Of a DNA stretch of 63,067 nucleotides, positions 1 through 63,067 are shown in pieces. Below the pieces are notes generated by a model. That model did not search any database and was not told the origin of the DNA. It saw only the letters and a program-made list of their open reading frames with translations. The position numbers and the translations under genes are program-made. The stretch covers positions 1-63,067 of IMG/VR virus record IMGVR_UViG_3300033808_000012; one strand, written 5' to 3'. This DNA is from a virus (taxonomy: Duplodnaviria; Caudoviricetes). How positions within the stretch are numbered: the first letter of the stretch is position 1; each line of letters begins with the position of its first letter.

Positions 1-127
1 GTGGATGACTATGTTGTTGGGCCGTCCGCAAAGCGCACTCGAAAAAGTTGGCGTGTTGGAAACCCTAAAGATGGACTTACTTTTTGATCATTCTCCACCG
101 CAACCAGATTTACCATCAACCAAATCG
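1..127. repeat. 127-bp terminal direct repeat, identical to 62941-63067 (circular assembly overlap)
   Basis: Exact identity of both ends; the ORF starting at 62801 reads through the join to TGA at 128-130. Confidence 0.95.
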
Positions 128-142
128 TGAGATTACCGTAGG

Positions 143-610
143 ATGGCTGACTGGTTCCAGAAACCCGCTCACGCTCACGTTGAACGCCGCAAACCTTCCG
201 GTCGCAAGCATCCCGAACAATCGTTGCAAACGCACGTCGCGCAGCTTCTAACCTGGCTGATTCCCGATAACGCGCAAGTGTTCTGGTCAGCCATTGGGCA
301 CGGTGGTGGCGGCAAGACGCGCGGTATGATTCTGAAGGGCATGGGCGTCAAAGCTGGAGTGCCGGACATTCATCTGACATATCGAGGGTGTTCGCTCTGG
401 ATTGAACTGAAAGCGGGAACCGGCCTCAGTCCTACGCAGCGCGCCGTGCATCAGCAGATCACGCTTGCGGGTGGTGTGGTCGCAGTCTGCCGCAACATCG
501 ACGACGTGCGAGCGATCCTTGACATATGGCAAATCCCGACGCGCGAGGCTAAGCCGAGCCGCCAGGCATTCATTGATGCGGCACGGCGTCTCGCTGATCG
601 TCCTGCATAA
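143..610 (+). CDS. VRR-NUC domain nuclease
   Basis: PEQSLQ...GVKAGVPDI...WIELKAG..LSPTQ PD-(D/E)xK pattern typical of phage VRR-NUC. Confidence 0.85.
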   Translation: MADWFQKPAHAHVERRKPSGRKHPEQSLQTHVAQLLTWLIPDNAQVFWSAIGHGGGGKTRGMILKGMGVKAGVPDIHLTYRGCSLWIELKAGTGLSPTQRAVHQQITLAGGVVAVCRNIDDVRAILDIWQIPTREAKPSRQAFIDAARRLADRPA

Positions 611-752
611 GTGCATTACGACAGCGCTCCGCTTGATCAAGGCTGTTGAAACGAACGCTGACCAGCCGCTCCTGCGACCAATCAAACACCTTCCAGTAGC
701 GTTCCTTTGTCTCGCTGTGCACGAACTCGCGGACTTCGTACATCTGGCTCAT
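570..752 (-). CDS. hypothetical protein (60 aa)
   Basis: ATG at 752 overlaps the upstream gene's stop (ATGA). Confidence 0.5.
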   Translation of the reverse strand: MSQMYEVREFVHSETKERYWKVFDWSQERLVSVRFNSLDQAERCRNALMQDDQRDAVPHQ

Positions 753-976
753 ATCAGCTCCGCAATGATCTGGCGTGCATCTATGCCGAGCGCTGAGGAT
801 ATATCGAGTAGACGGCTGACGGAGACGCGATTCGCACCCGTCTCGTATTTGTGAATCTGCTGATAGCTGACGCCAGCGCGCTTGGCGAGCCATTCTTGCG
901 ATTGACCGCGCCGAAGCCGATGTGTGCGGATTAGTTCGCCGATCTGAACGTCTATGTCAGTCGGTTTGTTGTTCAC
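749..976 (-). CDS. XRE-family HTH regulator
   Basis: IGELIRTHRLRRGQSQEWLAKRAGVSYQQIHKYETGANRVSVSRL; GTG start coupled to the recombinase stop. Confidence 0.85.
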   Translation of the reverse strand: MNNKPTDIDVQIGELIRTHRLRRGQSQEWLAKRAGVSYQQIHKYETGANRVSVSRLLDISSALGIDARQIIAELI

Positions 977-1932
977 AGTCCGCTCTCTCGCACGCCAGGG
1001 TTGGCAAGAGCCGATTTCCCCTGAATGTAAGCCATATAAATCTGAGGCGTCTTGTGACGGCTCAACTCCATGCCGTCCTTCATGCTTACCTTCGCGTCGT
1101 TCATATCCGTGATCCGACCACGGCGCGTCGAGTGTGCGCCAATGCGCGCTGGATCGAGCTTCAGCTTCGGATTCAGCCGAGCGTATTCCTTCAGCGTCCA
1201 CGCCACCATCTGGCCAGTGAGGCGCGTGCCACGGCGCACGTCTACGAATAGCGGCGCGGTTGGCTCTTGGCTCGCCTTCGCCATTGTCGCGCGATGCGCC
1301 AGCCAGGCTTCCAGAGCCGCTACAGGGCAGCTCCCGTTGCCTGTGCGCCGAATACCTAGCACGACGCCATGCCCTTCTTGGTCGGTCTTAGAGCGACGGA
1401 TATGCACCAGCAGATCGCCGTGCTCGTCGGGTGCGATGTCTTCCAAGTTCAGCGCCACAGTCTCTGAGCGGCGCAGTGCTACGGCGAAATGCACGAGCAG
1501 CATCGCCCGGTCTTTGAGGCCCTGCGGCGTATCGGTCGGGATTAGACCGATTAGCTCCTTGAGTTTCTTCGATCCGATGGCTTCCTTCGGCGTATGCCGA
1601 TTGCCCTTACGCCGCAGAATTTCTTTCCATGTATCTTTGAGGATCGCCGCGTCAAGATCGTAGTACATGCGATTGGGGTCTTCTTTCCCTAGCCGATCCT
1701 TCTCGGCAGCATGGACGGCGCGGATCGCGGCGAGGCGTTGGCTAAGTGCGCTGGTCGAATGCGCGTGCTCGCGCGCCAACAGAAACTTGGCGATCATCTC
1801 GGGTGCGGCGGGGACGGTGAGAATGTCTTGCTGATTGCAGAACGCCTCCCAATCTTTCCACACATTCGCATAGGCGAGCTGAGTCCCCGGAGACCAGCGG
1901 CCTTTCTTAAAGCTCACAATAGGTTGTGTCAT
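973..1932 (-). CDS. tyrosine recombinase, Cre-like
   Basis: KDRAMLL..LRRSE, RSKTDQ, AHSTRRG, SRHK, late Tyr; N-terminal core-binding domain. Confidence 0.9.
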   Translation of the reverse strand: MTQPIVSFKKGRWSPGTQLAYANVWKDWEAFCNQQDILTVPAAPEMIAKFLLAREHAHSTSALSQRLAAIRAVHAAEKDRLGKEDPNRMYYDLDAAILKDTWKEILRRKGNRHTPKEAIGSKKLKELIGLIPTDTPQGLKDRAMLLVHFAVALRRSETVALNLEDIAPDEHGDLLVHIRRSKTDQEGHGVVLGIRRTGNGSCPVAALEAWLAHRATMAKASQEPTAPLFVDVRRGTRLTGQMVAWTLKEYARLNPKLKLDPARIGAHSTRRGRITDMNDAKVSMKDGMELSRHKTPQIYMAYIQGKSALANPGVRESGL

Positions 1933-1976
1933 GGTTCTTGTCGTATCAGATCAAGCGTTCGTCGTCAATTGTATTA

Positions 1977-2783
1977 CTACATTTGGCTGACAGTGAAGAG
2001 GTCGAGCTGCCGAGATGCCTCTTCAACTCGCCGTAACGCTATCTCAAAGTAGCGCGGCTCAATCTCGACGCCAACGAACTTGCGTCCCAGGCGGAGAGCT
2101 GCCACGCCAGCGGTTCCTGATCCCATGAACGGATCAAACACAGTCTCCTGCATATCCGTCCATGTGAAGATGTGATCGGCCGCAAGTGTGTACGGCATAG
2201 GCGCTGGGTGTCCCGCTGTCTCGCCAGTGTAAGGATTGGCGATGATCCACCAGTTCCGCCGCAATCCTTCGCTTTGAACCGGCCGTCCTTGGCGCACTCG
2301 CGTTGTGCCGTCAGGATATCGATCTGTTGAAACTTTGCTGTTACCAACCCATTTGTTACGCCAATCTTTGATGCCATTGAAATGGCTTGGCGCACCATTG
2401 CTAAACACAAACATGAACTCAAAAGAGGGATGGTAGCGGTTCGAATCAGGGAACGTAACGCCCTCTTTGCAGTAGATCATCGTGTCGTGGATGCGTAGGC
2501 CTTCTGCCTTGAATGCTAAGGCTTGCTCAAACGAACTGCCCGTTTCTGAACCATCAATCGTCTGATCGGCGACATTCCACACGATGACCCCGCCAGGCCT
2601 GGGAAGCGCAGCGATCAAAGGAATGCATTCAAGAGGACGCGCGCCTTGAGTGCCGTAATCTCTGATTGCGTCATAAGGCGGCGATGTTACCACCGCATCG
2701 ATGGATTTTTCGTAAGTCGGCAGAATGTCGGCACAGTCCGCGAGATAGAGCGTCGCCTCTCCTATTTGCTCGCACCGTGTCAT
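1977..2783 (-). CDS. DNA N4-cytosine/N6-adenine methyltransferase (beta class)
   Basis: TSPPY motif, HPAP, DPFMGSGT SAM-binding motif. Confidence 0.9.
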   Translation of the reverse strand: MTRCEQIGEATLYLADCADILPTYEKSIDAVVTSPPYDAIRDYGTQGARPLECIPLIAALPRPGGVIVWNVADQTIDGSETGSSFEQALAFKAEGLRIHDTMIYCKEGVTFPDSNRYHPSFEFMFVFSNGAPSHFNGIKDWRNKWVGNSKVSTDRYPDGTTRVRQGRPVQSEGLRRNWWIIANPYTGETAGHPAPMPYTLAADHIFTWTDMQETVFDPFMGSGTAGVAALRLGRKFVGVEIEPRYFEIALRRVEEASRQLDLFTVSQM

Positions 2784-2977
2784 TGAGAATTACTAATAAC
2801 ATTGACTGATTCAATGGTCGCGATGACATCAGCCCATCGTTGGCGATCCTTTTTGCTATATTTTTTCCACACTCGACTAATAAAGGCGAGCCGATGAGCC
2901 TCCGCAACTTCCTTAGAGGGCCAGCCACCAGATGCGGCGTAATTACTCGCTACTGCTTCTGCTTCTTTGAGTGTCAT
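2780..2977 (-). CDS. hypothetical protein
   Basis: ATGA-coupled ORF in the leftward operon. Confidence 0.55.
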   Translation of the reverse strand: MTLKEAEAVASNYAASGGWPSKEVAEAHRLAFISRVWKKYSKKDRQRWADVIATIESVNVISNSQ

Positions 2978-3294
2978 TTGTATTCACGAATTTGGTTAGC
3001 AGCGTCAACCTCACGGCATTCGTCCATCATAGCTTCGCGCAACCGCCCGAACGCAACATCGCAGAGGATTTCCTCCTCGTACAAACCTCCGCCCTCACGT
3101 TTTGCTGCTTTCAGCTCCTCCCGAACTTCGTAGCATTCGGCGCAGACCCGGATATTTTCAGGTTCGCCTTCCCATATCCCCCAGACATATTCATGCAACT
3201 CGCCAGGCTCGATCTGCCGCAAACAATCTTCACAGATGCGGACGATCTTAGACTTAACGGCTTCTGCTCGGAAAACGGTGGGCGATTCACACAT
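2974..3294 (-). CDS. zinc-finger-like phage protein
   Basis: CEDC...CAEC pairs. Confidence 0.65.
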   Translation of the reverse strand: MCESPTVFRAEAVKSKIVRICEDCLRQIEPGELHEYVWGIWEGEPENIRVCAECYEVREELKAAKREGGGLYEEEILCDVAFGRLREAMMDECREVDAANQIREYK

Positions 3295-3317
3295 CCTACG
3301 GTAATCCTATTATTAGA

Positions 3318-3770
3318 TTAGGAATTCGGAAAGCATTTGGTATATTTTATATCTTGCGTTGGATCAGTGTTCCAACTTGTTCCTTCTGTTATATTTGCGG
3401 GCCAATCATATATAAGCCCATCATCCCCAACGGTTTTATAAGGTAAAGAAGAGCCTAGAACGCCAGATATGGGGTGCCCATACTTAGCAATTTCTTCCTG
3501 GGCTGTTTTTACCATCGCCAAATCTTCTTGTGTAACTGCTTTGTAGGGAGGATGTGCATCACGCCACGCTTTATCTCGCACTTCGCGAGCGTTGGCAGCT
3601 TTCTGATCTGCGGCTTCTTTTTCCTCAATAGTCATACCGTGTAAGGCCATACTTTCGGCTTCAAGACAGGCATGTTTATCGCGGAAACTATCGTCATGGT
3701 GAATATCTCCGTTCCCCATGACTACAAGAAGTGTCCATGTTGCCGCTGCGGCAGAAATGGCTAGTCCCAT
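3318..3770 (-). CDS. hypothetical exported/membrane protein, AT-rich
   Basis: Start MGLAISAAAATWTLLVV chosen because the longer ORF overlaps the tRNA-like element. Confidence 0.55.
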   Translation of the reverse strand: MGLAISAAAATWTLLVVMGNGDIHHDDSFRDKHACLEAESMALHGMTIEEKEAADQKAANAREVRDKAWRDAHPPYKAVTQEDLAMVKTAQEEIAKYGHPISGVLGSSLPYKTVGDDGLIYDWPANITEGTSWNTDPTQDIKYTKCFPNS

Positions 3771-3790
3771 CGTAATACCCCAATCTAGTG

Positions 3791-3887
3791 AGCGGGACGG
3801 AGTGGGATTCGAACCCACGATCCCCGGTAGCGCGCGCCACGAGGACAGGCAGTCAAACCTCCAATCAACCTCTCTGGCACCCGTCCC
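3791..3887 (-). tRNA. tRNA-like element (class II, Ser-like) with non-canonical anticodon arm
   Basis: Acceptor GGACGGG/TCCGTCC, D-arm CCA-GAGAGGTTGAT-TGG, T-arm GTGGG-TTCGAAT-CCCAC, long variable stem; no clean 5-bp/7-nt anticodon arm. Confidence 0.65.
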
Positions 3888-3901
3888 ATTGGTATGCAAA
3901 A

Positions 3902-4216
3902 TTATAGCTGATGGGCGCGGCGCACGAGTTCTCCTAACTTTTGTTGCGCGGCAGAGGCATCAGCTATTGCGCGATCAAGACGATCCAGCGATGCAGGTGC
4001 GCCAGCGGGATTTCGTTCTACATTGCCGACCGCTTTCGGCTCGTTTCCGAGCATACGATTGATCACGTCTTCAAGCGAATTAATATCGGCCCAGAAGACG
4101 CTCATTATCTGCTCAAGTTCCGCCGCTGCTCGGACTGTGCGACTTTCCTCAACTTGCGCCACTTCTGGGTTGGGATATTGTCCGCCTGTAGCTGGCGTTC
4201 CCCAGTTTCCGTTCAT
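3902..4216 (-). CDS. hypothetical coiled-coil protein
   Basis: ORF with GGAGG RBS. Confidence 0.65.
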   Translation of the reverse strand: MNGNWGTPATGGQYPNPEVAQVEESRTVRAAAELEQIMSVFWADINSLEDVINRMLGNEPKAVGNVERNPAGAPASLDRLDRAIADASAAQQKLGELVRRAHQL

Positions 4217-4248
4217 CTTTTCCCTCCTAGGTTAAAAGCGATATCTGA

Positions 4249-4551
4249 TTAGCTGGGACGCGCTAAGTTACCGTCGTCGTCGAACATTCGAACGGTTTTG
4301 CCAACCAACGCCTCTAATTCTTCGCGGCTTTTGATCAACCGATTGAGTGGAACGTGCGGAAATTTTTGTAAAAACTCATCGCTGTCTACATCCACGCTCG
4401 CGACTTCGCCGCCAGGGTTTATCCCCATGCGATGGGTTTTTTCCACCGCTTCCATAAAGTCATCAGCAAGAACATGGATGCAACCGAGCCACTGCTGCCC
4501 CTCGGGACGGTCAGGATCGGCGAAACTCATATAGAATATGCGATGGCTCAT
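4249..4551 (-). CDS. hypothetical protein
   Basis: ORF; start MSHRIFY after a GAGG RBS. Confidence 0.6.
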   Translation of the reverse strand: MSHRIFYMSFADPDRPEGQQWLGCIHVLADDFMEAVEKTHRMGINPGGEVASVDVDSDEFLQKFPHVPLNRLIKSREELEALVGKTVRMFDDDGNLARPS

Positions 4552-4574
4552 TTTCGTCCTCACGAGAAGGGTAG

Positions 4575-4874
4575 TTATCGTTGACACGCGCGGCAGCGAT
4601 AGCGGCGCAGCTTGCCATTTCGAAAAAGCGCCATATCTCGTCGTATTTTCGGAAGCGCCTTAACCGCATAGCCGCGCCAATCGGGAATTGCAAACCAGTG
4701 ATCTAATACGTGACCACATTCACCGAAGACTTGCCAGACTGGCGTTCGCGTGCCGCGTCGGCGATCTTCAAAATGCCCTAGTTCCACATTCGTGGCCGCT
4801 CGCAACGGATGATCATGGGCTATACGCCCAGCTTCATATGAACCTCGCAACGCTGCTGCGATGTACGAGGTCAT
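4575..4874 (-). CDS. hypothetical protein
   Basis: ORF in the leftward operon. Confidence 0.45.
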   Translation of the reverse strand: MTSYIAAALRGSYEAGRIAHDHPLRAATNVELGHFEDRRRGTRTPVWQVFGECGHVLDHWFAIPDWRGYAVKALPKIRRDMALFRNGKLRRYRCRACQR

Positions 4875-5047
4875 TTAGACCTCGACACTTGCCGGAGAAG
4901 ATAATGCCCGGCGCGCTGACAATTGAGCCAGTCGCGCGCCACGTTGCACTCTGCCGCTGCGCAATATGCGTCAATGGCTTGGATCAGCGCCGCGAGGCAT
5001 TTACGTTCCATGTAGTTCATCACGTCCTCCTTGATTGCGGCTTGATC

Positions 5048-5269
5048 CTAGCGCGGCTCGGCGGGAGTGTCAAGCGCCTTTTTTGCTTTGTTCCACTTTT
5101 GCCATGCCGCCCGGTTCTGCGCGAGACGAGCTGTCTTTTTGGCGGCAAAGCGCCGGTCGCGATAGGCGATTACCCGTTCATACGCCTCGTTCGCCGTTTC
5201 GCTGTCTCCAACGATATCAGCAACATCGTATAGCGTTCTTAACTCGGCGCTTGTGATGTGCTTGGTCAT
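5048..5269 (-). CDS. hypothetical protein
   Basis: ORF in the leftward operon. Confidence 0.5.
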   Translation of the reverse strand: MTKHITSAELRTLYDVADIVGDSETANEAYERVIAYRDRRFAAKKTARLAQNRAAWQKWNKAKKALDTPAEPR

Positions 5270-5297
5270 CGCGTTGAAATGTCCCGTTTCATTTGTA

Positions 5298-5543
5298 TCA
5301 GCGCTTCTCGTGAATGGCGTTCCAAATGCCGCTAGCTAGCTCGCCTGGAACATCGATCACCGCGCCAGAAGGCGCGATCCATGACGCGCCACAGCCATGC
5401 TTAGGCAAGCCATCCCATGCACGCAGCCGCATTCCGCAACGACTAGCAAGATCGCGCCACCAGTCTCGCTCAGCAATTATCGCTTCTGTCTCGGCTTTGG
5501 TCGCTCGTTTCATTTGTATTGTCCGTTTACGCTGATTGAGCAT
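5298..5543 (-). CDS. hypothetical protein
   Basis: ORF in the leftward operon. Confidence 0.5.
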   Translation of the reverse strand: MLNQRKRTIQMKRATKAETEAIIAERDWWRDLASRCGMRLRAWDGLPKHGCGASWIAPSGAVIDVPGELASGIWNAIHEKR

Positions 5544-5672
5544 CGTCGTCAGTAAATTCAGCGGTTTCTTGCCACAGACGCTCGGCTAGCGCCTTACAGG
5601 TTTCGTCAGGCGCATCGAGCATGCGATACTCCAAATCTCCTTGAAGCAGACCTAACCATTCGTCCCTAGTCA

Positions 5673-5855
5673 TTATGCCACCATATAAAGATCGCGCACG
5701 TTGACGCTGAAAACCCCTTCAGCAGTTTGTATCCATGCATAGCCCATTAGGCCATTCTTCATGCGGCCCAAAAACATAGCGGGGATTGTTTCACCCATGA
5801 CGCGAGCTTCGCAATCTGGTTTGAAAATCGGTCGTACCCTTGGCTTCGTATTCAT
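5673..5855 (-). CDS. hypothetical protein
   Basis: ORF in the leftward operon. Confidence 0.5.
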   Translation of the reverse strand: MNTKPRVRPIFKPDCEARVMGETIPAMFLGRMKNGLMGYAWIQTAEGVFSVNVRDLYMVA

Positions 5856-5872
5856 CAGAATTCACCATCTCG

Positions 5873-6106
5873 TTAGGAGTTGAGATGCCGACGCCATGAA
5901 GCAACCGCATCCCACGCTTTTGCGGTGCTGATGCCAGTACTTAGCGCGACCGTGTAAAAATCATCATCTAAACGATTAAGAATATAAGCGTCGTCGTCAG
6001 TCAGCGGCGCCAACGAATATGGATATGGTCGTGGCATAGCCATCCTCTGGCATCGGGCGAGTTTCGCGGCTATCTGCGGCGAGCAATCAAATAAATCGGT
6101 CATCAT
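5873..6106 (-). CDS. hypothetical protein
   Basis: ORF with GGGAGAG RBS. Confidence 0.5.
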   Translation of the reverse strand: MMTDLFDCSPQIAAKLARCQRMAMPRPYPYSLAPLTDDDAYILNRLDDDFYTVALSTGISTAKAWDAVASWRRHLNS

Positions 6107-6193
6107 CTCTCTCCCGCTGTGCGGTGGTGGGGGTTTCTACCACGGGTCTCCCCCACCGACCGCGCGTTGAGGCGGCTTGTCCCCGCCCGGTAG

Positions 6194-6580
6194 CTAGCGC
6201 CGCGTCATGCGGATGTTATATTCGGTTGCTTCTTCATCGGTCTTGAACGTTTTCACGTTCGCAGGAACCTCAAACACCTGATAACAGCGATGCGAGGTTT
6301 CCGACAGAAACACCTTCTTGCCGTTCCACCGATGCAGTTCTGTGCTCGGCGAGTAAGCATAAGGCGACGGGATGTTAGCGCGTTGGCAGCGAGCGATAAA
6401 GCCCAAGCTAACCATATCCTCGCCATCATCCGTCCAATCGCATTCCGCGATCCAGCGAGCATGACCGACATGGCTGCGAATGGTCTTGAGCAATTTGAAA
6501 GGCGACGCTGACCGCTTCTCCCAATTGCCAGGGATCATTCGATCAGAAACGCCGGGCGGTAAGTTTGAAAGCGATTGCAT
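6194..6580 (-). CDS. hypothetical protein, first gene of the leftward operon
   Basis: MQSLSNLPPGV start after AAGGAGG RBS. Confidence 0.6.
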   Translation of the reverse strand: MQSLSNLPPGVSDRMIPGNWEKRSASPFKLLKTIRSHVGHARWIAECDWTDDGEDMVSLGFIARCQRANIPSPYAYSPSTELHRWNGKKVFLSETSHRCYQVFEVPANVKTFKTDEEATEYNIRMTRR

Positions 6581-6607
6581 GATGTCCTCCTTGGTTCCAA
6601 CGCCCCT

Positions 6608-6636
6608 TATATCGCACGCCGGAAACGCGGTGTCAA
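6608..6636 (-). promoter_or_regulatory. sigma70-like leftward promoter
   Basis: TTGACA-17nt-GATATA on the minus strand upstream of the leftward operon. Confidence 0.55.
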
Positions 6637-6855
6637 TGCACAAAATGCGCTTGGTCGAAAATATTTTCGCTAGCACCGAGAATGCTCAATCTGGCTGACG
6701 CAAAAATTCTGTCTGGGTTGCTTGCTTCGCGCGGCGCGTTAGCGCATAGTGTGGGGAGGCGGCTCGGCGGGTTGATCCCCCGCTTAAATTCGACGCCATT
6801 GCGCTTGGATGGGGTTGGCCGCCGCCCCCGCCCAAGCCCGATGGAGTACCAGCGC

Positions 6856-7167
6856 ATGACGGGCGAAAACCGCCTCGTAGTCCACAAATGGCAACCCTAT
6901 CAGAAAAATACGCTTTGCGGCTTCGCGACCATCGAGCTTCCCAACGGTCTCTATATCGAGGATATGACCGTTCACCACAAGAACGGCAAACGCTGGGTTT
7001 CCATGCCATCGCTGCCGCAGCTTCAGGACGGAAAACAACGCGTCGATAATGGCGGCAAGCCGCTTTACAAATCTATTCTCCGCTGGCGTTCAAAGGAGTT
7101 GGCAGACCAATTCGGCGAAAGGGTGATCGCTGCTATTCGGTCGCAGCATCCCGGCGCGTTAGCGTGA
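6856..7167 (+). CDS. SpoVG/PC4-like nucleic-acid-binding protein (putative SSB)
   Basis: TLCGFATIEL.NGLYIEDMTVH..NGKRWVSMPS pattern; lies before the primase. Confidence 0.65.
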   Translation: MTGENRLVVHKWQPYQKNTLCGFATIELPNGLYIEDMTVHHKNGKRWVSMPSLPQLQDGKQRVDNGGKPLYKSILRWRSKELADQFGERVIAAIRSQHPGALA

Positions 7168-7171
7168 CACG

Positions 7172-7924
7172 ATGGAAATGTGGGAACGCGCTGCGGCGCT
7201 AAAACTTCCCGTTTTCCCTTGCCATTCAGACAAAACGCCAGCTTGTCCCCACGGCTTTAAGGACGCTCAGCGCGAGCCTAATCTGATTCGCCAGCTATTC
7301 GAAAGTTATCCTGGCGAACTTGTGGGAATGCCGACTGGCGAAATATCGGGCGTTGATGTGCTTGATCTTGATCTTCCGCGTCACGCTGAGGCGCGCGCTT
7401 GGCTAGCGCAAGCTCATTTGCCGGAAACGCGGATGCATCAAACACGATCAGGCGGTCAACATTATTTCTATCGGCATTATCCTGGTTTGCGAAACTGGAC
7501 AAGTCGCCCCGTTGCAGGAGTTGACGGTAGAGCGGACGGGGGATACGTGATTTTTTGGCCGCAGGCTGGCCATGCAACCAATTTGAAGCCGGTGATTGAA
7601 TGGCCGCGTGATTTGCTTCGGATCATAAAACCGAAACCACGTGCTCAGGCTTCTCAAGAAACCGCTTCACCTGTGACAGATCAGAAATTCAATGGCGTTT
7701 TGCGTGCAGTGGGCAACGCGATCAATGGCGAACGTAATGAATTGCTGTTTTGGGGAGCTTGCCGTTTCGCAGAATGGATTGAAGCGGGTGGCATAACGCG
7801 CAGCGTGGGGGAAACTGTTTTAACATCGGCGGCTCGCCGTTCGGGCTTGGACGATATTGAGATAGCAAAGACCATTGCGAGCGCTTTCAATCGTGAGGCG
7901 CGCAATGGCAATCCCGCGCAATGA
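7172..7924 (+). CDS. bifunctional DNA primase/polymerase (Prim-Pol) with C-terminal PriCT-like domain
   Basis: VFPC..DKTP, VLDLD, TRSGGQHYFY, DGRADGGYV, GERNELLF. Confidence 0.9.
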   Translation: MEMWERAAALKLPVFPCHSDKTPACPHGFKDAQREPNLIRQLFESYPGELVGMPTGEISGVDVLDLDLPRHAEARAWLAQAHLPETRMHQTRSGGQHYFYRHYPGLRNWTSRPVAGVDGRADGGYVIFWPQAGHATNLKPVIEWPRDLLRIIKPKPRAQASQETASPVTDQKFNGVLRAVGNAINGERNELLFWGACRFAEWIEAGGITRSVGETVLTSAARRSGLDDIEIAKTIASAFNREARNGNPAQ

Positions 7925-9128
7925 GGAAGAGGCCGAGCGGCGGCTTGAGGAAATATTTGCACCGTGGCGCGATAGCCTTATAACCACGTCAAAGGGGACG
8001 CCCAAAGCACTTCTGGCAAACGCTATCACGGCTTTTCGTGCTGCTCCTGAATGGAGCGGAATTTTTCAATTCGACGTTTTCAAGCAGCAAACAATGCTCA
8101 AAGGCGTGCCGCCTTGGGGTGAATATCGCGAAGATCGCGCGTGGGAAGACGCTGATGACGTTCGCGCAGCCGATTGGTGCCAGCACAATGGGATTTTAAT
8201 TCCTAAGAATGTCGCTGGAGAGGCAATTGAAATTGTAGCGCGGGATTTTGCTTTTCATCCAGTTCGAGATTATATCAAGCGTTGCCAACGGACTAGCGAT
8301 CAATTGCTCGATTTTTGGTTGAGCCGTTTTCTTGGTTGTCCTGATACGCCAATCATCCGCGCTTTTGGTCGCACTTTTTTGATAAGCGCAATTGCTCGCA
8401 TGATGGAACCAGGCTGCAAAGCAGATTGCGCTCTCATTCTTGAAGGCCCACAAGGACGCAAAAAATCTACCGCTCTCCGTGTTCTTTTCGTCCCTTGGTT
8501 TACCGATGAGATCGCTGATCTCGGCACAAAAGATGCTGCCATGCAGCTGCGAGGCGTTTGGTGCATCGAGATTGCCGAACTTGACGCAATGGGACGCGGC
8601 GACGTAGCCAAAATCAAAGCGTTCATGTCGCGAACCATCGACCGATTTCGTCCAGCTTATGGACATCGCGTGATCGAGCAATTACGCCAAAACGTATTCG
8701 CTGGCACAGTCAACCACAACGAATATCTGCGCGATGCTACGGGTGGAAGACGATTTAATCCTGCCGAATGTGGTGAAATCGATATTGACGGCCTTACGCA
8801 ATACCGCGATGCGTTATGGGCTGAAGCACGCGACGCTTACCTTGAGGGCGAACAATGGTGGATCGACGGCCCGCTTCTAGCTGATGCCGTCGCCGAGCAG
8901 CGCGCCCGACGCATCCCTGATCCTTGGGATGGAGAAGTCGAATTAATAACGCAGCGCGTCACATCAATTACCGCATCGGAAGTGTTAATTGAGATTGGAA
9001 TTCCTCTAAAAGATCAGACGCAATGGCATTGGAATAGAGCCGCCGATTGTTTGAAAGCTTTGGGATGGCGTTCTAAATCAATACGTTACAAAGGATCACC
9101 AGCTTATCGTTATGTTCCACCAACGTAG
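7905..9128 (+). CDS. VapE/VirE-family helicase
   Basis: Walker A GPQGRKKST, EIAELD, RPAYG, GTVN..EYLRDATGGRRF. Confidence 0.9.
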   Translation: MAIPRNEEEAERRLEEIFAPWRDSLITTSKGTPKALLANAITAFRAAPEWSGIFQFDVFKQQTMLKGVPPWGEYREDRAWEDADDVRAADWCQHNGILIPKNVAGEAIEIVARDFAFHPVRDYIKRCQRTSDQLLDFWLSRFLGCPDTPIIRAFGRTFLISAIARMMEPGCKADCALILEGPQGRKKSTALRVLFVPWFTDEIADLGTKDAAMQLRGVWCIEIAELDAMGRGDVAKIKAFMSRTIDRFRPAYGHRVIEQLRQNVFAGTVNHNEYLRDATGGRRFNPAECGEIDIDGLTQYRDALWAEARDAYLEGEQWWIDGPLLADAVAEQRARRIPDPWDGEVELITQRVTSITASEVLIEIGIPLKDQTQWHWNRAADCLKALGWRSKSIRYKGSPAYRYVPPT

Positions 9129-9290
9129 CAACCTGCTACTATGCTACTAACTACGTCTAAGCCTTTGATTTTTATATTATGTAGTAACGTAGTATATGTA
9201 GTAACTACGCGTATGGGTTAGGAGAATATATTTTTCATAAATGTTATAGGGTCGGTGTAGTGACACTACAGCCCACTACAGCTACTACGC
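9125..9290. other. putative replication origin: AT-rich tract with CTAC/GTAG iterated repeats and an IHF-like site
   Basis: Many CTAC(T/A) and GTAG(T) units in opposing orientation; AATCAAAGGCTTA (minus strand, 9158-9170) matches WATCAANNNNTTR; immediately follows the helicase. Confidence 0.55.
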
Positions 9291-9350
9291 GAACGATGCG
9301 TAAGATGTGCTTGCCAAGCCGCTAACGACAGCGTATTAGCCTCAACCCCA

Positions 9351-9764
9351 ATGGCTTACGAGACCAACGCGCTAGAGCGAATTCAAACGGCTGATAAAAA
9401 GCCCCGAGGTCGTCCTTTAGGCTCCCAAAGCCGTAGAGCTGACATTTACGCGCAAGCTCTCATGCGGGAAGAAGGCGATCCGCTGCACAAAGCGGTGCGC
9501 ATCGCTAACGTCGATGTTCTCATTGAAAACAATGTGATACGGCTTGCTAAACAATGGGATTGTGATCGGCTCGATGCCGTCAAGGTTGTTGTGACAGCAC
9601 AAGCCAACGTTATGAAATACCTGCACCAAGCCATGCCGCAAGCCATCATCGTCAAGCCGGGCGCGCCCGAAGGCGATGCGCTCATGGTCGATGTCAGCGC
9701 GACACAAGATGTTGATTTGGAAACGGCAGCAGCACTGACCCATAACGATAAGTCATTGAAATGA
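9351..9764 (+). CDS. putative terminase small subunit
   Basis: N-terminal RGRPLGS motif, size, position upstream of terL. Confidence 0.55.
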   Translation: MAYETNALERIQTADKKPRGRPLGSQSRRADIYAQALMREEGDPLHKAVRIANVDVLIENNVIRLAKQWDCDRLDAVKVVVTAQANVMKYLHQAMPQAIIVKPGAPEGDALMVDVSATQDVDLETAAALTHNDKSLK

Positions 9765-9775
9765 AACGAATTAAC

Positions 9776-9804
9776 ATTTTCCATAATTTGATATTATGCG
9801 ACAA
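9776..9804 (-). promoter_or_regulatory. dif-like XerCD recombination site
   Basis: Minus strand TTGTCGCATAA-TATCAAA-TTATGGAAAAT: XerC-like and XerD-like arms around a 7-bp spacer. Confidence 0.65.
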
Positions 9805-9853
9805 AGCGCCGTCGAATGCCGCAGAAAGCCTAGCATTTCATCCTGCAAAAGAA

Positions 9854-10201
9854 ATGTCGCCGCCTGAAGCCACCCCCACCCGGCGGCAGGGGGGATTTTG
9901 GCTCGAACGCGCTGGCCCTCGATTGGCTTTGTATAGCCTCGCGTTGACGCTCGCCCTGATTTGGAGCGCTTTGGTCCATGCTCAATCGGCGTGGCAGGCA
10001 GGATACGACGACGGCTATCGGACGGGGCAATCGACGCTAGGCATCAGCGATTATGCCCTGGGGAGCACGGCGGGTGCGGATGATGCATGGGAAGAGGATC
10101 ATCGATGGTTTGCGGCGGAGGATGTTGAGCGGATAGCGCCGCTGCGGGGTGGGGCTGGCTTGCCGTATGGCCTGGGGGTGGATGATGCTTCAGACCGTTG
10201 A
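9854..10201 (+). CDS. hypothetical secreted protein (start uncertain)
   Basis: Hydrophobic segment ending VHA|Q followed by GYDDGY. Confidence 0.45.
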   Translation: MSPPEATPTRRQGGFWLERAGPRLALYSLALTLALIWSALVHAQSAWQAGYDDGYRTGQSTLGISDYALGSTAGADDAWEEDHRWFAAEDVERIAPLRGGAGLPYGLGVDDASDR

Positions 10202-10802
10202 GCGTGCCGTTCATCCTGGGCTGTTTGTTCCGGTTCGGGCGCGGGTTAGTGTTGAGCGGCTGCTGTGGTGGGCATATGCGCCGGGTCGAGGGGGCATTTG
10301 GTATGTGGACAAGGGGCTGAGTTTGGACGGTGGGTTGACAGCGAGGCCGAGGCGGAGGGAGCGTGGGAGTTGGGCTTTGGTTGAGGCGTGTTATGGGATG
10401 CGGCTGGTGAGTGGTGCTCGGGTGAGCGTGCTGGGGACGCGGGACCGGGATGTTGATATGGTTGTGGCGGCGGTGGAGCGATTGCCGAGGGGATCGGGGG
10501 CGTTGGTAGAGCGGCATGCTCGGGGGCGGTCGAGGCCGGATTGGTTGGAGGTTGAGCGTTGGTGGGAGCCGGTTCGGGATGAGACGGGTCGGGGGAAGGT
10601 GACGTATTTGGTTGAGCGTGGGCATAGGAAAGTGCAGTGGTGCGGGTTTCGGGAGGTTGTTGAGAGAAGGCTGACGGAGCGCGGAATGGCGCGGTGGCGG
10701 CTGTGGCGGGAGGGGCTGGCGCGGTTGGAGTTGGCGGTTGGGAATGGGATGGAAAGATGGTACACCGATGGGAGTTTGCCGGAGGTTGAGCCGTGGCGGT
10801 AG
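10182..10802 (+). CDS. hypothetical protein, possibly a late-transcription regulator
   Basis: VERLLWWAY...HARGRSRPDW; recalled resemblance to alphaproteobacterial prophage proteins only. Confidence 0.55.
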   Translation: MMLQTVERAVHPGLFVPVRARVSVERLLWWAYAPGRGGIWYVDKGLSLDGGLTARPRRRERGSWALVEACYGMRLVSGARVSVLGTRDRDVDMVVAAVERLPRGSGALVERHARGRSRPDWLEVERWWEPVRDETGRGKVTYLVERGHRKVQWCGFREVVERRLTERGMARWRLWREGLARLELAVGNGMERWYTDGSLPEVEPWR

Positions 10803-10817
10803 CGGCGTTGGAATACC

Positions 10818-10913
10818 ATGGCGATTGACTGGTGGGGCGTTCTGGCTTCGGTTGTCTACGTGGGGGGATTGGTTTGGCTGATCGTCTGGATAAAGCGGCG
10901 GGGCGCGCGGTAA
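10818..10913 (+). CDS. small membrane protein (31 aa)
   Basis: Hand translation MAIDWWGVLASVVYVGGLVWLIVWIKRRGAR. Confidence 0.5.
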   Translation: MAIDWWGVLASVVYVGGLVWLIVWIKRRGAR

Positions 10914-11067
10914 GGAAGCGATTGTCCGCTCGCGGTCGTGGGGTGAGCAATTCGGAGATGGAGTTGCTGATGGCGGTGTTTCGCCGTTGGATGGCCGAGG
11001 GTCGGGTGCCAGATGGGGCGGTGGTGGCGCTGAATGCGGTTGATGCGCTGCTGGGGCACCCGAAGGG

Positions 11068-11217
11068 ATGATCTGGTTCGTTGTGCTATTTGGGTGCGCG
11101 ATGTTTTGGCCGTTGTTCGGCGTGGTTTACTCGGCGGTGGCGCGGTGGTTGAAGGCGAGGCGATTGGGTCCGGTGGAGCGCAAGCCGGAGCATGACAACG
11201 AGATGTGGATATGGTGA
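11068..11217 (+). CDS. small membrane protein (49 aa)
   Basis: Hand translation MIWFVVLFGCAMFWPLFGVVY...; ATGA coupling. Confidence 0.45.
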   Translation: MIWFVVLFGCAMFWPLFGVVYSAVARWLKARRLGPVERKPEHDNEMWIW

Positions 11218-11220
11218 TGG

Positions 11221-12684
11221 CTAAGGGTTTTTCGGTTTGATGGCGATGAGGGCGAAGCCGCAGAGCGCGATGCGCAGGACGAGGATCATTCCTTGATAGC
11301 GATAGTCCGGCTCGGCGAAGGCGGAGACGATGAGCGCGTTGTAGACAAAAAGCCCGGTGGCGGCGAGGAAGATGCCGATGAAGGCGCGGGAATGGAGGCG
11401 TGGCGCGGAACAGATTGCCGCCCAGCCCATTAGGACGAGAAGCGAGGACGCGAAGATAAAGGGCTGGTAGAGGCGCATCCACCAAGGAGCAATGAGGTCG
11501 AGAACTGGATCGGGCGAAGTCCGCATCTCAGCCTGCGCAACGGAAGGGAAAAGCGAGATTTCGGTTGAATCCGACCCGGCTGGATAGAATTGCAGGCCGG
11601 TCTGGGTATAGCCCACGAGGTTGTAGCGCGTATGAGCGAAACCCGGAAAGAAGACGAAATGCCAGAGATTGCGAGCGACGACGCGTACTGCATAGGCGGG
11701 CCATGCGCGGTAGATGTCGAGTGCCGCGCCGAGCAGCAGATCGTCCGATGCGACGCCATCGAGGAAGAGGGCGTACTCGTAATTGGGATGCTGCCAGATA
11801 CGCTGCTCAAGATCAGGATAACGGAAGTTGGCTTGGAAGGATTGCGGTTCGGCCTCTATCGCTTCAGCGAGCTTGTCCGGCTGGCCGAGATAGCGATGGA
11901 GCGCGGCCCGGAGCAGGTCGAACCTCGGCGCATGCAAATCGTTGAGCGGATATCCCAACTCTTCGGCGTTCACGTAGGCGTCGTAGAAGATTTGTTCGCC
12001 CGCATAGCTGGGTGTGTAGCCGAGGCGCGCGGTATCGAAAACATGGCTGCGATAGGTCTGGTAGGCAAGAAGCGATAGACCGAAGACGGCGATGCAGCCG
12101 AGGATCGACCACCAGTGTCGGCGCGGGCCGAAGGCGATAGCAACGAACATCAGGCACGGGAAAACCGCGTTCATCGCCGGACGGCTGATCGAGGCGAAGA
12201 TTGCAGCAGCGAGAAAAAGCCAGAGCCAAGCGCGATGCTCATAGGCTAGGTAGAGACCAAGGAAGGTAAGTGCCAGGACGCTGGCGAAGATGCAGGTCTG
12301 GTCGTGATAGAAGAATTTTGCGAAGAGCCAGGGCGCGCAGCTAACGATAACGAAGATCGCGGTGAGCCATGCGAGCCACGCGCCAAAGGGCCGTATCGTC
12401 CAATACGTGAGCGGCGGCATCAGCGCACCAAAAGCGGCATAGACGAGGGCGATGCCACGAATTGAATGCGTCCATGGATAGCCTGATAGCCAGATGAGGA
12501 ATGGAAAGCCGAGATCGCGCTGCGCGAAGTCGGGCGGGAGCGTCCTATGGGTAAATAGTGCTTCGCCCCAGGTGAAGAACATGGCGGACCCGCCAGGGAC
12601 GATCCAGCCTTCGGCGTGATAAAAGAGCGCCGTGACGATGAGGCTTAGCGCGCAGATAGTGAAAATTCGGATGGTTTCTTTCAT
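11221..12684 (-). CDS. multi-pass membrane GT-C-like glycosyltransferase (ArnT/PMT-like)
   Basis: About 11 hydrophobic segments, R-x-x-G-F-P after the first loop, SRP motif, large periplasmic loop, C-terminal DYRY. Confidence 0.7.
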   Translation of the reverse strand: MKETIRIFTICALSLIVTALFYHAEGWIVPGGSAMFFTWGEALFTHRTLPPDFAQRDLGFPFLIWLSGYPWTHSIRGIALVYAAFGALMPPLTYWTIRPFGAWLAWLTAIFVIVSCAPWLFAKFFYHDQTCIFASVLALTFLGLYLAYEHRAWLWLFLAAAIFASISRPAMNAVFPCLMFVAIAFGPRRHWWSILGCIAVFGLSLLAYQTYRSHVFDTARLGYTPSYAGEQIFYDAYVNAEELGYPLNDLHAPRFDLLRAALHRYLGQPDKLAEAIEAEPQSFQANFRYPDLEQRIWQHPNYEYALFLDGVASDDLLLGAALDIYRAWPAYAVRVVARNLWHFVFFPGFAHTRYNLVGYTQTGLQFYPAGSDSTEISLFPSVAQAEMRTSPDPVLDLIAPWWMRLYQPFIFASSLLVLMGWAAICSAPRLHSRAFIGIFLAATGLFVYNALIVSAFAEPDYRYQGMILVLRIALCGFALIAIKPKNP

Positions 12685-12710
12685 CTGGCGATTGTAGCAC
12701 GCAAACCCAC

Positions 12711-12738
12711 TTGACGGGATTATTAGGTATGCTAGCCT
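12711..12738 (+). promoter_or_regulatory. putative promoter of the terL/structural operon
   Basis: TTGACG-16nt-TAGCCT. Confidence 0.4.
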
Positions 12739-12784
12739 AGCCAACGGCACAATGGATTGATTTCCTGGTGCTGCACCAATCCGA

Positions 12785-15226
12785 ATGGCGGTTTCCTTCC
12801 GATACGACCCTCCGGGCGCGCAGTTGCGTGCCTTTCGCGTATCCGGCGCGATGTGTCGGGCGCTGATCGGGCCGCTTGGTGGCGGGCGCGAGAAGTGCGC
12901 GGTCTACGATCTGCTGACGCGGAGTATTCTCAGCTCGCAGAAGCGCTGGCGCTGGCTGGTGCTGCGGGCAGACGCGGCGACGCTCGAAGAGCAGACGATC
13001 CCGCTCTGGCATTCGGTCGTTTCAAGCGAGACAGGCGAGTGGGATGCCAGAGCCGGACGGCACGCCTTCAAGGTGCAGACCCGTGAAGGCAAGTTGACGC
13101 ATTTCGATGTGCAGTTTCTGGCACTTGACCGTCCCGAGCATCGGCGGCGGTTCGCTACGCTGGAGGCATCGGGGCTATGGCTCGACGGCGCGCGGGATAT
13201 CGAGAAAGCCGTTTTCGAGCGCTGCCTGGAGATCGCGGGATCATGGCCGCAGGAAGAAGCGGCCATGCCGATGATCCTTTGCACGAGCCTGATGCCGCCC
13301 GCCGATCATTGGTTGGCGCTCGATCCCGAAGTGAAGCTGTTCCGCCAGCCAGGCGGTCGCAGCGCCGAAGCAGAAAACTTCAAGGCCAAGGGCGGCGAAT
13401 TGCCAGCAGGCCATTATGAGCGGCTGGCGAAAGGGCGCAGCGCTGAGTGGGTGCGCGTCAATGTGGACGCGGAATGGTCGGGGCAGGCCGGAACGCCGGA
13501 AGAAATCACCGCGCGGTTGGATCGCCAGAAAGCCGAACGCGAAAAACTCTATTCGTATTATCCCGACGCAGGGCCGCTGCGCCGCGAACTCTACTCCAAA
13601 CACACGGAGTTTTTTGCTGCCGGTAAAAGGCACCAGGAGCGTGCCTTCATCGGCGGCAACCGCACCGGCAAGGCGTTGCTTAATGGCACGCCAGTTTTAA
13701 CGCCAAATGGTTTTCAAGTAATTGAAAGCCTGAAAATTGGTGATACTGTTATTGGAGGCGATGGGAATCCTTGTTACGTAACGGGTGTTTTTCCACAGGG
13801 AATTAGGGAAACGGTGAAGCTCGTTTTTGATGATGGTGCTTCTGTCGTTTGCGACGTTGATCATCTTTGGAAGTGTCGCCAAGGAAAAGAACGATATAAT
13901 GGCGATGAGTGGAAGGTCAGAACGACTAAAGACCTTCTTGCTAAAGGTGCTGCCGAAGGAGATCCGCAGAAGGTAGCCGAGATTCCAGTTTGCTCATCTT
14001 ATATGACACAACGAGAAGTTTTTATGGACCCATACGTATTGGGTTTGATGCTTGGCGACGGCTGCTATACTGGTTCAAGTCCAACTCCTTCTATTTCGTC
14101 CGCTGACCCTGAAATTATTGAATATTTGAATGAACATTACGCAACGCGACATGCGAAAGAGACTAGTCCTTATACCTATTGGATTAAGGGAATGGTTGGA
14201 ACCCTTAAGGGAATGGGTATTTGGGGTATGTATGCTTATGAGAAGTCCATTCCGCGTGACTATTTGCTGAATAGTCGGCCTGTACGATTAGCAATTTTAC
14301 AGGGTTTGATGGATACCGATGGGTATGTTGAAGAAAGCGGTAGCCATACGGAATTTTACACGACATCGCCATATCTTCGGGATGACGTTACATTTCTGGT
14401 GAGATCGCTTGGCGGAAAAGCAAAAAGCGTAGCGAAGACCGGGCATTGGTATAAAGATGGCGAAAGACATGAAGGCCGCGAGGGTTGGCGCATTCATATC
14501 ACGATGCCGATTTGTCCTTTCCGATTAAAACGGAAAGTTGAGCGATGGCATCCATTGATAAAAGTATCCGGCAATCGCCGGATTGTTTTTGCTGAGCGAA
14601 TGAGCGACGGAGAGTGCACCTGCATCTCGGTTGACGGTCCCGATCATACGTTCGTGACCAACGATTTCATCGTCACCCACAATTCATTCTGCAACTGCTA
14701 CGAAGCGACCCTCCACATGACGGGATATTATCCCGAGTGGTGGGAAGGTCGGCGCTTCGATCGCCCGGTAGTGACGTGGGTGGCGGGCGAAGATGGGAAG
14801 GCGGTTCGTGAATCGCTGCAACCTCTGCTATTGGGGCCGAGCGAGGCCTACGGTACGGGGCTTATCCCTGGCGACAAAATTGCGCGTACTGGCTCGGCAC
14901 GCGGCATGGCGGATGCGGTCGATTTCGCGGAAGTTCATCATGTATCTGGCGGGCGAAGCCGGTTGCTGTTCAAGACCTACGAGCAGGGACGCGAGAGCTT
15001 CCAGGCCGCGCAGGTAGATCACATGCTCTTCGATGAAGAGCCGCCGAGGTCGATCTATTCCGAAGGGCTGACCCGGACGATGAGTACCGAACCGGGCAAG
15101 CCCAATGGGATCGTGACTTGCGGTTTTACGCCGCTGAAGGGCATCTCGGAGACTGTGCTGCACTACCTGCCGGGCGGCCGGATGCCGGAGACCGAAGAAT
15201 TACGCATGGCCGCGTGGGGTTGGTGA
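12785..15226 (+). CDS. terL: terminase large subunit, N-terminal part: degenerate ATPase domain fused to a P22-gp2-like ATPase interrupted by an intein
   Basis: GGNRTGK|intein|S Walker A, TGYYPEWWEGRRF, FKTYEQGRESFQ, FDEEPP, FTPLKG. Confidence 0.9.
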   Translation: MAVSFRYDPPGAQLRAFRVSGAMCRALIGPLGGGREKCAVYDLLTRSILSSQKRWRWLVLRADAATLEEQTIPLWHSVVSSETGEWDARAGRHAFKVQTREGKLTHFDVQFLALDRPEHRRRFATLEASGLWLDGARDIEKAVFERCLEIAGSWPQEEAAMPMILCTSLMPPADHWLALDPEVKLFRQPGGRSAEAENFKAKGGELPAGHYERLAKGRSAEWVRVNVDAEWSGQAGTPEEITARLDRQKAEREKLYSYYPDAGPLRRELYSKHTEFFAAGKRHQERAFIGGNRTGKALLNGTPVLTPNGFQVIESLKIGDTVIGGDGNPCYVTGVFPQGIRETVKLVFDDGASVVCDVDHLWKCRQGKERYNGDEWKVRTTKDLLAKGAAEGDPQKVAEIPVCSSYMTQREVFMDPYVLGLMLGDGCYTGSSPTPSISSADPEIIEYLNEHYATRHAKETSPYTYWIKGMVGTLKGMGIWGMYAYEKSIPRDYLLNSRPVRLAILQGLMDTDGYVEESGSHTEFYTTSPYLRDDVTFLVRSLGGKAKSVAKTGHWYKDGERHEGREGWRIHITMPICPFRLKRKVERWHPLIKVSGNRRIVFAERMSDGECTCISVDGPDHTFVTNDFIVTHNSFCNCYEATLHMTGYYPEWWEGRRFDRPVVTWVAGEDGKAVRESLQPLLLGPSEAYGTGLIPGDKIARTGSARGMADAVDFAEVHHVSGGRSRLLFKTYEQGRESFQAAQVDHMLFDEEPPRSIYSEGLTRTMSTEPGKPNGIVTCGFTPLKGISETVLHYLPGGRMPETEELRMAAWGW
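13673..14683 (+). mobile_element. class 3 intein (337 aa) with LAGLIDADG homing endonuclease
   Basis: Ala1 start ALLNGTPVLTP, block B DHLW, block F CTCISV, ends VTHN|S; LGLMLGDG and LQGLMDTDG motifs; lower GC than flanks. Confidence 0.92.
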
Positions 15227-15442
15227 ATGCTTTTCCGCGTTCATCTCGTCAAAGGCGGCATTTATCTAGGCGGTCTTGGCTTTGTTAATCCAAAAGAAGT
15301 TGTTGCAATCGTTGTAGCAACTGGCCCTGGATTTGAAGGCGTCGAAGGCAAAACGGTGATCATGTTGCCGAATCAGCGGCACATCATCTGTGAAGAGACG
15401 GTCGAAGAGGTGGCCAAATCGGTGGAGATGAGCGATCACTAA
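15227..15442 (+). CDS. small hypothetical protein lying between the terL halves
   Basis: VNPKEVVAI...TVIML...EETVEEV, FlbD-like pattern. Confidence 0.6.
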   Translation: MLFRVHLVKGGIYLGGLGFVNPKEVVAIVVATGPGFEGVEGKTVIMLPNQRHIICEETVEEVAKSVEMSDH

Positions 15443-16214
15443 ATTCGTTGTCCAAACTTCGTGGCAAGAAACCGCACACCTTTCGGCGGAAGCCAAGGCT
15501 GAGCTTGAGGCATCGTATCTGCCGCATGAGCGCGCCGCTCGCACGATGGGCATCCCGTCGCTTGGCGCGGGCGTCATCTATCCTGTCGCTGAGCAAGAGG
15601 TCGTCGTCCAGCCCTTCGAGCTGCCGAAATATTGGCGGCATGCTTATGGCCTTGATGTGGGCTGGAACCGCACGGCGGCAGTCTGGGGCGCGCTCGATAC
15701 CGAGTCAGATATCCTCTACCTCTATTCCGAGCACTATCGCGGCGATGCCGAGCCTGCTGTGCATGCGCAAGCCATTAAGTCACGCGGCGCGTGGATACCC
15801 GGCGTGATCGATCCTGCATCGCGCGGTCGCACGCAGACCGATGGGCAGTCGCTCCTCAATATCTACCGCTCGCTTGGTCTGACCTTGACCGAGGCGGACA
15901 ATTCGGTGGAGAGCGGCATTTATGACATGTGGACGCGGCTCTCGACGGGACGGCTCAAGGTCTTCTCGACGCTGACCAACTGGCTCGGCGAATATCGGAT
16001 TTATCGGCGCGACGAAAAAGGTCGTGTCGTGAAAGAACACGATCATGCGATGGACGCTTCGCGATATCTCGTAAGATCGGGCTTGGCGCTTGCCTCATTT
16101 CGCCCTGCCAACGAGTGGCGCTCGGCGATCCCGGCGCTTGCCAACCGCAGGCGCGAAAAGGAATGGACGCCGCAAGCCGCGCTTGACGCTGATCGCTATG
16201 GGATGGTGGCGTGA
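15435..16214 (+). CDS. terL: terminase large subunit, C-terminal part (RNase H-like nuclease); probable ATC start
   Basis: GLDVGW, IDPASRGR, HDHAMDASRY; the conserved upstream segment SWQETAHLS..ELEASYLPHERAART is in frame back to ATC 15435. Confidence 0.85.
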   Translation: MTKFVVQTSWQETAHLSAEAKAELEASYLPHERAARTMGIPSLGAGVIYPVAEQEVVVQPFELPKYWRHAYGLDVGWNRTAAVWGALDTESDILYLYSEHYRGDAEPAVHAQAIKSRGAWIPGVIDPASRGRTQTDGQSLLNIYRSLGLTLTEADNSVESGIYDMWTRLSTGRLKVFSTLTNWLGEYRIYRRDEKGRVVKEHDHAMDASRYLVRSGLALASFRPANEWRSAIPALANRRREKEWTPQAALDADRYGMVA

Positions 16215-16305
16215 ACGAATGGCTGCTGCTCGGCCTATGGGCGGGATTTATTGGCCTCCTGAAATTCAATGCCTGGATTAAGCGGGATATCGCCGAGACG
16301 CTGGG

Positions 16306-16749
16306 ATGGGGACGACGCTGAGTATTTTTGGCGGCGGCGGCGGGGGTGGGGGCGGTGGCGGGACGCCCCCTGTGCCGACGATTTCGGCACCGCCAGGCAC
16401 GGGCACGGGCAATCTGCCCGCCGCTTCTGCGGCGGGACCGACGATTCCACCCGATTTCCAGCTTCCGACGGGATGGACGATGGCCGGTATGGGAGCGGGA
16501 CAATATGTTCAAGACCCAACGGGTTCAATCACCTACCTGGCGAACATACCGCAAGGCGCAGAGACGATGTTGACGACGAGCGGTTACTGGGGGCAGGCAC
16601 CCACAGCAGGCGCGGCCTCTGCCAATCCAGCAGCGGTCAATCCGGCATCGACCCCAATGCCATCGACTTCAATTCTTGGCGCTCCGCCAGTGCCCCAGCA
16701 GAATCTTCTGGGATCGAGCGGCGCGGGCAAGACATTGTTGGGGGCATAG
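16306..16749 (+). CDS. Gly/Pro-rich pre-portal virion protein, copy 1
   Basis: SIFGGGG...KTLLGA. Confidence 0.65.
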   Translation: MGTTLSIFGGGGGGGGGGGTPPVPTISAPPGTGTGNLPAASAAGPTIPPDFQLPTGWTMAGMGAGQYVQDPTGSITYLANIPQGAETMLTTSGYWGQAPTAGAASANPAAVNPASTPMPSTSILGAPPVPQQNLLGSSGAGKTLLGA

Positions 16750-16751
16750 CA

Positions 16752-16967
16752 GTGAGTATTTTTGGTGGCGGCGGCGGCGGTTCTCCTCCTCCGCCGCCTC
16801 CTCCTCCTCCGCCGCCGCCTAATCCGCCACAGGTCTCCAATGCAGCGGTGCAGACAGCGGGCGCATCGCAGGCGGCTTTGGCGGCGGCGGGATCGCAGTC
16901 GATCTTCACCAGCCCCGAAGGTGCGCCGAACGCACCGACGACGAACAAGAGTTTGCTAGGCCAATAG
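16752..16967 (+). CDS. Gly/Pro-rich pre-portal virion protein, copy 2
   Basis: GTG start; SIFGGGG-polyP...SIFTSPEG...KSLLGQ. Confidence 0.7.
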   Translation: MSIFGGGGGGSPPPPPPPPPPPPNPPQVSNAAVQTAGASQAALAAAGSQSIFTSPEGAPNAPTTNKSLLGQ

Positions 16968-18800
16968 ATGGCTCAATCAAAAGCCACCAAACGCTATACG
17001 AATGGCCTTGATGCCGAGCAGCCGTATTATTTTGAGGCCAGCCCGACACTGCTGGCCGAAGAACCGGCGTTGCCGAGTACCAAGCCCGTCAAGCTGCCAT
17101 CCAATCTTGGCTGGCCGTCGCTCTATCGCCACCTTGAAGCGCGACTTGCCGCCGAGAAGACCTGGCGGCTTTCCTGGTGGCGGCATTGGGGCGATATCGC
17201 TCGTTTCGAGTTGCCGCGCCGCTATCACGCTTTCATCTACGAGAACGATTTCAATCGTGGCATCCGCCGCGATGGCGCAATCCTTGACGACACCGCGACG
17301 CTCGATGGGCAGACCTGCGCGGGCGGCATTATGACGGTCTGCACCGATCCGGACCGCGAATGGTTGAAACTTGGTGCGGGCATACCGGGTCTTCAGCTTG
17401 ACCGCGCTGGCATGATGTTCTTCGAGGATTTGACTGAGCGCCTGCGCTACATCCAGGACCAGACCAACTTCTACGAAAGCCTGTCGCAGTTTTACGAGGA
17501 CGAGGTTTTCTTCGGCACGGGCGTCGCCATCGACTACGAGGACAAGGATAACGTTTTCGTCTGCCGCAATCCCTGTGCGGGCGAGTATTGCCTGACCTCT
17601 GGCGCGGACAATGAGAACCAGTCGCTTTATGTTGAAGAGCGCCGCACCATCGCCCAGATTGTCGAGATGTTTGGGTTAGCGAACTGTCCCGAGGCGGTGC
17701 GCAATCAGTGGATGCAAAAGGGTGGCGCGCTAGAGCAAGAGCACGTCGTCGGTCATGCCATCGAACCGAACTATGCGATCTATGACGATAAGGGCGGCGA
17801 AGCGGGCAAACTTTCCGGCAATTTCACCTGGCGCGAAGTCTATTGGCTGATCGGCAAGGCCGGTGACGGCCCGCTATCGATTGCGGGCTTCCAGGAGAAG
17901 CCGTTTGCCGCCGCGCAGTGGCATCGCGTCTCCAATGATCCTTATGGGCGCGGTCCTGGCTCGACGGTGCTAGGCGATGTGATCCAACTTCAGATCATGG
18001 TCGCCCGGCAGTCCGAATTTATCGAAAAGATGGTGCGACCGCCGATGACCGCGCCGGTCGCGCTCAAAAACGAGCCGCACTCGATCAAGCCTGACCAGAT
18101 CACCTACTATGACGCGGCGACGGGTGCGCCGCAGATGAAGCCGATCTTCGAGGTCAACGGCGCGGGACTCCCTGCGATCAACGAAGCCATCACGGCGACG
18201 CAAGAACGCATCCATCGCGGCATGCACGCCGATCTCTTCCGCATGATTGAGCAGCTTCAGGAGAACGTAAAGCGCGACGTGACGGCGACGGAGATCGATG
18301 CGCTGCGCGAAGAGCGGCTGATGCAGCTTGGCCCAGTGATTGGACGTGTCTATCGCTACGGATTGAAGCCTCGCATCCAGCGCCAGCTTGCAATCATGCA
18401 CCGTCGCGGCCTCTGGCCGAAGGTGCCCCCGAGCCTGCACGGCGTACCGCTGCATGTCGATTTTATCTCGATGCTGACCTTGGCGCAGCGCGCCGGATCG
18501 GTGAATTCGATTCAGCGGACCTTTGCCTTTGCGCAGTCCTTGCAGCCGGTTTTCCCCGAGGCGATGGATACGCTCGATCCCGACGAGGCGATCCGCGAGA
18601 CATCGAACCTCTTGGGCGCGTCGTCGCGGATCATTCGCGGGCAGCGCCAAGTCGCGCAGCTACGCCAGCAGCGCCAGAACCAGCAGCAAGAGATGGCAGC
18701 GGCGCAGGCCGCAATGGCGGCAACGCAGGGTGCCAAGAATCTAGGGCAGGCTGCGATGACCAATCAGAGCGCCTTGGGCGCTATCGCGGGCGCGGGCTGA
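16968..18800 (+). CDS. portal (head-tail connector) protein
   Basis: FFGTG, DPYGRGPG, RPPM, VTATEI..LREE...LGPV, DFISML. Confidence 0.93.
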   Translation: MAQSKATKRYTNGLDAEQPYYFEASPTLLAEEPALPSTKPVKLPSNLGWPSLYRHLEARLAAEKTWRLSWWRHWGDIARFELPRRYHAFIYENDFNRGIRRDGAILDDTATLDGQTCAGGIMTVCTDPDREWLKLGAGIPGLQLDRAGMMFFEDLTERLRYIQDQTNFYESLSQFYEDEVFFGTGVAIDYEDKDNVFVCRNPCAGEYCLTSGADNENQSLYVEERRTIAQIVEMFGLANCPEAVRNQWMQKGGALEQEHVVGHAIEPNYAIYDDKGGEAGKLSGNFTWREVYWLIGKAGDGPLSIAGFQEKPFAAAQWHRVSNDPYGRGPGSTVLGDVIQLQIMVARQSEFIEKMVRPPMTAPVALKNEPHSIKPDQITYYDAATGAPQMKPIFEVNGAGLPAINEAITATQERIHRGMHADLFRMIEQLQENVKRDVTATEIDALREERLMQLGPVIGRVYRYGLKPRIQRQLAIMHRRGLWPKVPPSLHGVPLHVDFISMLTLAQRAGSVNSIQRTFAFAQSLQPVFPEAMDTLDPDEAIRETSNLLGASSRIIRGQRQVAQLRQQRQNQQQEMAAAQAAMAATQGAKNLGQAAMTNQSALGAIAGAG

Positions 18801-19042
18801 TGCTCGTGTTCTGCGACAGCAAGGAAGGCAACCCGCGCATTGCGGGGACGTGCGAAATCTATGTACCGCATGAGCCGATCTACGAGTTCGTGACGTGCGA
18901 CACGCGAATTGGACGGCGCAATTACCGCTTGGCGCAAGTCGGCTTTCCAGGTCGTGAAATGACGATCCAGGCGATTCGCCTGAGCCTTCACGAGAATCCA
19001 GAGGATTTGCCGGGTTTTCGGCAAGCCGAAGGCTACGCATGA
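18800..19042 (+). CDS. hypothetical protein
   Basis: Translationally coupled ORF. Confidence 0.55.
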   Translation: MLVFCDSKEGNPRIAGTCEIYVPHEPIYEFVTCDTRIGRRNYRLAQVGFPGREMTIQAIRLSLHENPEDLPGFRQAEGYA

Positions 19043-19470
19043 GCCGTGAGACTGAATTCCTCGGACGGTTCCGCGATGATTGCAAACGTGCGGTTGAGTT
19101 ATGCGTTGCCCTGCAAAAGCAGGCAGTAGAGATCAGTCCGCGCGAGATGAGCTATTTGGAGTTGCGGGTAATCTGCAAGCGCCTCGAAGGCATCTGCCGT
19201 CAAATGGCGCATGAGCGCGGCGATGATTTTACTTGGCTCGAACTGAGCAACTATCACGTCAAAGTATCGAACCAAATTCATAAGTTGCGGCGTCTTGAGC
19301 GCTGGCTCGATTTCGGCAAGATGGCTGACGTATTTCGCTTGAGCCTGCGCCGCATTCAGGAGCTTGCCGAGCGCGCCAGTGGTCTTACCAGCATGAGCGC
19401 ATCGCCGCTGCTGCTCCTGCCGCCTTACCTTCGGGATAAGCCGCCGCAGCGAAGCGGGCTGATCGTTTGA
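19039..19470 (+). CDS. hypothetical protein
   Basis: Translationally coupled ORF. Confidence 0.6.
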   Translation: MSRETEFLGRFRDDCKRAVELCVALQKQAVEISPREMSYLELRVICKRLEGICRQMAHERGDDFTWLELSNYHVKVSNQIHKLRRLERWLDFGKMADVFRLSLRRIQELAERASGLTSMSASPLLLLPPYLRDKPPQRSGLIV

Positions 19471-19826
19471 GCGATGATCGCGATTTTGCCCATCTTGCCG
19501 ACACGAGCATTGAAGACGCGCTTGATCCGGGCGCTGCCGAACGACGCGAAGACGAAGATCGTGGACGCAAACGGCAGCACGAACGCCGTCGCCAATGGCT
19601 TATCCAGATCATGCAGCACCCTGAAGGCCGAATTTGGCTCAAGGAAGTGCTCGACGAATTTCATGCCTTCGAGACACGGTTTGCCGCCGTCAATGGCCTC
19701 GCGCCGGACCAATACGGGACGTGGTTCCGCGCGGGTGTGCAGCAATGCGGCTGGAAGCTCTGGGAGCAATTTGATGAGGCTGATCCCGTGACGGCCTCGC
19801 GCATACGACGTGGTGAAAATCTCTGA
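19467..19826 (+). CDS. Bbp19-like protein
   Basis: IMQHPEGRIWL...TWFRAG.QQCG pattern; lies between portal and scaffold. Confidence 0.7.
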   Translation: MSDDRDFAHLADTSIEDALDPGAAERREDEDRGRKRQHERRRQWLIQIMQHPEGRIWLKEVLDEFHAFETRFAAVNGLAPDQYGTWFRAGVQQCGWKLWEQFDEADPVTASRIRRGENL

Positions 19827-20638
19827 TGTCTGATGTTCGCGTAGAAACTCCTGCCGCCGCGCCTGTCGCGGTTCCTCCTGCCGTTGTCGAACCGGTTGCG
19901 CCCGCGCCTGCTCCTGCTCCCGCTCCCGCGCCAGCGGTATTGAGCGAGCCGCCTGCGCCGCAACCGGCACCCGCTCCGGCGTCGGTTCCTGAGCCGTCAG
20001 CCCCGGCTCCAGCAGCGCCCGCGATACCTCCCGCAGCCGCTGCGCCGACGCCGGAATCTGTTGCGCCGCCTGCGCCAGCCGCACCGCCGACTTATCAATT
20101 TGCGTTCCCTGAGGATCGTCCCGCCGACAATGAATTGGTCGATGGCGCGAAGACGCTCTTCGCCGAAGACGGATTAAAGCAGGATCAGGCGCAGCGGTAT
20201 GTCTCGTATTTCAATGAAAAAGTGCTGCCGAAAATCGAGACGCAGATTGCCGAACGCAATCTCGCGACTTGGGAAAACACCAAGAGCCAATGGCGCAGCG
20301 AATTCGATAATGATCCGACTATCGGTGGCAATCGGCGCGATACGACGGTGAATGCCGCGCGGTTTGGCATTCGCGATGTGATTGGCGCAGACGAAGCGCG
20401 CCTCAAGGAGTTCCGCGATATGCAAGAAGCGATGGGCATCGGCAACCATCGCGCCGAGATTGGTGCGTGGGCCGAGGTCGGTCGCCGCATGCAACAAATC
20501 TACGATTTGACGGGCACGGATAATTGGACCGCTGCCATGAAGAAACTCTCTGAACCATCCGCACCGCCGCCGTCGCAACCGGCGCGGCCTTCGGGCGGTC
20601 CAGGTAGTGCCGCCGACCGCCGTTACGGCAGACGCTAA
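19826..20638 (+). CDS. capsid scaffolding protein
   Basis: Pro/Ala-rich N-terminus, L.QDQAQ, DPTIGG, GIGNH; directly upstream of the major capsid gene. Confidence 0.8.
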   Translation: MSDVRVETPAAAPVAVPPAVVEPVAPAPAPAPAPAPAVLSEPPAPQPAPAPASVPEPSAPAPAAPAIPPAAAAPTPESVAPPAPAAPPTYQFAFPEDRPADNELVDGAKTLFAEDGLKQDQAQRYVSYFNEKVLPKIETQIAERNLATWENTKSQWRSEFDNDPTIGGNRRDTTVNAARFGIRDVIGADEARLKEFRDMQEAMGIGNHRAEIGAWAEVGRRMQQIYDLTGTDNWTAAMKKLSEPSAPPPSQPARPSGGPGSAADRRYGRR

Positions 20639-20660
20639 ACTCAACAGGAGCTAGGATCAA

Positions 20661-21716
20661 ATGGCTACGGGACAATACCTTACGCTGGTTGACTTGGCCC
20701 GCCGTACCGACCCGGACGGCGAAGCCGCCGATATTGCCGAACTGCTCTCCCAGGCGAACGAGATTTATGACGATCTCGTTTGGAAGGAGGGCAACACCAA
20801 CACGGGGCACGTCTATACGATGCGCACCAGCATTCCGAAGGGATGGTGGCGCTTTATCGGTCAAGGCGTGCCGGGGTCGAAATCCACGACCGCCCAGGGT
20901 CGCACGGACTGCGGCGATCTGGAAATGCAGTCCACCATCGATCTGCGCCTCATCGAAATGGCGCGCGATCAAAACCAGTTCCGCTATGAAGAAGACAACG
21001 CCATCCTTGAAGGCGCGTCGCAGACCATCGCCAACCAGTTCTTTTATGGCAACGCGACGACCAATCCGGCATCGTTTACCGGCTTGTCGAATTACTACAA
21101 CACCGTCACGGTAGCGAATGCCGCCAATGCCGCGAATGTCTTCGACGGCGGCGGCAGGGCCAGCAACAATGCCTCGCTCTGGCTCATCGGCTGGTCGCCG
21201 CGTTCGATCTATGGCGTCTTCCCGCGCGGCATGCATGCAGGCGTTGAATTGACGCCGCTCGATGAGGTCGTGCTGGCCTACGACAATCTCGGCAATCCCT
21301 ATCGTGCCAAGGTGACGTGGTTCCGTCAGATGGCCGGAATGGCGGTCGAGGACTGGCGCTGGGGCGGTCGCATCTGCAATCTCGATGTGACCAGCGCTGC
21401 CGCTGGTGGTCTCGCCGGGCCGAACGCCTACGATATCTTCGTTGGCCTCTCGAAGCTCGTCCTTCGCCTGCCGAAGATGGCGCGCAACGAGAGTGGCGTC
21501 ACTGATACTGATGCCCGCAATGAACGCGGCATGACCGTGCGGCCAGCAATCTACGGCAATCGTACTATTCGCGGCTTCATGGACATCCAAGCGATTCGTG
21601 ATCGCAACGTCCTTTTGGGACCGCGCGATTACGCTGGCGAGCCAGTCACGAGCTTCCGTGGCATTCCGATCCGCGTGAATGACCAGCTTACTTCAACCGA
21701 AGCGCAGGTGACGTGA
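20661..21716 (+). CDS. major capsid protein (BPP-1 Bbp17-like)
   Basis: LTLVDLARR.DPDG, IAELLSQ.NEI, FFYGN, DWRW..RICN, FRGIPIR..DQL. Confidence 0.93.
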   Translation: MATGQYLTLVDLARRTDPDGEAADIAELLSQANEIYDDLVWKEGNTNTGHVYTMRTSIPKGWWRFIGQGVPGSKSTTAQGRTDCGDLEMQSTIDLRLIEMARDQNQFRYEEDNAILEGASQTIANQFFYGNATTNPASFTGLSNYYNTVTVANAANAANVFDGGGRASNNASLWLIGWSPRSIYGVFPRGMHAGVELTPLDEVVLAYDNLGNPYRAKVTWFRQMAGMAVEDWRWGGRICNLDVTSAAAGGLAGPNAYDIFVGLSKLVLRLPKMARNESGVTDTDARNERGMTVRPAIYGNRTIRGFMDIQAIRDRNVLLGPRDYAGEPVTSFRGIPIRVNDQLTSTEAQVT

Positions 21717-21755
21717 TCGCCAAGCCGATAACCTTTTTAACGTAGGAGCATTCCG

Positions 21756-22280
21756 ATGCTGTTGGATTCTCAGCTTACCCTTGACCTGAATTCCAGCCTT
21801 GCGATTGCGGCTGGTAGTCAGGCATCCGCCAATACGCTCGATTGGGCGGGGGTTGGTGCAGGCACGGCACCGCCGAACTATTTTGGCGTGCAGAATGCTG
21901 TCTTCGGGCAGGATATCGGCATCGGCGATGGCGAGAGTCCGCCAGTGCTGGTCTGCATCGTCGGGACGACATTCGCGAGCTTAGGTGCTGCGACGCTCAA
22001 TGTTGCGTTGCAGGCTGCGGTCGATAGCGGCTCGCCGACCTATCAGCCCGGCGCCTGGGACACGATTGCCGAAACTAGCGCTTTGCCGCTTGCCTCGTTG
22101 ACGGCGGGGACGAAGATCGCGGAATTCACGATTCCGCCGCGTCAGCCCGGTCAGGCGTTCCCGCGCTTCTTCCGCCTCAACTATACGGTTGGGACGGCGA
22201 CGATGACGGCGGGGACGATTGCCTACGCTGGCATCGCGACGGGCCGTGACGACGCGCCGATTTATCCCGCCAACTACTGA
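21756..22280 (+). CDS. capsid cement/decoration protein (Bbp16-like)
   Basis: MLLDSQL..S.N.LD..DIGIG..RFFRLNYTV; follows the major capsid gene. Confidence 0.8.
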   Translation: MLLDSQLTLDLNSSLAIAAGSQASANTLDWAGVGAGTAPPNYFGVQNAVFGQDIGIGDGESPPVLVCIVGTTFASLGAATLNVALQAAVDSGSPTYQPGAWDTIAETSALPLASLTAGTKIAEFTIPPRQPGQAFPRFFRLNYTVGTATMTAGTIAYAGIATGRDDAPIYPANY

Positions 22281-22290
22281 GGTCTGATCG

Positions 22291-23265
22291 ATGCCTCCTG
22301 GACGCCCTGATATGCGGCTGCGCGAAAATCGCGAACGGTTCCATCTTGAACCAAGTGATATCGCGCTAGCCGGGCACGAGCAGGACAATGACGGCGAAAT
22401 CCTTTCCGATCAGCAATTAGGCATCGGCGAGGAAACGCAGCCTGCTCTTGTCGCGCCTGAAGTGAGCGATGCGGATCGGATCACGGCAGCGATGTCCGAT
22501 CCGATCATTGCCAAGGCCATCGAGCAATTGGTGGAGCAGCGCATCGCGGCATTGGCTCCTGCCGCCGTGGCAACGCAGCAGCAGCTTTCTGGCGATGATT
22601 TGCTTGCTGCAATGCGGGCGCTGGGTGAACAGATCGCGGCATCGATCAATCGCACGACGCAGGCAACGGTCGAGCAGATGCCGGGCCATGTGAAGCCAAT
22701 TCCAGTGGAAGAGGTTGAAGCCCGCGCGGCGGCCTATATCGAGATGGCAACGCTCCTGAAGGACGGGCAGCGGCGCTATTTCGATTTCGCCGATAAAGGC
22801 GATATGCTCAAGGCCAACGACGAAATCCCGGTTTACCTCTTGGAAGAGGATTTCTTTGGCGAGGATGGATCGGGCGGCGGCGAGATGTTCCTGCAAGGCG
22901 AGACCATCCGCTGGTTCCGCGCGCCCGGCACTTACATGCGCCCACAGAATGAATCGGCAAAAAAAATCTCTGAGGCAATGTGGCGTTATATCGGTGGCGA
23001 AGCCGGGCCGTCAGCAGAAGAACTTGCCGCGCAAGCATCGCAGATGCGTAGGCCGAGCGCGGCAATGGGTTTGCCTATCCCGGAGCTACCGTCATTGACC
23101 CCGCGCGCACCGCTTGCGGGATCGCGCGTTGAGGGCATCGAGCGCGTCGAGACAGGACCGAACCGCATCAATGGGACAGTAGTTAGGGAGATGAGCGGCG
23201 GACGTGGCCGTAATAACCAGCCGCGCATCGTCAGCGGCGGCATGGGCGATGGGATGTCTGTTTAG
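22291..23265 (+). CDS. hypothetical protein
   Basis: Long ORF in the structural operon. Confidence 0.7.
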   Translation: MPPGRPDMRLRENRERFHLEPSDIALAGHEQDNDGEILSDQQLGIGEETQPALVAPEVSDADRITAAMSDPIIAKAIEQLVEQRIAALAPAAVATQQQLSGDDLLAAMRALGEQIAASINRTTQATVEQMPGHVKPIPVEEVEARAAAYIEMATLLKDGQRRYFDFADKGDMLKANDEIPVYLLEEDFFGEDGSGGGEMFLQGETIRWFRAPGTYMRPQNESAKKISEAMWRYIGGEAGPSAEELAAQASQMRRPSAAMGLPIPELPSLTPRAPLAGSRVEGIERVETGPNRINGTVVREMSGGRGRNNQPRIVSGGMGDGMSV

Positions 23266-23691
23266 ATGGGCATACCGTCGAACACGCACGCGCCGACAGG
23301 GGCCAATGCGCTTGGCTCGACCGATCTTGCCAATGGCGGTTTTGTCGGCACGTTTACGGCAGCGGCCACTACCAGTCCCTATTATGCTTTTCAGGGCGCG
23401 TTCAATGTTGTCTTCGGTGGCCCGAGCGGTCCAAATGGGACATGGAGCGGATCAATCCAGCTTGAGCGCAGTTTCGACGGCGGCGCGACCTGGTACATCT
23501 GTGGTGTCGGCGGCGGTGGTCAGCAAGCGATCTACAGTACATCAAATCAGGACGTGTCGTTTGTTGCGAGCGAGCCGGAACAAGGCGTGCTCTATCGACT
23601 GCATTGCACAGCGCTTACCGCAGGTACGGTGAATTATCGTATGACCACGACCAGCCCGGCGCCGACCGCTTGGGGCATTCCGACAGCCTAG
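23266..23691 (+). CDS. putative virion beta-sandwich protein
   Basis: LERSFDGGATW Asp-box-like motif, YRL.CTA.T.GT..YR. Confidence 0.65.
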   Translation: MGIPSNTHAPTGANALGSTDLANGGFVGTFTAAATTSPYYAFQGAFNVVFGGPSGPNGTWSGSIQLERSFDGGATWYICGVGGGGQQAIYSTSNQDVSFVASEPEQGVLYRLHCTALTAGTVNYRMTTTSPAPTAWGIPTA

Positions 23692-23700
23692 GGGAGCAAC

Positions 23701-24222
23701 ATGAAACGGCTCTTTGCATTCTTTGGCGCGCTGCTCTTCGCCACGGCGGCTTTCGCGCAGGGCACGGGTCTCACGGGTTTCCAATTCCCGAGTGTGCCGT
23801 GGCAGTCCTATGCGCCAGGGCGTGTTCAATGCGGTTGGCTGAACGGCGCGAACTTCAATACGACGGCAGACCAGAAGATTACGCTGATGGTGCCGACATC
23901 AACGTACATGATCGATCAGATCGTCATCTCGGCACCAAGCGTTTCGATGACGACGGCGGCAGGCGGCTTTTACAGTGCCGCGAGCAAAGGTGGAATTGCT
24001 GTCGTGGCTTCGACCCAGACCTATACAAGTTTGACGACTAATGCCGCCAATACGACAGGTAATGCCATGTTGGCGACTTTGGCAACAGCAGGCAACACGA
24101 CCGAGTTTACGATCCCGACGACCGGTTCTCCGGTCCTTTATCTCTCTTTGACTACAGCGCAAGGGGCGGCTGCCACTGCGAATGTGCGCATATTCTGTCG
24201 CCCGCAATACCCTGTTACCTAG
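23701..24222 (+). CDS. secreted Thr/Ala-rich protein
   Basis: Signal peptide MKRLFAFFGALLFATAAFA|Q; two Cys. Confidence 0.75.
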   Translation: MKRLFAFFGALLFATAAFAQGTGLTGFQFPSVPWQSYAPGRVQCGWLNGANFNTTADQKITLMVPTSTYMIDQIVISAPSVSMTTAAGGFYSAASKGGIAVVASTQTYTSLTTNAANTTGNAMLATLATAGNTTEFTIPTTGSPVLYLSLTTAQGAAATANVRIFCRPQYPVT

Positions 24223-24240
24223 TCAATCCCACGAAGGAGA

Positions 24241-24735
24241 ATGAGCATGCGTAAGTTTCTTGGTGGGGTTGCCGCCGCAGCCCTCATTGCTCTGTCGAGC
24301 GGTGCTCATGCGCAGTTGACGACCGCGCCTACGGCGATCACAACGACCAATCCCTCAACTGATCTCGTGCCGTTTGTTCCAGGCGGTCGCGCCGGGCCGT
24401 CACAGCAATATACGCTACCGAACTATATTGCTGGTGCCCCAGCCTATGTGGATGAAGGCGCAGTCGGCACGGCTTGGTCGTTTACTTTCCCGAACGGCGT
24501 GACTGACTTCATCATCCGGCCAACGGGCACGCTGGCAACGGGGACGATTACCACTGCGCCTAATCCGGTTGACGGTCAGCGCGAATGCTTCCTATCGACG
24601 CAGACGCAAACTGCCATAACGTGGACCGCGAATACGGGACAGACTGTGACGGGCGCGGCGACAGCAGGCGTCGCCAATACGCCGCAGTGCATGGTCTACG
24701 AAGCTCCGGTGCAGACTTGGTATCGCTCACCCTGA
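24241..24735 (+). CDS. secreted Thr-rich protein
   Basis: Signal peptide ..MRKFLGGVAAAALIALSSGAHA|Q; two Cys. Confidence 0.75.
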   Translation: MSMRKFLGGVAAAALIALSSGAHAQLTTAPTAITTTNPSTDLVPFVPGGRAGPSQQYTLPNYIAGAPAYVDEGAVGTAWSFTFPNGVTDFIIRPTGTLATGTITTAPNPVDGQRECFLSTQTQTAITWTANTGQTVTGAATAGVANTPQCMVYEAPVQTWYRSP

Positions 24736-24784
24736 TCACGGGACGCATCCTGGGACTATTGCTGATGGTGGCAATAGTCCCAGG

Positions 24785-25744
24785 ATGGTATCAACTCGCA
24801 TCTGCGCCACGATGGATCGCTGCTGCTTTTGGACTCAGCCTCTTGCTTTGGCTCTTGCCGGATGGGCAGTGCTCTCGCTGCTTTGGTCGCCACAGCCACT
24901 CGACGGAATAGGGGCGCTCTGGCATTGGGCAATCCTTGGCATGGCGTTTCTGATGGGATCGCGCGGGAGCGCTACAATGATCTATCAGGGCGCAGCGATA
25001 GGATTGGCGATCAATTCGGTGGTTGTTCTTACTCACGGACGAGCGGGATTATTCATCAACAAGGACTTTCTCGCCGAGGCAGCATTGCCAGTAGCAGTCT
25101 GGTTGATCTGGACACGTCGTTGGCTGCTGCCGTTCATCCTCCCGTCGCTTTTAATACCGCAATCCAGAGCGGTTTTATTGATCGGCGTGCCGATGCTGCT
25201 TTGGCCGTTCAGCCGCATTGGGGCAACAGTTCTTGCTGTGATGCTGATCTTGATGCTGACAGTCTCGCTCACACTCGTTTGGCCGCTGGACCGCTCGAAA
25301 AATGAGCGATTGGCGATCTGGCAAGATACGCTGCGTGGGGTAACGATTCTTGGGCGCGGCATTGGTCAGTTTTACGGCACCTTCCCAGAAATGGCGGTTC
25401 ACGAGGATACGTCCGCACGACGCCCGCTCCATGCGCACGATGATTTCCTTGAAATCCTCTATGAGCTTGGGCCAATCGGCTTTTGTCTCGCCGCCGCCTT
25501 CATGCTCTCGCTCTTTGGCGCAGGGGACGGCGTTTGGCTCTACGTCTTCCTGGCCGTTGTGCTCGATGCGTTGGTGGCGTTCCCCTTCCAGAATCCCGCT
25601 TCTGGCATCTTGGCGATGGTCGCTGCGGGTGCTCTTTACCGCAATAATCTGCGCGATGGCTCTGCTAGATTTTCGCGCACAGATCATGTTGGCGCGCGGC
25701 ACTTCGCCCTTGGCGGCGGCGCGGGCATGGCCGGTCGATCCTGA
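24785..25744 (+). CDS. O-antigen ligase / O-oligosaccharyltransferase-like membrane protein 1 (Wzy_C)
   Basis: GLFINKDFLAE, QSRAV, ERLAIWQ, G.GIGQF, HAHDDFLE.LYELG.IG, FPFQNP. Confidence 0.8.
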   Translation: MVSTRICATMDRCCFWTQPLALALAGWAVLSLLWSPQPLDGIGALWHWAILGMAFLMGSRGSATMIYQGAAIGLAINSVVVLTHGRAGLFINKDFLAEAALPVAVWLIWTRRWLLPFILPSLLIPQSRAVLLIGVPMLLWPFSRIGATVLAVMLILMLTVSLTLVWPLDRSKNERLAIWQDTLRGVTILGRGIGQFYGTFPEMAVHEDTSARRPLHAHDDFLEILYELGPIGFCLAAAFMLSLFGAGDGVWLYVFLAVVLDALVAFPFQNPASGILAMVAAGALYRNNLRDGSARFSRTDHVGARHFALGGGAGMAGRS

Positions 25745-25908
25745 GTTTCGCCGCATGCTTGTTGAAGGCTCACTCTATGTTCCTGCCGCCGAGGCAAGGG
25801 CGATGCTGGATTATAATATCACCCGCGATCCGCAGGCGCGGGACGCGCGTTGGTTACGTCATTTCTTGAGGCCGTAGCATCTTGGCATCGGTTAACCCCC
25901 TGACCTTG

Positions 25909-25934
25909 GCGGGGCTTCGCAGCCCCGCTCTTTT
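25909..25934 (+). terminator. rho-independent terminator
   Basis: GCGGGGCT-TCGC-AGCCCCGC followed by TCTTTT. Confidence 0.6.
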
Positions 25935-25937
25935 CCG

Positions 25938-26117
25938 ATGCCGGTAGTCAGCCAAGCGCAGCGTGCGGCAATGCATGCTGCAGCAGAGGGAAAATCGACG
26001 CTAGGCATACCCAAGAAAGTCGGGAAGGAATTCGTCGCTGCCGATACGGGTGGCAAGCTTCCTGAATACAAGTCGGCAGCGGACAAGCGCTACAACAAGA
26101 AAAAGAAAAATGCCTGA
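25938..26117 (+). CDS. small basic protein (59 aa) with SAADKRY motif
   Basis: Hand translation [59 protein letters not shown]; below the ORF-track cutoff. Confidence 0.75.
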
Positions 26118-26274
26118 TGAGACCGAATCCTATGCCGATTACCGGATGCGGCGAGCGCGCGAAATTGAGAGCCGAAATAAAAAGATGAACAACCAATCTC
26201 CCGATGAACGTGATCTAGATCGCGAGCTTGGTAATGCGCCGATTGGCAGCGGCCAAAAGCGTCAAGATCAGTGA
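26110..26274 (+). CDS. small hydrophilic protein
   Basis: [15 protein letters not shown]...; start overlaps the upstream gene end. Confidence 0.5.
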
Positions 26275-26306
26275 TTTCTCTCGCAGACGTGGCGAGGAGA
26301 CCAAGA

Positions 26307-26591
26307 ATGGCCGAGCGTAAACATAAGTGGCTGAGTGCCGAGGCACGTCGCAAGATGCCGTCCTCGCAATTCGCATTGCCAGGGCATGGCGAAGGCCCTG
26401 GCGGCAAAGGCGCAGGCGCATATCCAATTGATACCGAAGCGCGAGCACGCAATGCCCTTGCTCGCGGCGCACAGCACGCCAGTCCAGGTGAATTGGCGAC
26501 AATCAAGCGCAAGGTTCATGCGAAATATCCTGATATTGAGATTGGCGGCAAAAAAGAATCTGCTGCTGATCGCCGTTATGGAAAGAGGTAG
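26307..26591 (+). CDS. small basic head-associated protein (DUF6582-like) with SAADRRYG
   Basis: LS.E.R.KMPSSQFALP...YPI...ARARNALAR; AGGAG RBS. Confidence 0.75.
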   Translation: MAERKHKWLSAEARRKMPSSQFALPGHGEGPGGKGAGAYPIDTEARARNALARGAQHASPGELATIKRKVHAKYPDIEIGGKKESAADRRYGKR

Positions 26592-26596
26592 CGACG

Positions 26597-27097
26597 ATGG
26601 CTGAGAAAGAAAGCGCTGCTGACAAGCGGTATGGCAAGAAGCGCGGCGAGGATGCCGAGGAAAAGCGCGAAACACCTGCGAAGGAAGCCAAAGAACGCGA
26701 TGGTCGCCCAGCGCGTGGTAGCAACAAGGCTGGGGACGGCGAGGACGATATGGCGACGCGCCACGCTGCCGAACGAGCGGAGATGCATGACCTGCACGAG
26801 CGCGAGCGTCGCGATCAGCATGGACATCATCGCGAGGAGCATAGGCAGCTCCACGAGCGTCATGAGCGCGAACATGAGGGGATTGATCACGAAGATCACG
26901 ATGCGCTCGCCAATCTTCATCGCAAGCACGAGATGGAACGGCATCAGATGCATGCGCGACATCATCATGCCCACGCTGAAATGCACCATCGGCACATGAG
27001 CGCGCGGCACGAGATGCATCAGCGGCACGAGACTGAAGTAGCCGAAGCCGAGCCAGAGGAAGGCGCTGGCGGCCCTCCAGCGCAGCAGGCGGCCTAG
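26597..27097 (+). CDS. histidine-rich helical protein with N-terminal SAADKRYG
   Basis: About 26 His in about 95 residues. Confidence 0.8.
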   Translation: MAEKESAADKRYGKKRGEDAEEKRETPAKEAKERDGRPARGSNKAGDGEDDMATRHAAERAEMHDLHERERRDQHGHHREEHRQLHERHEREHEGIDHEDHDALANLHRKHEMERHQMHARHHHAHAEMHHRHMSARHEMHQRHETEVAEAEPEEGAGGPPAQQAA

Positions 27098-27098
27098 A

Positions 27099-27611
27099 AT
27101 GGCTGGTTTCCGCAGCTTTGCCTCAATGGCGCTGAGTGACGATGAGCAATATGATTGGCTCAGAGCGCGCCAACTTGGTGGCGATCAGGCGCCGCCTGAA
27201 TATCCTTCGGGCATGTCGTTCATGGTGCGCGAGGATTTATTCGAGCAACTGGATGTGGATGATCCGCGCCCTGGCGATACGATCAGTTTCGCCGCAATGG
27301 CACAATGCACGTCGGTCAATCGGACGATGGACGGTTGCCGGATGGAGTGCGAGATCATCATATTAAAGCTCGGCGATAGCGATTTCGTCGAACTGCCGGA
27401 AATGTGCCGTCCATGTATCTGTCTCGATGAGAACGACCACGAGCGGCTGGATTTGGACGAAGATAGCGCCGAGCGCGGACATCTCATCCACATGATCGGT
27501 AGCGTTCGCGTCGAGAGCACGAATGATACAGCTTTCGGTGGCTGCGTGATGCTTCAAGTGATAGAAGCCGCCTGCGAAGATGAGTCCCAGGAGACTGAGG
27601 AGGATATGTGA
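27099..27611 (+). CDS. acidic protein with two tandem epsilon15-gp10-like units
   Basis: EYP.G...E.L....P.GD.I.F.AM..TSV and CICLD...ERL.....RG.LIH.....VES...LQV. Confidence 0.6.
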   Translation: MAGFRSFASMALSDDEQYDWLRARQLGGDQAPPEYPSGMSFMVREDLFEQLDVDDPRPGDTISFAAMAQCTSVNRTMDGCRMECEIIILKLGDSDFVELPEMCRPCICLDENDHERLDLDEDSAERGHLIHMIGSVRVESTNDTAFGGCVMLQVIEAACEDESQETEEDM

Positions 27612-27799
27612 TGGCGAAATCTCGCAAGTCTCTCACGCCGATGACCGTTGAGGAATTGCCGGTTGATCCGAGTATTGAATTGATGCCGCCGACGATTACA
27701 ATGGGGCATGAATCGGCTGACCGGCGCACGCACATCGAGCGTATCAATCCTGGCGATAACCCTGCCTATGTGTGGGGTCAGGGCGTCACGCATCCGTGA
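27608..27799 (+). CDS. hypothetical protein
   Basis: Coupled ORF. Confidence 0.5.
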   Translation: MMAKSRKSLTPMTVEELPVDPSIELMPPTITMGHESADRRTHIERINPGDNPAYVWGQGVTHP

Positions 27800-27829
27800 G
27801 ATCACAAATAACCTAACGGAGTTTTGTTC

Positions 27830-28087
27830 ATGAGGCGTAGGTTTGTCTGGAGCGCCATTTTGGCGCTTTCTTTTTTTCTAGGCCATGCTGAGGCGCAGAC
27901 AGTGCAATCGCCTGTTCAGCAGGAATTGGACATGGCGCAGCAGCAACTCACACAGCTTCATACTGTCTATGACAAGCTGGAACGAGCGGCAGCGCTGAAC
28001 AATCAGAACATGCAGATTCAAGTGAAGCATTGGCAGGACTATTACAACTCCTGCAAGCCCGCTGATAAGTGGCTCTGCGACCAATAA
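27830..28087 (+). CDS. secreted coiled-coil protein
   Basis: Signal peptide MRRRFVWSAILALSFFLGHAEA|Q; C-terminal Cys pair. Confidence 0.65.
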   Translation: MRRRFVWSAILALSFFLGHAEAQTVQSPVQQELDMAQQQLTQLHTVYDKLERAAALNNQNMQIQVKHWQDYYNSCKPADKWLCDQ

Positions 28088-28111
28088 ACTTTTCGCAAGA
28101 GGACTGAGCCG

Positions 28112-30058
28112 ATGATGGCGCGAATTCTCGCGGCGCTATTGCTTTGCCTGAACGCGACAGGCGCATGGGCACAGGGTGCGCTCTTGCAATCGGGCGTGCC
28201 GGTTAATGGCGATGCGCCGATGTATGTCGGCCTTGGCGTTCAGGCAGTCATCGGGGATAGCGGTCCGGCATCAGGCGGAACAATTCCTGGTTATGGCTTG
28301 GCGCAACAGCTCCTCGTGCAGCGAGGCACAGGAACGCCGCCCTATGTCAATGCAGGTACAGGGCCGGATGGCACGAATTGGTGCGATTATGATGCGTCGC
28401 CAGCAGGCGGGACTGGCTACCATTATCTTTGTATTGGCCCGAACAATCTCGGCGGCGCGTTAATCGAGACGGGCGCAGGCGGTGGCGCGGCAACGCAGCC
28501 GCTCTCATTCAAGATCAACGGAACGCTCTACAATTTCCCAGCGGCGCTTTCTGGCGTTGCTGGTCCCGCTTCCAGCACAGTCAATGATATTGCCTGCTGG
28601 AATAACACGACCGGCTCATTGTTAAAGGATTGCGGCACGGCCAGCGGCACCGTGACCTCAGTTGGCCTTACGATGCCGAATATCTTTTCCGTATCGGGCA
28701 GCCCAGTCACGACTAGCGGGACGCTCGCGGCAGCGTTAGCGAATGAGAACGCAAATACGGTGTTTGCTGGTCCCAACGGCAGCGTCGGCGTTCCGATCTT
28801 TCGCAGTATTGTCGCCGCCGATCTCGGAACGCAATCGGCCAATACATTCCTCGCCGGACCGACCTCAGGTGCAGCAGTCAATCCAACTTGGCGGACGATC
28901 ACGGGACTTGATCTGCCAACGCCAGGAGCTACATCGCTCGGCGGTACGGAGAGCATTACCTGTCCAACTAATCAGGTAATGAACCTGATTTCAACTGCCG
29001 GTGCTCCCGGCTGCATCCAACTTGGATACAACAATCTTTCTGGCTCCTTGCCGCCGACACAGATCGCGGGCGCGGCTTCGGGCTTCGTCAACAAGTTGCG
29101 TGGCACAACACTTTCACAATGGTATGGCGGAACGACGATTACGGTAAGCACGGGATTGACCTGGACGGCAGAAGGCGTTGGCTGTCTTGAAACGGGCGCG
29201 ACTATTACGGCAACGCAGGTTTCCAATCCGTTGACGACGCCATTGAGCTATTACGGGTTAAAGCTGACTGGACAGACCGGCAATACCGATCTGCAATGCC
29301 GTTTCGTCATCGAGAGCTATGATGCAGCGGTCTTGGGCAGCCAGACCGTCACATTCCAAATCCCGATCCAGAACAATACTGGCGCGACCCTTACGCCTAC
29401 CATCACCTCGAAACAGGCATCGGCGGGACAGGATAATTGGACATCCTCTGCAACCGATCTTTCAACGACGAATTTGCAGAACTGCGGTAGCGGCTCTAGT
29501 TGCGTAGAAGCCTATACCTTCGTCGTGACGCCAAGTGCGGGACAAGGCTATGAGGTCGTGATCGACTTCGGCGCAGTCGGCAACGGGCATAATATCGTCA
29601 TTGGTGGTGGCTTTGATTTGCGGCCTACACCTGGCGCGACCGTTGGGCTTAACTCATCGCCGCCTGCGCCAGAAATCTATACGGTTGATCGTGATCGGGC
29701 TTGGTGCTCCCGATTCTATCAAACAAGCTACGCAAACGGCGTTGCGCCAGCGACTTCGACCCGGCTTGGTCTTGTTGGTGGATCATTGACGAGTTCAACG
29801 GTTGATGCTCCAGCTGCGGTCGAGTTTTCGACGACAATGCGGGCAACACCGACGATGGCCTATTATGATGGGGCTGGGACGCAGAACGACTATACTGGCG
29901 TTCCAAATAATGGAGGAAGCACCTTCACTGATGGTCTTGCGCAGGGACTCGCACCATTCAACGCCAGTTCGCGTGGTTTTATCGTCGGCTATACTTCAAA
30001 TACTGGGTACGTCGCCTATACTCACTATACTGCCGATGCGCGACTCAGTGGGGGATAA
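28112..30058 (+). CDS. tail-fibre-like protein with Sec signal peptide
   Basis: MARILAALLLCLNATGAWA|Q; fibre-type GTVTSVGL/ANTVFAGP..FR repeats; C-terminal CSRFYQ..MRATPT..YTADARL. Confidence 0.8.
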   Translation: MMARILAALLLCLNATGAWAQGALLQSGVPVNGDAPMYVGLGVQAVIGDSGPASGGTIPGYGLAQQLLVQRGTGTPPYVNAGTGPDGTNWCDYDASPAGGTGYHYLCIGPNNLGGALIETGAGGGAATQPLSFKINGTLYNFPAALSGVAGPASSTVNDIACWNNTTGSLLKDCGTASGTVTSVGLTMPNIFSVSGSPVTTSGTLAAALANENANTVFAGPNGSVGVPIFRSIVAADLGTQSANTFLAGPTSGAAVNPTWRTITGLDLPTPGATSLGGTESITCPTNQVMNLISTAGAPGCIQLGYNNLSGSLPPTQIAGAASGFVNKLRGTTLSQWYGGTTITVSTGLTWTAEGVGCLETGATITATQVSNPLTTPLSYYGLKLTGQTGNTDLQCRFVIESYDAAVLGSQTVTFQIPIQNNTGATLTPTITSKQASAGQDNWTSSATDLSTTNLQNCGSGSSCVEAYTFVVTPSAGQGYEVVIDFGAVGNGHNIVIGGGFDLRPTPGATVGLNSSPPAPEIYTVDRDRAWCSRFYQTSYANGVAPATSTRLGLVGGSLTSSTVDAPAAVEFSTTMRATPTMAYYDGAGTQNDYTGVPNNGGSTFTDGLAQGLAPFNASSRGFIVGYTSNTGYVAYTHYTADARLSGG

Positions 30059-30065
30059 AAACAAG

Positions 30066-31307
30066 ATGGGTGTTTACGATAATTGGGAACGGGTGCCTTA
30101 CGGCTGGATCGATACGGTCGTGCCCAATGCAGCTCCAAATGCCTCCGTCGCCTACTACCGCAACAACCGCGATTTTTGGTTGCCCGATTGGGCGCTAAAG
30201 CAAGCGGGAGCGCCGATCCCTATCGTTCAAGCCAACATGCAGATCAGAGGCTATACGGGACCGCTAGGCGGATTAGGTGGTTTCGCGCTCGATAAAGGAA
30301 TGCGGTTCATCAAGCAGACGAGTTTTCCTCTTACTCAAGCTGGCGATTTCGACACTGGAGAAGACTATCTAATCGATGTCGATATCTCTGAGAACGCGAC
30401 GGGAACCGAGACCTTCGAGGAAAAGTGGGCAATTGGCGAAACGCCGCTTTATATCCCTGGCGAGGACGCTTTCTATTTCTCACTGGCTTTTGCGGGAGCA
30501 AACCCGCCAGTTCAAGTCGATACGCAGATCACCTTCCTTGTGCCACCTGGAATGTCTGAGGGCTTTCCGCTATCAATGGCTCCCCCGTCGCCGAATGGCA
30601 ACGATGCCAACACGGTGTTGATGCTACATGCCACGACACCAAGCGGTTCGGTTGCATTCCAGGATTCATCACAACGTAATTATACGATGTGCTGGGCGGG
30701 CGGAGTGCGGATTGCTGCTGGGGGAAAGATCAGCTTCGATGGCACATCGGGGATGCTCTGTCCAGACATGGCACCTCCAGGCTATGTATTCCAAACACCA
30801 GCGAACGTTCTCGATTGGAACTTCCAGAGCGGCGATTTTACAATCGATGCGTGGGCAGCCGCAGTCAATCCAAATGCTCAGGGAACATTGGTTGGTTCAG
30901 GATCAGGTCGGTCGCCATTTCAGATTTTTCAAACTGGAGGCAATCTCCAGCTTTGGGCAGCGAGCCAAAACGGCACGACTTGGGATGTCGCCAGCGGCGT
31001 ATCGCTTGGGGCGGTGCCGACTGGTCCTTTTCATTGGGCAATCGTTCGCTCTGGGTCGAGCCTATTAGGCTTTATCAACGGTGCCCTGAAAGCGACCTGT
31101 GCGATTCCTACGGGCGGATTGTGTAACGCGATCAGTGCGGCAAATGGCGCAGGTCGCCCGACTTTCGGGGCGCAATGCGTGCTTGATCAATATGGAAATC
31201 TGACCGGAACGCCGTTCTATTGGGGCGGTACGATGTGGGAAATCCGCTGCTCGAATATCGCTCGCTGGACGGCTAATTTCACGCCGCTTGCAGCTTATAC
31301 GCCCTGA
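30066..31307 (+). CDS. virion protein with C-terminal LamG/concanavalin-like domain
   Basis: GDFTIDAW, HWAIVRSG, GFING, EIRCS..ARWTANFTP. Confidence 0.75.
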   Translation: MGVYDNWERVPYGWIDTVVPNAAPNASVAYYRNNRDFWLPDWALKQAGAPIPIVQANMQIRGYTGPLGGLGGFALDKGMRFIKQTSFPLTQAGDFDTGEDYLIDVDISENATGTETFEEKWAIGETPLYIPGEDAFYFSLAFAGANPPVQVDTQITFLVPPGMSEGFPLSMAPPSPNGNDANTVLMLHATTPSGSVAFQDSSQRNYTMCWAGGVRIAAGGKISFDGTSGMLCPDMAPPGYVFQTPANVLDWNFQSGDFTIDAWAAAVNPNAQGTLVGSGSGRSPFQIFQTGGNLQLWAASQNGTTWDVASGVSLGAVPTGPFHWAIVRSGSSLLGFINGALKATCAIPTGGLCNAISAANGAGRPTFGAQCVLDQYGNLTGTPFYWGGTMWEIRCSNIARWTANFTPLAAYTP

Positions 31308-31879
31308 TGTCCGCGCCTCTGCAATCGCCGAGTCAAGTTGCGAATGCCGCCGTTCAACTTATCGGTGGCTACAACGACAACGTACCGATTACGGGCACGC
31401 CGCCTAATTTTGACAATACGAAACTCGGCATCGCGGCAGGTGCGGTCTATAACGAGGTTGTCTACACAATTGGCCGAATGTTCGGCTATGACTTCGCCCG
31501 AAATATTGTCACCCTCGTCAGCACGGGCAATACGCCGCGCCAAGGCTTTTCGCAAGAGTACACCTATCCAGCGACATGTTTGCAGCTTCACCAAATCTTG
31601 CCGCCCTCAACGCAGGATAAAAATAATCCGACTCCGATCAACTGGCTCGTTGGCAATGCTGGAAGCAACAAGGTCATCTGGACGAACATTGCTAGCGCGC
31701 AGGCTGAAATTAGTAATACCCCACCAGAGCCAATGTGGGATGCCGCCTACCAGGAGGCCGTCGTGCGTGAACTAGCGGCGAAGCTTGCGCTTGCTGGTGT
31801 TGGCAAACCGGACTTCTATAAAGAATTTATGGAAGAGGGCACCCGTATAGAAATAGCAGCGCAGCAACGTGACAGCTAG
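31307..31879 (+). CDS. tail tubular protein A/adaptor-like paralog 1
   Basis: VANAAV.LIG, YDFAR, YTYPATCL, D..Y.EAV...LA.KLA. Confidence 0.75.
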   Translation: MSAPLQSPSQVANAAVQLIGGYNDNVPITGTPPNFDNTKLGIAAGAVYNEVVYTIGRMFGYDFARNIVTLVSTGNTPRQGFSQEYTYPATCLQLHQILPPSTQDKNNPTPINWLVGNAGSNKVIWTNIASAQAEISNTPPEPMWDAAYQEAVVRELAAKLALAGVGKPDFYKEFMEEGTRIEIAAQQRDS

Positions 31880-32516
31880 CCTTCAATCGCCTGCCGATAT
31901 CGTCAATGCTGCGCTCGCGGGGCTGAAATATCCGCTGCGTGTCGGCGACCTTTATGACGGGACGCCAGCGGCTAAGAAGGCGCTCGACATCTATGCGCAG
32001 GCGCGTGATGCGTTGCTGCGTTATAGCGATTGGGGTTTCCCGCGTGGCGATCTGACGTTGACATTACTCAAATCAGCGCCGCTGACAGGCTACAATCCGC
32101 CCGTTGGTTGGAATCCTGTCGCGAATCCGCCGCTGCCCTATCTCTATGAATACGCCTATCCCGCCGACTGTTTGATGCTGCGTTCAATCAGACCGACGCC
32201 GATTTTCCTGCCTGAATTCGTGCCGCGCCCCTATGTCTTCGAGATCGCAAACGATAATGTGCCAATCTCAGGACAGTCCGCCGCGCCTGGCCGGGTGATC
32301 CTCTGCTATTGCGCCAACGCCATCGGAACCTATTGCCGTCAAGTCACCGACATGACGCAATGGGATGTCGGCTTCGTTGATGCACTCATTCGCGATCTTC
32401 AGGCGCGACTTGGCCCGGCATTGGATGAGATTACGCCGCCAGAAGTTGAACAAGAGAAGATCGAGTTGACCGTGGCGCAAGGTGCGGCGCAACGGGCGGT
32501 GGGGCGGCAAGGCTAA
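31869..32516 (+). CDS. tail tubular protein A/adaptor-like paralog 2
   Basis: DIVNAAL, Y..ARDALLR..W.F, YEYAYPADCL, WD.GF.DAL. Confidence 0.8.
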   Translation: MTASLQSPADIVNAALAGLKYPLRVGDLYDGTPAAKKALDIYAQARDALLRYSDWGFPRGDLTLTLLKSAPLTGYNPPVGWNPVANPPLPYLYEYAYPADCLMLRSIRPTPIFLPEFVPRPYVFEIANDNVPISGQSAAPGRVILCYCANAIGTYCRQVTDMTQWDVGFVDALIRDLQARLGPALDEITPPEVEQEKIELTVAQGAAQRAVGRQG

Positions 32517-33439
32517 TGGCTGGCTTGAGCGAGGATTTGGTGAATCGCTCGCTGGACGCTTGCGGCCTTTCCGATATGCAAATTGGCTCGCTACATGAAG
32601 GTACGCGAGCGGCGCAAGTGGCACTTCGGCATTATGTTCCTTGCCTCGTGCAGTTGCTTAGAGCGGCCCTTTGGAATTTTGCCAGGGTGCAGAATCCGAT
32701 GACTTTGCTGGGCGCATCGCCCGGTTATTCAATCCAGCCGCAGAATCAACAAGTGGGCACGCTCGTCATTCCACCTTGGACCTACGAATATGCGTGGCCG
32801 GATGATTGTGTCGCTGCGCGTTTCGTGCCTTGGAACAACCAAGCGAATGCGACGCAGGGTATCCCAGGAAACATTAGCATTGCACCGCAGCCGCAGACGA
32901 CATTCTCGTTGCCGTTTCAGACACCGCCGATTTTGATGCCAGCACGGATGCTAATCTCAACCGATCCTAATTATCCCTATCCATCAGGTCCAAGTGGTCC
33001 AGTGCCTGAATGGTGGAATATTGCTGGCGTCTCGCCGACGATGCGGAAGGTCATCCTTTGCGATGTGCCCTGCGCCGAACTGGTCTACACGGCTTTCATC
33101 GAATATCCGAGCATGTGGGATGCCCTTTTCGAGGAAGCGTTTGTTGCCCTATTGGCTACGCATCTTTCGTTGCCGCTTAATCCAGATAAGAAAGAAGGCC
33201 GTGCGATCAGAGGCGAACAGATCGCCATCGCCAAGGCGGCGATAGGCGAGGCGCGCGTGCGGGATGGCGATGAGGGCTGGCCTACGGCAGAGCACATACC
33301 GGACTGGATTCGCGGACGTAATATCGGCGCGGGCGCAGATGGCTGGGGCGGTATGGGAGGCTGGGGCTTCGGCACTGGTCCTGGCGTTTGGGGCTACGGT
33401 TGGGGCAGCGTTCTCTTTGGAGATGGTTCGGCGTATTAG
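32516..33439 (+). CDS. tail tubular protein A/adaptor-like paralog 3
   Basis: DLVNRSL, LLR..WNFAR, YEYAWPDDC, WDALFEEAF..LLA, PDWIRGR. Confidence 0.8.
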   Translation: MAGLSEDLVNRSLDACGLSDMQIGSLHEGTRAAQVALRHYVPCLVQLLRAALWNFARVQNPMTLLGASPGYSIQPQNQQVGTLVIPPWTYEYAWPDDCVAARFVPWNNQANATQGIPGNISIAPQPQTTFSLPFQTPPILMPARMLISTDPNYPYPSGPSGPVPEWWNIAGVSPTMRKVILCDVPCAELVYTAFIEYPSMWDALFEEAFVALLATHLSLPLNPDKKEGRAIRGEQIAIAKAAIGEARVRDGDEGWPTAEHIPDWIRGRNIGAGADGWGGMGGWGFGTGPGVWGYGWGSVLFGDGSAY

Positions 33440-33442
33440 CTC

Positions 33443-36436
33443 GTGGCCGTTCCGTTTATCCAACCTTCGTTCGGCAGTGGAGAGTTAGCGCCGTCACTCT
33501 ATGGTCGCGTCGATCTGGCGCGTGAGCACATTGGCCTTGCGACCTGCCGCAATGCCTTTATCTCCTATCGGGGTGGCGCGTATTCGCGAGCGGGAACTGA
33601 ATTTATTCTGTTTTCAAAGCAGACGGGTCGCGCCTATCCGCCGCGCCTTATCCCTTTCCAGTTCAATATCAATCAGGGCTTGGCACTTGAGTTCGGCAAT
33701 CTTTATATGCGCGTCATCCAGGACGGCGGGTATGTCTTAGAGACAGGCTATGCCATCAGCGCAGCAACGCGCGCCGATCCTTGTGCTTTAACGGCGGCGG
33801 GAAACAACTTTTCGGCGGGCGATTGGGTACAAGTAACTGGCGTCTCGGGAATGACGCAACTCAACGAACAGACTTATGTGGTCGGAACTACGAGCGGAGG
33901 CGGTGTCTTTACGCTTGAGGATGTTTTCGGCAATCCGATCAATTCCGTAACATTCACGCCGTATTCAGGCGGCGGTACAGTCGCTCGTATTTACACACTA
34001 ACGACGCCCTATGCTGAGGCTGATATTTACGCGATCAAATGGACGCAATCAGAAGACATCATGTCAATCTGTTGCTGGAATCAGATTTCCGGCACGATCT
34101 ATGAATTCCAAGAGCTGATTCGGCATAGCAACACCAACTGGACAATTGCGCCGCCGCAAATCGCCGAAACGATTGGACCGCCAACAGGCGTGACAGTTAA
34201 CGTCTCAGGTGGCACAGGATCATCGACGCAATATTCTTATGTCGTTACAGCGGTCAATGCTGCTGACGGCTCAGAAAGCGTGGCTTCAGTAGCAGGAACG
34301 GCGACGGGCGGCGATATCGCGACGGCACAGGGCAATGTTGGAATAAGCTGGACCGCACCTGCGAGTGGAACTGTCAATTACTATAACGTCTACAAGGCAT
34401 CGCCGGCAGATGGGACTGGCCCTACTGGACCGTGGGGGTTCATCACAAATACGACTGCGACTTCGTATAATGATACGAATGACGTGCCGGATTTCCAACA
34501 GGTGCCACCGTCGAATACCAATCCCTTTAGTGCGGGTGGCAATACTTATCCAAGCGTCGTTTCCTATTATCAGCAGCGCCGTGTCTATGCGGGTAGCCCA
34601 AATCAGCCGGAGACCTATTGGTTTTCGCAGCCAGGCTCATTCACCAATTTTGACGTGCGAATCCCGACCATTCCATCTGATGCGATAACTGGCACGCCAT
34701 GGGCCGTCCAAGTCGATGGTATCCAATGGATGATACCAATGCCGGGCGGTTTGGTCGTACTGACTGGTTCTTCCGCATGGCAGCTTACAGGTGCGGGCGG
34801 TTCGGCGCTCAATCCGCAGCCAATTACGCCTGCCTCACAACAGGCTCAGCCACAAGCATTCAATGGCGCTCACTTTCATACGCCACCAATCAAGATCGAG
34901 TACGATATCCTTTACGTGCAATCTAAAGGTTCAATCGTCCGTGATCTGGCATATAACTATTGGATCAATATTTATACCGGGCAGGACATCACTCAACTTT
35001 CATCGCATCTCTTCATTGGATATTCGATTGAAGAATGGGCATGGTCAGAAGAACCCTATAAGGTTATTTGGGCGGTACGAACCGATGGCATCCTCTTGTC
35101 GCTCACTTATCTCAAGGTGCAAGAAGTCCAAGCATGGGCGCGGCATGATACGCAAGGGTTTTTCAGGACTGTATGTAGCGTAACGGAACCGCCAGTCGAT
35201 GCAATCTATCTCGGCGTTGAACGCTTCATTGGGCCTGACAATTCATCGGCTTATACGATTGAGCGGATGGATAATCGAATTTGGACGCAGGCTACGGATT
35301 GCTGGTGTGTTGATTGTGCACTGCAATTGCCGCAGAGCACGCCGAATGCGACGCTCTATGCCACGTTTCCGCTTGGTCAGCCGAGTTCAGTTTCAGGATT
35401 GGTGAGTGGGCAAGGATATTCTCCGAGCACAACCGCTACGATTATTGATCCGACAGGAACGGGTTGCATCGTTACGCTGACAATCGATCCTATAGCGGGT
35501 GGTATAACCGCCGTTAGTTTCAGTGGAGGCACAGGTTACACCGCGCCGACTTTGGATATTATTGATCCAAGCGCAATGGGACGAGGATTCTCAGCGCAGA
35601 TTGTTCTCAACAATTCAGCGACATGGACAACAGATAATCCGGTCTTTTCTATTTCAAATGTTGGAGATGTGATCCGTGCGGGCGGCGGCGTTGCTACGAT
35701 TATACAATATCAATCGCCAACTTCAGTCGATGTGAATATCACACAGCCGGTTCAGCAAGTTATTCCTGGTACGATGACACCGCCGCCATTTTTGTCGGCA
35801 ACAGCTATCACCAATGGGCCGCAACAGGTCTCGCCTTATGGTCCGTGGACGATGACGGCGCCAGTTACGACGGTCGGCGGGTTGACGCATCTTGTCGGGC
35901 AGACTGTAACCGGATTGGCGGATGGCGAGATCATTCCGCCGACCGTCGTATCGCCGCAGGGCACCATTACGCTTGCCGCACCGGCTACGGCGATTGTCGT
36001 GGGACTTGGATTTCAAGTTCAAATCCAGAGCCTCTATTTCAATTCGCCAGCATCGCCCACCGATCAGGGACAGCGCAAGGTCATCTCTGCTGTAACGGCA
36101 CGTATAGAGGCATCGCGTGATATCAAGATCGGCTCCAATCAAATTGACGGTCCAGCGCAGAATCCGCCGATCATTGCGCCCCTATGGCAAGGAATGCAGG
36201 TCGCGCCCAATCTCGGAACACCTGCCTATGGTAGCAATCTCGTTCCGCTCTATACGGGCGATGTGCGTATTCCGGTGATGGGCGGTGTGAGCAAACCAGG
36301 TCAAGTTGCCTTGCAACAGGACAATCCGGTTCCGCTCAATCTCTTGGCTTTTGTCTCAGAGTTGGTCCCCGGAGACACGCCATCATTTTCGATGCCCGAA
36401 GAAGAACGTAATGGACGGCAACGACGCGCGGCATGA
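33443..36436 (+). CDS. tail tubular protein B (nozzle)
   Basis: QPSFGSGELAPSL.GRVDL, LIPFQF, LEFG..YMR, YQQRR, AWARHDT. Confidence 0.9.
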   Translation: MAVPFIQPSFGSGELAPSLYGRVDLAREHIGLATCRNAFISYRGGAYSRAGTEFILFSKQTGRAYPPRLIPFQFNINQGLALEFGNLYMRVIQDGGYVLETGYAISAATRADPCALTAAGNNFSAGDWVQVTGVSGMTQLNEQTYVVGTTSGGGVFTLEDVFGNPINSVTFTPYSGGGTVARIYTLTTPYAEADIYAIKWTQSEDIMSICCWNQISGTIYEFQELIRHSNTNWTIAPPQIAETIGPPTGVTVNVSGGTGSSTQYSYVVTAVNAADGSESVASVAGTATGGDIATAQGNVGISWTAPASGTVNYYNVYKASPADGTGPTGPWGFITNTTATSYNDTNDVPDFQQVPPSNTNPFSAGGNTYPSVVSYYQQRRVYAGSPNQPETYWFSQPGSFTNFDVRIPTIPSDAITGTPWAVQVDGIQWMIPMPGGLVVLTGSSAWQLTGAGGSALNPQPITPASQQAQPQAFNGAHFHTPPIKIEYDILYVQSKGSIVRDLAYNYWINIYTGQDITQLSSHLFIGYSIEEWAWSEEPYKVIWAVRTDGILLSLTYLKVQEVQAWARHDTQGFFRTVCSVTEPPVDAIYLGVERFIGPDNSSAYTIERMDNRIWTQATDCWCVDCALQLPQSTPNATLYATFPLGQPSSVSGLVSGQGYSPSTTATIIDPTGTGCIVTLTIDPIAGGITAVSFSGGTGYTAPTLDIIDPSAMGRGFSAQIVLNNSATWTTDNPVFSISNVGDVIRAGGGVATIIQYQSPTSVDVNITQPVQQVIPGTMTPPPFLSATAITNGPQQVSPYGPWTMTAPVTTVGGLTHLVGQTVTGLADGEIIPPTVVSPQGTITLAAPATAIVVGLGFQVQIQSLYFNSPASPTDQGQRKVISAVTARIEASRDIKIGSNQIDGPAQNPPIIAPLWQGMQVAPNLGTPAYGSNLVPLYTGDVRIPVMGGVSKPGQVALQQDNPVPLNLLAFVSELVPGDTPSFSMPEEERNGRQRRAA

Positions 36437-36894
36437 AAATAGAATTAGTTCCAGCGGAATTGGGTCACGCTCTGATCGTGGCGCGTGGATTGCGCGCAGC
36501 AGCGAAATCGCACTTCACCACGCACGGCGATACGAAACGCGCGCTATGGGCAACCGTGCAGAAATCAAGTTATGCCGTCGCATTGCTGATTGATGGTCGG
36601 TGCGCTGGCATTGGCGGTGAGGTTGGCTCGCCACTTGATGAGATCGGTTTCGTTTGGGCAGCAGGAACGATCACAGGGTTGCGCCATCGCTTCCTCATCG
36701 CGCGGTTGGTTAAACGAGAAGTGCTGATGCTCTTGGAAAAGAGGGCTGGGCTTTGTTGCCGATTGCTCGCGTTAGATCGTGTTGGTATCCGTTTCGCCGA
36801 ATTTTTAGGCTTCACGTTTGGTCCTGAACACGAGGAGTTTGGCATTCTCGTGCGAGATGGAACGCTAAGCGGTTTGATGGATAAAGCCGCATGA
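36433..36894 (+). CDS. GNAT-like virion assembly protein (T7 gp13-like)
   Basis: Position after the nozzle gene; IRFAEFLGF motif. Confidence 0.65.
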   Translation: MKIELVPAELGHALIVARGLRAAAKSHFTTHGDTKRALWATVQKSSYAVALLIDGRCAGIGGEVGSPLDEIGFVWAAGTITGLRHRFLIARLVKREVLMLLEKRAGLCCRLLALDRVGIRFAEFLGFTFGPEHEEFGILVRDGTLSGLMDKAA

Positions 36895-37454
36895 GCTTTT
36901 TTTCCGCTCTAGCGCCGATCTTTTCTGCTGTCGGTTCTGTCGTCAGCCTCATCGGCGGCGTATCCCAAGCCAATGCGCAAAAGCAGCAATTAAATTATCA
37001 GGCAGCGATTGCCAACAACAATGCGATCATCGCTCAGCAGAACCAGGAATATGCCGCGAAGGCGGGCGCCGCACAGGCGCAACAGGTCAGCCTACAGGAA
37101 GCCCAGCGTCTTGGCGCGGTCAAAGCGGCTATTGCCGCGAACAATGTTGATGTCAATACTGGCTCCGCAGCGACTGTTCAGGAAAGCCAGCGTGAGACCG
37201 GTACGCTTAACGCGCTGACGACAGAGAATAATGCACTCTTGCAGGCTTATGGCTATGGCGTGCAGGCGCAACAATATGCCTCGCAAGCTGGGCTTTATCA
37301 GACAGCGGCGAGCAATGTTTCTTATCTCGGGGCGGCTGGTTCAGGGTTGGGAGGACTTGGCAATTTGCCGACAAAATTCGGATCGATCTTTGGTAGCAGT
37401 CCGACCAATCAATATGACCCAATAACAGGTCAGATGTTTAGCGCGAGCGCATAG
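36891..37454 (+). CDS. small ejection/internal virion protein (gp14-like)
   Basis: Ala/Gln-rich, AANNVDVNTGSA. Confidence 0.75.
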   Translation: MSFFSALAPIFSAVGSVVSLIGGVSQANAQKQQLNYQAAIANNNAIIAQQNQEYAAKAGAAQAQQVSLQEAQRLGAVKAAIAANNVDVNTGSAATVQESQRETGTLNALTTENNALLQAYGYGVQAQQYASQAGLYQTAASNVSYLGAAGSGLGGLGNLPTKFGSIFGSSPTNQYDPITGQMFSASA

Positions 37455-37455
37455 C

Positions 37456-40400
37456 GTGGCGACTGTCCCTTATGCTCCGACCGAGTACGTTGCGCCACGC
37501 GAGCGCGTGCCGCGCGATTATGAACATATTGAAGCGCCGATTGGTGCATTCGGTGGTTTTCAGGCTGAAGCATTAGAAAAACTCGGCCAGGGGCTGACCT
37601 CGGCGGGCGCGCTCTATGGCAAAGTGGCAGCACAGAATGCATCGAATAATTATGAAGATGCCGTAACGAAGATGCTCTTCGGCGATCCCTCTAAAACATC
37701 GCCGGACGGCACGCCAGATCGCGGTCTCATGGGATTGCGCGGGCAGGATGCGCTGAATGCCGCGAGCACGATGAACCAAAAGCTGATCGATCTCCGTCAG
37801 CAATTTGGTGGATCACTTTGGTCGGCAGACCAGGAGTTGCTTTACAACAACGAGACGGCGCGGACTTTCCGCTATGCGCTGGAAATGGCGGGGCGGCATT
37901 ACGATTCGCAATTCAACGATTATGCCACGGCGACGAATAAGACGACTGCCGATCTAGCGCTAACTGGCATTCGCAATGATCCCAATAATCCTGATTCCGT
38001 TTCAAAGAATATAGACAAATTAACTCGTGCTTATATGCAGGATGCACAACTTCGCTTTGGTCATAATTTAACTAATGACCAAGTTCAGGATGTTACGAAT
38101 AAGGCCCAAACAGACGCGGTAGAAAATCAGATTGAAGCTCTGATGCCGACCAATCCAGCGAAGGCACAACAGCTTCTTGAAAGCCCTGCGGGTCGGCTCC
38201 TTCGCGGACCACGTTATGATAGCCTCAATTGGAAGCTTCAGAACCTCAACAACCGCAATGATGATGATGCCATTGTACGGGGCATCTTCGGCGGATCATT
38301 ACGTGGAGCGTTAACAACGCCAAGTGGAAATGAGCCTACGCAAATTACGGGCGATATCAATCAAACTGCTGGAACGATACGGAAAGTTCTTTCTGATCGC
38401 GGTTGGAGTGATGCGGCAATCAACGGTGCATTGGCCAATGGTTTAGCCGAAAGCAATCTCGCGCCTTGGGGCGCACCAGGAAGTGCGGGAGAGCGTGGCA
38501 TCTGGCAATTTAATCCTGCGAGTCATCTTCCACAATATCGGCAATTTGCGCAGGATCAAGGAAAAGATGTTCAAGATATTGGCGCACAGACAAATTACAT
38601 GGCGAATTGGGTCGAATCCCATATGCCAGGTTATGCTCAATCAAATAATGTTAATACCGCTACTGATCAATTTTTGCATCAATTTGAAGCTCCGCAAAAT
38701 CCTGTTTCTCGTGCCAATTATATTCCAGCAGCGCAACGTGCTGGAATTGGAGCGCCGCCTGAAGCGCGTCCTCAAGGTGCGCCTCCGTTTGATCAAGTCA
38801 TTGGCGATAGTATTGCGCATGGTATCCAGAATATTACAAAAGTTACGGGCGATACGAAGGATGGACGCACGGCACAAGAGGTATTGGACACAATTAGGAA
38901 TGCCGATCCGGCACTGTTGAAAGGGAAAAGTGTTTTTCTTTCATCGGGCGCCAGCAATAGTCCTGATGCACTTAATTTGGTGCCACAGCAAATTCAAGCA
39001 TTAAAAAATGCGGGAGCAAATCCTATTCTTGCCGGTGTTGGAAGCGGCGTTCGGAATTATCAACAGGTCAATGATACGCTGGCTCAATATGCCAAGGATG
39101 CAGGCATTCCATTCACGGGCGAGCTTGCGACGACAGCAGGTGGACGTGTACATCCATCTGATTATGGTGCTGTTGTCCAGCAAGTAGCGCAACTTCACAG
39201 CACACAGCCGCAACTGACTGGACAGCAGCCGCAACCTGCACCACCCGCACAAAATCCTGATGCGCCGCCCGGCTTTCCTACTAAGGAAGAGTTGATCGCC
39301 AAGATTCCGCCTAATGTTGATGATGCGCAATATAATCGGCTCTTTAACAAGATCACCCGCACCTACAACCAGATGCTTCAGGCAACCTCGGCTGAGCGTG
39401 CCCAAGTCACGGCGCAATACAAAGGCGGCTTGGCGATGCTCGCCGATGGGCGCGATTTCGAGATCAATGAGCAGAAAATCAGAAGCCTTTTCCCGCACGA
39501 TGTTGCGGACGAGATGATCGGCAATCTGCACGATGCGCAGACGATAGGCGCGGAGATCAACAATCTGCATGGCATGTCGCCAGATGATATCCTGAAGCAG
39601 AAAACAGCTAATCAGCAGGTTCTCGCCAATTCGACAGGCGAGGACTATTTGCGGCAATCACGACTCAACACGGCCTTCGATAAGGCTCTTGAACAGCATT
39701 TGAAATTGCTCGGCATTGCCGGAACGGCGGATGAGAAGCGTGTCGCCGATCCCGCAGGTTATGTCGTGCAGCACAATGCCGATCTTCAAGCCGCGCAGAA
39801 ATTGGCTGCGGATAATCAGAACATGGACCATCTCGCTTGGAATGCGAGCACGGGGCAACAGATGCCTGCCGAGACTTTTGCCGATAAGCTTTTGGCGGAA
39901 GAAGCACGGCTTGGTGTGCCATCCGAGGGACAGCATGTTCTCAGCCGCGCTGACGCACCCAACATGGTGCGCCAAATCCTTGCTGATCCCGAGAAAGCGC
40001 CTGATGTCATGCGCAGTATAGCGCAGCATTGGGGCACTGCTTGGGATCATGTTTTTCGCGATCTCGTGACCGAGGGCAAATTGCCAGTCGGTTTCCAGTC
40101 TGTCGGTATTCTGGACGACCAGCGCGATGCAGCGTTGTTGGCACGCGGATTATCCGAACAAAGCCGCAGCGGCAAGGAATGGACGGACATTCTTGGCTCC
40201 AAGCCTGTAAACGATATCAAAACGGCAGTGCGCGGCGATCCAAGCGTGATGGCGTTAGTGGATTCGCTTCAGAAGTCCGGCGCAACAGTCGGCAATATTG
40301 ACAGCATTGTTGGCTCAATTGATACGCTGGCTTATGCCAAAGCGTTCTATGACCGTGATCCTTCGGCAGCTCAGGATGCAATCAAGAGCTTCGTCAGCAA

Positions 40401-41073
40401 ATACGAGTTTATGCCGAATGGCGGTGCGCGCGTGCCAGCCAAGAATTTTGATGCTGTGAGCGCGAATGCGGCACAGACATTGACTGGACTTTCGACTGGC
40501 TCGATTGGAATTCCAAATGTCTACCTTCAAGACAATTTTGCGCAAGCAAAGACCGATCTGAATTTAACACCACAGGAGATCAATCTTTATCAACACCATC
40601 TGACCAATCTTAGCGGTAATGGAAAAGTTATTCAGCCCAATGGCGATATCTCGACAGTACTTCAAGAGACGGTCGAGCACGACGGGAAGACTTACAATAT
40701 CCCGACCGTTTGGGATGGAAAAATATTGCCGCCCGATCAGGCTGAAGCGCGCGCCGCTGCGGCGGGTTGGGACAAGTGGCCGAGCTATGCGAATGAGCAA
40801 GATGCTGAAGCGCGCTACAATCAGATGCATGCCTACATGAATAAAGACGTAGGCAACTTCAAAAATCCTGCTACGCCACAGGCACAGGATTATATCAACC
40901 AAGTCCGCGCCGCGCCGTCATGGATCACCAGCCCGAAAGCCGATGCGCTTTGGCTGATGGATTGGCAAGGGCGACTTGTGCGTGATCGCTCAGGAAATCC
41001 CGTCAATGTGCCGTTCGATAAGCCTGCACCACAGCAAGTTGCGCCTGTCATCCCGCCGCAAGCACCGTTCTGA
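37456..41073 (+). CDS. large ejection protein with phage-tail-lysozyme-like and SGNH-like domains
   Basis: GALAN..AES.L.P..GIWQF..F...FE.P; VIGDSIAHG...SSGASN...VHP. Confidence 0.8.
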   Translation: MATVPYAPTEYVAPRERVPRDYEHIEAPIGAFGGFQAEALEKLGQGLTSAGALYGKVAAQNASNNYEDAVTKMLFGDPSKTSPDGTPDRGLMGLRGQDALNAASTMNQKLIDLRQQFGGSLWSADQELLYNNETARTFRYALEMAGRHYDSQFNDYATATNKTTADLALTGIRNDPNNPDSVSKNIDKLTRAYMQDAQLRFGHNLTNDQVQDVTNKAQTDAVENQIEALMPTNPAKAQQLLESPAGRLLRGPRYDSLNWKLQNLNNRNDDDAIVRGIFGGSLRGALTTPSGNEPTQITGDINQTAGTIRKVLSDRGWSDAAINGALANGLAESNLAPWGAPGSAGERGIWQFNPASHLPQYRQFAQDQGKDVQDIGAQTNYMANWVESHMPGYAQSNNVNTATDQFLHQFEAPQNPVSRANYIPAAQRAGIGAPPEARPQGAPPFDQVIGDSIAHGIQNITKVTGDTKDGRTAQEVLDTIRNADPALLKGKSVFLSSGASNSPDALNLVPQQIQALKNAGANPILAGVGSGVRNYQQVNDTLAQYAKDAGIPFTGELATTAGGRVHPSDYGAVVQQVAQLHSTQPQLTGQQPQPAPPAQNPDAPPGFPTKEELIAKIPPNVDDAQYNRLFNKITRTYNQMLQATSAERAQVTAQYKGGLAMLADGRDFEINEQKIRSLFPHDVADEMIGNLHDAQTIGAEINNLHGMSPDDILKQKTANQQVLANSTGEDYLRQSRLNTAFDKALEQHLKLLGIAGTADEKRVADPAGYVVQHNADLQAAQKLAADNQNMDHLAWNASTGQQMPAETFADKLLAEEARLGVPSEGQHVLSRADAPNMVRQILADPEKAPDVMRSIAQHWGTAWDHVFRDLVTEGKLPVGFQSVGILDDQRDAALLARGLSEQSRSGKEWTDILGSKPVNDIKTAVRGDPSVMALVDSLQKSGATVGNIDSIVGSIDTLAYAKAFYDRDPSAAQDAIKSFVSKYEFMPNGGARVPAKNFDAVSANAAQTLTGLSTGSIGIPNVYLQDNFAQAKTDLNLTPQEINLYQHHLTNLSGNGKVIQPNGDISTVLQETVEHDGKTYNIPTVWDGKILPPDQAEARAAAAGWDKWPSYANEQDAEARYNQMHAYMNKDVGNFKNPATPQAQDYINQVRAAPSWITSPKADALWLMDWQGRLVRDRSGNPVNVPFDKPAPQQVAPVIPPQAPF

Positions 41074-42326
41074 TGCCTGACTTCGCGTTCGATGCCACGC
41101 CATTCGAGACGCCGGAAGAGGCAGCCGACATTGGGTATGAGCAAACGCCAGCGACATTGGGACAATTCCTCGGTGCGGAGGCGGCATCAACGACTGAGAA
41201 ACTGCGCTATGCCGCCGATATGGGCATATATCAAGGCTCGTCGGTCCTTTCGCAGATGCTTTACGGTCCTGGTTTTTCGCAAGCCGAAGAAGCTGGACAG
41301 GACATGCCGCTTCCTGGCAGCCAACTCTCACCAATGTTGTCGCGTGATGAATATCAGGCTCGCTACGCGCCCAACGGTCCTGATAGTAAGCCAGTCAGCC
41401 TTGGCGACAGTCCAATGTCCGAGGCTGTCGCGCAACTCATCGGCGAAGCAAAGCGCGACGAACTTCAACGCGAGGCCGTGCTGCAACGATTCCAAGATTC
41501 ACATGGAGCACTGAGCAATCTCGGCGCGGGTATGATCGGCTTCATGCTTGATCCGCTGCGTGCCTCAACGGCGTTCATTCCCGGTATTGGCGAAGAAGCC
41601 GTAACGGCTCGGCTCGGTACGGGAATTGCGGCACAACTAGCGGCACGTCTCGGCACAGGGGCAACGGCGGGCATTCTCTCGCAAGCTCCTGTCTCGGCCT
41701 TGGAGTATGCAGCTGGCACCCAAGAAGCGAGCGACTACAGCCTGCGCGATGCCTTCAGGGATATGCTCTACGCAGGTGCAGGTAACGCGATCTTCCATGC
41801 CGGATTAGGAACCGCTGCTGATCTATGGCGAGCGAAGATGCGTGGCGAGCCGCTGTCGGATGCGGCGAAGATCGCGACGGCTCCCGCCACTGATCAACAT
41901 GCCGCGATGGCGTCGGCGGTGTCGGAGATCGTTGATGGCCGTCCCGTCAATATTACCGGATTCTATGACAATCGCGATCCAGTCGGCTTCATCGAAAATC
42001 AGCAACAGCTCGACCGTGATGGTTACGCACCAGGCATTATGCAAGATGATATGAGCGCACCGTATGAATTGCCTGAAGAAGTACGCGCAGGTGTCCGTGC
42101 GCCGACGCCAGAAGAACTGATCGCAACCATCGGCGGACCTATCAGGAAGCCCGAAGCCGCCGCCGTCGATCTTGAATTACAACAAGCCGAGCAACGCTTC
42201 GCCGATAGCGGTGCGGAGATGACGCCGGAAGAAGCGCAGACTGCACAAGGCTTGCAGGACGCAGACAATCACGCTGCTGCGGTGAATGAAGCTGCTGCAT
42301 GCCTTGGCGAAACGGGTAATTTCTGA
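41073..42326 (+). CDS. internal virion/ejection protein
   Basis: Ala/Gly-rich hydrophobic core with DPL...FIP; operon position. Confidence 0.7.
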   Translation: MPDFAFDATPFETPEEAADIGYEQTPATLGQFLGAEAASTTEKLRYAADMGIYQGSSVLSQMLYGPGFSQAEEAGQDMPLPGSQLSPMLSRDEYQARYAPNGPDSKPVSLGDSPMSEAVAQLIGEAKRDELQREAVLQRFQDSHGALSNLGAGMIGFMLDPLRASTAFIPGIGEEAVTARLGTGIAAQLAARLGTGATAGILSQAPVSALEYAAGTQEASDYSLRDAFRDMLYAGAGNAIFHAGLGTAADLWRAKMRGEPLSDAAKIATAPATDQHAAMASAVSEIVDGRPVNITGFYDNRDPVGFIENQQQLDRDGYAPGIMQDDMSAPYELPEEVRAGVRAPTPEELIATIGGPIRKPEAAAVDLELQQAEQRFADSGAEMTPEEAQTAQGLQDADNHAAAVNEAAACLGETGNF

Positions 42327-44842
42327 TGGCACGATCTTTCGAGGCATGCATAGCCCGTGTTGCTGCTAAGGGCAGCATCGGGCAGCAGGAAGCCTCACAA
42401 ATCCTTGAAGGCTTGGCTGAGCGTGCCGATCAGATGCGGGCGAGCGGCGTGGATGATCCGCTCATTCATGCCGCTCACGAAGCGGCGCTGAACATCAAAG
42501 AAAAAGCCCGTAACGACCGAATGGATGCGCTGCGCAACGCTGCGGCACGCCAGGGGATTCTTGATAATGTCGAGACCAACGGCGGCATTGACACCGCCGA
42601 AACAACACTCCGTTCATTGCTCCATGGCACCAATATCGGTTCGCGCGACAATATCGAGAGCATGTGGAAGGGCAATGCCAGCTTGTGGACTGGCAAGCTT
42701 GGTTGGCAAGTTCGTAAAGAGGGACTGGAGAAAGTCGCCATCCGAGGATTGGCTGATCGCCAACTTGCTAATGCCATTTGGGAATTGAATGCTGGTCGTC
42801 CACTTCAAGGTCAAGGTCCGATAGAGAATGTGGCGCGTGCAGTACAGACGGCGATGGATGGCATGCGCAACCGTCTCAATGCGGCTGGGGCGCGGATCGG
42901 CGATGCGGTCGATTACGTCACTCATACATCGCATGATCCATCGAAGATGCGCCGCGCGGCGGGCGCGCGGATGTCCGCAGACGATGCTTTCAAAACATGG
43001 TGGGAATTTACGCAGCCGAAGCTGGCCGATAAGACCTTCGAGGATGTTATTCCGAATGAGGGCGAGTCAACGCAAGCGGCGCAGGATCGCTTTGGCCGCG
43101 CCGTTTTCGAGGCGCTGGTCACGGGCATCCGAAAGCAACAGCCAGGTGAGGAAGGATCGTTCGGCTCGTTCTTTCAAGGCAGCAATCTGGCGCGTCGAGT
43201 CAGTGAGGGACGTGCTCTGTTCTGGAAGGATGCTGATGCCTGGCATGACTACATGCAGCAATATGGCAAGCCGAAATCACTCATGGCTGGCATTATGGGT
43301 AGCCTTGAGACGGGCGCTCGCCAACTTGCCCTTATGGATAAGTTGGGCACCAGCCCGACGAATAATTTCGATTTGATTCTGCGCCGCATCCAAGAACGTT
43401 ACCGCGACAACATCGATGGCGTGAAGAATTTCCAAGGTCGCATTGAGCCATTACAGCGCGTGATGTCGCAGCTTGACGGCAGCGCCAACATTCCCGCAAG
43501 CGAAGCATGGGCGAAGTTCGGTAGTGTCGTACGAACTTGGGAAACGATGTCAAGCCTTGGCGGCGTGGGATTGACGCACTTTGCCTCAATCTGGCCGACT
43601 GTCACGAGCGAGATGGTGCATCATGGCGTGCCGCGCTTGCAGACGCTCGGCAATCTCGTTCGCGCGCTTGTAGAGGGCAAAGGTTCAGCGGAACGGCAAG
43701 AAATCCTCGCCGATCTTGGTGCATACGCGCATGGTCTTAACCGCGATATGTTCGCACGGTATCAAGCTGACGATCTATTACCGGGGCGCGTATCTAGCCT
43801 TGCAAATACATTTATGAAATACACTGGCATCCATTACATATTTGACAACACGCAGGCTGCTGTGCGTTCGATGTTGGCGAATCAACTTGGACGGAATATC
43901 GATAAGGAATTTGGTCAGCTTGAGCCGCATCTAGCACAGATGATCGAGAAGTACGGCATCGGCGCAAAGGAATGGGATCAACTTCGGTCAGTCAGAGATT
44001 TGCCAACCTTTGACGATCGCACGTTTATGGCTCCCGATAGTGCGCAACGGATTGAAGGATTGTCGCAAGCCGAAAAGGATACGCTCTCGGATAAGCTGTC
44101 TTCCTATTACGAAGATGCTGCCGCGCATGGTGTCGTGACGCCAGGTGTGCGCGAGCGCGCCATGCTGCGTATTGGTCGCCCCGGCACGGCGGGTGGCGAG
44201 ATGATGCGGTTCTTGACCCAATTCAAAATGTGGCCCGCTGCTGCGATGAACCAGATCATCGGACGGGAAATTCATATGTCGCTGTCGCGCGGCGAAGCAG
44301 CCTGGAACCTTGGTATTCTTGCTGCGCTCTCGATGGCCGGTGGCTATTTCCGTATGGTCGTGAACGATCTCGCGACGGGCAACCCGCCAAGGGATATTCG
44401 CAATCCAGCAACCATGTTTGCGGCACTCGCGCAAGGCGGCGGAATCGGCATCCTCGGCGATTTTTTGTTCGGGGAAACGAACCGTATGGGAGCTGGGCTT
44501 GTCTCGACCGCCCTTGGTCCAGTCGCATCTGATGCTGATACTTTCGTTCGAATTTTCACGCGCTTCCGTGATGACCTGACGACGCAGAATCCTTCGGCAC
44601 AGGGACGATTCCACAATCTTTGGGGCGATCTTGCGCACTTCGCCGTTCGGCATGTGCCATTCGCCAACATGGTTTACCTCAAGGGCGCACTCGATTACCT
44701 GCTCTGGTATCACCTGTACGAAGCTGCATCGCCTGGCTGGTGGCAGCGGACAAACCGCAGATTGCAGAAAGAGCAAGGACGCACCATGCAGGGTTTCCGT
44801 CCTGGTGCGCCGATTCCTTATACGCCGTGGGCAGGCTCGTAA
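42326..44842 (+). CDS. large internal virion/ejection protein
   Basis: GE..RF..QFK.WP, GGGIGILGDFL, PF.N..Y.K.ALD motifs. Confidence 0.8.
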   Translation: MARSFEACIARVAAKGSIGQQEASQILEGLAERADQMRASGVDDPLIHAAHEAALNIKEKARNDRMDALRNAAARQGILDNVETNGGIDTAETTLRSLLHGTNIGSRDNIESMWKGNASLWTGKLGWQVRKEGLEKVAIRGLADRQLANAIWELNAGRPLQGQGPIENVARAVQTAMDGMRNRLNAAGARIGDAVDYVTHTSHDPSKMRRAAGARMSADDAFKTWWEFTQPKLADKTFEDVIPNEGESTQAAQDRFGRAVFEALVTGIRKQQPGEEGSFGSFFQGSNLARRVSEGRALFWKDADAWHDYMQQYGKPKSLMAGIMGSLETGARQLALMDKLGTSPTNNFDLILRRIQERYRDNIDGVKNFQGRIEPLQRVMSQLDGSANIPASEAWAKFGSVVRTWETMSSLGGVGLTHFASIWPTVTSEMVHHGVPRLQTLGNLVRALVEGKGSAERQEILADLGAYAHGLNRDMFARYQADDLLPGRVSSLANTFMKYTGIHYIFDNTQAAVRSMLANQLGRNIDKEFGQLEPHLAQMIEKYGIGAKEWDQLRSVRDLPTFDDRTFMAPDSAQRIEGLSQAEKDTLSDKLSSYYEDAAAHGVVTPGVRERAMLRIGRPGTAGGEMMRFLTQFKMWPAAAMNQIIGREIHMSLSRGEAAWNLGILAALSMAGGYFRMVVNDLATGNPPRDIRNPATMFAALAQGGGIGILGDFLFGETNRMGAGLVSTALGPVASDADTFVRIFTRFRDDLTTQNPSAQGRFHNLWGDLAHFAVRHVPFANMVYLKGALDYLLWYHLYEAASPGWWQRTNRRLQKEQGRTMQGFRPGAPIPYTPWAGS

Positions 44843-45006
44843 ATCGCTTTCGTCGCCTTTCAGGCACATTGACTGTAATCGCCACGCTCCTCGCCATTCT
44901 CAACGGATTGCAGCAGCTTCACGCTAGAAAGCTCTCGACGTATTGGGCACAATACGTGGTGGGCGTATCGGGGAAGTGCCACCACTAATGTTTAGGGACA
45001 ATTGAG

Positions 45007-46848
45007 ATGCGCCGACTTTTATGCTGGCTCATGCCCTTCCTTGCGCTCATTGCTCCTGCTTACGCGCAGGTGCCAAGCGGTGGCGGCATTCCTTACCCAG
45101 TCGTTAACGGAGACTGCCTTATCGGCTCTGGCGGACAGCCAATCTGGGGAAGCTGTTCGGGAGGTAGTGCCGTTAGCAGCGTGACCAATAGTGACGGGAC
45201 GTTGACAATCACGCCGTCATCAGGAGCGGTAGTCGCGTCGCTGGCTTTGGGACATCCTAATACGTGGACAGGAAATCAGACCTATAACGCTAACATCATC
45301 CTTGGAACGGGCGTACTACTTTCGCCAGCAGACGGAATTCAAATCCAAGGTTCAGGATCAGGTGTTTCGCAGTTTCAATCCGCGCTCTCCGGTAGTAGCA
45401 ACAATACCGTTATTAGTCCTGGTGGCGCGAGCACCAACACGCTGACCTACCTAGGGAACGGCGTCTCAGTTACGAATGGACAACTTGCAGAATGGTCTGG
45501 AACTGCTGGGGCACTCGTTAGTGAGACCTTCGCTTCTGCCTGTACCGCGATGACGAATCTTGCCTTTGGTTGCGGCAAAGTCGATGCGAGTACGGTCACG
45601 GAGTCGGCGGGCGTCCTAACCGTAATCGGTGATGACTACTACGTTGCCAATGCTTCCTCGACCGGGACGACCATCAATAAGCTCGCGAAGCTCACGGGAT
45701 CGCCTTCGTCTCAAGCCGTTATCACTTCGCACACTGATCCGCCGGCAAGTGCCACGGCAATTGGTATCGTGACTTCTGGGGCAGGCACGACTGGTACAGC
45801 AATCATCCAATTTAACGGTGTCGCGACCTGCGTGTTCGATGGTGCAGCAGTAGCGGGCCATCTCGTGCAAATGAGCACGGGAACGGATGGCGACTGCACG
45901 GACGCTGGAACGTCGCCTGGAAACGGTCAGGTCATCGGTACGGTGATGGGAACTATCGGGGCAGCGGGCAATGCACCTGTTGCACTTGCCATCGTGCCAA
46001 CGACGGATATTCCAGCTCCATCAGCTAATACGCTCCTTGGTTCCAGCAGCGCCAACAGCCCGAATTGGCTCTCACTCGATACCAATACGATCACCAACTC
46101 ATCGGGTGTCTTTATCGTCGGCTCGTCCTTTGATTGGCCGAATGCTGGATCAACAGGCACGACTTTAGGTAAGCTCGCCAAGTTTACGGGGACGCCCTCA
46201 ACAGCGGTCATTACCTCGCATACAACAGACTCTACCAAATCGGTCGCAGTCGGTGTCGTGGTGGCTGGAGCTGGAACTAGCGGCTCAGCGGAAGTCCTCA
46301 ACGTAGGCATCGCCAACTGCGCCTTTGATGGCGCGACGACAGCAGGGCACGCGGCGCAAGTCAGTTCAGCCACGGATGGCGACTGCACGGACTCAGGCTC
46401 GATCACACCGAACGCAGGTCAGATCGTCGGCGTGATCCTGGGGACAATCGGGGCTGCAGGTAACGCGCCCGTGGCTTTCAATATTCCCTCTGAGGCAACA
46501 TCACCGCTCGCTTACCTCAACGTGCCGAGCCAGCTATATACGGGCGGTATCCATCCGCAGGCTTACGGAAACGGCACTGGAAGCGGTACCACGACAATTG
46601 ACTGCGGCAATGGCCCGATCCAGACGCTTTACAACAACGGCGGTTTCACGCTCGCGATGTCGGCGAATGACGGCTCCTGCGTGGTGCGAATCAATAACGG
46701 TCCCTCCGCAGGAACGATCACCTTCTCGGGATTCTCGGAAGGGTCAAACACGGGCGATTCGCTCAATACAACGAATAACAATTATTTTGATATCGCACTG
46801 ACGCGGATAAACGCGAAGCCGCATTATCTCATCAGTGCGCTCCAATGA
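45007..46848 (+). CDS. tail-fibre-like protein with signal peptide and duplicated ~113-aa domain
   Basis: MRRLLCWLMPFLALIAPAYA|Q; Gly/Ser/Thr-rich; internal repeat. Confidence 0.8.
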   Translation: MRRLLCWLMPFLALIAPAYAQVPSGGGIPYPVVNGDCLIGSGGQPIWGSCSGGSAVSSVTNSDGTLTITPSSGAVVASLALGHPNTWTGNQTYNANIILGTGVLLSPADGIQIQGSGSGVSQFQSALSGSSNNTVISPGGASTNTLTYLGNGVSVTNGQLAEWSGTAGALVSETFASACTAMTNLAFGCGKVDASTVTESAGVLTVIGDDYYVANASSTGTTINKLAKLTGSPSSQAVITSHTDPPASATAIGIVTSGAGTTGTAIIQFNGVATCVFDGAAVAGHLVQMSTGTDGDCTDAGTSPGNGQVIGTVMGTIGAAGNAPVALAIVPTTDIPAPSANTLLGSSSANSPNWLSLDTNTITNSSGVFIVGSSFDWPNAGSTGTTLGKLAKFTGTPSTAVITSHTTDSTKSVAVGVVVAGAGTSGSAEVLNVGIANCAFDGATTAGHAAQVSSATDGDCTDSGSITPNAGQIVGVILGTIGAAGNAPVAFNIPSEATSPLAYLNVPSQLYTGGIHPQAYGNGTGSGTTTIDCGNGPIQTLYNNGGFTLAMSANDGSCVVRINNGPSAGTITFSGFSEGSNTGDSLNTTNNNYFDIALTRINAKPHYLISALQ

Positions 46849-47699
46849 TCCGTCGCGTCCTCATAGCGGCTCTGGCCGCGCTTGCCTGCGGTATTGCGCT
46901 CGTCGCGTTCAACCCATCGCCGATGGCGCAGTGGTCGCCACCCGCGATGCTGTCGGCGATGCCCACGCCTGCGTCTGGTTGTTCTCAAGCGACGACCTTC
47001 CTCGCACGCGGCACTTTCGACGGAACCCATACGTCAGCTCTAACTACGGCAATCTGCGGATTTGTCGCTGATGGAACATGGACGGGTTTCGACTTTCTTT
47101 ATTTTTTGGCTAATCAAACTGTAGCTGATGCAAAACTAAATCTGGTTTCCACTTCATTTACTATTAGCCCAAACGGCAGCCCTACATTCACAGCCGATCG
47201 AGGATATTCCGGCCTCGATGCGAGCACAGACACCCTCAGCACTGGACTCAATTCGGGGGCAGGCAGCAACGCTACTCAGAACAGCGCTAGCATCGGCATT
47301 TGGGTAGGAACATCCAGTACAGGAGCCGATCACTATGGCGCTTATGTCGGCGACGGTGGGGAATTCTGGCTCGATTATGACGAGTTGGGCAACGGTACAG
47401 GCGAGATATTTGACTCGCAAGCCCTTACAACGACGGGAGAACCGCCAACAGGAACATTAGTTTCGATTAACAGAAGTGGATCGGCGGCGCGCCAAATCTA
47501 TCAAGGTGGCACTTCAAACAAAAGCGACACAAGAGCATCCACCACACCTGGCGATGTCGCTATTTTAATTCGCAATGAGTTCAGCAGAACTGGTGTTGTT
47601 GTTGCGGCGGCTTTTGTAGGACGGTCGTTCAGTTCTACCGAGCAAGCAAACATCTACTCTCGGATAAATACTTATCTTGCGGCGGTTGGCGGCCAATGA
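46845..47699 (+). CDS. secreted lectin/LamG-like virion-type protein
   Basis: N-terminal signal sequence; GTWTGFDFLYFLA, PTFTADRGY. Confidence 0.7.
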   Translation: MIRRVLIAALAALACGIALVAFNPSPMAQWSPPAMLSAMPTPASGCSQATTFLARGTFDGTHTSALTTAICGFVADGTWTGFDFLYFLANQTVADAKLNLVSTSFTISPNGSPTFTADRGYSGLDASTDTLSTGLNSGAGSNATQNSASIGIWVGTSSTGADHYGAYVGDGGEFWLDYDELGNGTGEIFDSQALTTTGEPPTGTLVSINRSGSAARQIYQGGTSNKSDTRASTTPGDVAILIRNEFSRTGVVVAAAFVGRSFSSTEQANIYSRINTYLAAVGGQ

Positions 47700-48889
47700 A
47701 TTTGAAAATAAACGTGCGCAAGCCGGTGTTGGCTATCGCGTTTGTTTTCCTCGGATATTTCCTCTCGCTGAGCACGGTGCCCCGTTCCGAGGCGATGATT
47801 GGTGGGCTGATGCCGCCATCCGGTCTCTGTGCAGCAGATCCCTATTCAGGCCAAGATGGCTGCGCTGGGGCTAATCCTAATTCGACAAAGCAGATCGCCT
47901 CGCTCCTCAACGGGTATACGGCGACACCAGCTTGGTGGTCGGCGGGGGTTAAGTACCCAGTCTCTTATTACACTCCGCTTGCATCGCTCACAGAATGCAA
48001 TAGCTCATCCTGCCCCGGCCTGCCTGCCTGTGCGGCGACAGGAAGTTCTGGCGGTAATAATTATGTCCTAATCGCCAGCGCGCCTTGTACCCTCTCGGGC
48101 TATCATTTCGATGGCGTCTGCGTCGGTTGGAATGTCAGCAGCGGCATTGTCACGATCACTGATAATTTGTTTACAGTAAGCGCGTCATGCAATCCGGCAG
48201 GCGAAAACTATATCGGATACCCGAATGCTGGGAGCGAGACCGGCACACAGAATGTTATTTTCACTTTTAACGAGATTGATCAAACATACACTCAAAACGA
48301 CAGTTCTAATGTATCATTTGTCGCTACATTTGACGGTGGTACTGCAACAGTAGAATACAATTGGGCACATAACGGATATGGGAATGTGTTCCGATTTGAC
48401 TGCGGTAATAGCAGTTGCTCGGCAACAGAAGCATTTAATTTAATTACGGATTTCGGCGGATCAACGTCGCATTCTGACGGACAATATTTCGATGGATCGA
48501 GCGGAACGGCCTACGCGATCAATATCAACTACAACACGATCTCTTATCAAAATCCCAGCACGGCGGCGGGAACAAGTCCGCTAAACCCCGTCTCCCAGAT
48601 CAGCGCAAACCTCATTCAAGTCGCCGCGAACATTGAGAACAATACAGTTATCGTAAACACAAGCGGTGGCCCAGGAGCGTGGGGCGGCGCGACGGTCTAT
48701 TGCTGTGCGACTGGTTACGGGCCGAGCGGAACAAACATCACCAACAACTTCGTGGATAACCGAGGCCAATTGGAATTCATGTACTCAAACGCTACCTTCG
48801 GTGCGGTATCATCTACTTGTCATGGCAACGTCAACATGAACGACGGAACGACGATCACGCAGACGCTCGCGGCATTTAGTTGCAATTAG
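47696..48889 (+). CDS. secreted Cys-rich parallel beta-helix-like protein (tailspike/depolymerase-like)
   Basis: N-terminal hydrophobic signal; repeated I.NN/YN.I Asn-ladder motifs; many Cys. Confidence 0.65.
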   Translation: MNLKINVRKPVLAIAFVFLGYFLSLSTVPRSEAMIGGLMPPSGLCAADPYSGQDGCAGANPNSTKQIASLLNGYTATPAWWSAGVKYPVSYYTPLASLTECNSSSCPGLPACAATGSSGGNNYVLIASAPCTLSGYHFDGVCVGWNVSSGIVTITDNLFTVSASCNPAGENYIGYPNAGSETGTQNVIFTFNEIDQTYTQNDSSNVSFVATFDGGTATVEYNWAHNGYGNVFRFDCGNSSCSATEAFNLITDFGGSTSHSDGQYFDGSSGTAYAININYNTISYQNPSTAAGTSPLNPVSQISANLIQVAANIENNTVIVNTSGGPGAWGGATVYCCATGYGPSGTNITNNFVDNRGQLEFMYSNATFGAVSSTCHGNVNMNDGTTITQTLAAFSCN

Positions 48890-49930
48890 ATGGCGTTCCT
48901 CGGTTTCGTTCTCACCATCGCCGTCCATCCCTGGCTGATCGGCGGCTTCGTCACGCTGCGCTGGCTGGTGCTGCTTGGTGCTGTACCGGCACTGATGGCG
49001 ATGCAGGAGCGCGGCGTTCGTCTGGGATGGGAGTGGACAATCGTCCTCGCTTGGGGCGCTGCGAGCCTCCTCTGGGCACCGAACGCAGCACTTGGGGCTG
49101 ACAAGCTCCTGCATCTCGCGATCCTGTTCCTCCTGTTCAATCTCGGCGGCTCACGCGATCTGGCACAGGGCATGTGCTGGGGGATGATCGTCAATGCCCT
49201 AGTCTGCGTGATCCAGCTTTTCGGCTACTGGCCGGGGCCGTCGATCATCCACAGCGTACCTGGCGGCCTTTACCTCAACCGCAACATGATGGCGGAGATC
49301 GCGGGGCCGCTTGCGGTGTGGGCTGTGGCACAGCGTCAATGGAAGTGGAGCATTGGGCCTGTCGCTTGTATGATCCTCGCGCCTGATCGAGCGGCTATTG
49401 TTGCGGTCGGCGTGCTGATCGCGGCATGGCGGAAGCGCTGGGCATGGCTCTCGCTGATCGCGCTTGGCATCGGCTTTGCTGCGCTCACCTATTTCAAGGG
49501 CATTGAGAGCTTCGGCGAACGCGCGATCATCTGGCGGCATGCTTGGGAGGAAATATCGCTCTGGGGCAATGGCCTCGGAGCATTCCGGGTCAACTGGCCG
49601 CATTTGGAGTATGTTCATTGCGATCCGATGGAGTTCGTCTATGAGCTTGGGATCGGTGCACTCCCGCTGGTCTGGTTGGTCTGGCGCGGCTTCCGAGGCG
49701 ATGGAGCGCTGGCGACAAAACTGGCCTTTGCTGCGCTGCTTGTCGAAAGCCTATTCAGCTTCCCGTTCCAACTCCCGTCCTCAGCAGCCCTTGGAGCGAG
49801 CTTGTTGGGCGATCTTTACCGTGCTCGCGAGCCTCTACGGGTGGCAGAGCCTCAACGGCGAGCTGCAACTGCACGATCTCCAAACCGCCGAACCGCACAG
49901 TTGGGCTATGCGCGCCGTCGCGCTTTCTGA
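48890..49930 (+). CDS. O-antigen ligase / O-oligosaccharyltransferase-like membrane protein 2 (Wzy_C)
   Basis: GLYLNRNMMAE, DRAA, ERAIIWR, GNGLGAF, YVHCDPME.VYELG.G, FPFQLP. Confidence 0.8.
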   Translation: MAFLGFVLTIAVHPWLIGGFVTLRWLVLLGAVPALMAMQERGVRLGWEWTIVLAWGAASLLWAPNAALGADKLLHLAILFLLFNLGGSRDLAQGMCWGMIVNALVCVIQLFGYWPGPSIIHSVPGGLYLNRNMMAEIAGPLAVWAVAQRQWKWSIGPVACMILAPDRAAIVAVGVLIAAWRKRWAWLSLIALGIGFAALTYFKGIESFGERAIIWRHAWEEISLWGNGLGAFRVNWPHLEYVHCDPMEFVYELGIGALPLVWLVWRGFRGDGALATKLAFAALLVESLFSFPFQLPSSAALGASLLGDLYRAREPLRVAEPQRRAATARSPNRRTAQLGYARRRAF

Positions 49931-50103
49931 GGATTGGCCGTTTGATCCCTATCTGTGGAATTTGAAAGAAGCGATTGGACGAGCGATAATAAAAGCCGAG
50001 AGCCGAAATTCACGCTAAATTCACGCTTAATTAACGCGCGTATCCCAGTTACATCTTGTTACAATAGGAGGCGAATATACCATCTATTGAGCCAGATGAT
50101 CCG

Positions 50104-50457
50104 ATGGTCTCCCCTGATACTGGGATCGAACGTGAACTTGGCCGTCTTGCTGGTCTCTTTCAAGGGCTAACGGATGCCTTTACTGTCCTGCGTCGTGAAG
50201 TCTCAGAATCAGAAAATCGCATTATCCAATCTATCGCGGCCCATGACGCCCGTGACCAGCTTGCTTTTGAAGAAATTTTCCGACGCATACGACCGCTTGA
50301 AACAAATGATGCATTGGAACGTGAACGCGCCAATGAAAAACAAATTCAAAAAGTCCACGGACATTCATGGGGACAAACTTTCCTCACTATCATTACAGCG
50401 ATCTTGGCTTCCGTGATCACTGCCTGCGCCACCATTTTTGCGAGCCGCCACCAATGA
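50104..50457 (+). CDS. coiled-coil protein with C-terminal TM helix (lysis cassette)
   Basis: Single C-terminal hydrophobic helix; directly before the endolysin. Confidence 0.6.
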   Translation: MVSPDTGIERELGRLAGLFQGLTDAFTVLRREVSESENRIIQSIAAHDARDQLAFEEIFRRIRPLETNDALERERANEKQIQKVHGHSWGQTFLTIITAILASVITACATIFASRHQ

Positions 50458-51086
50458 ACGACACTCCTCTCCTTGAAGGCTTCGATTGCGCCGAACCGCT
50501 AAGCGGGCCAATTATTATGAAAGCCGCAGCCCACAAGGTCGCTTTCGTAGGACGTTATCTTTGGAAAGGCGGCAAGGGATTATTGCGCGCTGAAGCGCTC
50601 AATCTCGCCCATGAAGAGATCGGCATTCTCTCGTTCTATGAAGGCATGGGGACCGAATACGCAACATTTACGGTTGAGCAAGCCCAGAAGGATGCAGCAG
50701 CGGCTATTGGTTTCGCGAAGATTGTTGGTCAAACCGCCAACACGCCAATTACGTTCGCCGTGGATTTCGATGCGAATGCCGCGCAGATCAATAGTGGGAT
50801 CGCCCAATATTTCGGAGCAATCGCTTCTGTCTTGCGCGGACAGTTTCGCGTTGGCGTATATGGTTCCGGCAACGTCTGCAATGCGATGTTGGGCAAGAAC
50901 TTCGCGGACTTTGCCGTGCTGGCGGGTGCTGGTTGGGGCGGAAGTGCATCGTTTACCAAATGGAACGTGCATCAGCATCCAACGATCATGGCGAATTCGC
51001 GATCTGATACGCTTCGCCTTGGCATTTCTTATGATCCATTGGAAGCAAAGCCAGGCGATTCCGGCATCTGGAAAGCGACGCCATGA
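50454..51086 (+). CDS. endolysin, DUF1906 (GH25-like) glycoside hydrolase
   Basis: GFDC, FVGRYL, I.FAVDFD, VGVYGS. Confidence 0.85.
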   Translation: MNDTPLLEGFDCAEPLSGPIIMKAAAHKVAFVGRYLWKGGKGLLRAEALNLAHEEIGILSFYEGMGTEYATFTVEQAQKDAAAAIGFAKIVGQTANTPITFAVDFDANAAQINSGIAQYFGAIASVLRGQFRVGVYGSGNVCNAMLGKNFADFAVLAGAGWGGSASFTKWNVHQHPTIMANSRSDTLRLGISYDPLEAKPGDSGIWKATP

Positions 51087-51322
51087 GCGACGAATTTGTT
51101 GAGGAATGGTGCGGCATTTGCCACAGCGCATGGACGCGAAAGAAAGATGATTCAGCTTCGCATCAGTGCGAACATGCGAAATCTGTTCCAGCGCCACGTC
51201 CAATCCCCGCTAGCATCTTTGCCGATCTCAGCTCCATCGGCGAGCGGGTGAAAGAAATACGGCGCGAGGAAAGTCGCGTAACCGTTGAAGTTAAGCCTTC
51301 GACAGAGCATAATAACTGCTGA
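51083..51322 (+). CDS. hypothetical protein (CxxC)
   Basis: Coupled ORF. Confidence 0.5.
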   Translation: MSDEFVEEWCGICHSAWTRKKDDSASHQCEHAKSVPAPRPIPASIFADLSSIGERVKEIRREESRVTVEVKPSTEHNNC

Positions 51323-51675
51323 TGAGCATCCAGGACTCACCGGGCGTTCCGATGCCTGATCCGCCACCGCATCCTGCCGTTATGGCGACGATGGCTGCTG
51401 CGGCTACTCCAAGTCCAGTAATGCCCTGGTATGTCGTTCCCGGTCTCGCTTATATCATCACCATCGCTTTCATCGCGATCACGACCGTCATTGTCGTCCG
51501 TGGTGAGAATTCGAACGAGAACCTGGTTCTCGGCGCGCTCATTACGCTTGTAACTGGCTCGACGGGTTTCTATTTCGGCAACTCGATGGGAAGCCAAAAG
51601 AAGGATGAGCAGAACGCTGCTGCCATGCAGGCTCTCGCTAACAGCACTCCCATAGGGGGACAACCAAATGCATAA
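51322..51675 (+). CDS. putative holin (2 TM)
   Basis: Two TM helices followed by FYFGNS.GSQKKD. Confidence 0.7.
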   Translation: MSIQDSPGVPMPDPPPHPAVMATMAAAATPSPVMPWYVVPGLAYIITIAFIAITTVIVVRGENSNENLVLGALITLVTGSTGFYFGNSMGSQKKDEQNAAAMQALANSTPIGGQPNA

Positions 51676-52282
51676 GCTTCTTTGCGTTTCTGTCGCAGCG
51701 ATTGCGCTTGCTGGATGTTCAGTGAGTGCCAGTTTGCCACAGGATATCTCATCGGCCTTGAGCAATGGTTCAGGTCCAGGTCCGATTGTGACCGACTTCA
51801 CGGACGCTCAATACAATCTGAATCAGGCTATGGCCGTAGGCGCATTGCCTGCGAATGATCCCGGCGCGGCATGTCTTAATCAGGTCGCACAGCAACTCAA
51901 CATTGGCGGGACGCCAGCAGTTTCGTTTGTCCCCAAGGTCGGCGGGACGCTCGTACTCAGCGGAGCCTCGGTGCTTTATATCCGTTACAACCAAGCGGCT
52001 GGTTTGCAGGGCACCTTTACACCGCCGCAGGGTTGCCTAGCGCTGATGGGCAAGATGCAATGGGATACGCTTAAGGCTGCATTGCAGGGCGCGAGCCTCG
52101 CAGGGCCTGCACTTGGCATTCCGTCGATCCCCGGATTGCCCGCTAAAGCTAGCCCGATATCCGCCCCAACTACGATTGCTCCGCCACCGCTGCCTTCGGG
52201 CGGAGCGCACGCACAACGATACGCGCCAGCGGGAATTGTCGTGAGCGAGGCTGAAAGCAATCCCTCACTAGGCGGGAAATGA
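51668..52282 (+). CDS. lipoprotein
   Basis: Lipobox LAG|C; Pro-rich tail. Confidence 0.7.
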   Translation: MHKLLCVSVAAIALAGCSVSASLPQDISSALSNGSGPGPIVTDFTDAQYNLNQAMAVGALPANDPGAACLNQVAQQLNIGGTPAVSFVPKVGGTLVLSGASVLYIRYNQAAGLQGTFTPPQGCLALMGKMQWDTLKAALQGASLAGPALGIPSIPGLPAKASPISAPTTIAPPPLPSGGAHAQRYAPAGIVVSEAESNPSLGGK

Positions 52283-52926
52283 CCGATATCGTCCTCCTTA
52301 ACCGCTCAGGGCATATTTCCATGCCCGACCTGACAGCGGCGACGGCGGCATTCCAAACTCAGATCAGTCGCGACTTTGCGCCTGTCTGGGGCGGCGATGC
52401 GAAGCTCTGGGACGAGGACGAAGATGTACCTGCCAATGCATGGAAGTTCTGGCTTCAGGATGGCTTAGATCAGCCTGGAGACCTCGGCTATCATCTAATG
52501 GATGGCGCGCTCCCCGAGGGGAAAATTGACATTGAGGGAGCAATCAACAGCGGCAACGATTGGCGCACGGTCGTCAGCCATGAGCTACTTGAGACTCTTT
52601 GCGACCCGCTCTGCACACGAATGGCTGGCCCATACATCGTAGAACCATGCGATCCCGTTGAAGAATCAATGTATCTGATCAATGGTCTCGCGGTGAGCAA
52701 CTTCGTCTATCCAGTCTATTTCGGTTTGATGAGCGGTACGCAATACGACTACAACAACGAACTCAAAGCTTCCGTTCCTGCGATGCTCTCAGGCGGCTAC
52801 GTCGAGAGTTGGAATGGCAGTCAGTGGATCAGCCAGTTCGCTCGTCTCGCGAATGGAGGAATGCCGTGGATGTTTATCCGGCCAAGCGGACGTAGACATT
52901 TTCGCGCGTCTAGGGGTGCTCCATGA
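52279..52926 (+). CDS. metallopeptidase-like protein
   Basis: LGYH, SHELLE..DP, E.CDPVE, VSNFVYP.YF. Confidence 0.6.
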   Translation: MTDIVLLNRSGHISMPDLTAATAAFQTQISRDFAPVWGGDAKLWDEDEDVPANAWKFWLQDGLDQPGDLGYHLMDGALPEGKIDIEGAINSGNDWRTVVSHELLETLCDPLCTRMAGPYIVEPCDPVEESMYLINGLAVSNFVYPVYFGLMSGTQYDYNNELKASVPAMLSGGYVESWNGSQWISQFARLANGGMPWMFIRPSGRRHFRASRGAP

Positions 52927-53390
52927 AACCATATTGGATTTGCGGACTTGCATTGATTACCGCTGCATGGGCGCAGGAACCGAGTGGGCTGCCTAATCCG
53001 CAGTTGACGCCAGGTGCAATCAACCCAGATGTCATGCAAGGCAATATCCATTCGACGATCTGCGTCGCGAACTGGACGAAGAAGATCAGACCTCCCGCAT
53101 CCTATACGAATAAGTTAAAGCAGGAGCAGATCGCGCAATACGGATACGCTGATAAAAATGTTCGCGATTATGAGGAAGACCATTTCATTTCATTGGAGAT
53201 CGGCGGCAACCCAACTGACCCCAAGAACCTTTGGCCGGAGCCTTACGCTGGCGAATGGGGAGCGCGGAAGAAGGACCAGCTAGAAGACACACTGCATCGG
53301 TTGGTATGTAGCGGCGCGATGACAGTGGATGATGCGCGGACTGCGATCACGAGCAACTGGATCACGGCCTATCAGAAGTACGTTCACTAG
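52923..53390 (+). CDS. secreted HNH-like nuclease-domain protein
   Basis: Signal AWA|Q; YEEDHFISLEIGG...NLWPEP...KD.LE..LH.LVC. Confidence 0.7.
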   Translation: MKPYWICGLALITAAWAQEPSGLPNPQLTPGAINPDVMQGNIHSTICVANWTKKIRPPASYTNKLKQEQIAQYGYADKNVRDYEEDHFISLEIGGNPTDPKNLWPEPYAGEWGARKKDQLEDTLHRLVCSGAMTVDDARTAITSNWITAYQKYVH

Positions 53391-53410
53391 AAGTACCATT
53401 TAGGTTAGTA

Positions 53411-53437
53411 GGCCGTTGTTCAGTGGGCACAACGGCC
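53411..53437. terminator. hairpin between convergent operons
   Basis: GGCCGTTGT-9nt-ACAACGGCC. Confidence 0.5.
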
Positions 53438-53458
53438 AAAGCCACCCTTTGTAGACCC

Positions 53459-53875
53459 TTATCGGGCCATTGACCGCGCTTCAGCTCGTCCTAGCTCTTG
53501 GAACGCGGCTTGGGAATCAAATGTCGATTCACTTGGCGACGGCAATGCCGACAGTGTTTGGCTCATATTGTTACTCGCCAATGCGCCATGTTGCGCAGCA
53601 GAGTTGCTACACTGCATAGCTAATGAGCCAGCCTGATTAAGGGTGCCTACGCCGAGCGCAGTCCAACTAGTGCCCCAGTATGGCCCTTCATAGAACCGAC
53701 GCCAAGGACGGTAATAATGATCGTGGAAGTGATGAAGCGTAACCGGCGGCGCATCTTCGATCTTATCGATCTTTTCGTTGATACGCTTCCATTGTTTCGC
53801 GTTCGGAGGGCCGCTTAGTCCCTCGGTAAAACCTTCAAACCATGCTTTGAATTCGGGGAGGTTCATGATCCCCAA
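53459..53875 (-). CDS. hypothetical protein
   Basis: EFKAWFEGF.E..P...QW..I; AGGAG RBS. Confidence 0.65.
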   Translation of the reverse strand: MGIMNLPEFKAWFEGFTEGLSGPPNAKQWKRINEKIDKIEDAPPVTLHHFHDHYYRPWRRFYEGPYWGTSWTALGVGTLNQAGSLAMQCSNSAAQHGALASNNMSQTLSALPSPSESTFDSQAAFQELGRAEARSMAR

Positions 53876-53942
53876 CTCCTAATGCTAGTTGCGGAAGAAA
53901 AGAGTATGTGGAAAGGATAGCATCGCGTCAAGTCCGCGCGTG

Positions 53943-54143
53943 CTAGTCCAATACGCGGTTCTGATTAGGACCAATAAGAGCGCGCCGTATGTCGCGAATT
54001 GGCGTTTTCATTTCAAGCATCTTCGTGACTCGTTCGCGATATAACTCTCGCTCTGCACCTGATAGACCAAGATAGTCCAATGTGATGTTCACCTGATCTT
54101 CAGGATATGGCTCCTGCCAAGGAGATGGATTAATAGAGGTCAT
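53943..54143 (-). CDS. hypothetical protein
   Basis: ORF with GAGG RBS. Confidence 0.5.
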   Translation of the reverse strand: MTSINPSPWQEPYPEDQVNITLDYLGLSGAERELYRERVTKMLEMKTPIRDIRRALIGPNQNRVLD

Positions 54144-54318
54144 TTAGTCCTCACCAGATTGTGGCATCTGAATGGGAGTGACCCGCGCCCTACGGCACAT
54201 CCGGCTCAGTCGTCCTTTCGGACCAAAGCAGCCGAGCTGCTGACGGAGGCGATAGGCTAGGCTCATTCCCTTTTCGGTACTGAGCACGCGGGTATCCTCA
54301 CTAGATTTCAGTTTCTCA

Positions 54319-54810
54319 CTAGGACGGGCGCAAATCCTGCATCCGTCTGTATAGTTTCGGAGCGCGCCCTTTGTGGTGAGGAACCTCTTCCTCATAGAGC
54401 GCAGTCAGCTCATCCCACACATCAACGAATGGCTTCCAATCGGGATGCTTCAAAGCAACTTCCGGCAAACGCTCTCGCCATCCCGGCATGATTTTTAAGA
54501 GGCGGTAGCATCGGCCAAAATCTGAAGGATCATATGGAATTCCATGCCGTCTCACGGGCCAGCCCGTCAGCGCACTCCAAATCGTTTCGGATGACACTCC
54601 AGTATCTCCGTTTTTGATCCAAGCGCGAGCATCGCCCTCATCAGTGGGTTTTGGTTTAGACCCAACATTCACCTTTTTTGATCCACACATTGGACACAAG
54701 GCTTTAGCTAACTTTGAGAAGACATTGACCGGCAACGGCAGAAAAGCCACAGCCCATTCATGCGAACATTTTTCGCAGTGGACATAAAACGGCTCTTTCT
54801 CATCGATCAC
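54319..54810 (-). CDS. zinc-ribbon-containing hypothetical protein
   Basis: CEKC/CPMC plus G.SSETI...P.DPSDFGRC..LL. Confidence 0.7.
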   Translation of the reverse strand: MIDEKEPFYVHCEKCSHEWAVAFLPLPVNVFSKLAKALCPMCGSKKVNVGSKPKPTDEGDARAWIKNGDTGVSSETIWSALTGWPVRRHGIPYDPSDFGRCYRLLKIMPGWRERLPEVALKHPDWKPFVDVWDELTALYEEEVPHHKGRAPKLYRRMQDLRPS

Positions 54811-54838
54811 AGCGACCTCATGTTATTCAGTTATTACG

Positions 54839-55300
54839 TTAGGATGCAGCGATTAGAGCTGCGCGGGCCTCACGAAGGCACGCTTCCCATGCGCCACTTT
54901 CACGGTCATGTTCGTCAGGCATCCAGCGTCTTACGCGCGGCGGAAATCCGATCTCGCGTTCTCGCCATATTGCTAGAGCGGCGCGTTCTACCTTATCAGT
55001 GATCAACGCCTCGTGTTTACAGCCAATCAAGACACCGGCATTCGGGTAAACGGTTCCGTGCGCCTGACCTTCTTCCTTTAGGCCGAGTGACAGCAAAATA
55101 GAACGAGCTGCTGGCGTCTCCCAACTAACCGCCACTTCGGCGGGATATGGCTCAGCACCACCTTCGCCAATAGTGCCTTGACAGCAAGCGTGTGTATACA
55201 CGCCAGGGATCGTGTTCAGATAGCGAACGAATGAGGCTATGCCTTTGTCAACGCTGGCCCAAATTTGAACCCGTTCGGTGTCGTGGACGACGTTTCCCAT
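54839..55300 (-). CDS. hypothetical protein
   Basis: VDKGI...V..LN...G..T..CCQG pattern. Confidence 0.6.
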   Translation of the reverse strand: MGNVVHDTERVQIWASVDKGIASFVRYLNTIPGVYTHACCQGTIGEGGAEPYPAEVAVSWETPAARSILLSLGLKEEGQAHGTVYPNAGVLIGCKHEALITDKVERAALAIWREREIGFPPRVRRWMPDEHDRESGAWEACLREARAALIAAS

Positions 55301-55326
55301 CGGTTTGACCTCATTGTATATATAGA

Positions 55327-55530
55327 TTACACTAGGTCACGGCCAAGGCGAGTCGTCTCAGCCATTGCCTCTACATATGAACGTTTTGCAAAGGGGTTAC
55401 TTCTAACAAAATGTTCAAATGACGGAGGGTGAAGACAATATCGACAGAAATCGCGATAGGCGATTTGGTGTCGTCTAAACTCATCTTCCGTGAGATGAAT
55501 ATCAGGTTCTTTGATTATTTTGATAGTCAC
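55327..55530 (-). CDS. hypothetical protein
   Basis: GGAGG RBS, GTG start. Confidence 0.55.
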   Translation of the reverse strand: MTIKIIKEPDIHLTEDEFRRHQIAYRDFCRYCLHPPSFEHFVRSNPFAKRSYVEAMAETTRLGRDLV

Positions 55531-55550
55531 GTAACTTACCTCCGGTAAGG

Positions 55551-55751
55551 TTAGGATAACCCAGCGCGCTTAATCGCCTTTTTGATCGCCATATCGCGAA
55601 CACTGTCAGGGATTAGGCCTCGAATATGGAGTCGGATGATTGCCTCCGCGTCTTTGTCCATGTGCTCTAGGGCAGGAGATTGCTCTACGCCGAGTTGCTT
55701 ATGGAATGGGTTCCGCCCCCACCCGAAATCCAATTCTACATCCCGTGTCAT
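55551..55751 (-). CDS. hypothetical protein
   Basis: ORF in operon. Confidence 0.55.
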   Translation of the reverse strand: MTRDVELDFGWGRNPFHKQLGVEQSPALEHMDKDAEAIIRLHIRGLIPDSVRDMAIKKAIKRAGLS

Positions 55752-55769
55752 TCCAAACGTACCTTCTCG

Positions 55770-55901
55770 CTAGAACGGGTTGCCGCACGCCAGGAACAGC
55801 GGCGGCGGTAGGAAGCAGCCCTTCGCGGTCGTGTACGCGTCCTGACCAGCGCATCCGGCGAGGCACAGCGCGAGGGCGAGGGCGAGGATGCGAGCAATCA
55901 T
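55770..55901 (-). CDS. small lipoprotein (43 aa)
   Basis: Hand translation MIARILALALALCLAG|CAGQDAYTTAKGCFLPPPLFLACGNPF; ATGA coupling, GGAG RBS. Confidence 0.65.
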   Translation of the reverse strand: MIARILALALALCLAGCAGQDAYTTAKGCFLPPPLFLACGNPF

Positions 55902-56146
55902 GTCTTGTCTCCGGGGAGCGGGAGGGCGCGGATATCAGCTTCTGTAATCCAACACTCACAGTACATTTTAAGCACAGCCTCCCGCATCTGCTCCGCCCCT
56001 TCGCGCCTGCCCGTGGCCCGCTGCTCGCGCAGGAATACCAGCAAATGGCCGAAGTAGATGTTGTCTTGTGGCTGGCTACGCTGCGCTCCGAGAAGCATTA
56101 GCAAGTGCCCAACGGTTTTGATTTCTTCTTCGGTTGCCTCGGTCAT
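55898..56146 (-). CDS. hypothetical protein
   Basis: ORF in operon. Confidence 0.55.
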   Translation of the reverse strand: MTEATEEEIKTVGHLLMLLGAQRSQPQDNIYFGHLLVFLREQRATGRREGAEQMREAVLKMYCECWITEADIRALPLPGDKT

Positions 56147-56168
56147 GGCTGCTCACCAGATGTGCTAC

Positions 56169-56327
56169 TTACCATGGCAGGCAATACCACCGGCCATACT
56201 GATCATAACAACCATGCCCACAACCACAACGACAGGAAGACCATGAACACATCATACCTGCATCTTCCTGTGTGTGAGACTGGGGATGGTGTGCTAACAA
56301 AAGCATAGCTAACGCAAGAGATTTCAT
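56169..56327 (-). CDS. small Cys-rich peptide with hydrophobic leader (52 aa)
   Basis: Hand translation MKSLALAMLLLAHHPQSHTQEDAGMMCSWSSCRCGCGHGCYDQYGRWYCLPW; fills the operon gap. Confidence 0.55.
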   Translation of the reverse strand: MKSLALAMLLLAHHPQSHTQEDAGMMCSWSSCRCGCGHGCYDQYGRWYCLPW

Positions 56328-56334
56328 TTTCGTC

Positions 56335-56544
56335 TCACTTAGATTGCTGAATTTGAATAGAACGACGAGCTACCCGAACCATTCTTCGAAGCAATGTTTG
56401 TCGATCAAGCAAGCGGCCTCCACAAACACATTGAGTTGGTGCGCCCGTGTTTAGCGTTCCAGGATGAGGCCCATACCGTACTGCACCGCAGCGGTCGCAT
56501 TTATACATCTTGCGGGGCGCATATTGCGTTGTTTGGATTGTCAA
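56335..56544 (-). CDS. zinc-ribbon hypothetical protein
   Basis: CDRC...CVCGG; AGGAG RBS. Confidence 0.55.
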   Translation of the reverse strand: MTIQTTQYAPRKMYKCDRCGAVRYGPHPGTLNTGAPTQCVCGGRLLDRQTLLRRMVRVARRSIQIQQSK

Positions 56545-56553
56545 GTCTTTCTC

Positions 56554-57357
56554 CTATTGAGAATAACTGTTATCACTAAGACGAACAGCCTTGATTAGCG
56601 CTAAAAGGTCATGATCCCCGTTTGGCCATGGCATTCGGTTCCAGTATCCCTCGCGATCCTGGTATTCAATGATGGCGTCGCAAGGTCGCACTCGATATGC
56701 GATCCCTCGGAAACGGGGAAGTTGGAGCCACCCTGTCATTGAGAATTGCCGTTTTGGTGAGGATTAAGGTTCAACGCCGAGATTGCGACGCAAATCCTGC
56801 GCTCTCTTGCTCTGTCGCACGATCAATCGAGTGCCGACAACAACCAGCTCCACATCAGGCGTCGTTAGACCTGATGGCAAGATAGTGCGTCGCATAATGG
56901 CCCCTTGCGCCTGCCGAGCAAGCTGAATGTCTCGTGGATCAGTGAGTTTCATTGAGAACCCCTTATTTAGCTAGCGGATGCCAGCCGTGAAGCTTTGGCT
57001 GTTCATCTTCCATGACAATTTCAAGCCAATGCCGCGTTCCTGGCCAATCATCATTCAATCGGTCAACTGTGTTGGCTGCCGCATCGCGAGGGCCACCAAA
57101 GGGAAACCCGCGATAAAAGCGGCCTTCGCGACTTCCGTGACCTTCCCAGCAGATTTGGAATCGTTCTGCCATTGTAATACCTCCATCTAACTGACACGGC
57201 CAACTGGCAAAGCCGCCGACCGCAATAGGTTGATCGCTGTCATCAGACCAGCGATCTGACCCGCGTAATAGAAGTCAGTCTCAGGATCGACATCGCGATA
57301 TTCCTCCTTCACGCGGTCAACCTCCGCTTCCAGCAGTGCGATCAACCAGTCGATCAT
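56554..57357 (-). other. array of four small hypothetical genes (56554-56739, 56764-56952, 56963-57172, 57187-57357)
   Basis: Tightly packed same-strand ORFs. Confidence 0.5.
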
Positions 57358-58454
57358 TGAGTCAAGCTCTTCTCGTGATCGCCGATCTGGCGCATTAGGT
57401 TGCCCCAATCATTCGCTGGTATCCGCTCCATGCGGTCGTACCAAACACCTTTCTCATGCAGCGCATCGGGGGCGGCCCAAGTCGCCTTGATGGCATCAAG
57501 CTCAGCGTAGGTCTTGCACGCTTTGACCTCAGCCAACCGCGCGTCACAGAACGCCTCATCGTCGGAGATCGGCAGATGAAACACATTCTGCTGTTGTGGC
57601 TCCGCCTGCGCGCCAGCGTCCCCCGGCGCGGCAGCAGCAGGCGGCTCCTGCCCCTCCTTGGCAGAAGCTTGTTTCATATTCGTCTCTAGGCTCTTGTTAT
57701 CCGCGACCGTCGCCATCTGTTTCCACTGAGCCATTGGCGATCCAGTCAAGCCACCTAGAGCCTTGCGCTCATGCGCGGCGAGTGTTTTCCACCACGCCTG
57801 AAGCGCATCCTTGCCCTTCTCGGCGGCAATCTTTCCATCAGCAAAGAGTTTCCGGCTGTCGGGAAGCTCGCCAGTTTCAGCATCATGTGGCGGTGTCACA
57901 TCAACCATTTCACGTGGAACATCCTCCGCTTCTTCCCGTGTAACCAAACCTTTAAGCAGATCAGGGAAAGCGTCTCGAATAGCAAAGCCACGAGCACGCT
58001 GCTGAAGCATTCGAGTTGGATATGTGACCCAAGGAGTAGGCTGACCGTCCCGCCCCGTCTTGCCCCATAATCCGGCCTTTTTGGCATCGGCGACTGAGAA
58101 AGAGCGGGAGACATCGACCGCACCTTTCCGCTTGGCAATGCAAGTCGCGACCATTTCGTCGCCTTCGCCCCGCATCGTTTCAATCACATCGATGCAAACC
58201 GGAGATGCTTTGACCAGTGCCAGCGCCGCATCGCCCCAGATGCTGGGCCGACCATTAATGACCGCGATGTTCTGGATCGCTTGCATCGGCGACAGGCCAA
58301 CTTCCGCACCCATCTGAACCGCAACCAATACGTTGCCAGGCTTGCCTTTGTAATCCTTCGGGGCAAGATCGCTTTGCGCCACGAGATCGGCGAAGCGCAG
58401 TGCTTCATCGAAGGTGCGCGGCGCGAGCGAAAGAGCGGGAGTAAGAGAGTTCAT
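57354..58454 (-). CDS. RecT/Redbeta-like single-strand annealing recombinase
   Basis: G.E.GL.PMQA.QNIAVINGRP.IWGDA, W..YP.RML..RARGFA.RDAFPD.L.G. Confidence 0.8.
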   Translation of the reverse strand: MNSLTPALSLAPRTFDEALRFADLVAQSDLAPKDYKGKPGNVLVAVQMGAEVGLSPMQAIQNIAVINGRPSIWGDAALALVKASPVCIDVIETMRGEGDEMVATCIAKRKGAVDVSRSFSVADAKKAGLWGKTGRDGQPTPWVTYPTRMLQQRARGFAIRDAFPDLLKGLVTREEAEDVPREMVDVTPPHDAETGELPDSRKLFADGKIAAEKGKDALQAWWKTLAAHERKALGGLTGSPMAQWKQMATVADNKSLETNMKQASAKEGQEPPAAAAPGDAGAQAEPQQQNVFHLPISDDEAFCDARLAEVKACKTYAELDAIKATWAAPDALHEKGVWYDRMERIPANDWGNLMRQIGDHEKSLTQ

Positions 58455-58556
58455 TCTAAACCTTTCTAACGCGCATGGCCGGGACATTCCGAGCCATCAT
58501 AGGCACATCGTCCGTACCACATATTGATCCAGCACCAGAGCCAGCAGAGATGGCAT

Positions 58557-58850
58557 TCAGCCATTGGCGCGCGCCATCGCCGCCTGACCGAGCGGCGTAT
58601 CCTTGAGTTGGCCCAATGCGCGCTCGTATAGCTCGATCAGCGTTTCCTCTTCGTCAATGTCATCCTTGTTGCGGGCGCGGCGCTTGATGACCTGACGCAT
58701 GATCTTGACATCGAAGCCCCGGCCTTTAGCTTCGGCGAAGACTTCTTTCTCGTCTTCCTTCAACGCCTTCTGCTGCTCACGCAGCCGCTCGATACGCTCG
58801 ATGTAGCGCTTGAGTTCGTCGCCCGCGATGCTATTGTGGCCTTCAGCCAT
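58557..58850 (-). CDS. gapR: GapR-like (DUF2312) nucleoid-associated protein
   Basis: LKRYIERIERL......D.KEVFAEAKGRGFDVKIMRQVIK.R......EEE....LY..ALG. Confidence 0.9.
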   Translation of the reverse strand: MAEGHNSIAGDELKRYIERIERLREQQKALKEDEKEVFAEAKGRGFDVKIMRQVIKRRARNKDDIDEEETLIELYERALGQLKDTPLGQAAMARANG

Positions 58851-59023
58851 GTTTTCACCTATCTGTAATGATTATTTTGATTGATAGCGCTGGACTAGTT
58901 CGTGATCGATAGCTCGCGTGGCATCTACGTACTCTCGATTTCTCTTCAAGCGGCGTGTCCGGCTCCGACTGCCACGGACCATCGCTCCAAGCGGACTTAT
59001 CTACAATCGTCCATTGCATCGTT

Positions 59024-59404
59024 TCAGTCATCGTCATCATCCATCACTTTAAGGGTGAGTTTGGCGAGCGCTTTGGGGAGTGCTTTTTCAACCGCTGCCG
59101 CAAATATCTCCGGTCTGTCGCGCAACCAATGACCGATGTATGCCTGCATAGCGTCTTTCATCGCCGAATGCAGCGAGGCCTCAAACTGCTCCCGTGGAGA
59201 CTGTGGCTCCGATGACATTCCGAGCATCGTCCAATGATCGCGTCGCGGCTCTGGCTTCTTGTCCGATGTGATCGCGCATTCAACGAGGCGCTGAAGGTCG
59301 TAACGGCGCAGCACATCCTCGACGGCAGCCGGAACCTTCGCCTTAATCGCTTTCTCGACCACATCATAGTCGAGTTCGATGAATACCTTGGGCATCCTAA
59401 CCAA
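59024..59404 (-). CDS. hypothetical protein
   Basis: ORF in operon. Confidence 0.55.
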   Translation of the reverse strand: MVRMPKVFIELDYDVVEKAIKAKVPAAVEDVLRRYDLQRLVECAITSDKKPEPRRDHWTMLGMSSEPQSPREQFEASLHSAMKDAMQAYIGHWLRDRPEIFAAAVEKALPKALAKLTLKVMDDDDD

Positions 59405-59413
59405 ATCCTTCCT

Positions 59414-59834
59414 TTACGCTAGCGCGCGCACGACGCACGCGATGATGATGGCCCACAGCGCGAAGCCGATCAGCGTACCGTAGGCGATGCCGCGAGCGGG
59501 CGCGAGATCGTCGTCGAGATGATCGATCATGGCGTCGGCTCCACAACCGGGCGCGGTAGTTCAGCCTTGAAGCGGTCGTAGGCTGCGTTGTGGCGACGTG
59601 CGGTCGCTAGCGCCTCATGCTCCCAACGTGTCACGCTTCCCATAACGGTTTCGCCCGTCAGCGTATCGCGCACGTACCAATTCGGGCCTGCGGATTTAAC
59701 AAGGTAGCGGTTCATGGCAGTGCTGCCCATCCAAAGACAAAGAGTGCGAGGCACGCGAGGGCGAAGATAAAGCCGCCAATCCAGCGCCAAGCCGCTGTTG
59801 GACGCGGCGCAAACGAGGGCTTCGCATTATCCAT
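59414..59834 (-). other. three small coupled genes: TM peptide 59414-59530, ORF 59527-59715, TM peptide 59712-59834
   Basis: Hand translations with ATGA overlaps and single hydrophobic helices. Confidence 0.5.
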
Positions 59835-59866
59835 GTGCGCGGCGAGCGCGCGGTGGAAGGTGATCA

Positions 59867-60115
59867 TCACCACCCTCCCGTAATGTCGTCGCAGCGGCGG
59901 CGCAGCTCGTGATAGCGCGCGCTAAACGCATCGCGCTTGGCGAGCCATTCGTCTGCCTTGGCGTAGTCGCCCTCCGCCTCATACTCGTTGGCGTAGGCTT
60001 CCGCGTCCTCGGCGGCGTCGGATAGTTCCGCCATTTCCTGTTCCAGTAGGTAAGTGCCGCCATCGCCTGGCGGATCGTAGTAGTCTCGCACTGGGAACCG
60101 AATGATGGATGCCAT
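59867..60115 (-). CDS. acidic hypothetical protein, first gene of the leftward early operon
   Basis: MASIIRFP start after GGAGG. Confidence 0.6.
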   Translation of the reverse strand: MASIIRFPVRDYYDPPGDGGTYLLEQEMAELSDAAEDAEAYANEYEAEGDYAKADEWLAKRDAFSARYHELRRRCDDITGGW

Positions 60116-60136
60116 TGCGTCCTCCGATTTGCGCTC

Positions 60137-60165
60137 ACCGTATAGATGGCTTGATACCATGTCAA
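60137..60165 (-). promoter_or_regulatory. sigma70-like leftward promoter with possible operator
   Basis: TTGACA-17nt-TACGGT; ATGG-N7-CCAT dyad between the boxes. Confidence 0.6.
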
Positions 60166-60214
60166 TACATTTTTTTTCCTAGACACGCGATTTTTTTTGC
60201 GCTAGGGTCAAGGA

Positions 60215-60403
60215 ATGTTCACAGCGGCAGACTTGCGCCTTGCGCTACGCGATCTCAAGATGAAGCAACGAGCTTTCGCCCGCCATATCGACTATTCGCC
60301 GGAGCAGGTGAACCGATGGACGCGAGGCAAGAAGCCGATCCCCACATGGGTCGAGCACGTTGTTTCGCAGCTTCGCACGGAGCAGGAAAGCGACGCCAAT
60401 TAG
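60215..60403 (+). CDS. Cro/XRE-like HTH regulator
   Basis: L..L.MKQ.AFA..I.Y....V.RW..G..PIP; divergent from the early promoter. Confidence 0.8.
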   Translation: MFTAADLRLALRDLKMKQRAFARHIDYSPEQVNRWTRGKKPIPTWVEHVVSQLRTEQESDAN

Positions 60404-60421
60404 TCAAATGCGGAGATTACG

Positions 60422-61413
60422 TTGACACTAGAAATGCTGGAAAGCGATCTAATCACCAAAGCGTGCGACTGGGCATTCGCTCGTAAATTTGCATCGCTTG
60501 AAGCAACAAAGGGTGCGAATTGCGATCCTGCCTGTTGGGTTAAGCTCGGAGAAGCTGAATCGGCGCTAAATCGCGCCGTGGACGCCTATCTTGATGCTCA
60601 CTAGATTGCCTAATCTAATGGATGACGTTGGAGAATTGATCTTATCTGCGCGCGAGCAGCTTGTTCTGCGCTATCTCCATGCAGGTCATTTCATGGAGGC
60701 TAATGAGCGCATGATTGGCGATGAGTTGGTGCGTGCAGGGGACAAATTTTGGCATCGACAGCCGTACCGCGTAGCGCGCGGAATCGCACTTTCTCTTCGC
60801 CGTAAAGGATTAGTCTATCATTTGCCTGATTTGCGAGCTTGGAGAATTACTGATGCGGGGCGCGCAGCCATTCAGAATATGGATTTAGAATGATTGACAA
60901 TGAATTAATAGAAATTGCTCGCGAATTTCGCGAAGGCATCCTTGATGGCGACGAGCCAAGCGGACGCTGCGCTATGGTCGCATGGCCCTTGGAAGGTTAT
61001 CTTGCATTTCTCGGTGTCAATATCCGCGCGGTCAAGTGCGAATATCCGCACGATCACATAATGTCATGGGATTGGGCGAACCATGTCTGGCTTGAGTTAG
61101 AGGATGGGCGCGTTCTTGATCCGACCGCTGACCAGTTCGATATTGGATTACCAGCCATCTATCTCGGGCCGCGCGATCCCCGTATTCACCTAATTGTATC
61201 ATCTCAATGACTGACGAAATTCATATCGCTACCGGACGGCTAACAGGCGAAGTTTTTATGGGGCAAATCATACTCCGCATTGATTGTGCGAGCGATGAAG
61301 AGGCTCAGCTATCTTTCGATGCACTGCTGGAGATGTGGCACAAAACTGGTAAACTCACTCTTAGCGGAACGCTGCGTCCTAGTGAGAACCACAAATCTAG
61401 TGAGCACGAATGA
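60422..61413 (+). other. four small hypothetical genes (60422-60604, 60591-60893, 60890-61210, 61207-61413)
   Basis: Coupled ORFs; 60890-61210 has C...HVWL...LDPTADQF (transglutaminase-like triad pattern). Confidence 0.55.
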
Positions 61414-61628
61414 CTGATGATGCCCAGCCTATTGAGACAGCCCCAAAGGATGGCTCAGAGGTCTACATTGCGGTAGGTGGAAAGGCACGAGCCTATTGGG
61501 ATGATGAATTGCAGGCGTGGGTGTTGTCTCGTCCCTTGCATGTCGAATCTGTACGCAGCCCGCATGAATGGTGGCCTGTGCCACCGCCGCGCAGGATCAT
61601 TGGGCCTTTTGGTTACAAAGACGACTAG
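61410..61628 (+). CDS. DUF551-like protein
   Basis: QPIETAPKDG...P.EW.PVP.P. Confidence 0.7.
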   Translation: MTDDAQPIETAPKDGSEVYIAVGGKARAYWDDELQAWVLSRPLHVESVRSPHEWWPVPPPRRIIGPFGYKDD

Positions 61629-61642
61629 CGTAATATTCCTAT

Positions 61643-62071
61643 TTGGTGAGGACGATGCTCACTTATCGACAAAATCATGCACCCGCCATCACTCATATGG
61701 GATCGCCTGTGTGGACCCCGGAAGAAGATGCTCGTGCTATAGAATTGGATGAAGCGGGCAAGAGCTTCACAGAAATCGGGAAAGAACTTGGGAAAACGCG
61801 AAATGCCGTAAGCAGTCGGTTAAGGCGCATTGCACATTGGAAGAGTAATGCTCCTCGCAATGGCGTAGGAAGCCAGCCGCGTCTTAAATCTGTTATGCGC
61901 GTTCAGTCTGCGGAGGAAATGCCTTTTGCTACAGCAGATGAAGCTGATTGCTATCGAGCCGGTTTTATGGATGCCGCTCTTTTACATTTTGGAACTGATA
62001 AGCTTCGTGAAGCGCAGAGAATAAGGAAATTGATGATAGCAGCCAGCAAAATTGCTGGGCCATTATCGTAA
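61643..62071 (+). CDS. GcrA-like HTH protein
   Basis: WT.EED.....L...GKS..EIG.ELG.TRNAV..RL.R. Confidence 0.65.
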   Translation: MVRTMLTYRQNHAPAITHMGSPVWTPEEDARAIELDEAGKSFTEIGKELGKTRNAVSSRLRRIAHWKSNAPRNGVGSQPRLKSVMRVQSAEEMPFATADEADCYRAGFMDAALLHFGTDKLREAQRIRKLMIAASKIAGPLS

Positions 62072-62804
62072 TGTGTCCTTTAGACTAGGACGAACATGGC
62101 AAAAACATTTTCCTTTTCCAACTCTAAATCCGTTTTTAGGAGGTCCACTTGGAACTGGGTCAGCCCCTCAAACGCCATTCGGTAATTCCGGTTCGCTTCC
62201 CAATGCCAGCGTCGGAGCCATCCAGAGCGCCTACAATGCCCTTATCGCCCAGCAAAACGCCCTCGCCCAACAGCAAGCCTTCCAAAACACCCTTACCACT
62301 CAAGCAGGACTGATGAGCGTCGGAGGATTAACAGCCGGTGCTATCCCAGCTTTTGCGCCAATCAAGTGTGAACCGCTTGACAAGGCTGGAATGACGTTTG
62401 GTGAGTTTGTCGGCTGGCGTATCTGGGGCATCAAGGACGGCTATCTTCAAAGCTACAGTGCCCAATATACATGGGTTCCTGGGATAGCCGCCGAAGGTAA
62501 GCCGGGAGACCATGATGGCGGCGGTTTATGGGCCTTCAAAGACCCCGCTAAAGCGCTCCATAAGCTCCTAGAGCAGCATGTTCCATCGGCGATTGGCTCA
62601 ATCTGGATGTACGGGGATGTCGTCGAACATTCGGACGGCTATCGCTCTCAATATGCGATGGTGCGCTCGATTGAAGACGTGCATACCCCGCGCGATGACA
62701 ATCATCGCTGGTGGAAGCTGCTGGAGAAAGACGACAAGCCGCTGATCCTAAGCGCACTACGCGAACGCTATCTTCCTCCTAGTGAGAACAAGGCTTTAGA
62801 ATGA
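62052..62804 (+). CDS. hypothetical protein (start uncertain)
   Basis: GWRIW..L.S...W.PG...GG.WAFK...G.V.EH..GYR. Confidence 0.65.
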   Translation: MLGHYRNVSFRLGRTWQKHFPFPTLNPFLGGPLGTGSAPQTPFGNSGSLPNASVGAIQSAYNALIAQQNALAQQQAFQNTLTTQAGLMSVGGLTAGAIPAFAPIKCEPLDKAGMTFGEFVGWRIWGIKDGYLQSYSAQYTWVPGIAAEGKPGDHDGGGLWAFKDPAKALHKLLEQHVPSAIGSIWMYGDVVEHSDGYRSQYAMVRSIEDVHTPRDDNHRWWKLLEKDDKPLILSALRERYLPPSENKALE

Positions 62805-63067
62805 CAAAACCTACTATCGTTCCATTTGAACGACCCAAAGACGCTGATGAGATGTATCAGCGACTCCTTGGTCTTGCGGATCGCGCTCGAACGGGAGAAT
62901 TTGATGCGATTTACATCGTCGCAACCGCGCCAGATCATAGGTGGATGACTATGTTGTTGGGCCGTCCGCAAAGCGCACTCGAAAAAGTTGGCGTGTTGGA
63001 AACCCTAAAGATGGACTTACTTTTTGATCATTCTCCACCGCAACCAGATTTACCATCAACCAAATCG
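62801..63067 (+). CDS. hypothetical protein (89 aa) spanning the circular join
   Basis: MTKPTIVPF...PSTKS; stop TGA at 128-130 after circularisation. Confidence 0.65.
   Translation, partial: MTKPTIVPFERPKDADEMYQRLLGLADRARTGEFDAIYIVATAPDHRWMTMLLGRPQSALEKVGVLETLKMDLLFDHSPPQPDLPSTKS

Follow-up and report, generated by a model that had tools for sequence, protein, structure and literature searches.

Does the tail of a phage scaffolding protein also act as an address label for other proteins of the head interior? The question is raised by the window, a stretch of viral DNA of 63,067 nucleotides in whose head module the last residues of the scaffold reappear at the ends of small, unrelated proteins. 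To our knowledge, how head-interior proteins are chosen is known for only a few tailed-phage models, namely the T4 CTS, the P22 ejection proteins and P1 Dar. The peptide in question is terminal and conserved, co-varies with the scaffold tail in a lineage-specific manner and, in one mosaic phage, is linked to the module of the major capsid protein (MCP). Judging from the sequences, our best reading, to which we give a probability of about 0.6, is that it is a portable coat-binding and procapsid-loading peptide. We found no published description of a scaffold-tail tag common to head proteins.

Table 1. Head-module genes of the window and the copies of the tag that they carry
Feature	Coordinates	Strand	Remarks
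Portal protein, T7-type head-tail connector	16968-18800	+	Pfam PF12236, E 3e-98
Tag-like copy in portal, KATKRY (fifth, weaker)	16980-16997	+	portal N-terminus MAQSKATKRYTNG
Scaffolding protein	19826-20638	+	phrog_458, E 1.9e-20; homologue of epsilon15 gp6
Tag copy 1, in scaffold, SAADRRY	20606-20626	+	3 residues before C-terminus; scaffold ends ..GGPGSAADRRYGRR (stop)
MCP, epsilon15 gp7 / BPP-1 Bbp17 type, HK97-like	20661-21716	+	Pfam PF20911, E 5.2e-93
Cement protein, Bbp16 family, without tag	21756-22280	+	Pfam PF21190, E 1.2e-11; phrog_427
S1, 59 aa	25938-26117	+	phrog_16759; DUF3008-like by Atlas lead only (10% of cluster members)
Tag copy in S1, SAADKRY	26073-26093	+	7 residues before C-terminus
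S2, 94 aa	26307-26591	+	phrog_16160; DUF6582-like by Atlas lead only (14% of cluster members)
Tag copy in S2, SAADRRY	26559-26579	+	3 residues before C-terminus; S2 ends ..GGKKESAADRRYGKR (stop)
S3, 166 aa, His/Glu/Arg-rich	26597-27097	+	tag N-terminal
Tag copy in S3, SAADKRY	26612-26632	+	residues 6-12, N-terminal; S3 begins MAEKESAADKRYGKK
S4, acidic, 170 aa, without tag in the window	27099-27611	+	phrog_825, E 1.7e-4; epsilon15 gp10 / BPP-1 Bbp20 family

The original prediction held that the motif at the end of the scaffold is reused by three small proteins, and all four copies were found where it had placed them. They are exactly the four matches to SAAD[RK]RY in the 126,130 six-frame residues of the whole window. 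Composition alone predicts 0.0014 matches, a figure on which we reject a chance origin, and not one of 100 block shuffles contained the motif even once. Of the 7 codons and 21 bases of each copy, no more than 0-3 and 12-15, respectively, are common to any two, and their Ser is drawn from both codon families (AGT, AGC, TCG, TCT). Because the codons differ, the repeat is one of peptide and not of DNA, in agreement with the earlier claim of selection at the peptide level, and we reject both a repeat and a regulatory site at the DNA level. Among 47 ORFs of the plus strand (13,946 aa), the shorter string [RK]RY occurs seven times; five of these occurrences are at most 12 residues from a terminus, each of them in a head-module gene. 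The copy at the portal N-terminus had been missed. The scope first given to the tag was too narrow, as the tag is found in at least four families, in the portal of one subclade and across the whole BPP-1/epsilon15 group. In its general build, two basic or hydrophobic residues precede a Tyr and a small, basic or polar residue follows it, the whole standing behind a flexible Gly/Pro/Lys-rich linker.

The protein to which the tail belongs is encoded between the portal and the MCP, an order identical in all relatives. Its first 100 aa are disordered and Ala/Pro-rich; a helical core (residues 102-242) follows, and a Pro-rich linker joins this to the tag at the C-terminus. Its AF2 model is all-helical (mean pLDDT 83.4), with residues 1-100 unstructured, the helices of residues 102-242 above pLDDT 93, and a short helix predicted after the linker, at the tag (residues 262-267). 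The tag Tyr, Y267, preceded by the Pro-rich linker, is one of only 10 columns conserved at >=90% among 34 homologues. Gene order, an elongated helical build with disorder and a conserved tail behind a flexible linker fit a phage scaffolding protein. No Pfam family was matched, even at E<=5, the model had no Foldseek match in the PDB at E<=0.001, and the profile had no PDB sequence match. Databases call this protein (phrog_458 / epsilon15 gp6) a 'protease', a label that stems from a remark on similarity in the epsilon15 entry; searches with Pfam, and with Foldseek against the PDB, recognised neither a protease domain nor a protease fold in it, though a novel protease could escape them.

The neighbouring MCP matches PDB entries 3j4u, 3j40 and 8cjz by sequence, and no cultured phage MCP among 102 records exceeds 39.1% identity to it. 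The window also has terminase and tail genes, and encodes internal proteins of T7 gp14-like and lysozyme-domain type; none of its genes was recognised as a protease. The element that carries the tag is a prophage. An N-terminal [RK]RY is present in 6 of 37 portal ORFs by regular expression, and in that of one further locus (L003), and all seven fall within the window's 17-member MCP clade. The portal tag is confined to RRY-type loci and hence offers no contrast.

Four unrelated small protein families (S1, S2, S3 and S4) bear the Tyr-centred scaffold tail at a terminus. Each family is represented in 20-36 loci, where its genes are syntenic within the head module and are the phage's own. The tag is C-terminal in the scaffold, S1, S2 and S4, and N-terminal in S3 and the portal. 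S1 has 20 homologues, from 20 loci, and every one retains the tag Tyr (Y52; 20/20). For S2, all six complete true homologues (window included) have as their C-terminus a Tyr tag of the type found on the scaffold of the same locus, a count that omits a seventh match cut at a contig end and an eighth, spurious one. Neither S1 nor S2 has a Pfam match, and a tblastn search of cultured phages with S2 gave no match; the first possible start of S2 is a GTG at 26271. The S3 tag is N-terminal throughout its family: a Tyr or Trp in a K/E/R-rich context lies within 32 residues of a candidate ATG in 29/29 ORFs, according to an automatic rule whose chosen start was off in 4 of the 29 rows.

If the peptide is an address, it should be legible across relatives. 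Besides the window, our sample comprised 59 related loci, of which 14 are cultured phages, and in all 60 sources the scaffold homologue has a Tyr-centred tail at its C-terminus. Cargo families were collected with family HMMs, a raw stop-to-stop ORF scan being too noisy (off-frame ORFs in GC-rich loci). Over 33 non-redundant loci, scaffold tails scored 23.2 against the cargo termini of their own locus and 15.9 across loci. The co-variation with the scaffold tail by which the original prediction was to be judged is borne out: 0 of 10,000 permutations reached the observed own-locus score, in a test that relatedness inflates, and 12 of 13 informative sister pairs scored their own combination above the swapped one (binomial p 0.0017). 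The exception, L020/L039, was slightly higher when swapped. The own scaffold ranked first in 7/33 loci and among the top three in 18/33.

Rare variants follow the same pattern. The scaffold ends ..RGWYDKS in L046, where S3 has ..RDWYDKD; ..EAMYTHPTS in L021, matching ..KAMYDNPSS; ..GVLYDHPSS in L040, where S1 has ..ETLYDHPRS; and L002 has SPAQRRY in both scaffold and S4. Between the sister loci L048 and L051 (support 100/100), scaffold and S1 switch jointly from KRY to SLY; S3 of L048 is an exception, with KMY against the scaffold's KRY. Occasional gene conversion between tags could be part of the source of this co-variation, and recent conversion in the window is disfavoured because its tag codons differ. 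Tag type follows the phage's MCP clade. A comparison of MCP columns between R/K-Tyr and hydrophobic-Tyr loci (top: residues 6-113 and 264-305) was rejected as uninformative, being confounded by descent, since the two tail types largely follow clades.

The same holds in culture, where the gp10-family tail matches the phage's own scaffold tail in 8/8 phages with the gene. The pairs, scaffold first, are ..ISAFYPKK and ..KDAFYPDG in epsilon15, ..SAAEVLYGK and ..SAAETLYG in phiV10, Tyrion and 66FD, ..ARRLYAASNMNP and ..AQRLYGASSMSA in BPP-1, ..ARAAKLYDKS and ..QRAAKFYANT in BcepC6B, ..NRMYPDM and ..ARMYADDPSM in CP2, and ..AKSLYPN and ..AAKLYKD in RapA. In OANV1, Ab31, Vibrio 1.185.O, Acinetobacter 4316, HU1 and BUCT711, the scaffold keeps its Tyr tail and a tagged partner is absent from the stretch examined; phiSG1, in which the region is fused or degraded, was omitted.

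Of special interest is the mosaic phage 66FD. Its portal (99%) and the initial 150 aa of its scaffold (97%) are epsilon15-like, and the scaffold core is intermediate in its last third (83% vs 76%, 77% vs 81%). The last 14 aa, in contrast, are 86% phiV10-like, with 14% identity to epsilon15, and the MCP (84%) and gp10 (69%) are also phiV10-like. By these identities, the 66FD tail travels with the capsid-protein module and has an origin other than that of the portal and the scaffold core. Tail and MCP are 13-22 nt apart, so one crossover at the scaffold gene's 3' end would link them in any case. The mosaic shows a foreign tail to be viable together with its matching MCP, which does not imply that a mismatched pair fails. 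We infer, from 66FD and by analogy, that the MCP is the receptor of the tag.

Three other receptors have to be weighed against this mosaic. The first is the portal or an internal core, which would make the tagged proteins portal-associated core proteins. T7-type podophages do stack small proteins onto the portal (PMC11784390, excerpt), and the window has its own T7 gp14-like and lysozyme-domain internal proteins; but the tags of 66FD are phiV10-type under an epsilon15-like portal, the portal is itself tagged in the window's subclade, and a scaffold present at hundreds of copies would hardly dock on 12 portal subunits, all of which makes this reading very improbable.

A host factor (protease, chaperone or secretion component) is the second. 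The tag would then be a degron or folding signal and not a capsid address, as a short terminal peptide with aromatic and basic residues could be, and no phage protease is evident that would remove the scaffold. However, epsilon15 and 66FD both infect Salmonella enterica and bear different tags (AFYP vs EVLYGK), and a host receptor is therefore disfavoured; tag type, moreover, goes with the MCP clade, and the tag is used at either terminus. We see little room for such a factor.

The third is the scaffold itself. T4 internal proteins are directed to the scaffolding core, not to the shell, and the tag could similarly bind the scaffold's own helical core, giving head-to-tail scaffold chains whose lattice, and not the coat, the portal and the small proteins would join. 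The portal, whose incorporation in P22 depends on the scaffold (PMC9320234, excerpt), does bear the tag in the window's subclade. Against this, the 66FD core, whose initial 150 aa are epsilon15-like, functions alongside a tail and a gp10 tag of phiV10 type, but a binding site in the intermediate last third is possible. We consider this reading improbable and keep the MCP as the probable receptor.

Known systems give the loading reading its analogies. Encapsulin cargo-loading peptides are short, terminal, found on unrelated cargo, and bind the inside of an HK97-fold shell. Our tag is likewise a terminal peptide common to unrelated proteins (four families here), but encapsulins have no scaffold, portal or DNA, whereas the window has portal, scaffold, terminase and tail genes, the virus packages DNA, and its tag is, before anything else, the tail of the scaffold. 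The system is thus not an encapsulin member, and by analogy it would be encapsulin-like in its working, with a putative loading role. T4 internal proteins are addressed to the scaffolding core by an N-terminal peptide, the CTS, which the prohead protease removes; here, in contrast, the tag copies the scaffold tail and no protease is evident. P1 DarA-Hdf pairs are located on the inner capsid surface, and no shared scaffold-like peptide is mentioned there (PMC12810830, excerpt). Like them and the T4 internal proteins, which are phage-encoded, packaged in heads and delivered with the DNA, the tagged proteins are predicted to be packaged and delivered. The C-terminus of the P22 scaffold is its coat-binding element (10.1101/2022.12.13.520362, excerpt) and, fused to foreign proteins, leads to capsid loading (PMC9962691, excerpt). 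Such fusions are engineered in P22 and would be natural here, and in place of the P22 helix-turn-helix domain there are about 7-12 residues around one Tyr.

The nearest solved precedent suggests another role for the same binding site. The 80alpha scaffold and SaPI1 CpmB have a common C-terminal RIIK motif, bind the same coat site and keep their function after a tail swap (PMC5644958, excerpt). There as here, a scaffold C-terminal motif is copied on another protein and the coat is HK97-fold. CpmB, however, is satellite-encoded, parasitises the phage and shrinks its capsid, whereas we find conserved genes that belong to the phage itself and fall into at least four unrelated families, with the tag at either terminus, possibly also on the portal, and without sequence similarity to RIIK. 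Since CpmB is a competitor and not cargo (PMC5644958, excerpt), the tagged proteins may be assembly regulators that compete for coat sites (nucleation, size, scaffold exit), retention in the virion being optional. Several tagged proteins per phage would compete for one site, and the scaffold tail is kept even where a tagged partner is unseen. We nevertheless hold this to be rather unlikely: the genes are phage-owned and syntenic across the group, not on a parasite element, a tag on four unrelated folds resembles delivery more than regulation, and epsilon15 gp10 is reported in mature virions (PMC9207676, excerpt).

The tag as a loading peptide would work as follows. The Tyr-centred peptide would be the docking element of the scaffold and would dock, during procapsid assembly, at an inner-face site of the MCP. 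The same peptide, placed on a free end, C- or N-terminal, of other head-module proteins, would let them fill the same sites and be built into the procapsid, where they may stay as internal virion proteins or compete with the scaffold. In the window, the candidate carriers are S1, S2 and S3, with the portal N-terminus as a probable fourth; in epsilon15, BPP-1 and others, the gp10/Bbp20 family is the candidate. The loading tag of the original prediction is partly supported by the co-variation, the 66FD linkage and the reported presence of epsilon15 gp10 in virions (PMC9207676, excerpt), while coat binding and procapsid entry are what we infer.

More tentatively, a single scheme might cover the whole BPP-1/epsilon15 group. 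One modular address peptide, the scaffold tail, would build the head interior, load unrelated small proteins from either terminus, recruit the portal in one subclade and put epsilon15 gp10 (Bbp20) on the inner-wall scaffold sites after scaffold exit; tag and receptor pocket would co-evolve as lock and key, keeping the head modules of co-infecting relatives apart. We regard this wider scheme as possible and well short of probable.

A tag that changes in step with the scaffold tail suggests a natural address label that brings proteins into the capsid. If so, a widespread lineage of podophages, two structural model phages among them, would have a loading rule readable from sequence, and its internal virion proteins could be predicted from the genome alone, through ORF termini that copy the scaffold tail. 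The tag types (RRY, LYDHP, AFYP, WYDK and others) would form a specificity series for scaffold-coat recognition. The tag would also be a natural counterpart to engineered P22 scaffold-fusion loading, 7-12 residues long and usable at either end, for cargo in virus-like particles.

The gp10 family would gain too. Epsilon15 gp10 was identified by virion proteomics, and the outer 'staple' density once given to it fits the 130-aa protein instead, which leaves gp10 without an assigned virion density (PMC9207676, excerpt). Under the loading reading, this 111-aa protein, placeless since the 2022 re-modelling, would gain both a location and a loading route. The window's member of the family is S4: its profile, built from 28 relatives, matches PDB 3j40_N 'gp10' at 2e-16, and epsilon15 gp10 is phrog_825 at 1.1e-44. 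Thirteen of the 36 family ORFs are clearly tagged at the C-terminus, 20 are without a tag and 3 are ambiguous. Unlike epsilon15 gp10 and BPP-1 Bbp20, tagged proteins whose tail equals the scaffold tail, S4 in the window is by alignment a tandem duplication of the gp10/Bbp20 domain and has no tag, having either lost it or never had one. The window's tags are instead on S3, directly upstream of S4, and on S1 and S2. The AF2 model of S4 is confident (pLDDT 92) and its resemblance to known folds weak (OB-fold SSBs at a Foldseek E of about 0.02; VIA Z <=4.3 to cold-shock/OB small barrels), so that an OB-like small barrel is a lead only.

The motif SAAD[RK]RY occurs exactly four times in a six-frame search of the window, always on the plus strand: once at the end of the scaffold protein and once in each of three small head-module proteins (S1, S2 and S3), exactly where the original prediction of a candidate capsid-loading tag had placed it. 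Composition predicts 0.0014 copies in the 126,130 residues, and none of 100 block shuffles yielded any. The copies are written in unlike codons, as also predicted (pairwise identity of 0-3 of 7 codons, with serine drawn from both codon families), and the repeat is therefore maintained at the peptide level. The shorter [RK]RY is found seven times in the 47 plus-strand ORFs, five of them no more than 12 residues from a terminus and all five in head genes, with the portal N-terminus (MAQSKATKRYTNG) as the fifth. Between the S2 tag (C-terminal, KESAADRRYGKR) and the S3 tag (N-terminal, MAEKESAADKRYGKK), the junction of the two genes leaves only about 30 nt, a back-to-back layout also present in the related loci (L numbers) L010, L012, and L025. 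In the best-supported reading, to which we give a probability of roughly 0.6, this Tyr-centred peptide would be a portable coat-binding tag for procapsid loading. Encapsulin loading peptides and the capsid targeting sequence of T4 are alike in principle.

The window is a prophage-like region with an integrase, a DNA methylase, a primase-polymerase, a VapE-like helicase, and a large terminase carrying a LAGLIDADG insert. Its structural genes comprise a T7-type portal, an epsilon15/BPP-1-type capsid protein, a cement protein, and T7 gp14-like and lysozyme-domain internal proteins. In the terminase ORF (813 aa), LAGLIDADG_3 at residues 500-551 stands ahead of Terminase_6N (634-791) and looks like a candidate intein or homing-endonuclease insertion; the RNaseH-like nuclease domain lies in a separate downstream ORF, and the gene is possibly split or frameshifted.

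Coordinates of the features discussed (window unless a locus is named)
Feature	Position	Remark
Integrase	973-1932	minus strand
Large terminase ORF	12785-15226	
RNaseH-like nuclease ORF	15546-16214	
Small pre-portal protein	16269-16967	C-terminus ..TTNKSLLGQ
Scaffold	19826-20638	between portal and capsid protein
Signal-peptide-like ORFs	23701-24222; 24241-24735	between cement gene and tagged genes
Wzy_C membrane protein	24785-25744	just 5' of tagged small genes
S1	25938-26117	phrog_16759
S2	26307-26591	phrog_16160
S2/S3 tag junction	26559-26632	
S3	26597-27097	low-complexity, rich in His/Glu/Arg
S4	27099-27611	gene after S3; acidic; phrog_825, epsilon15 gp10 family
Fifth tag-bearing family, L002	6536-6811	
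Fifth family, L012	16990-17307	
Fifth family, L015	5068-5391	
Fifth family, L025	14627-14902	
Signal-peptide-like ORFs, L022	5649-6026; 6054-6551	
Small pre-portal protein, L028	3037-3243	
Scaffold homologue, L032 (Sodalis phage phiSG1)	14833-16386	517-aa ORF as annotated

Homology of the scaffold to epsilon15 gp6 and BPP-1 Bbp18, which carry the record label 'protease', is confined to residues about 90-230. The protein has no match in Pfam and neither a fold nor a sequence match in the PDB, and its AF2 model (34 homologues) shows residues 1-100 as unstructured and rich in Ala/Pro, followed by a core (102-242) modelled with confidence as entirely helical; a linker rich in Pro then leads to the tag, which carries a short helix. 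From this lack of matches and the modelled architecture we read the ORF as a probable scaffolding protein, for which the 'protease' label appears unsupported here. Just ten columns of the scaffold alignment reach 90% conservation, and the tag tyrosine is among them.

A search with the capsid protein gave 27 viral contigs and 18 genome contigs, the latter mostly alphaproteobacterial MAGs; among 102 records, no cultured phage exceeded 39.1% capsid identity to the window, and the head regions of 15 cultured relatives were taken in. HMMs made from the window proteins and run over 60 sources matched the scaffold in 55, S1 in 20, S2 in eight, S3 in 29, and S4 in 36. The tag tyrosine is invariant in S1 (20/20), and a Tyr tag ends all six complete true S2 proteins, a count that leaves out a seventh match cut by a contig end and a spurious eighth in L012. 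For S3, a rule applied automatically located a Tyr or Trp no further than 32 residues from a candidate ATG, in a K/E/R-rich context, in 29/29 cases; the start it selected is wrong by eye for four of them. A profile of 28 S4 relatives matches PDB chain 3j40_N ('gp10') at 2e-16. S4 is a tandem domain duplication in the window's clade, at about 165 aa versus about 100 aa elsewhere; its AF2 model is confident (pLDDT 92) and made of two long beta-hairpin units, with only weak likeness to OB/cold-shock folds (Foldseek E about 0.02, VIA Z at most 4.3). Its 36 C-termini divide into 13 with a clear tag, three ambiguous, and 20 with an untagged acidic tail. A fifth tag-bearing family, with ..WHHG.. and then a Tyr tag (..RRY), takes the S2 position in some loci (L002, L012, L015, and L025).

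The residues flanking the tag tyrosine vary by lineage (RRY/KRY; LYDHP, MYTHP, GLYRS, SLY, and WYDK, all hydrophobic-Tyr; AFYP; EVLYG), and cargo tags track the scaffold tail of their own locus. We scored the last 16 scaffold residues against the cargo-family termini, untagged S4 tails counted in, after removal of phiSG1, the spurious L012 S2 match, and loci redundant in their scaffold 16-mer. The 33 non-redundant loci gave best ungapped BLOSUM62 scores averaging 23.2 for pairs within a locus and 15.9 for pairs across loci; not one of 10,000 permutations attained the observed value. A locus's own scaffold came first in seven of the 33 and among the best three in 18. Because kinship between loci inflates the permutation test, we also compared 15 neighbour pairs hand-picked from the capsid tree, and in 12 of the 13 with a cargo family in common the own pairing outscored the swapped one (p 0.0017). 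The motif thus co-varies with the scaffold tail in related phages, the check that the original prediction had proposed. On the capsid tree, R/K-Tyr versus hydrophobic-Tyr needs five to six changes, at least four of them forced by well-supported branches. In the sisters L048 and L051 (support 100/100), the scaffolds end ..VAKRYGTI versus ..LNSLYGGQ and S1 shows the same shift, ..VEKRYGKD versus ..PMSLYKK.

Scaffold tails and partner tags of the same locus (cultured-phage tails lie at the C-terminus)
Locus	Scaffold	Partner
L046	..RGWYDKS	S3 ..RDWYDKD
L021	..EAMYTHPTS	S3 ..KAMYDNPSS
L040	..GVLYDHPSS	S1 ..ETLYDHPRS
L022	..GLRGLYRS	S3 ..GLRGMYGK; S1 ..KLRDMYKG
L002	SPAQRRY	S4 SPAQRRY
epsilon15	gp6 ..DLISAFYPKK	gp10 ..ELKDAFYPDGEDD
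phiV10, Tyrion, 66FD	..QRSAAEVLYGK	gp10-family ..KSAA(E/Q)TLYG..
BPP-1	Bbp18 ..DARRLYAASNMNP	Bbp20 ..SAAQRLYGASSMSA
BcepC6B	gp07 ..ARAAKLYDKS	gp06 ..QRAAKFYANTPTT
CP2	ORF14 ..WNRMYPDM	ORF12 ..YARMYADDPSMKD
RapA	..DAKSLYPN..	gp10-family ..RAAKLYKDTD

In all eight cultured phages having the gene, the tail of the gp10/Bbp20-family protein matches the scaffold tail. The shared motif is confirmed, and it extends beyond the copies first described. Six further cultured phages have no tagged partner within the stretch fetched, though the scaffold Tyr tail is kept. In phiSG1 the scaffold homologue as annotated lacks a terminal Tyr tag, the portal falls into two ORFs, and the head module looks degraded.

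Phage 66FD is a natural mosaic of epsilon15-like and phiV10-like parts. Identity to epsilon15 and phiV10, respectively, is 99% and 80% for the portal, 97% and 67% for the first 150 aa of the scaffold, 14% and 86% for its last 14 aa, 43% and 84% for the capsid protein, 34% and 81% for the cement protein, and 44% and 69% for gp10. Thus the tag type accompanies the capsid module, neither portal nor scaffold core, with the caveat that the scaffold tail adjoins the capsid gene and a single crossover links both anyway. This fits the capsid protein as candidate tag receptor; the mosaic proves the combination viable and says nothing of a mismatch failing. Against a receptor supplied by the host argues the fact that epsilon15 and 66FD, which have Salmonella enterica as common host, differ in tag.

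According to PMC9207676, the 111-aa gp10 of epsilon15 was identified by proteomics of infectious particles, and the outer 'staple' density once modelled as gp10 fits a 130-aa protein instead. That protein is gp8, the homologue of Bbp16. This makes gp10 a virion protein with no position assigned to it. For BPP-1, PMC3863775 reports only two major bands as identified, Bbp17 and Bbp16. Virion proteomics has also been tabulated for a CP2-like phage, PhiXacm4-11 (10.64898/2026.02.16.706137). The scaffold-like tail would supply gp10 with a loading route and suggests that it lies inside the particle.

Among solved cases, the 80alpha scaffold and SaPI1 CpmB come nearest: through a shared C-terminal RIIK motif both dock at one coat site, and their tails can be exchanged (PMC5644958). 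CpmB is a parasite's size-redirecting mimic, and the main rival reading here is that the tagged proteins act as competitors or regulators at one coat site with the scaffold; the tagged genes of the window's group, in contrast, are the phage's own and syntenic. The P22 scaffold C-terminus is described as a coat binder (10.1101/2022.12.13.520362) that engineers have fused to cargo (PMC9962691), and P1 DarA-Hdf are placed on the inner capsid wall (PMC12810830). A full-text search of papers other than subscription-only ones found no published account of the scaffold tail recurring on gp10/Bbp20 or other proteins of the group; none of the papers listed for Bbp18 and Bbp20 contained either name. The loading reading is directly testable in two structural model phages.

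Of 37 portal ORFs with the N-terminus captured, seven (window, L001, L003, L004, L012, L013, and L014) have [RK]RY in roughly the first 15 residues, and all seven belong to the 10 such portals from the window's own clade. These loci are all RRY-type, so the portal copy gives no contrast and is a suggestive candidate only. A second common terminal motif, ..K(T/S)LLGQ, ends the small protein 5' of the portal in the window and cultured relatives (L028, L035 bbp22, L054, L056, L058, and L059), and many portals have a similar ending, ..AL(S/G)A(L/I)(L/V)G... Within the head module, the Wzy_C (O-antigen ligase/polymerase-like) gene is likely a lysogenic-conversion moron. The neighbouring ORF pair with signal-peptide-like N-termini is conserved in relatives such as L022; such export-type proteins are odd within a head module.

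Follow-up and report, generated by a model that had tools for sequence, protein, structure and literature searches.

A conserved TPR-like membrane protein encoded in the +1 frame behind phage Wzy_C-type genes is probably the product of an independent overlapping gene

Results

Two ligase-like paralogs with unconserved C-terminal tails

The window (the whole 63,067-nucleotide stretch of phage DNA that was analysed) carries two ligase-like genes, each overlapped at its 3' end by a putative partner gene in the +1 frame (Table 1); the two loci are referred to below as W1 and W2. Gene 1 passes the Pfam threshold for PF04932 (Wzy_C; E 3.4e-9, 37.1 bits against a cut-off of 31.7). No direct Pfam match was found for gene 2, which scores 317 on the ligase family profile. 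The two products are 29% identical (E 2e-18), and their alignment stops exactly at LYR. Ahead of the last three helices, the Wzy_C loop motif H.H(N/D)(D/E).LE reads HAHDDFLE in gene 1 and YVHCDPME in gene 2, and the family profile matches the O-antigen ligase WaaL of Cupriavidus metallidurans (PDB 7TPG, chain 7tpg_B) across the catalytic loop region with an E value of 6.5e-6, a distant similarity covering about 80 residues only. Judged by profile matches and by a predicted polytopic layout with the loop motif, both products would belong to the Wzy_C/O-antigen ligase-polymerase superfamily (PF04932), an assignment at the level of Wzy_C since sequence does not separate ligases, polymerases and protein glycosylases among these phage enzymes. 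PHROGs contained no family for either ligase or either partner.

Table 1. Positions of the ligase-like genes, the candidate partner genes and associated elements in the window
Feature	Position	Strand	Remarks
Ligase-like gene 1 (putative Wzy_C family)	24785..25744	+	319 aa, frame 0
Candidate partner gene 1, upstream open part	25461..25622	+	candidate starts ATG 25461, TTG 25467, ATG 25566
Candidate partner gene 1, conserved part, frame +1	25623..25877	+	L-R anchor, TM helix, four short TPR-like helices, stop
TCTTTACCG, proposed shift site, gene 1	25633..25641	+	exact match; CTT-T at this codon in 8/36 relatives
Terminator-like hairpin	25908..25936	+	9-bp stem then UCUUUUCC; 31 nt after the +1 stop of partner gene 1
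Ligase-like gene 2, paralog of gene 1	48890..49930	+	346 aa, frame 0
Candidate partner gene 2, upstream open part	49641..49802	+	candidate starts ATG 49641, TTG 49647, ATG 49701, TTG 49791
Candidate partner gene 2, conserved part, frame +1	49803..50018	+	TM helix, shorter WPFDP helical domain, stop
TCTTTACCG, proposed shift site, gene 2	49813..49821	+	exact match

The conserved sequence of gene 1 stops at an invariant Ala-Gly (codons 281-282) and the tail beyond it is unconserved; among 1083 homologs, the match to the query mostly stops at residues 283-288. The AF2 model of gene 1 is helical (pLDDT 78.9 overall, pTM 0.79), with pLDDT below 50 for residues 295-319. The frame-0 tails that follow LYR, 33 residues in gene 1 and 35 in gene 2, show no mutual similarity. 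The first-pass annotation, made from the letters of the sequence, had regarded these tails as low in information, and both their dissimilarity and the poor model of the gene 1 tail bear this out. A tail motif shared by many homologs, CRDR..LRD....GRMALR, was considered as a genuine part of the ligase and rejected, as the codon pattern favours the +1 frame. At the motif codons frame 0 exchanges the dissimilar residues Gly and Arg, whereas the +1 frame exchanges similar ones (Ala/Gly, Glu/Asp, Tyr/Phe), and the motif is therefore a shadow of the +1 protein.

The +1 frame codes for a conserved domain that models well

In both genes the +1 frame had been annotated as adding a transmembrane helix and a WP.DP domain, and we recovered both peptides as quoted, up to their ends at 25877 and 50018. 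A direct comparison of the two peptides gave a weak match (E 0.022 over WP.DP). A profile built for the +1 domain family detects both, with scores of 56 for the conserved part of partner gene 1 and 26 for partner gene 2 (read-through form P0002, 16.5 bits, E 6.7e-5). The profile matches 45 of 79 scanned loci, the 18 sequences from which it was built doing so by construction, and in 44 of these 45 the domain lies in the +1 frame directly behind the ligase. The family amounts to 36 distinct sequences from many independent contigs, and eight stand-alone ORFs for the domain had already been called by gene callers. The loci came from alignment-based scans; single-protein scans of viral contigs gave one and no loci, and a word-based homolog search with the read-through form gave two proteins only. 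For whole-gene read-through TACC was decoded as Y, because decoding CTTT as L is unusable when an earlier in-frame CTTT shifts first.

Two ligase-homolog loci (L074 and L076) gave no match to the profile, and two others (L022 and L069) have a +1 ORF with a hydrophobic start in which homology to the domain was not detected. The +1 ORF of L022 and a -1-frame ORF of L003 resemble the family by eye (a membrane helix and a ..P.D.. motif); hhalign gave each a probability of 1.2%, and both were left out of the family count. A scan of genome contigs returned distant ligase relatives only, all without the +1 domain.

The domain comprises, in this order, an [LW]-R anchor, a single transmembrane helix, the motif A-[ED] and two to three helical repeats of TPR-like type, whose motif is A..(F/Y/W)P(L/F/V)D..(F/Y)R...DP; W2 and the closest relative, L047, lack the conserved +1 Arg. 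The +1 peptide of one relative (L015) passes the Pfam threshold for TPR_19 (E 6.1e-8, 33.3 bits against a cut-off of 25). Other TPR matches were sub-threshold in four relatives and far sub-threshold in W2 (TPR_Rlf, E 0.29), and the W1 peptide matched nothing in Pfam at E values up to 1. The AF2 model of the W1 peptide shows four short helices after the membrane helix (pLDDT 96.1, pTM 0.80). Its best Foldseek matches are mostly TPR proteins (MamA, NlpI, YbgF), the best with E 0.44 and none at or below 0.001. The +1 peptides of W1 and L047 are 39% identical (E 2e-16), whereas their frame-0 tails do not align. The +1 frame thus encodes a conserved domain that folds well in the model.

Selection changes frame at the Ala-Gly and the +1 frame is open upstream of it

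Codon-phase entropy shows where the constraint changes frame. Third positions of frame 0 are the most variable through codon -1, and from codon 0 or 1 onwards the pattern is that of the +1 frame. The third base of the Ala codon (GCG) has an entropy of 0.67 bits, compared with about 1.7-1.9 at neighbouring third positions; it yields a +1 Arg in 28 of the 36 sequences, and this Arg lies upstream of CTT-TAC. Around the invariant Ala-Gly of the ligase, selection thus leaves frame 0 and takes up frame +1 over a span of about three codons.

The +1 frame was then compared with synonymous-codon shuffles at 31 loci, five near-duplicates having been dropped. Over the 20 codons upstream of the junction no +1 stop was observed where 14.0 were expected (sd 3.1), and none of 300 shuffles was as low; between codons -50 and -20 there were 13 against 31.6 expected (sd 4.6). 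Because the loci are related, these shuffle statistics overstate their independence. In four control regions further upstream the observed +1 stops were about as many as expected, and the +2 frame, examined in 10-codon bins over the last 50 codons, showed no comparable depletion. In the family, selection thus keeps stops out of the +1 frame over the 20-50 codons that precede the switch, and the complete lack of stops over the last 20 codons suggests that this frame is already translated upstream of the supposed shift site. This argument is a family-level one, since the openness of the window genes is not significant by itself (probability of no stop 0.23 across the 93 codons of W1 and 0.16 across the 115 of W2). 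The first-pass annotation had set an independent start at an upstream ATG or TTG against its frameshift, and the depletion of upstream +1 stops agrees with such a start.

A shared 9-mer at the frame switch

Near the frame switch lies the 9-mer TCTTTACCG, which the first-pass annotation had pointed out as an identity within otherwise divergent genes. This observation holds: the 9-mer occurs only twice in the window (0.28 expected; 3 of 100 shuffles reached two copies), at homologous codons of the two paralogs. CTT TAC is in frame at codons 284-285 of gene 1 (G-A-L-Y-R) and 309-310 of gene 2 (G-D-L-Y-R). The identity follows from dual coding, because L-Y-R in frame 0 together with F-T-(A/V) in frame +1 fixes CTTTACCG almost completely. 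Conservation of CTTT among homologs, which had been suggested as a check, did not hold up, as CTT-T is found at this codon in only 8 of the 36 distinct sequences.

Candidate starts and the downstream hairpin

The +1 frame of gene 1 is open from 25344, and besides the starts in Table 1 a GTG at 25629, just inside the conserved part, is a further candidate. In gene 2 a GGAG lies 7 nt upstream of the candidate ATG 49641. The four loci in which the +1 frame opens latest, 20-24 codons upstream (L014, L015, L052 and L057), all have GGAGG-N6-TTG at codon -16. Further upstream, the Leu of the conserved E-L-G is CTT in 12 of 21 loci, compared with 15.7% CTT among all Leu codons of these genes, and a G after this CTT produces TTG in the +1 frame, at codon -52. 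ATG or TTG is present at codons -54 and -52 in 11 and 13 of 31 loci, respectively. A preference for TAT over TAC at the YELG Tyr (11 versus 4) was not clearly apart from the background (119:102) and was set aside. No start-codon position common to the whole family was found. Shine-Dalgarno motifs are unusable for picking the start, because most genes of this phage lack one (such a motif was present within 25 nt at 13 of the 39 plus-strand gene starts examined).

The hairpin downstream of partner gene 1 has a folding energy of -20.1 kcal/mol (z -1.84), a modest value that 7 of 200 shuffles equalled. A consensus terminator scan after gene 1 called nothing.

Predicted interaction of ligase and partner

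Complex prediction with ligase residues 1-290 and the +1 peptide gave a score of 0.55 (median of three runs), whereas the best of three controls scored 0.00. The runs agreed in at least 97% of contacts, with a partner pLDDT of at least 79. Of 80 solved complexes, 58 reached the mark used for a complex, as did 2 of 110 mismatched pairs; with scores of 0.60 or below, just 7 of the 80 solved complexes reached it, together with both of the mismatched pairs that passed. The prediction is weakly suggestive of a ligase-partner interaction in a two-subunit enzyme.

Discussion

An independently initiated overlapping gene

Two readings of the locus had been offered at the outset, a conserved overlapping partner gene and conserved programmed +1 frameshifting. 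The first is supported by the position of the domain, in the +1 frame at 44 of the 45 loci that match the profile; the second fared poorly, with CTT-T absent at that codon in 28 of the 36 sequences and the +1 frame free of stops for 20-50 codons upstream. We consider it probable that a separate, independently initiated gene in the +1 frame overlaps the 3' end of each ligase-like gene, in a spanin-like arrangement. A small membrane-anchored helical-repeat protein made on its own, and not via ribosomal frameshifting, is the most likely product.

Ribosomes would, accordingly to this model, initiate in the +1 frame inside the ligase gene. Most relatives would use an ATG or TTG 54 or 52 codons upstream, formed by the conserved Y-E-L-G codons, and others the TTG that follows GGAGG, 16 codons upstream. 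For the window genes, the starts would be ATG 25461 or 25566 for partner gene 1 and ATG 49641 or 49701 for partner gene 2, giving a protein some 100-140 aa long. As the ligase frame dictates the sequence of its N-terminal tail, this tail would be able to vary freely. The ligase itself would run on in frame 0 through an unconserved Arg-rich tail to a chance stop codon. By the positive-inside rule the TPR-like domain would face the periplasm. The partner may sit against the ligase in the membrane as the second subunit of a phage-encoded surface-glycan modifying enzyme.

Frameshifting at CTT-TAC

A programmed +1 shift at CTT-TAC, in which the Leu tRNA would slip from CUU to UUU and fuse the ligase to the TM/TPR-like domain, at least in W1, W2 and L047, is unlikely in our judgement. 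The model is prfB (RF2), where a programmed +1 shift occurs at CUU-U with an upstream SD-like element. The window sites share with it the CUU-U at the proposed P site (W1 and W2) and, in W1, a G-rich SD-like stretch, GGGTG, that ends 2 nt before CTT in a prfB-like layout; W2 has GGGCG only. GCGGG, though conserved, also codes for Ala-Gly in frame 0 and Arg in frame +1. The same 9-mer stands at the same codon in both paralogs as the only two copies in the window, CTTTACC is kept in L047, the frame-0 tail past the site is unconserved and poorly modelled, and the upstream openness of W1 and W2 by themselves has no statistical power against a shift.

Unlike prfB, the site is not followed by a stop or rare codon: the A-site codon TAC is a sense codon and a common one (102 TAC and 119 TAT in the family ligase genes). 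The site is also unconserved, since the 28 distinct relatives without CTT-T at the codon retain the +1 domain and CTTTACC occurs in 3 of 36, and selection for the +1 frame, seen in the [LW]-R constraint and the 20-50 open codons, begins upstream of it. Downstream RNA structure is not stable (z +0.87 and +1.19), and CTTTACC is also in frame at codons 127-128 of gene 2 (position 49268), a place at which shifting would cut the ligase short. There are Wzy_C proteins that carry TPR repeats at the C-terminus in a single chain; no fused in-frame form was found among the best 150 ligase homologs or the 45 loci matching the profile, and a search for fused forms among longer proteins, which is weak evidence, gave none either. 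A fusion would moreover butt the last ligase helix against the next hydrophobic helix, probably with no loop between them. It is conceivable, at similarly low odds, that in W1, W2 and L047 the ancestral overlapping gene gained a CUU-U slip site, with the SD-like GGGUG in W1. These loci would then yield the TPR-like subunit in free form as well as fused to the ligase, both from one stretch of DNA, by superimposing on an overlapping gene a +1 frameshift in which the A site holds a sense codon.

Other entries into the +1 frame

Slightly less probable still is another non-standard entry further upstream, either a shift near Y-E-L-G (GAG CTT GG) or initiation combined with low-level shifting. The depletion of +1 stops does begin about 50 codons upstream, straight after the YELG codons, and the enriched CTT at the YELG Leu (12/21) could suit slippage no less than a TTG start. 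In four loci the +1 frame contains stops at codons -20 to -24, and entry into the frame must therefore be later there; with a shift at -52 the ligase would lose its three conserved last helices in favour of an unconstrained Ser/Arg/Pro-rich sequence, and the ATG or TTG codons at -54 and -52 account for the same data more simply. That nothing functional is encoded, the ORF being due to chance in GC-rich DNA or to a one-base assembly error splitting a continuous ligase-TPR gene, is highly improbable: long alternative-frame ORFs are common at 56-58% GC and the two window peptides alone resemble each other weakly, yet the same +1 offset recurs in all 36 distinct sequences from their many contigs, the conservation is specific to the +1 frame, one relative has a Pfam TPR match and the partner model reaches a pLDDT of 96, and no continuous version was found among the best 150 homologs or longer proteins.

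Comparison with known phage systems

For the favoured overlapping gene, the closest parallel lies in the spanins. A study of overlapped spanin genes (PMC6139136) describes a second phage gene that begins within the first one in another frame, often +1, and extends past it; the two products, both envelope proteins, associate in a complex, and gene callers usually miss or mis-start the second gene. The trait that the ligase-partner pairs would share with overlapped or embedded two-component spanins (lambda Rz/Rz1 and the P2 type) is the shifted-frame second gene that starts inside the first and reaches past its stop. The proteins themselves are unrelated to spanins, being a Wzy_C enzyme and a bitopic protein of TPR-like type; they are not in a lysis role, and the gene 1 pair lies far from the phage lysis genes. 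Functional parts here barely overlap, each unconstrained extension covering the functional part of the other gene. In the ligase-partner family, in addition, only the +1 frame was seen, whereas the spanin study lists 116 cases in the -1 frame (PMC6139136).

Serotype conversion by Pseudomonas phage D3 offers a second comparison, since Iap and Wzy-beta are described together there, with a small phage protein acting on the O-antigen machinery (PMC4815439). The likeness lies in a Wzy-type membrane enzyme that is carried by a phage together with a small protein of its own. Iap of D3 is a very short peptide with a single helix, and its coding sequence lies upstream of the polymerase gene; the partner described here differs in its length of about 100-140 aa, its TPR-like domain and its overlap with the 3' end of the enzyme gene. 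The present pair may function in serotype conversion.

Significance

A narrow full-text literature search found no description of such a partner. Gene callers assign the ligase a meaningless Arg-rich tail and cut the partner short or miss it. The locus is a clean case of two genes that overlap at length on the same strand (by about 180-290 nt in the window), their functional parts abutting and only their dispensable extensions lying over each other. It also carries a caution, in that a common 'slippery' motif at a frame switch can arise from dual coding without any role as a frameshift signal. For the phages, the finding adds a conserved and mostly unannotated family of small membrane proteins to phage-borne Wzy_C enzymes. 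It suggests that these enzymes may be two-subunit machines with a periplasmic TPR-like module, which would bear on how phages remodel the surface glycans of their hosts.

Two ligase-like genes and their frame switch

The viral record, 63,067 bp long and bounded by direct terminal repeats, is complete, and its PHROGs matches (primase/helicase, terminase, portal, tail, internal virion proteins and endolysin) indicate a podovirus-like layout. An 813-aa protein (12785-15223) matches terminase-large, primase and P-loop PHROGs, and downstream of it a separate ORF of 222 aa (15546-16211) also matches terminase large subunit families; the two may represent a split or unusual terminase. Shine-Dalgarno (SD) cores were found within 25 nt of 13 of the 39 putative plus-strand gene starts, and this low number suggests that host or phage leans weakly on SD-led initiation.

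The two ligase-like paralogs are listed in the table. Gene 2 gave no match when compared directly with Pfam, and the ligase family profile matched the solved WaaL structure 7tpg (E 6.5e-6). Upstream of gene 1 are three small ORFs without PHROG assignment (23266-24735), two of them with signal-peptide-like starts. Gene 2 is located after tail-fibre-like genes and before lysis genes, and the region preceding it (45007-48889) holds three larger tail-region ORFs with a single PHROG match, to a family of unknown function (46845-47696).

Features of the two ligase-partner modules
Feature	Position	Strand	Remarks
Ligase-like gene 1	24785..25744	+	Pfam Wzy_C, E 3.4e-9, 37.1 bits (cut-off 31.7)
Ligase-like gene 2	48890..49930	+	29% identity to gene 1, E 2e-18
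TCTTTACCG	25633 and 49813	+	sole two copies within the window
Candidate starts, partner gene 1	ATG 25461, TTG 25467, ATG 25566	+	
Candidate starts, partner gene 2	ATG 49641, TTG 49647, ATG 49701	+	GGAG 7 nt upstream of ATG 49641

The alignment of the two ligases breaks off exactly at G-(A/D)-L-Y-R, and CTT TAC forms the in-frame codons 284-285 of gene 1 and 309-310 of gene 2. The expected number of TCTTTACCG copies was 0.28, and two were reached in 3 of 100 shuffles. The first-pass annotation had reported a shared motif and a +1 ORF behind both paralogs, and this was borne out for the two copies and for the peptides it quoted, with the qualifier that an extra in-frame CTTTACC is present at codons 127-128 of gene 2 (49268-49274). 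The +1 ORFs end at 25877 (gene 1) and 50018 (gene 2). A 9-bp GC-rich hairpin followed by UCUUUUCC (25908-25936) is found 31 nt past the stop of the former; it is terminator-like and folds modestly better than shuffles (z -1.84), and was not called in a consensus terminator scan.

The +1 frame encodes a conserved domain

An exhaustive HMMER search with gene 1 as query returned 1083 homologs, and in the best 150 of these the match mostly stops at query residues 283-288, beyond which come Arg-rich tails that differ in length. DNA of relatives was obtained by alignment-guided scans (27 viral, 15 genome and 34 metagenome loci, and in addition L003), and a profile of the +1 domain was run against 79 loci, i.e. 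the 77 fetched and the window's two (W1 and W2). The domain was found in 45 of these, 18 sequences matching by construction as they had been used to build the profile, and in 44 it is positioned directly behind the ligase in frame +1. Since several metagenome loci duplicate viral contigs, 36 distinct +1-domain sequences remain.

Nearly all close relatives have a recognisable +1-frame protein behind the ligase. It opens with [LW]-R-[AV] and a hydrophobic helix and continues with A-[ED], then A..(F/Y/W)P(L/F/V)D..(F/Y)R and a second ...DP..., often with more repeats. The +1 peptide of one relative (L015) scored above the Pfam TPR_19 threshold (E 6.1e-8), and the model of the gene 1 peptide, built from 31 aligned sequences, consists of one long helix and four short ones (pLDDT 96.1, pTM 0.80). 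The best Foldseek matches of this model were mostly TPR proteins, none of them significant (best E 0.44). The +1 peptides of W1 and the related locus L047 share 39% identity (E 2e-16), but no alignment was obtained for the frame-0 tails from the same DNA, and the model of ligase 1 falls below pLDDT 50 at residues 295-319. Taken together, the profile matches, the TPR_19 match, the two models and the W1/L047 comparison demonstrate that the +1 domain is a real protein and that the frame-0 tail lacks conservation at the protein level. The pattern CRDR..LRD....GRMALR, common to many frame-0 tails, was rejected as a true frame-0 feature: its codons swap Gly/Arg in frame 0 and Ala/Gly, Glu/Asp and Tyr/Phe in frame +1, and the pattern is a shadow cast by the +1 protein.

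In the 45th locus (L062) the profile match lies in an ORF upstream of the ligase (L062:1-630, L062:661-1830), which suggests that ligase-partner modules can be tandem; the window likewise carries two. The ligase homologs L022/L069, L074 and L076 have DNA downstream of the ligase and no match to the +1-domain profile, and their partner may be absent or diverged; the +1 ORF of L022 resembles the arrangement, with no detectable homology to the +1 family. At a more distant ligase homolog, a -1-frame ORF (L003:3171-3626), in which a basic stretch and a hydrophobic helix are accompanied by an NPWDW motif, overlaps the ligase and stops exactly at the ATG of the next gene (3627); it too has no detectable homology to the +1 family (hhalign probability 1.2%). 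In L048 the +1 ORF is interrupted within its membrane helix by a stop at about 1525, in place of a Ser in the near-identical L049 (L049:2330-2710); the ligase frame is intact, and either the partner gene is broken or the sequence contains an error.

Frameshift or separate gene

The first-pass annotation had offered two explanations, conserved programmed +1 frameshifting at CTT-TAC, as in prfB, or a conserved overlapping partner gene. Per-position entropy showed a frame-0 wobble pattern through codon -1 and a +1 pattern from codon 0/1, counted from the junction between the two. In the Ala codon preceding the ligase's invariant Gly, the third base is nearly fixed (0.67 bits) and creates a +1 Arg in 28 of 36 sequences; this Arg is positioned upstream of the putative shift site. 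These Ala-Gly codons split the two frames, each under protein selection on its own side.

The +1 frame is also open upstream, as needed for translation from an upstream start and not for a shift at the junction. Synonymous-codon shuffles were made for 31 loci (near-duplicates L007, L049, L056, L066 and L070 removed). The last 20 codons before the junction contain 0 stops against 14.0 expected (sd 3.1), and codons -50 to -20 contain 13 against 31.6 (sd 4.6); none of 300 shuffles was as low in either region, although these statistics treat related loci as independent and so overstate their independence. Depletion begins at about -50 as judged by 10-codon bins. Stops were at expectation in four control regions further upstream, and the +2 frame was not depleted to a similar extent within the last 50 codons, which speaks against a method artefact. 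These statistics, on which the choice turns, apply to the family as a whole; taken by themselves, W1 and W2 have an upstream open frame that is unremarkable (P 0.23 and 0.16).

The proposed shift site itself is not conserved. CTT-T occupies the junction codon in 8 of the 36 distinct sequences and CTTTACC occurs in three (W1, W2 and L047), the remaining relatives having GCT GCT, CTG TGT and similar. In prfB, an SD-like stretch lies shortly upstream of CUU-U, and W1 resembles this layout in having GGGTG two bases before CTT-T; W2 has GGGCG, and the conserved GCGGG also codes for Ala-Gly in frame 0 and Arg in frame +1. Beyond the shared tetranucleotide, three testable features that define the prfB frameshift are lacking in the family: a slowly decoded codon after CUU-U, a shift site shared by homologs with the two-frame layout, and a +1 frame required only downstream of the site. 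TAC after CTT is a common codon (TAC 102, TAT 119), and shuffled sequences fold as well as the 80 nt that follow the site (z +0.87 and +1.19). Fused forms were likewise not found: none of the best 150 of 1083 homologs matched the +1-domain profile, none of the 45 profile-matching loci (79 scanned) had an in-frame fusion, and longer proteins, when searched, yielded none either, although the search tool itself rates such evidence as weak. Databases hold eight stand-alone ORF calls for the domain, and a fusion would butt the ligase's last helix against another hydrophobic helix with no loop. Programmed frameshifting is therefore unlikely; the frame switch proved conserved among homologs and CTT-T did not. 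A separate partner gene overlapping each ligase 3' end is the probable arrangement, as judged from the sequences.

Start codons in the +1 frame occur most often at positions -54 (11 of 31 loci) and -52 (13 of 31), and arise from the ligase's conserved Y-E-L-G codons (TAT GAG CTT GG), whose Leu is CTT in 12 of 21 loci compared to 15.7% of Leu codons overall. All four loci whose +1 frame opens at -20 to -24 have GGAGG, six bases and TTG at -16. Depending on the candidate start, partner and ligase would overlap by 179-284 nt at gene 1 and by 230-290 nt at gene 2.

A putative membrane partner of the ligase

Internal initiation in the +1 frame would yield a bitopic protein of about 100-140 aa with an unconstrained N-tail. 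An N-in, C-out orientation is suggested by the Arg ahead of the helix and the acidic residue behind it; this would place the TPR-like domain in the periplasm, the compartment in which Wzy_C enzymes work. Prediction of a complex between ligase residues 1-290 and the partner scored 0.55 (best of three controls 0.00), with at least 97% of contacts shared between runs and partner pLDDT of at least 79. Among solved complexes, 58 of 80 reached the mark for this score, as did 2 of 110 mismatched pairs, the passing cases at 0.60 or below being 7 of those 80 and both mismatches. The prediction hints that ligase and partner may bind each other.

The proposed arrangement is like that of overlapped two-component spanins, in which, according to PMC6139136, the start of the second gene lies within the first, often in +1, and its reading frame extends past the end of the first; its product is an envelope protein that interacts with that of the first gene, and gene callers often overlook it. 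The proteins of the present pair are unrelated to spanins. The serotype-converting unit of phage D3, in which the small inhibitor Iap accompanies a Wzy-type polymerase (PMC4815439), is a functional parallel only. A narrow full-text literature search returned no relevant description of such an overlapping partner (PMC12220298, in excerpt). Judging from the enzyme family, the role of the pair may be phage modification of surface glycans.
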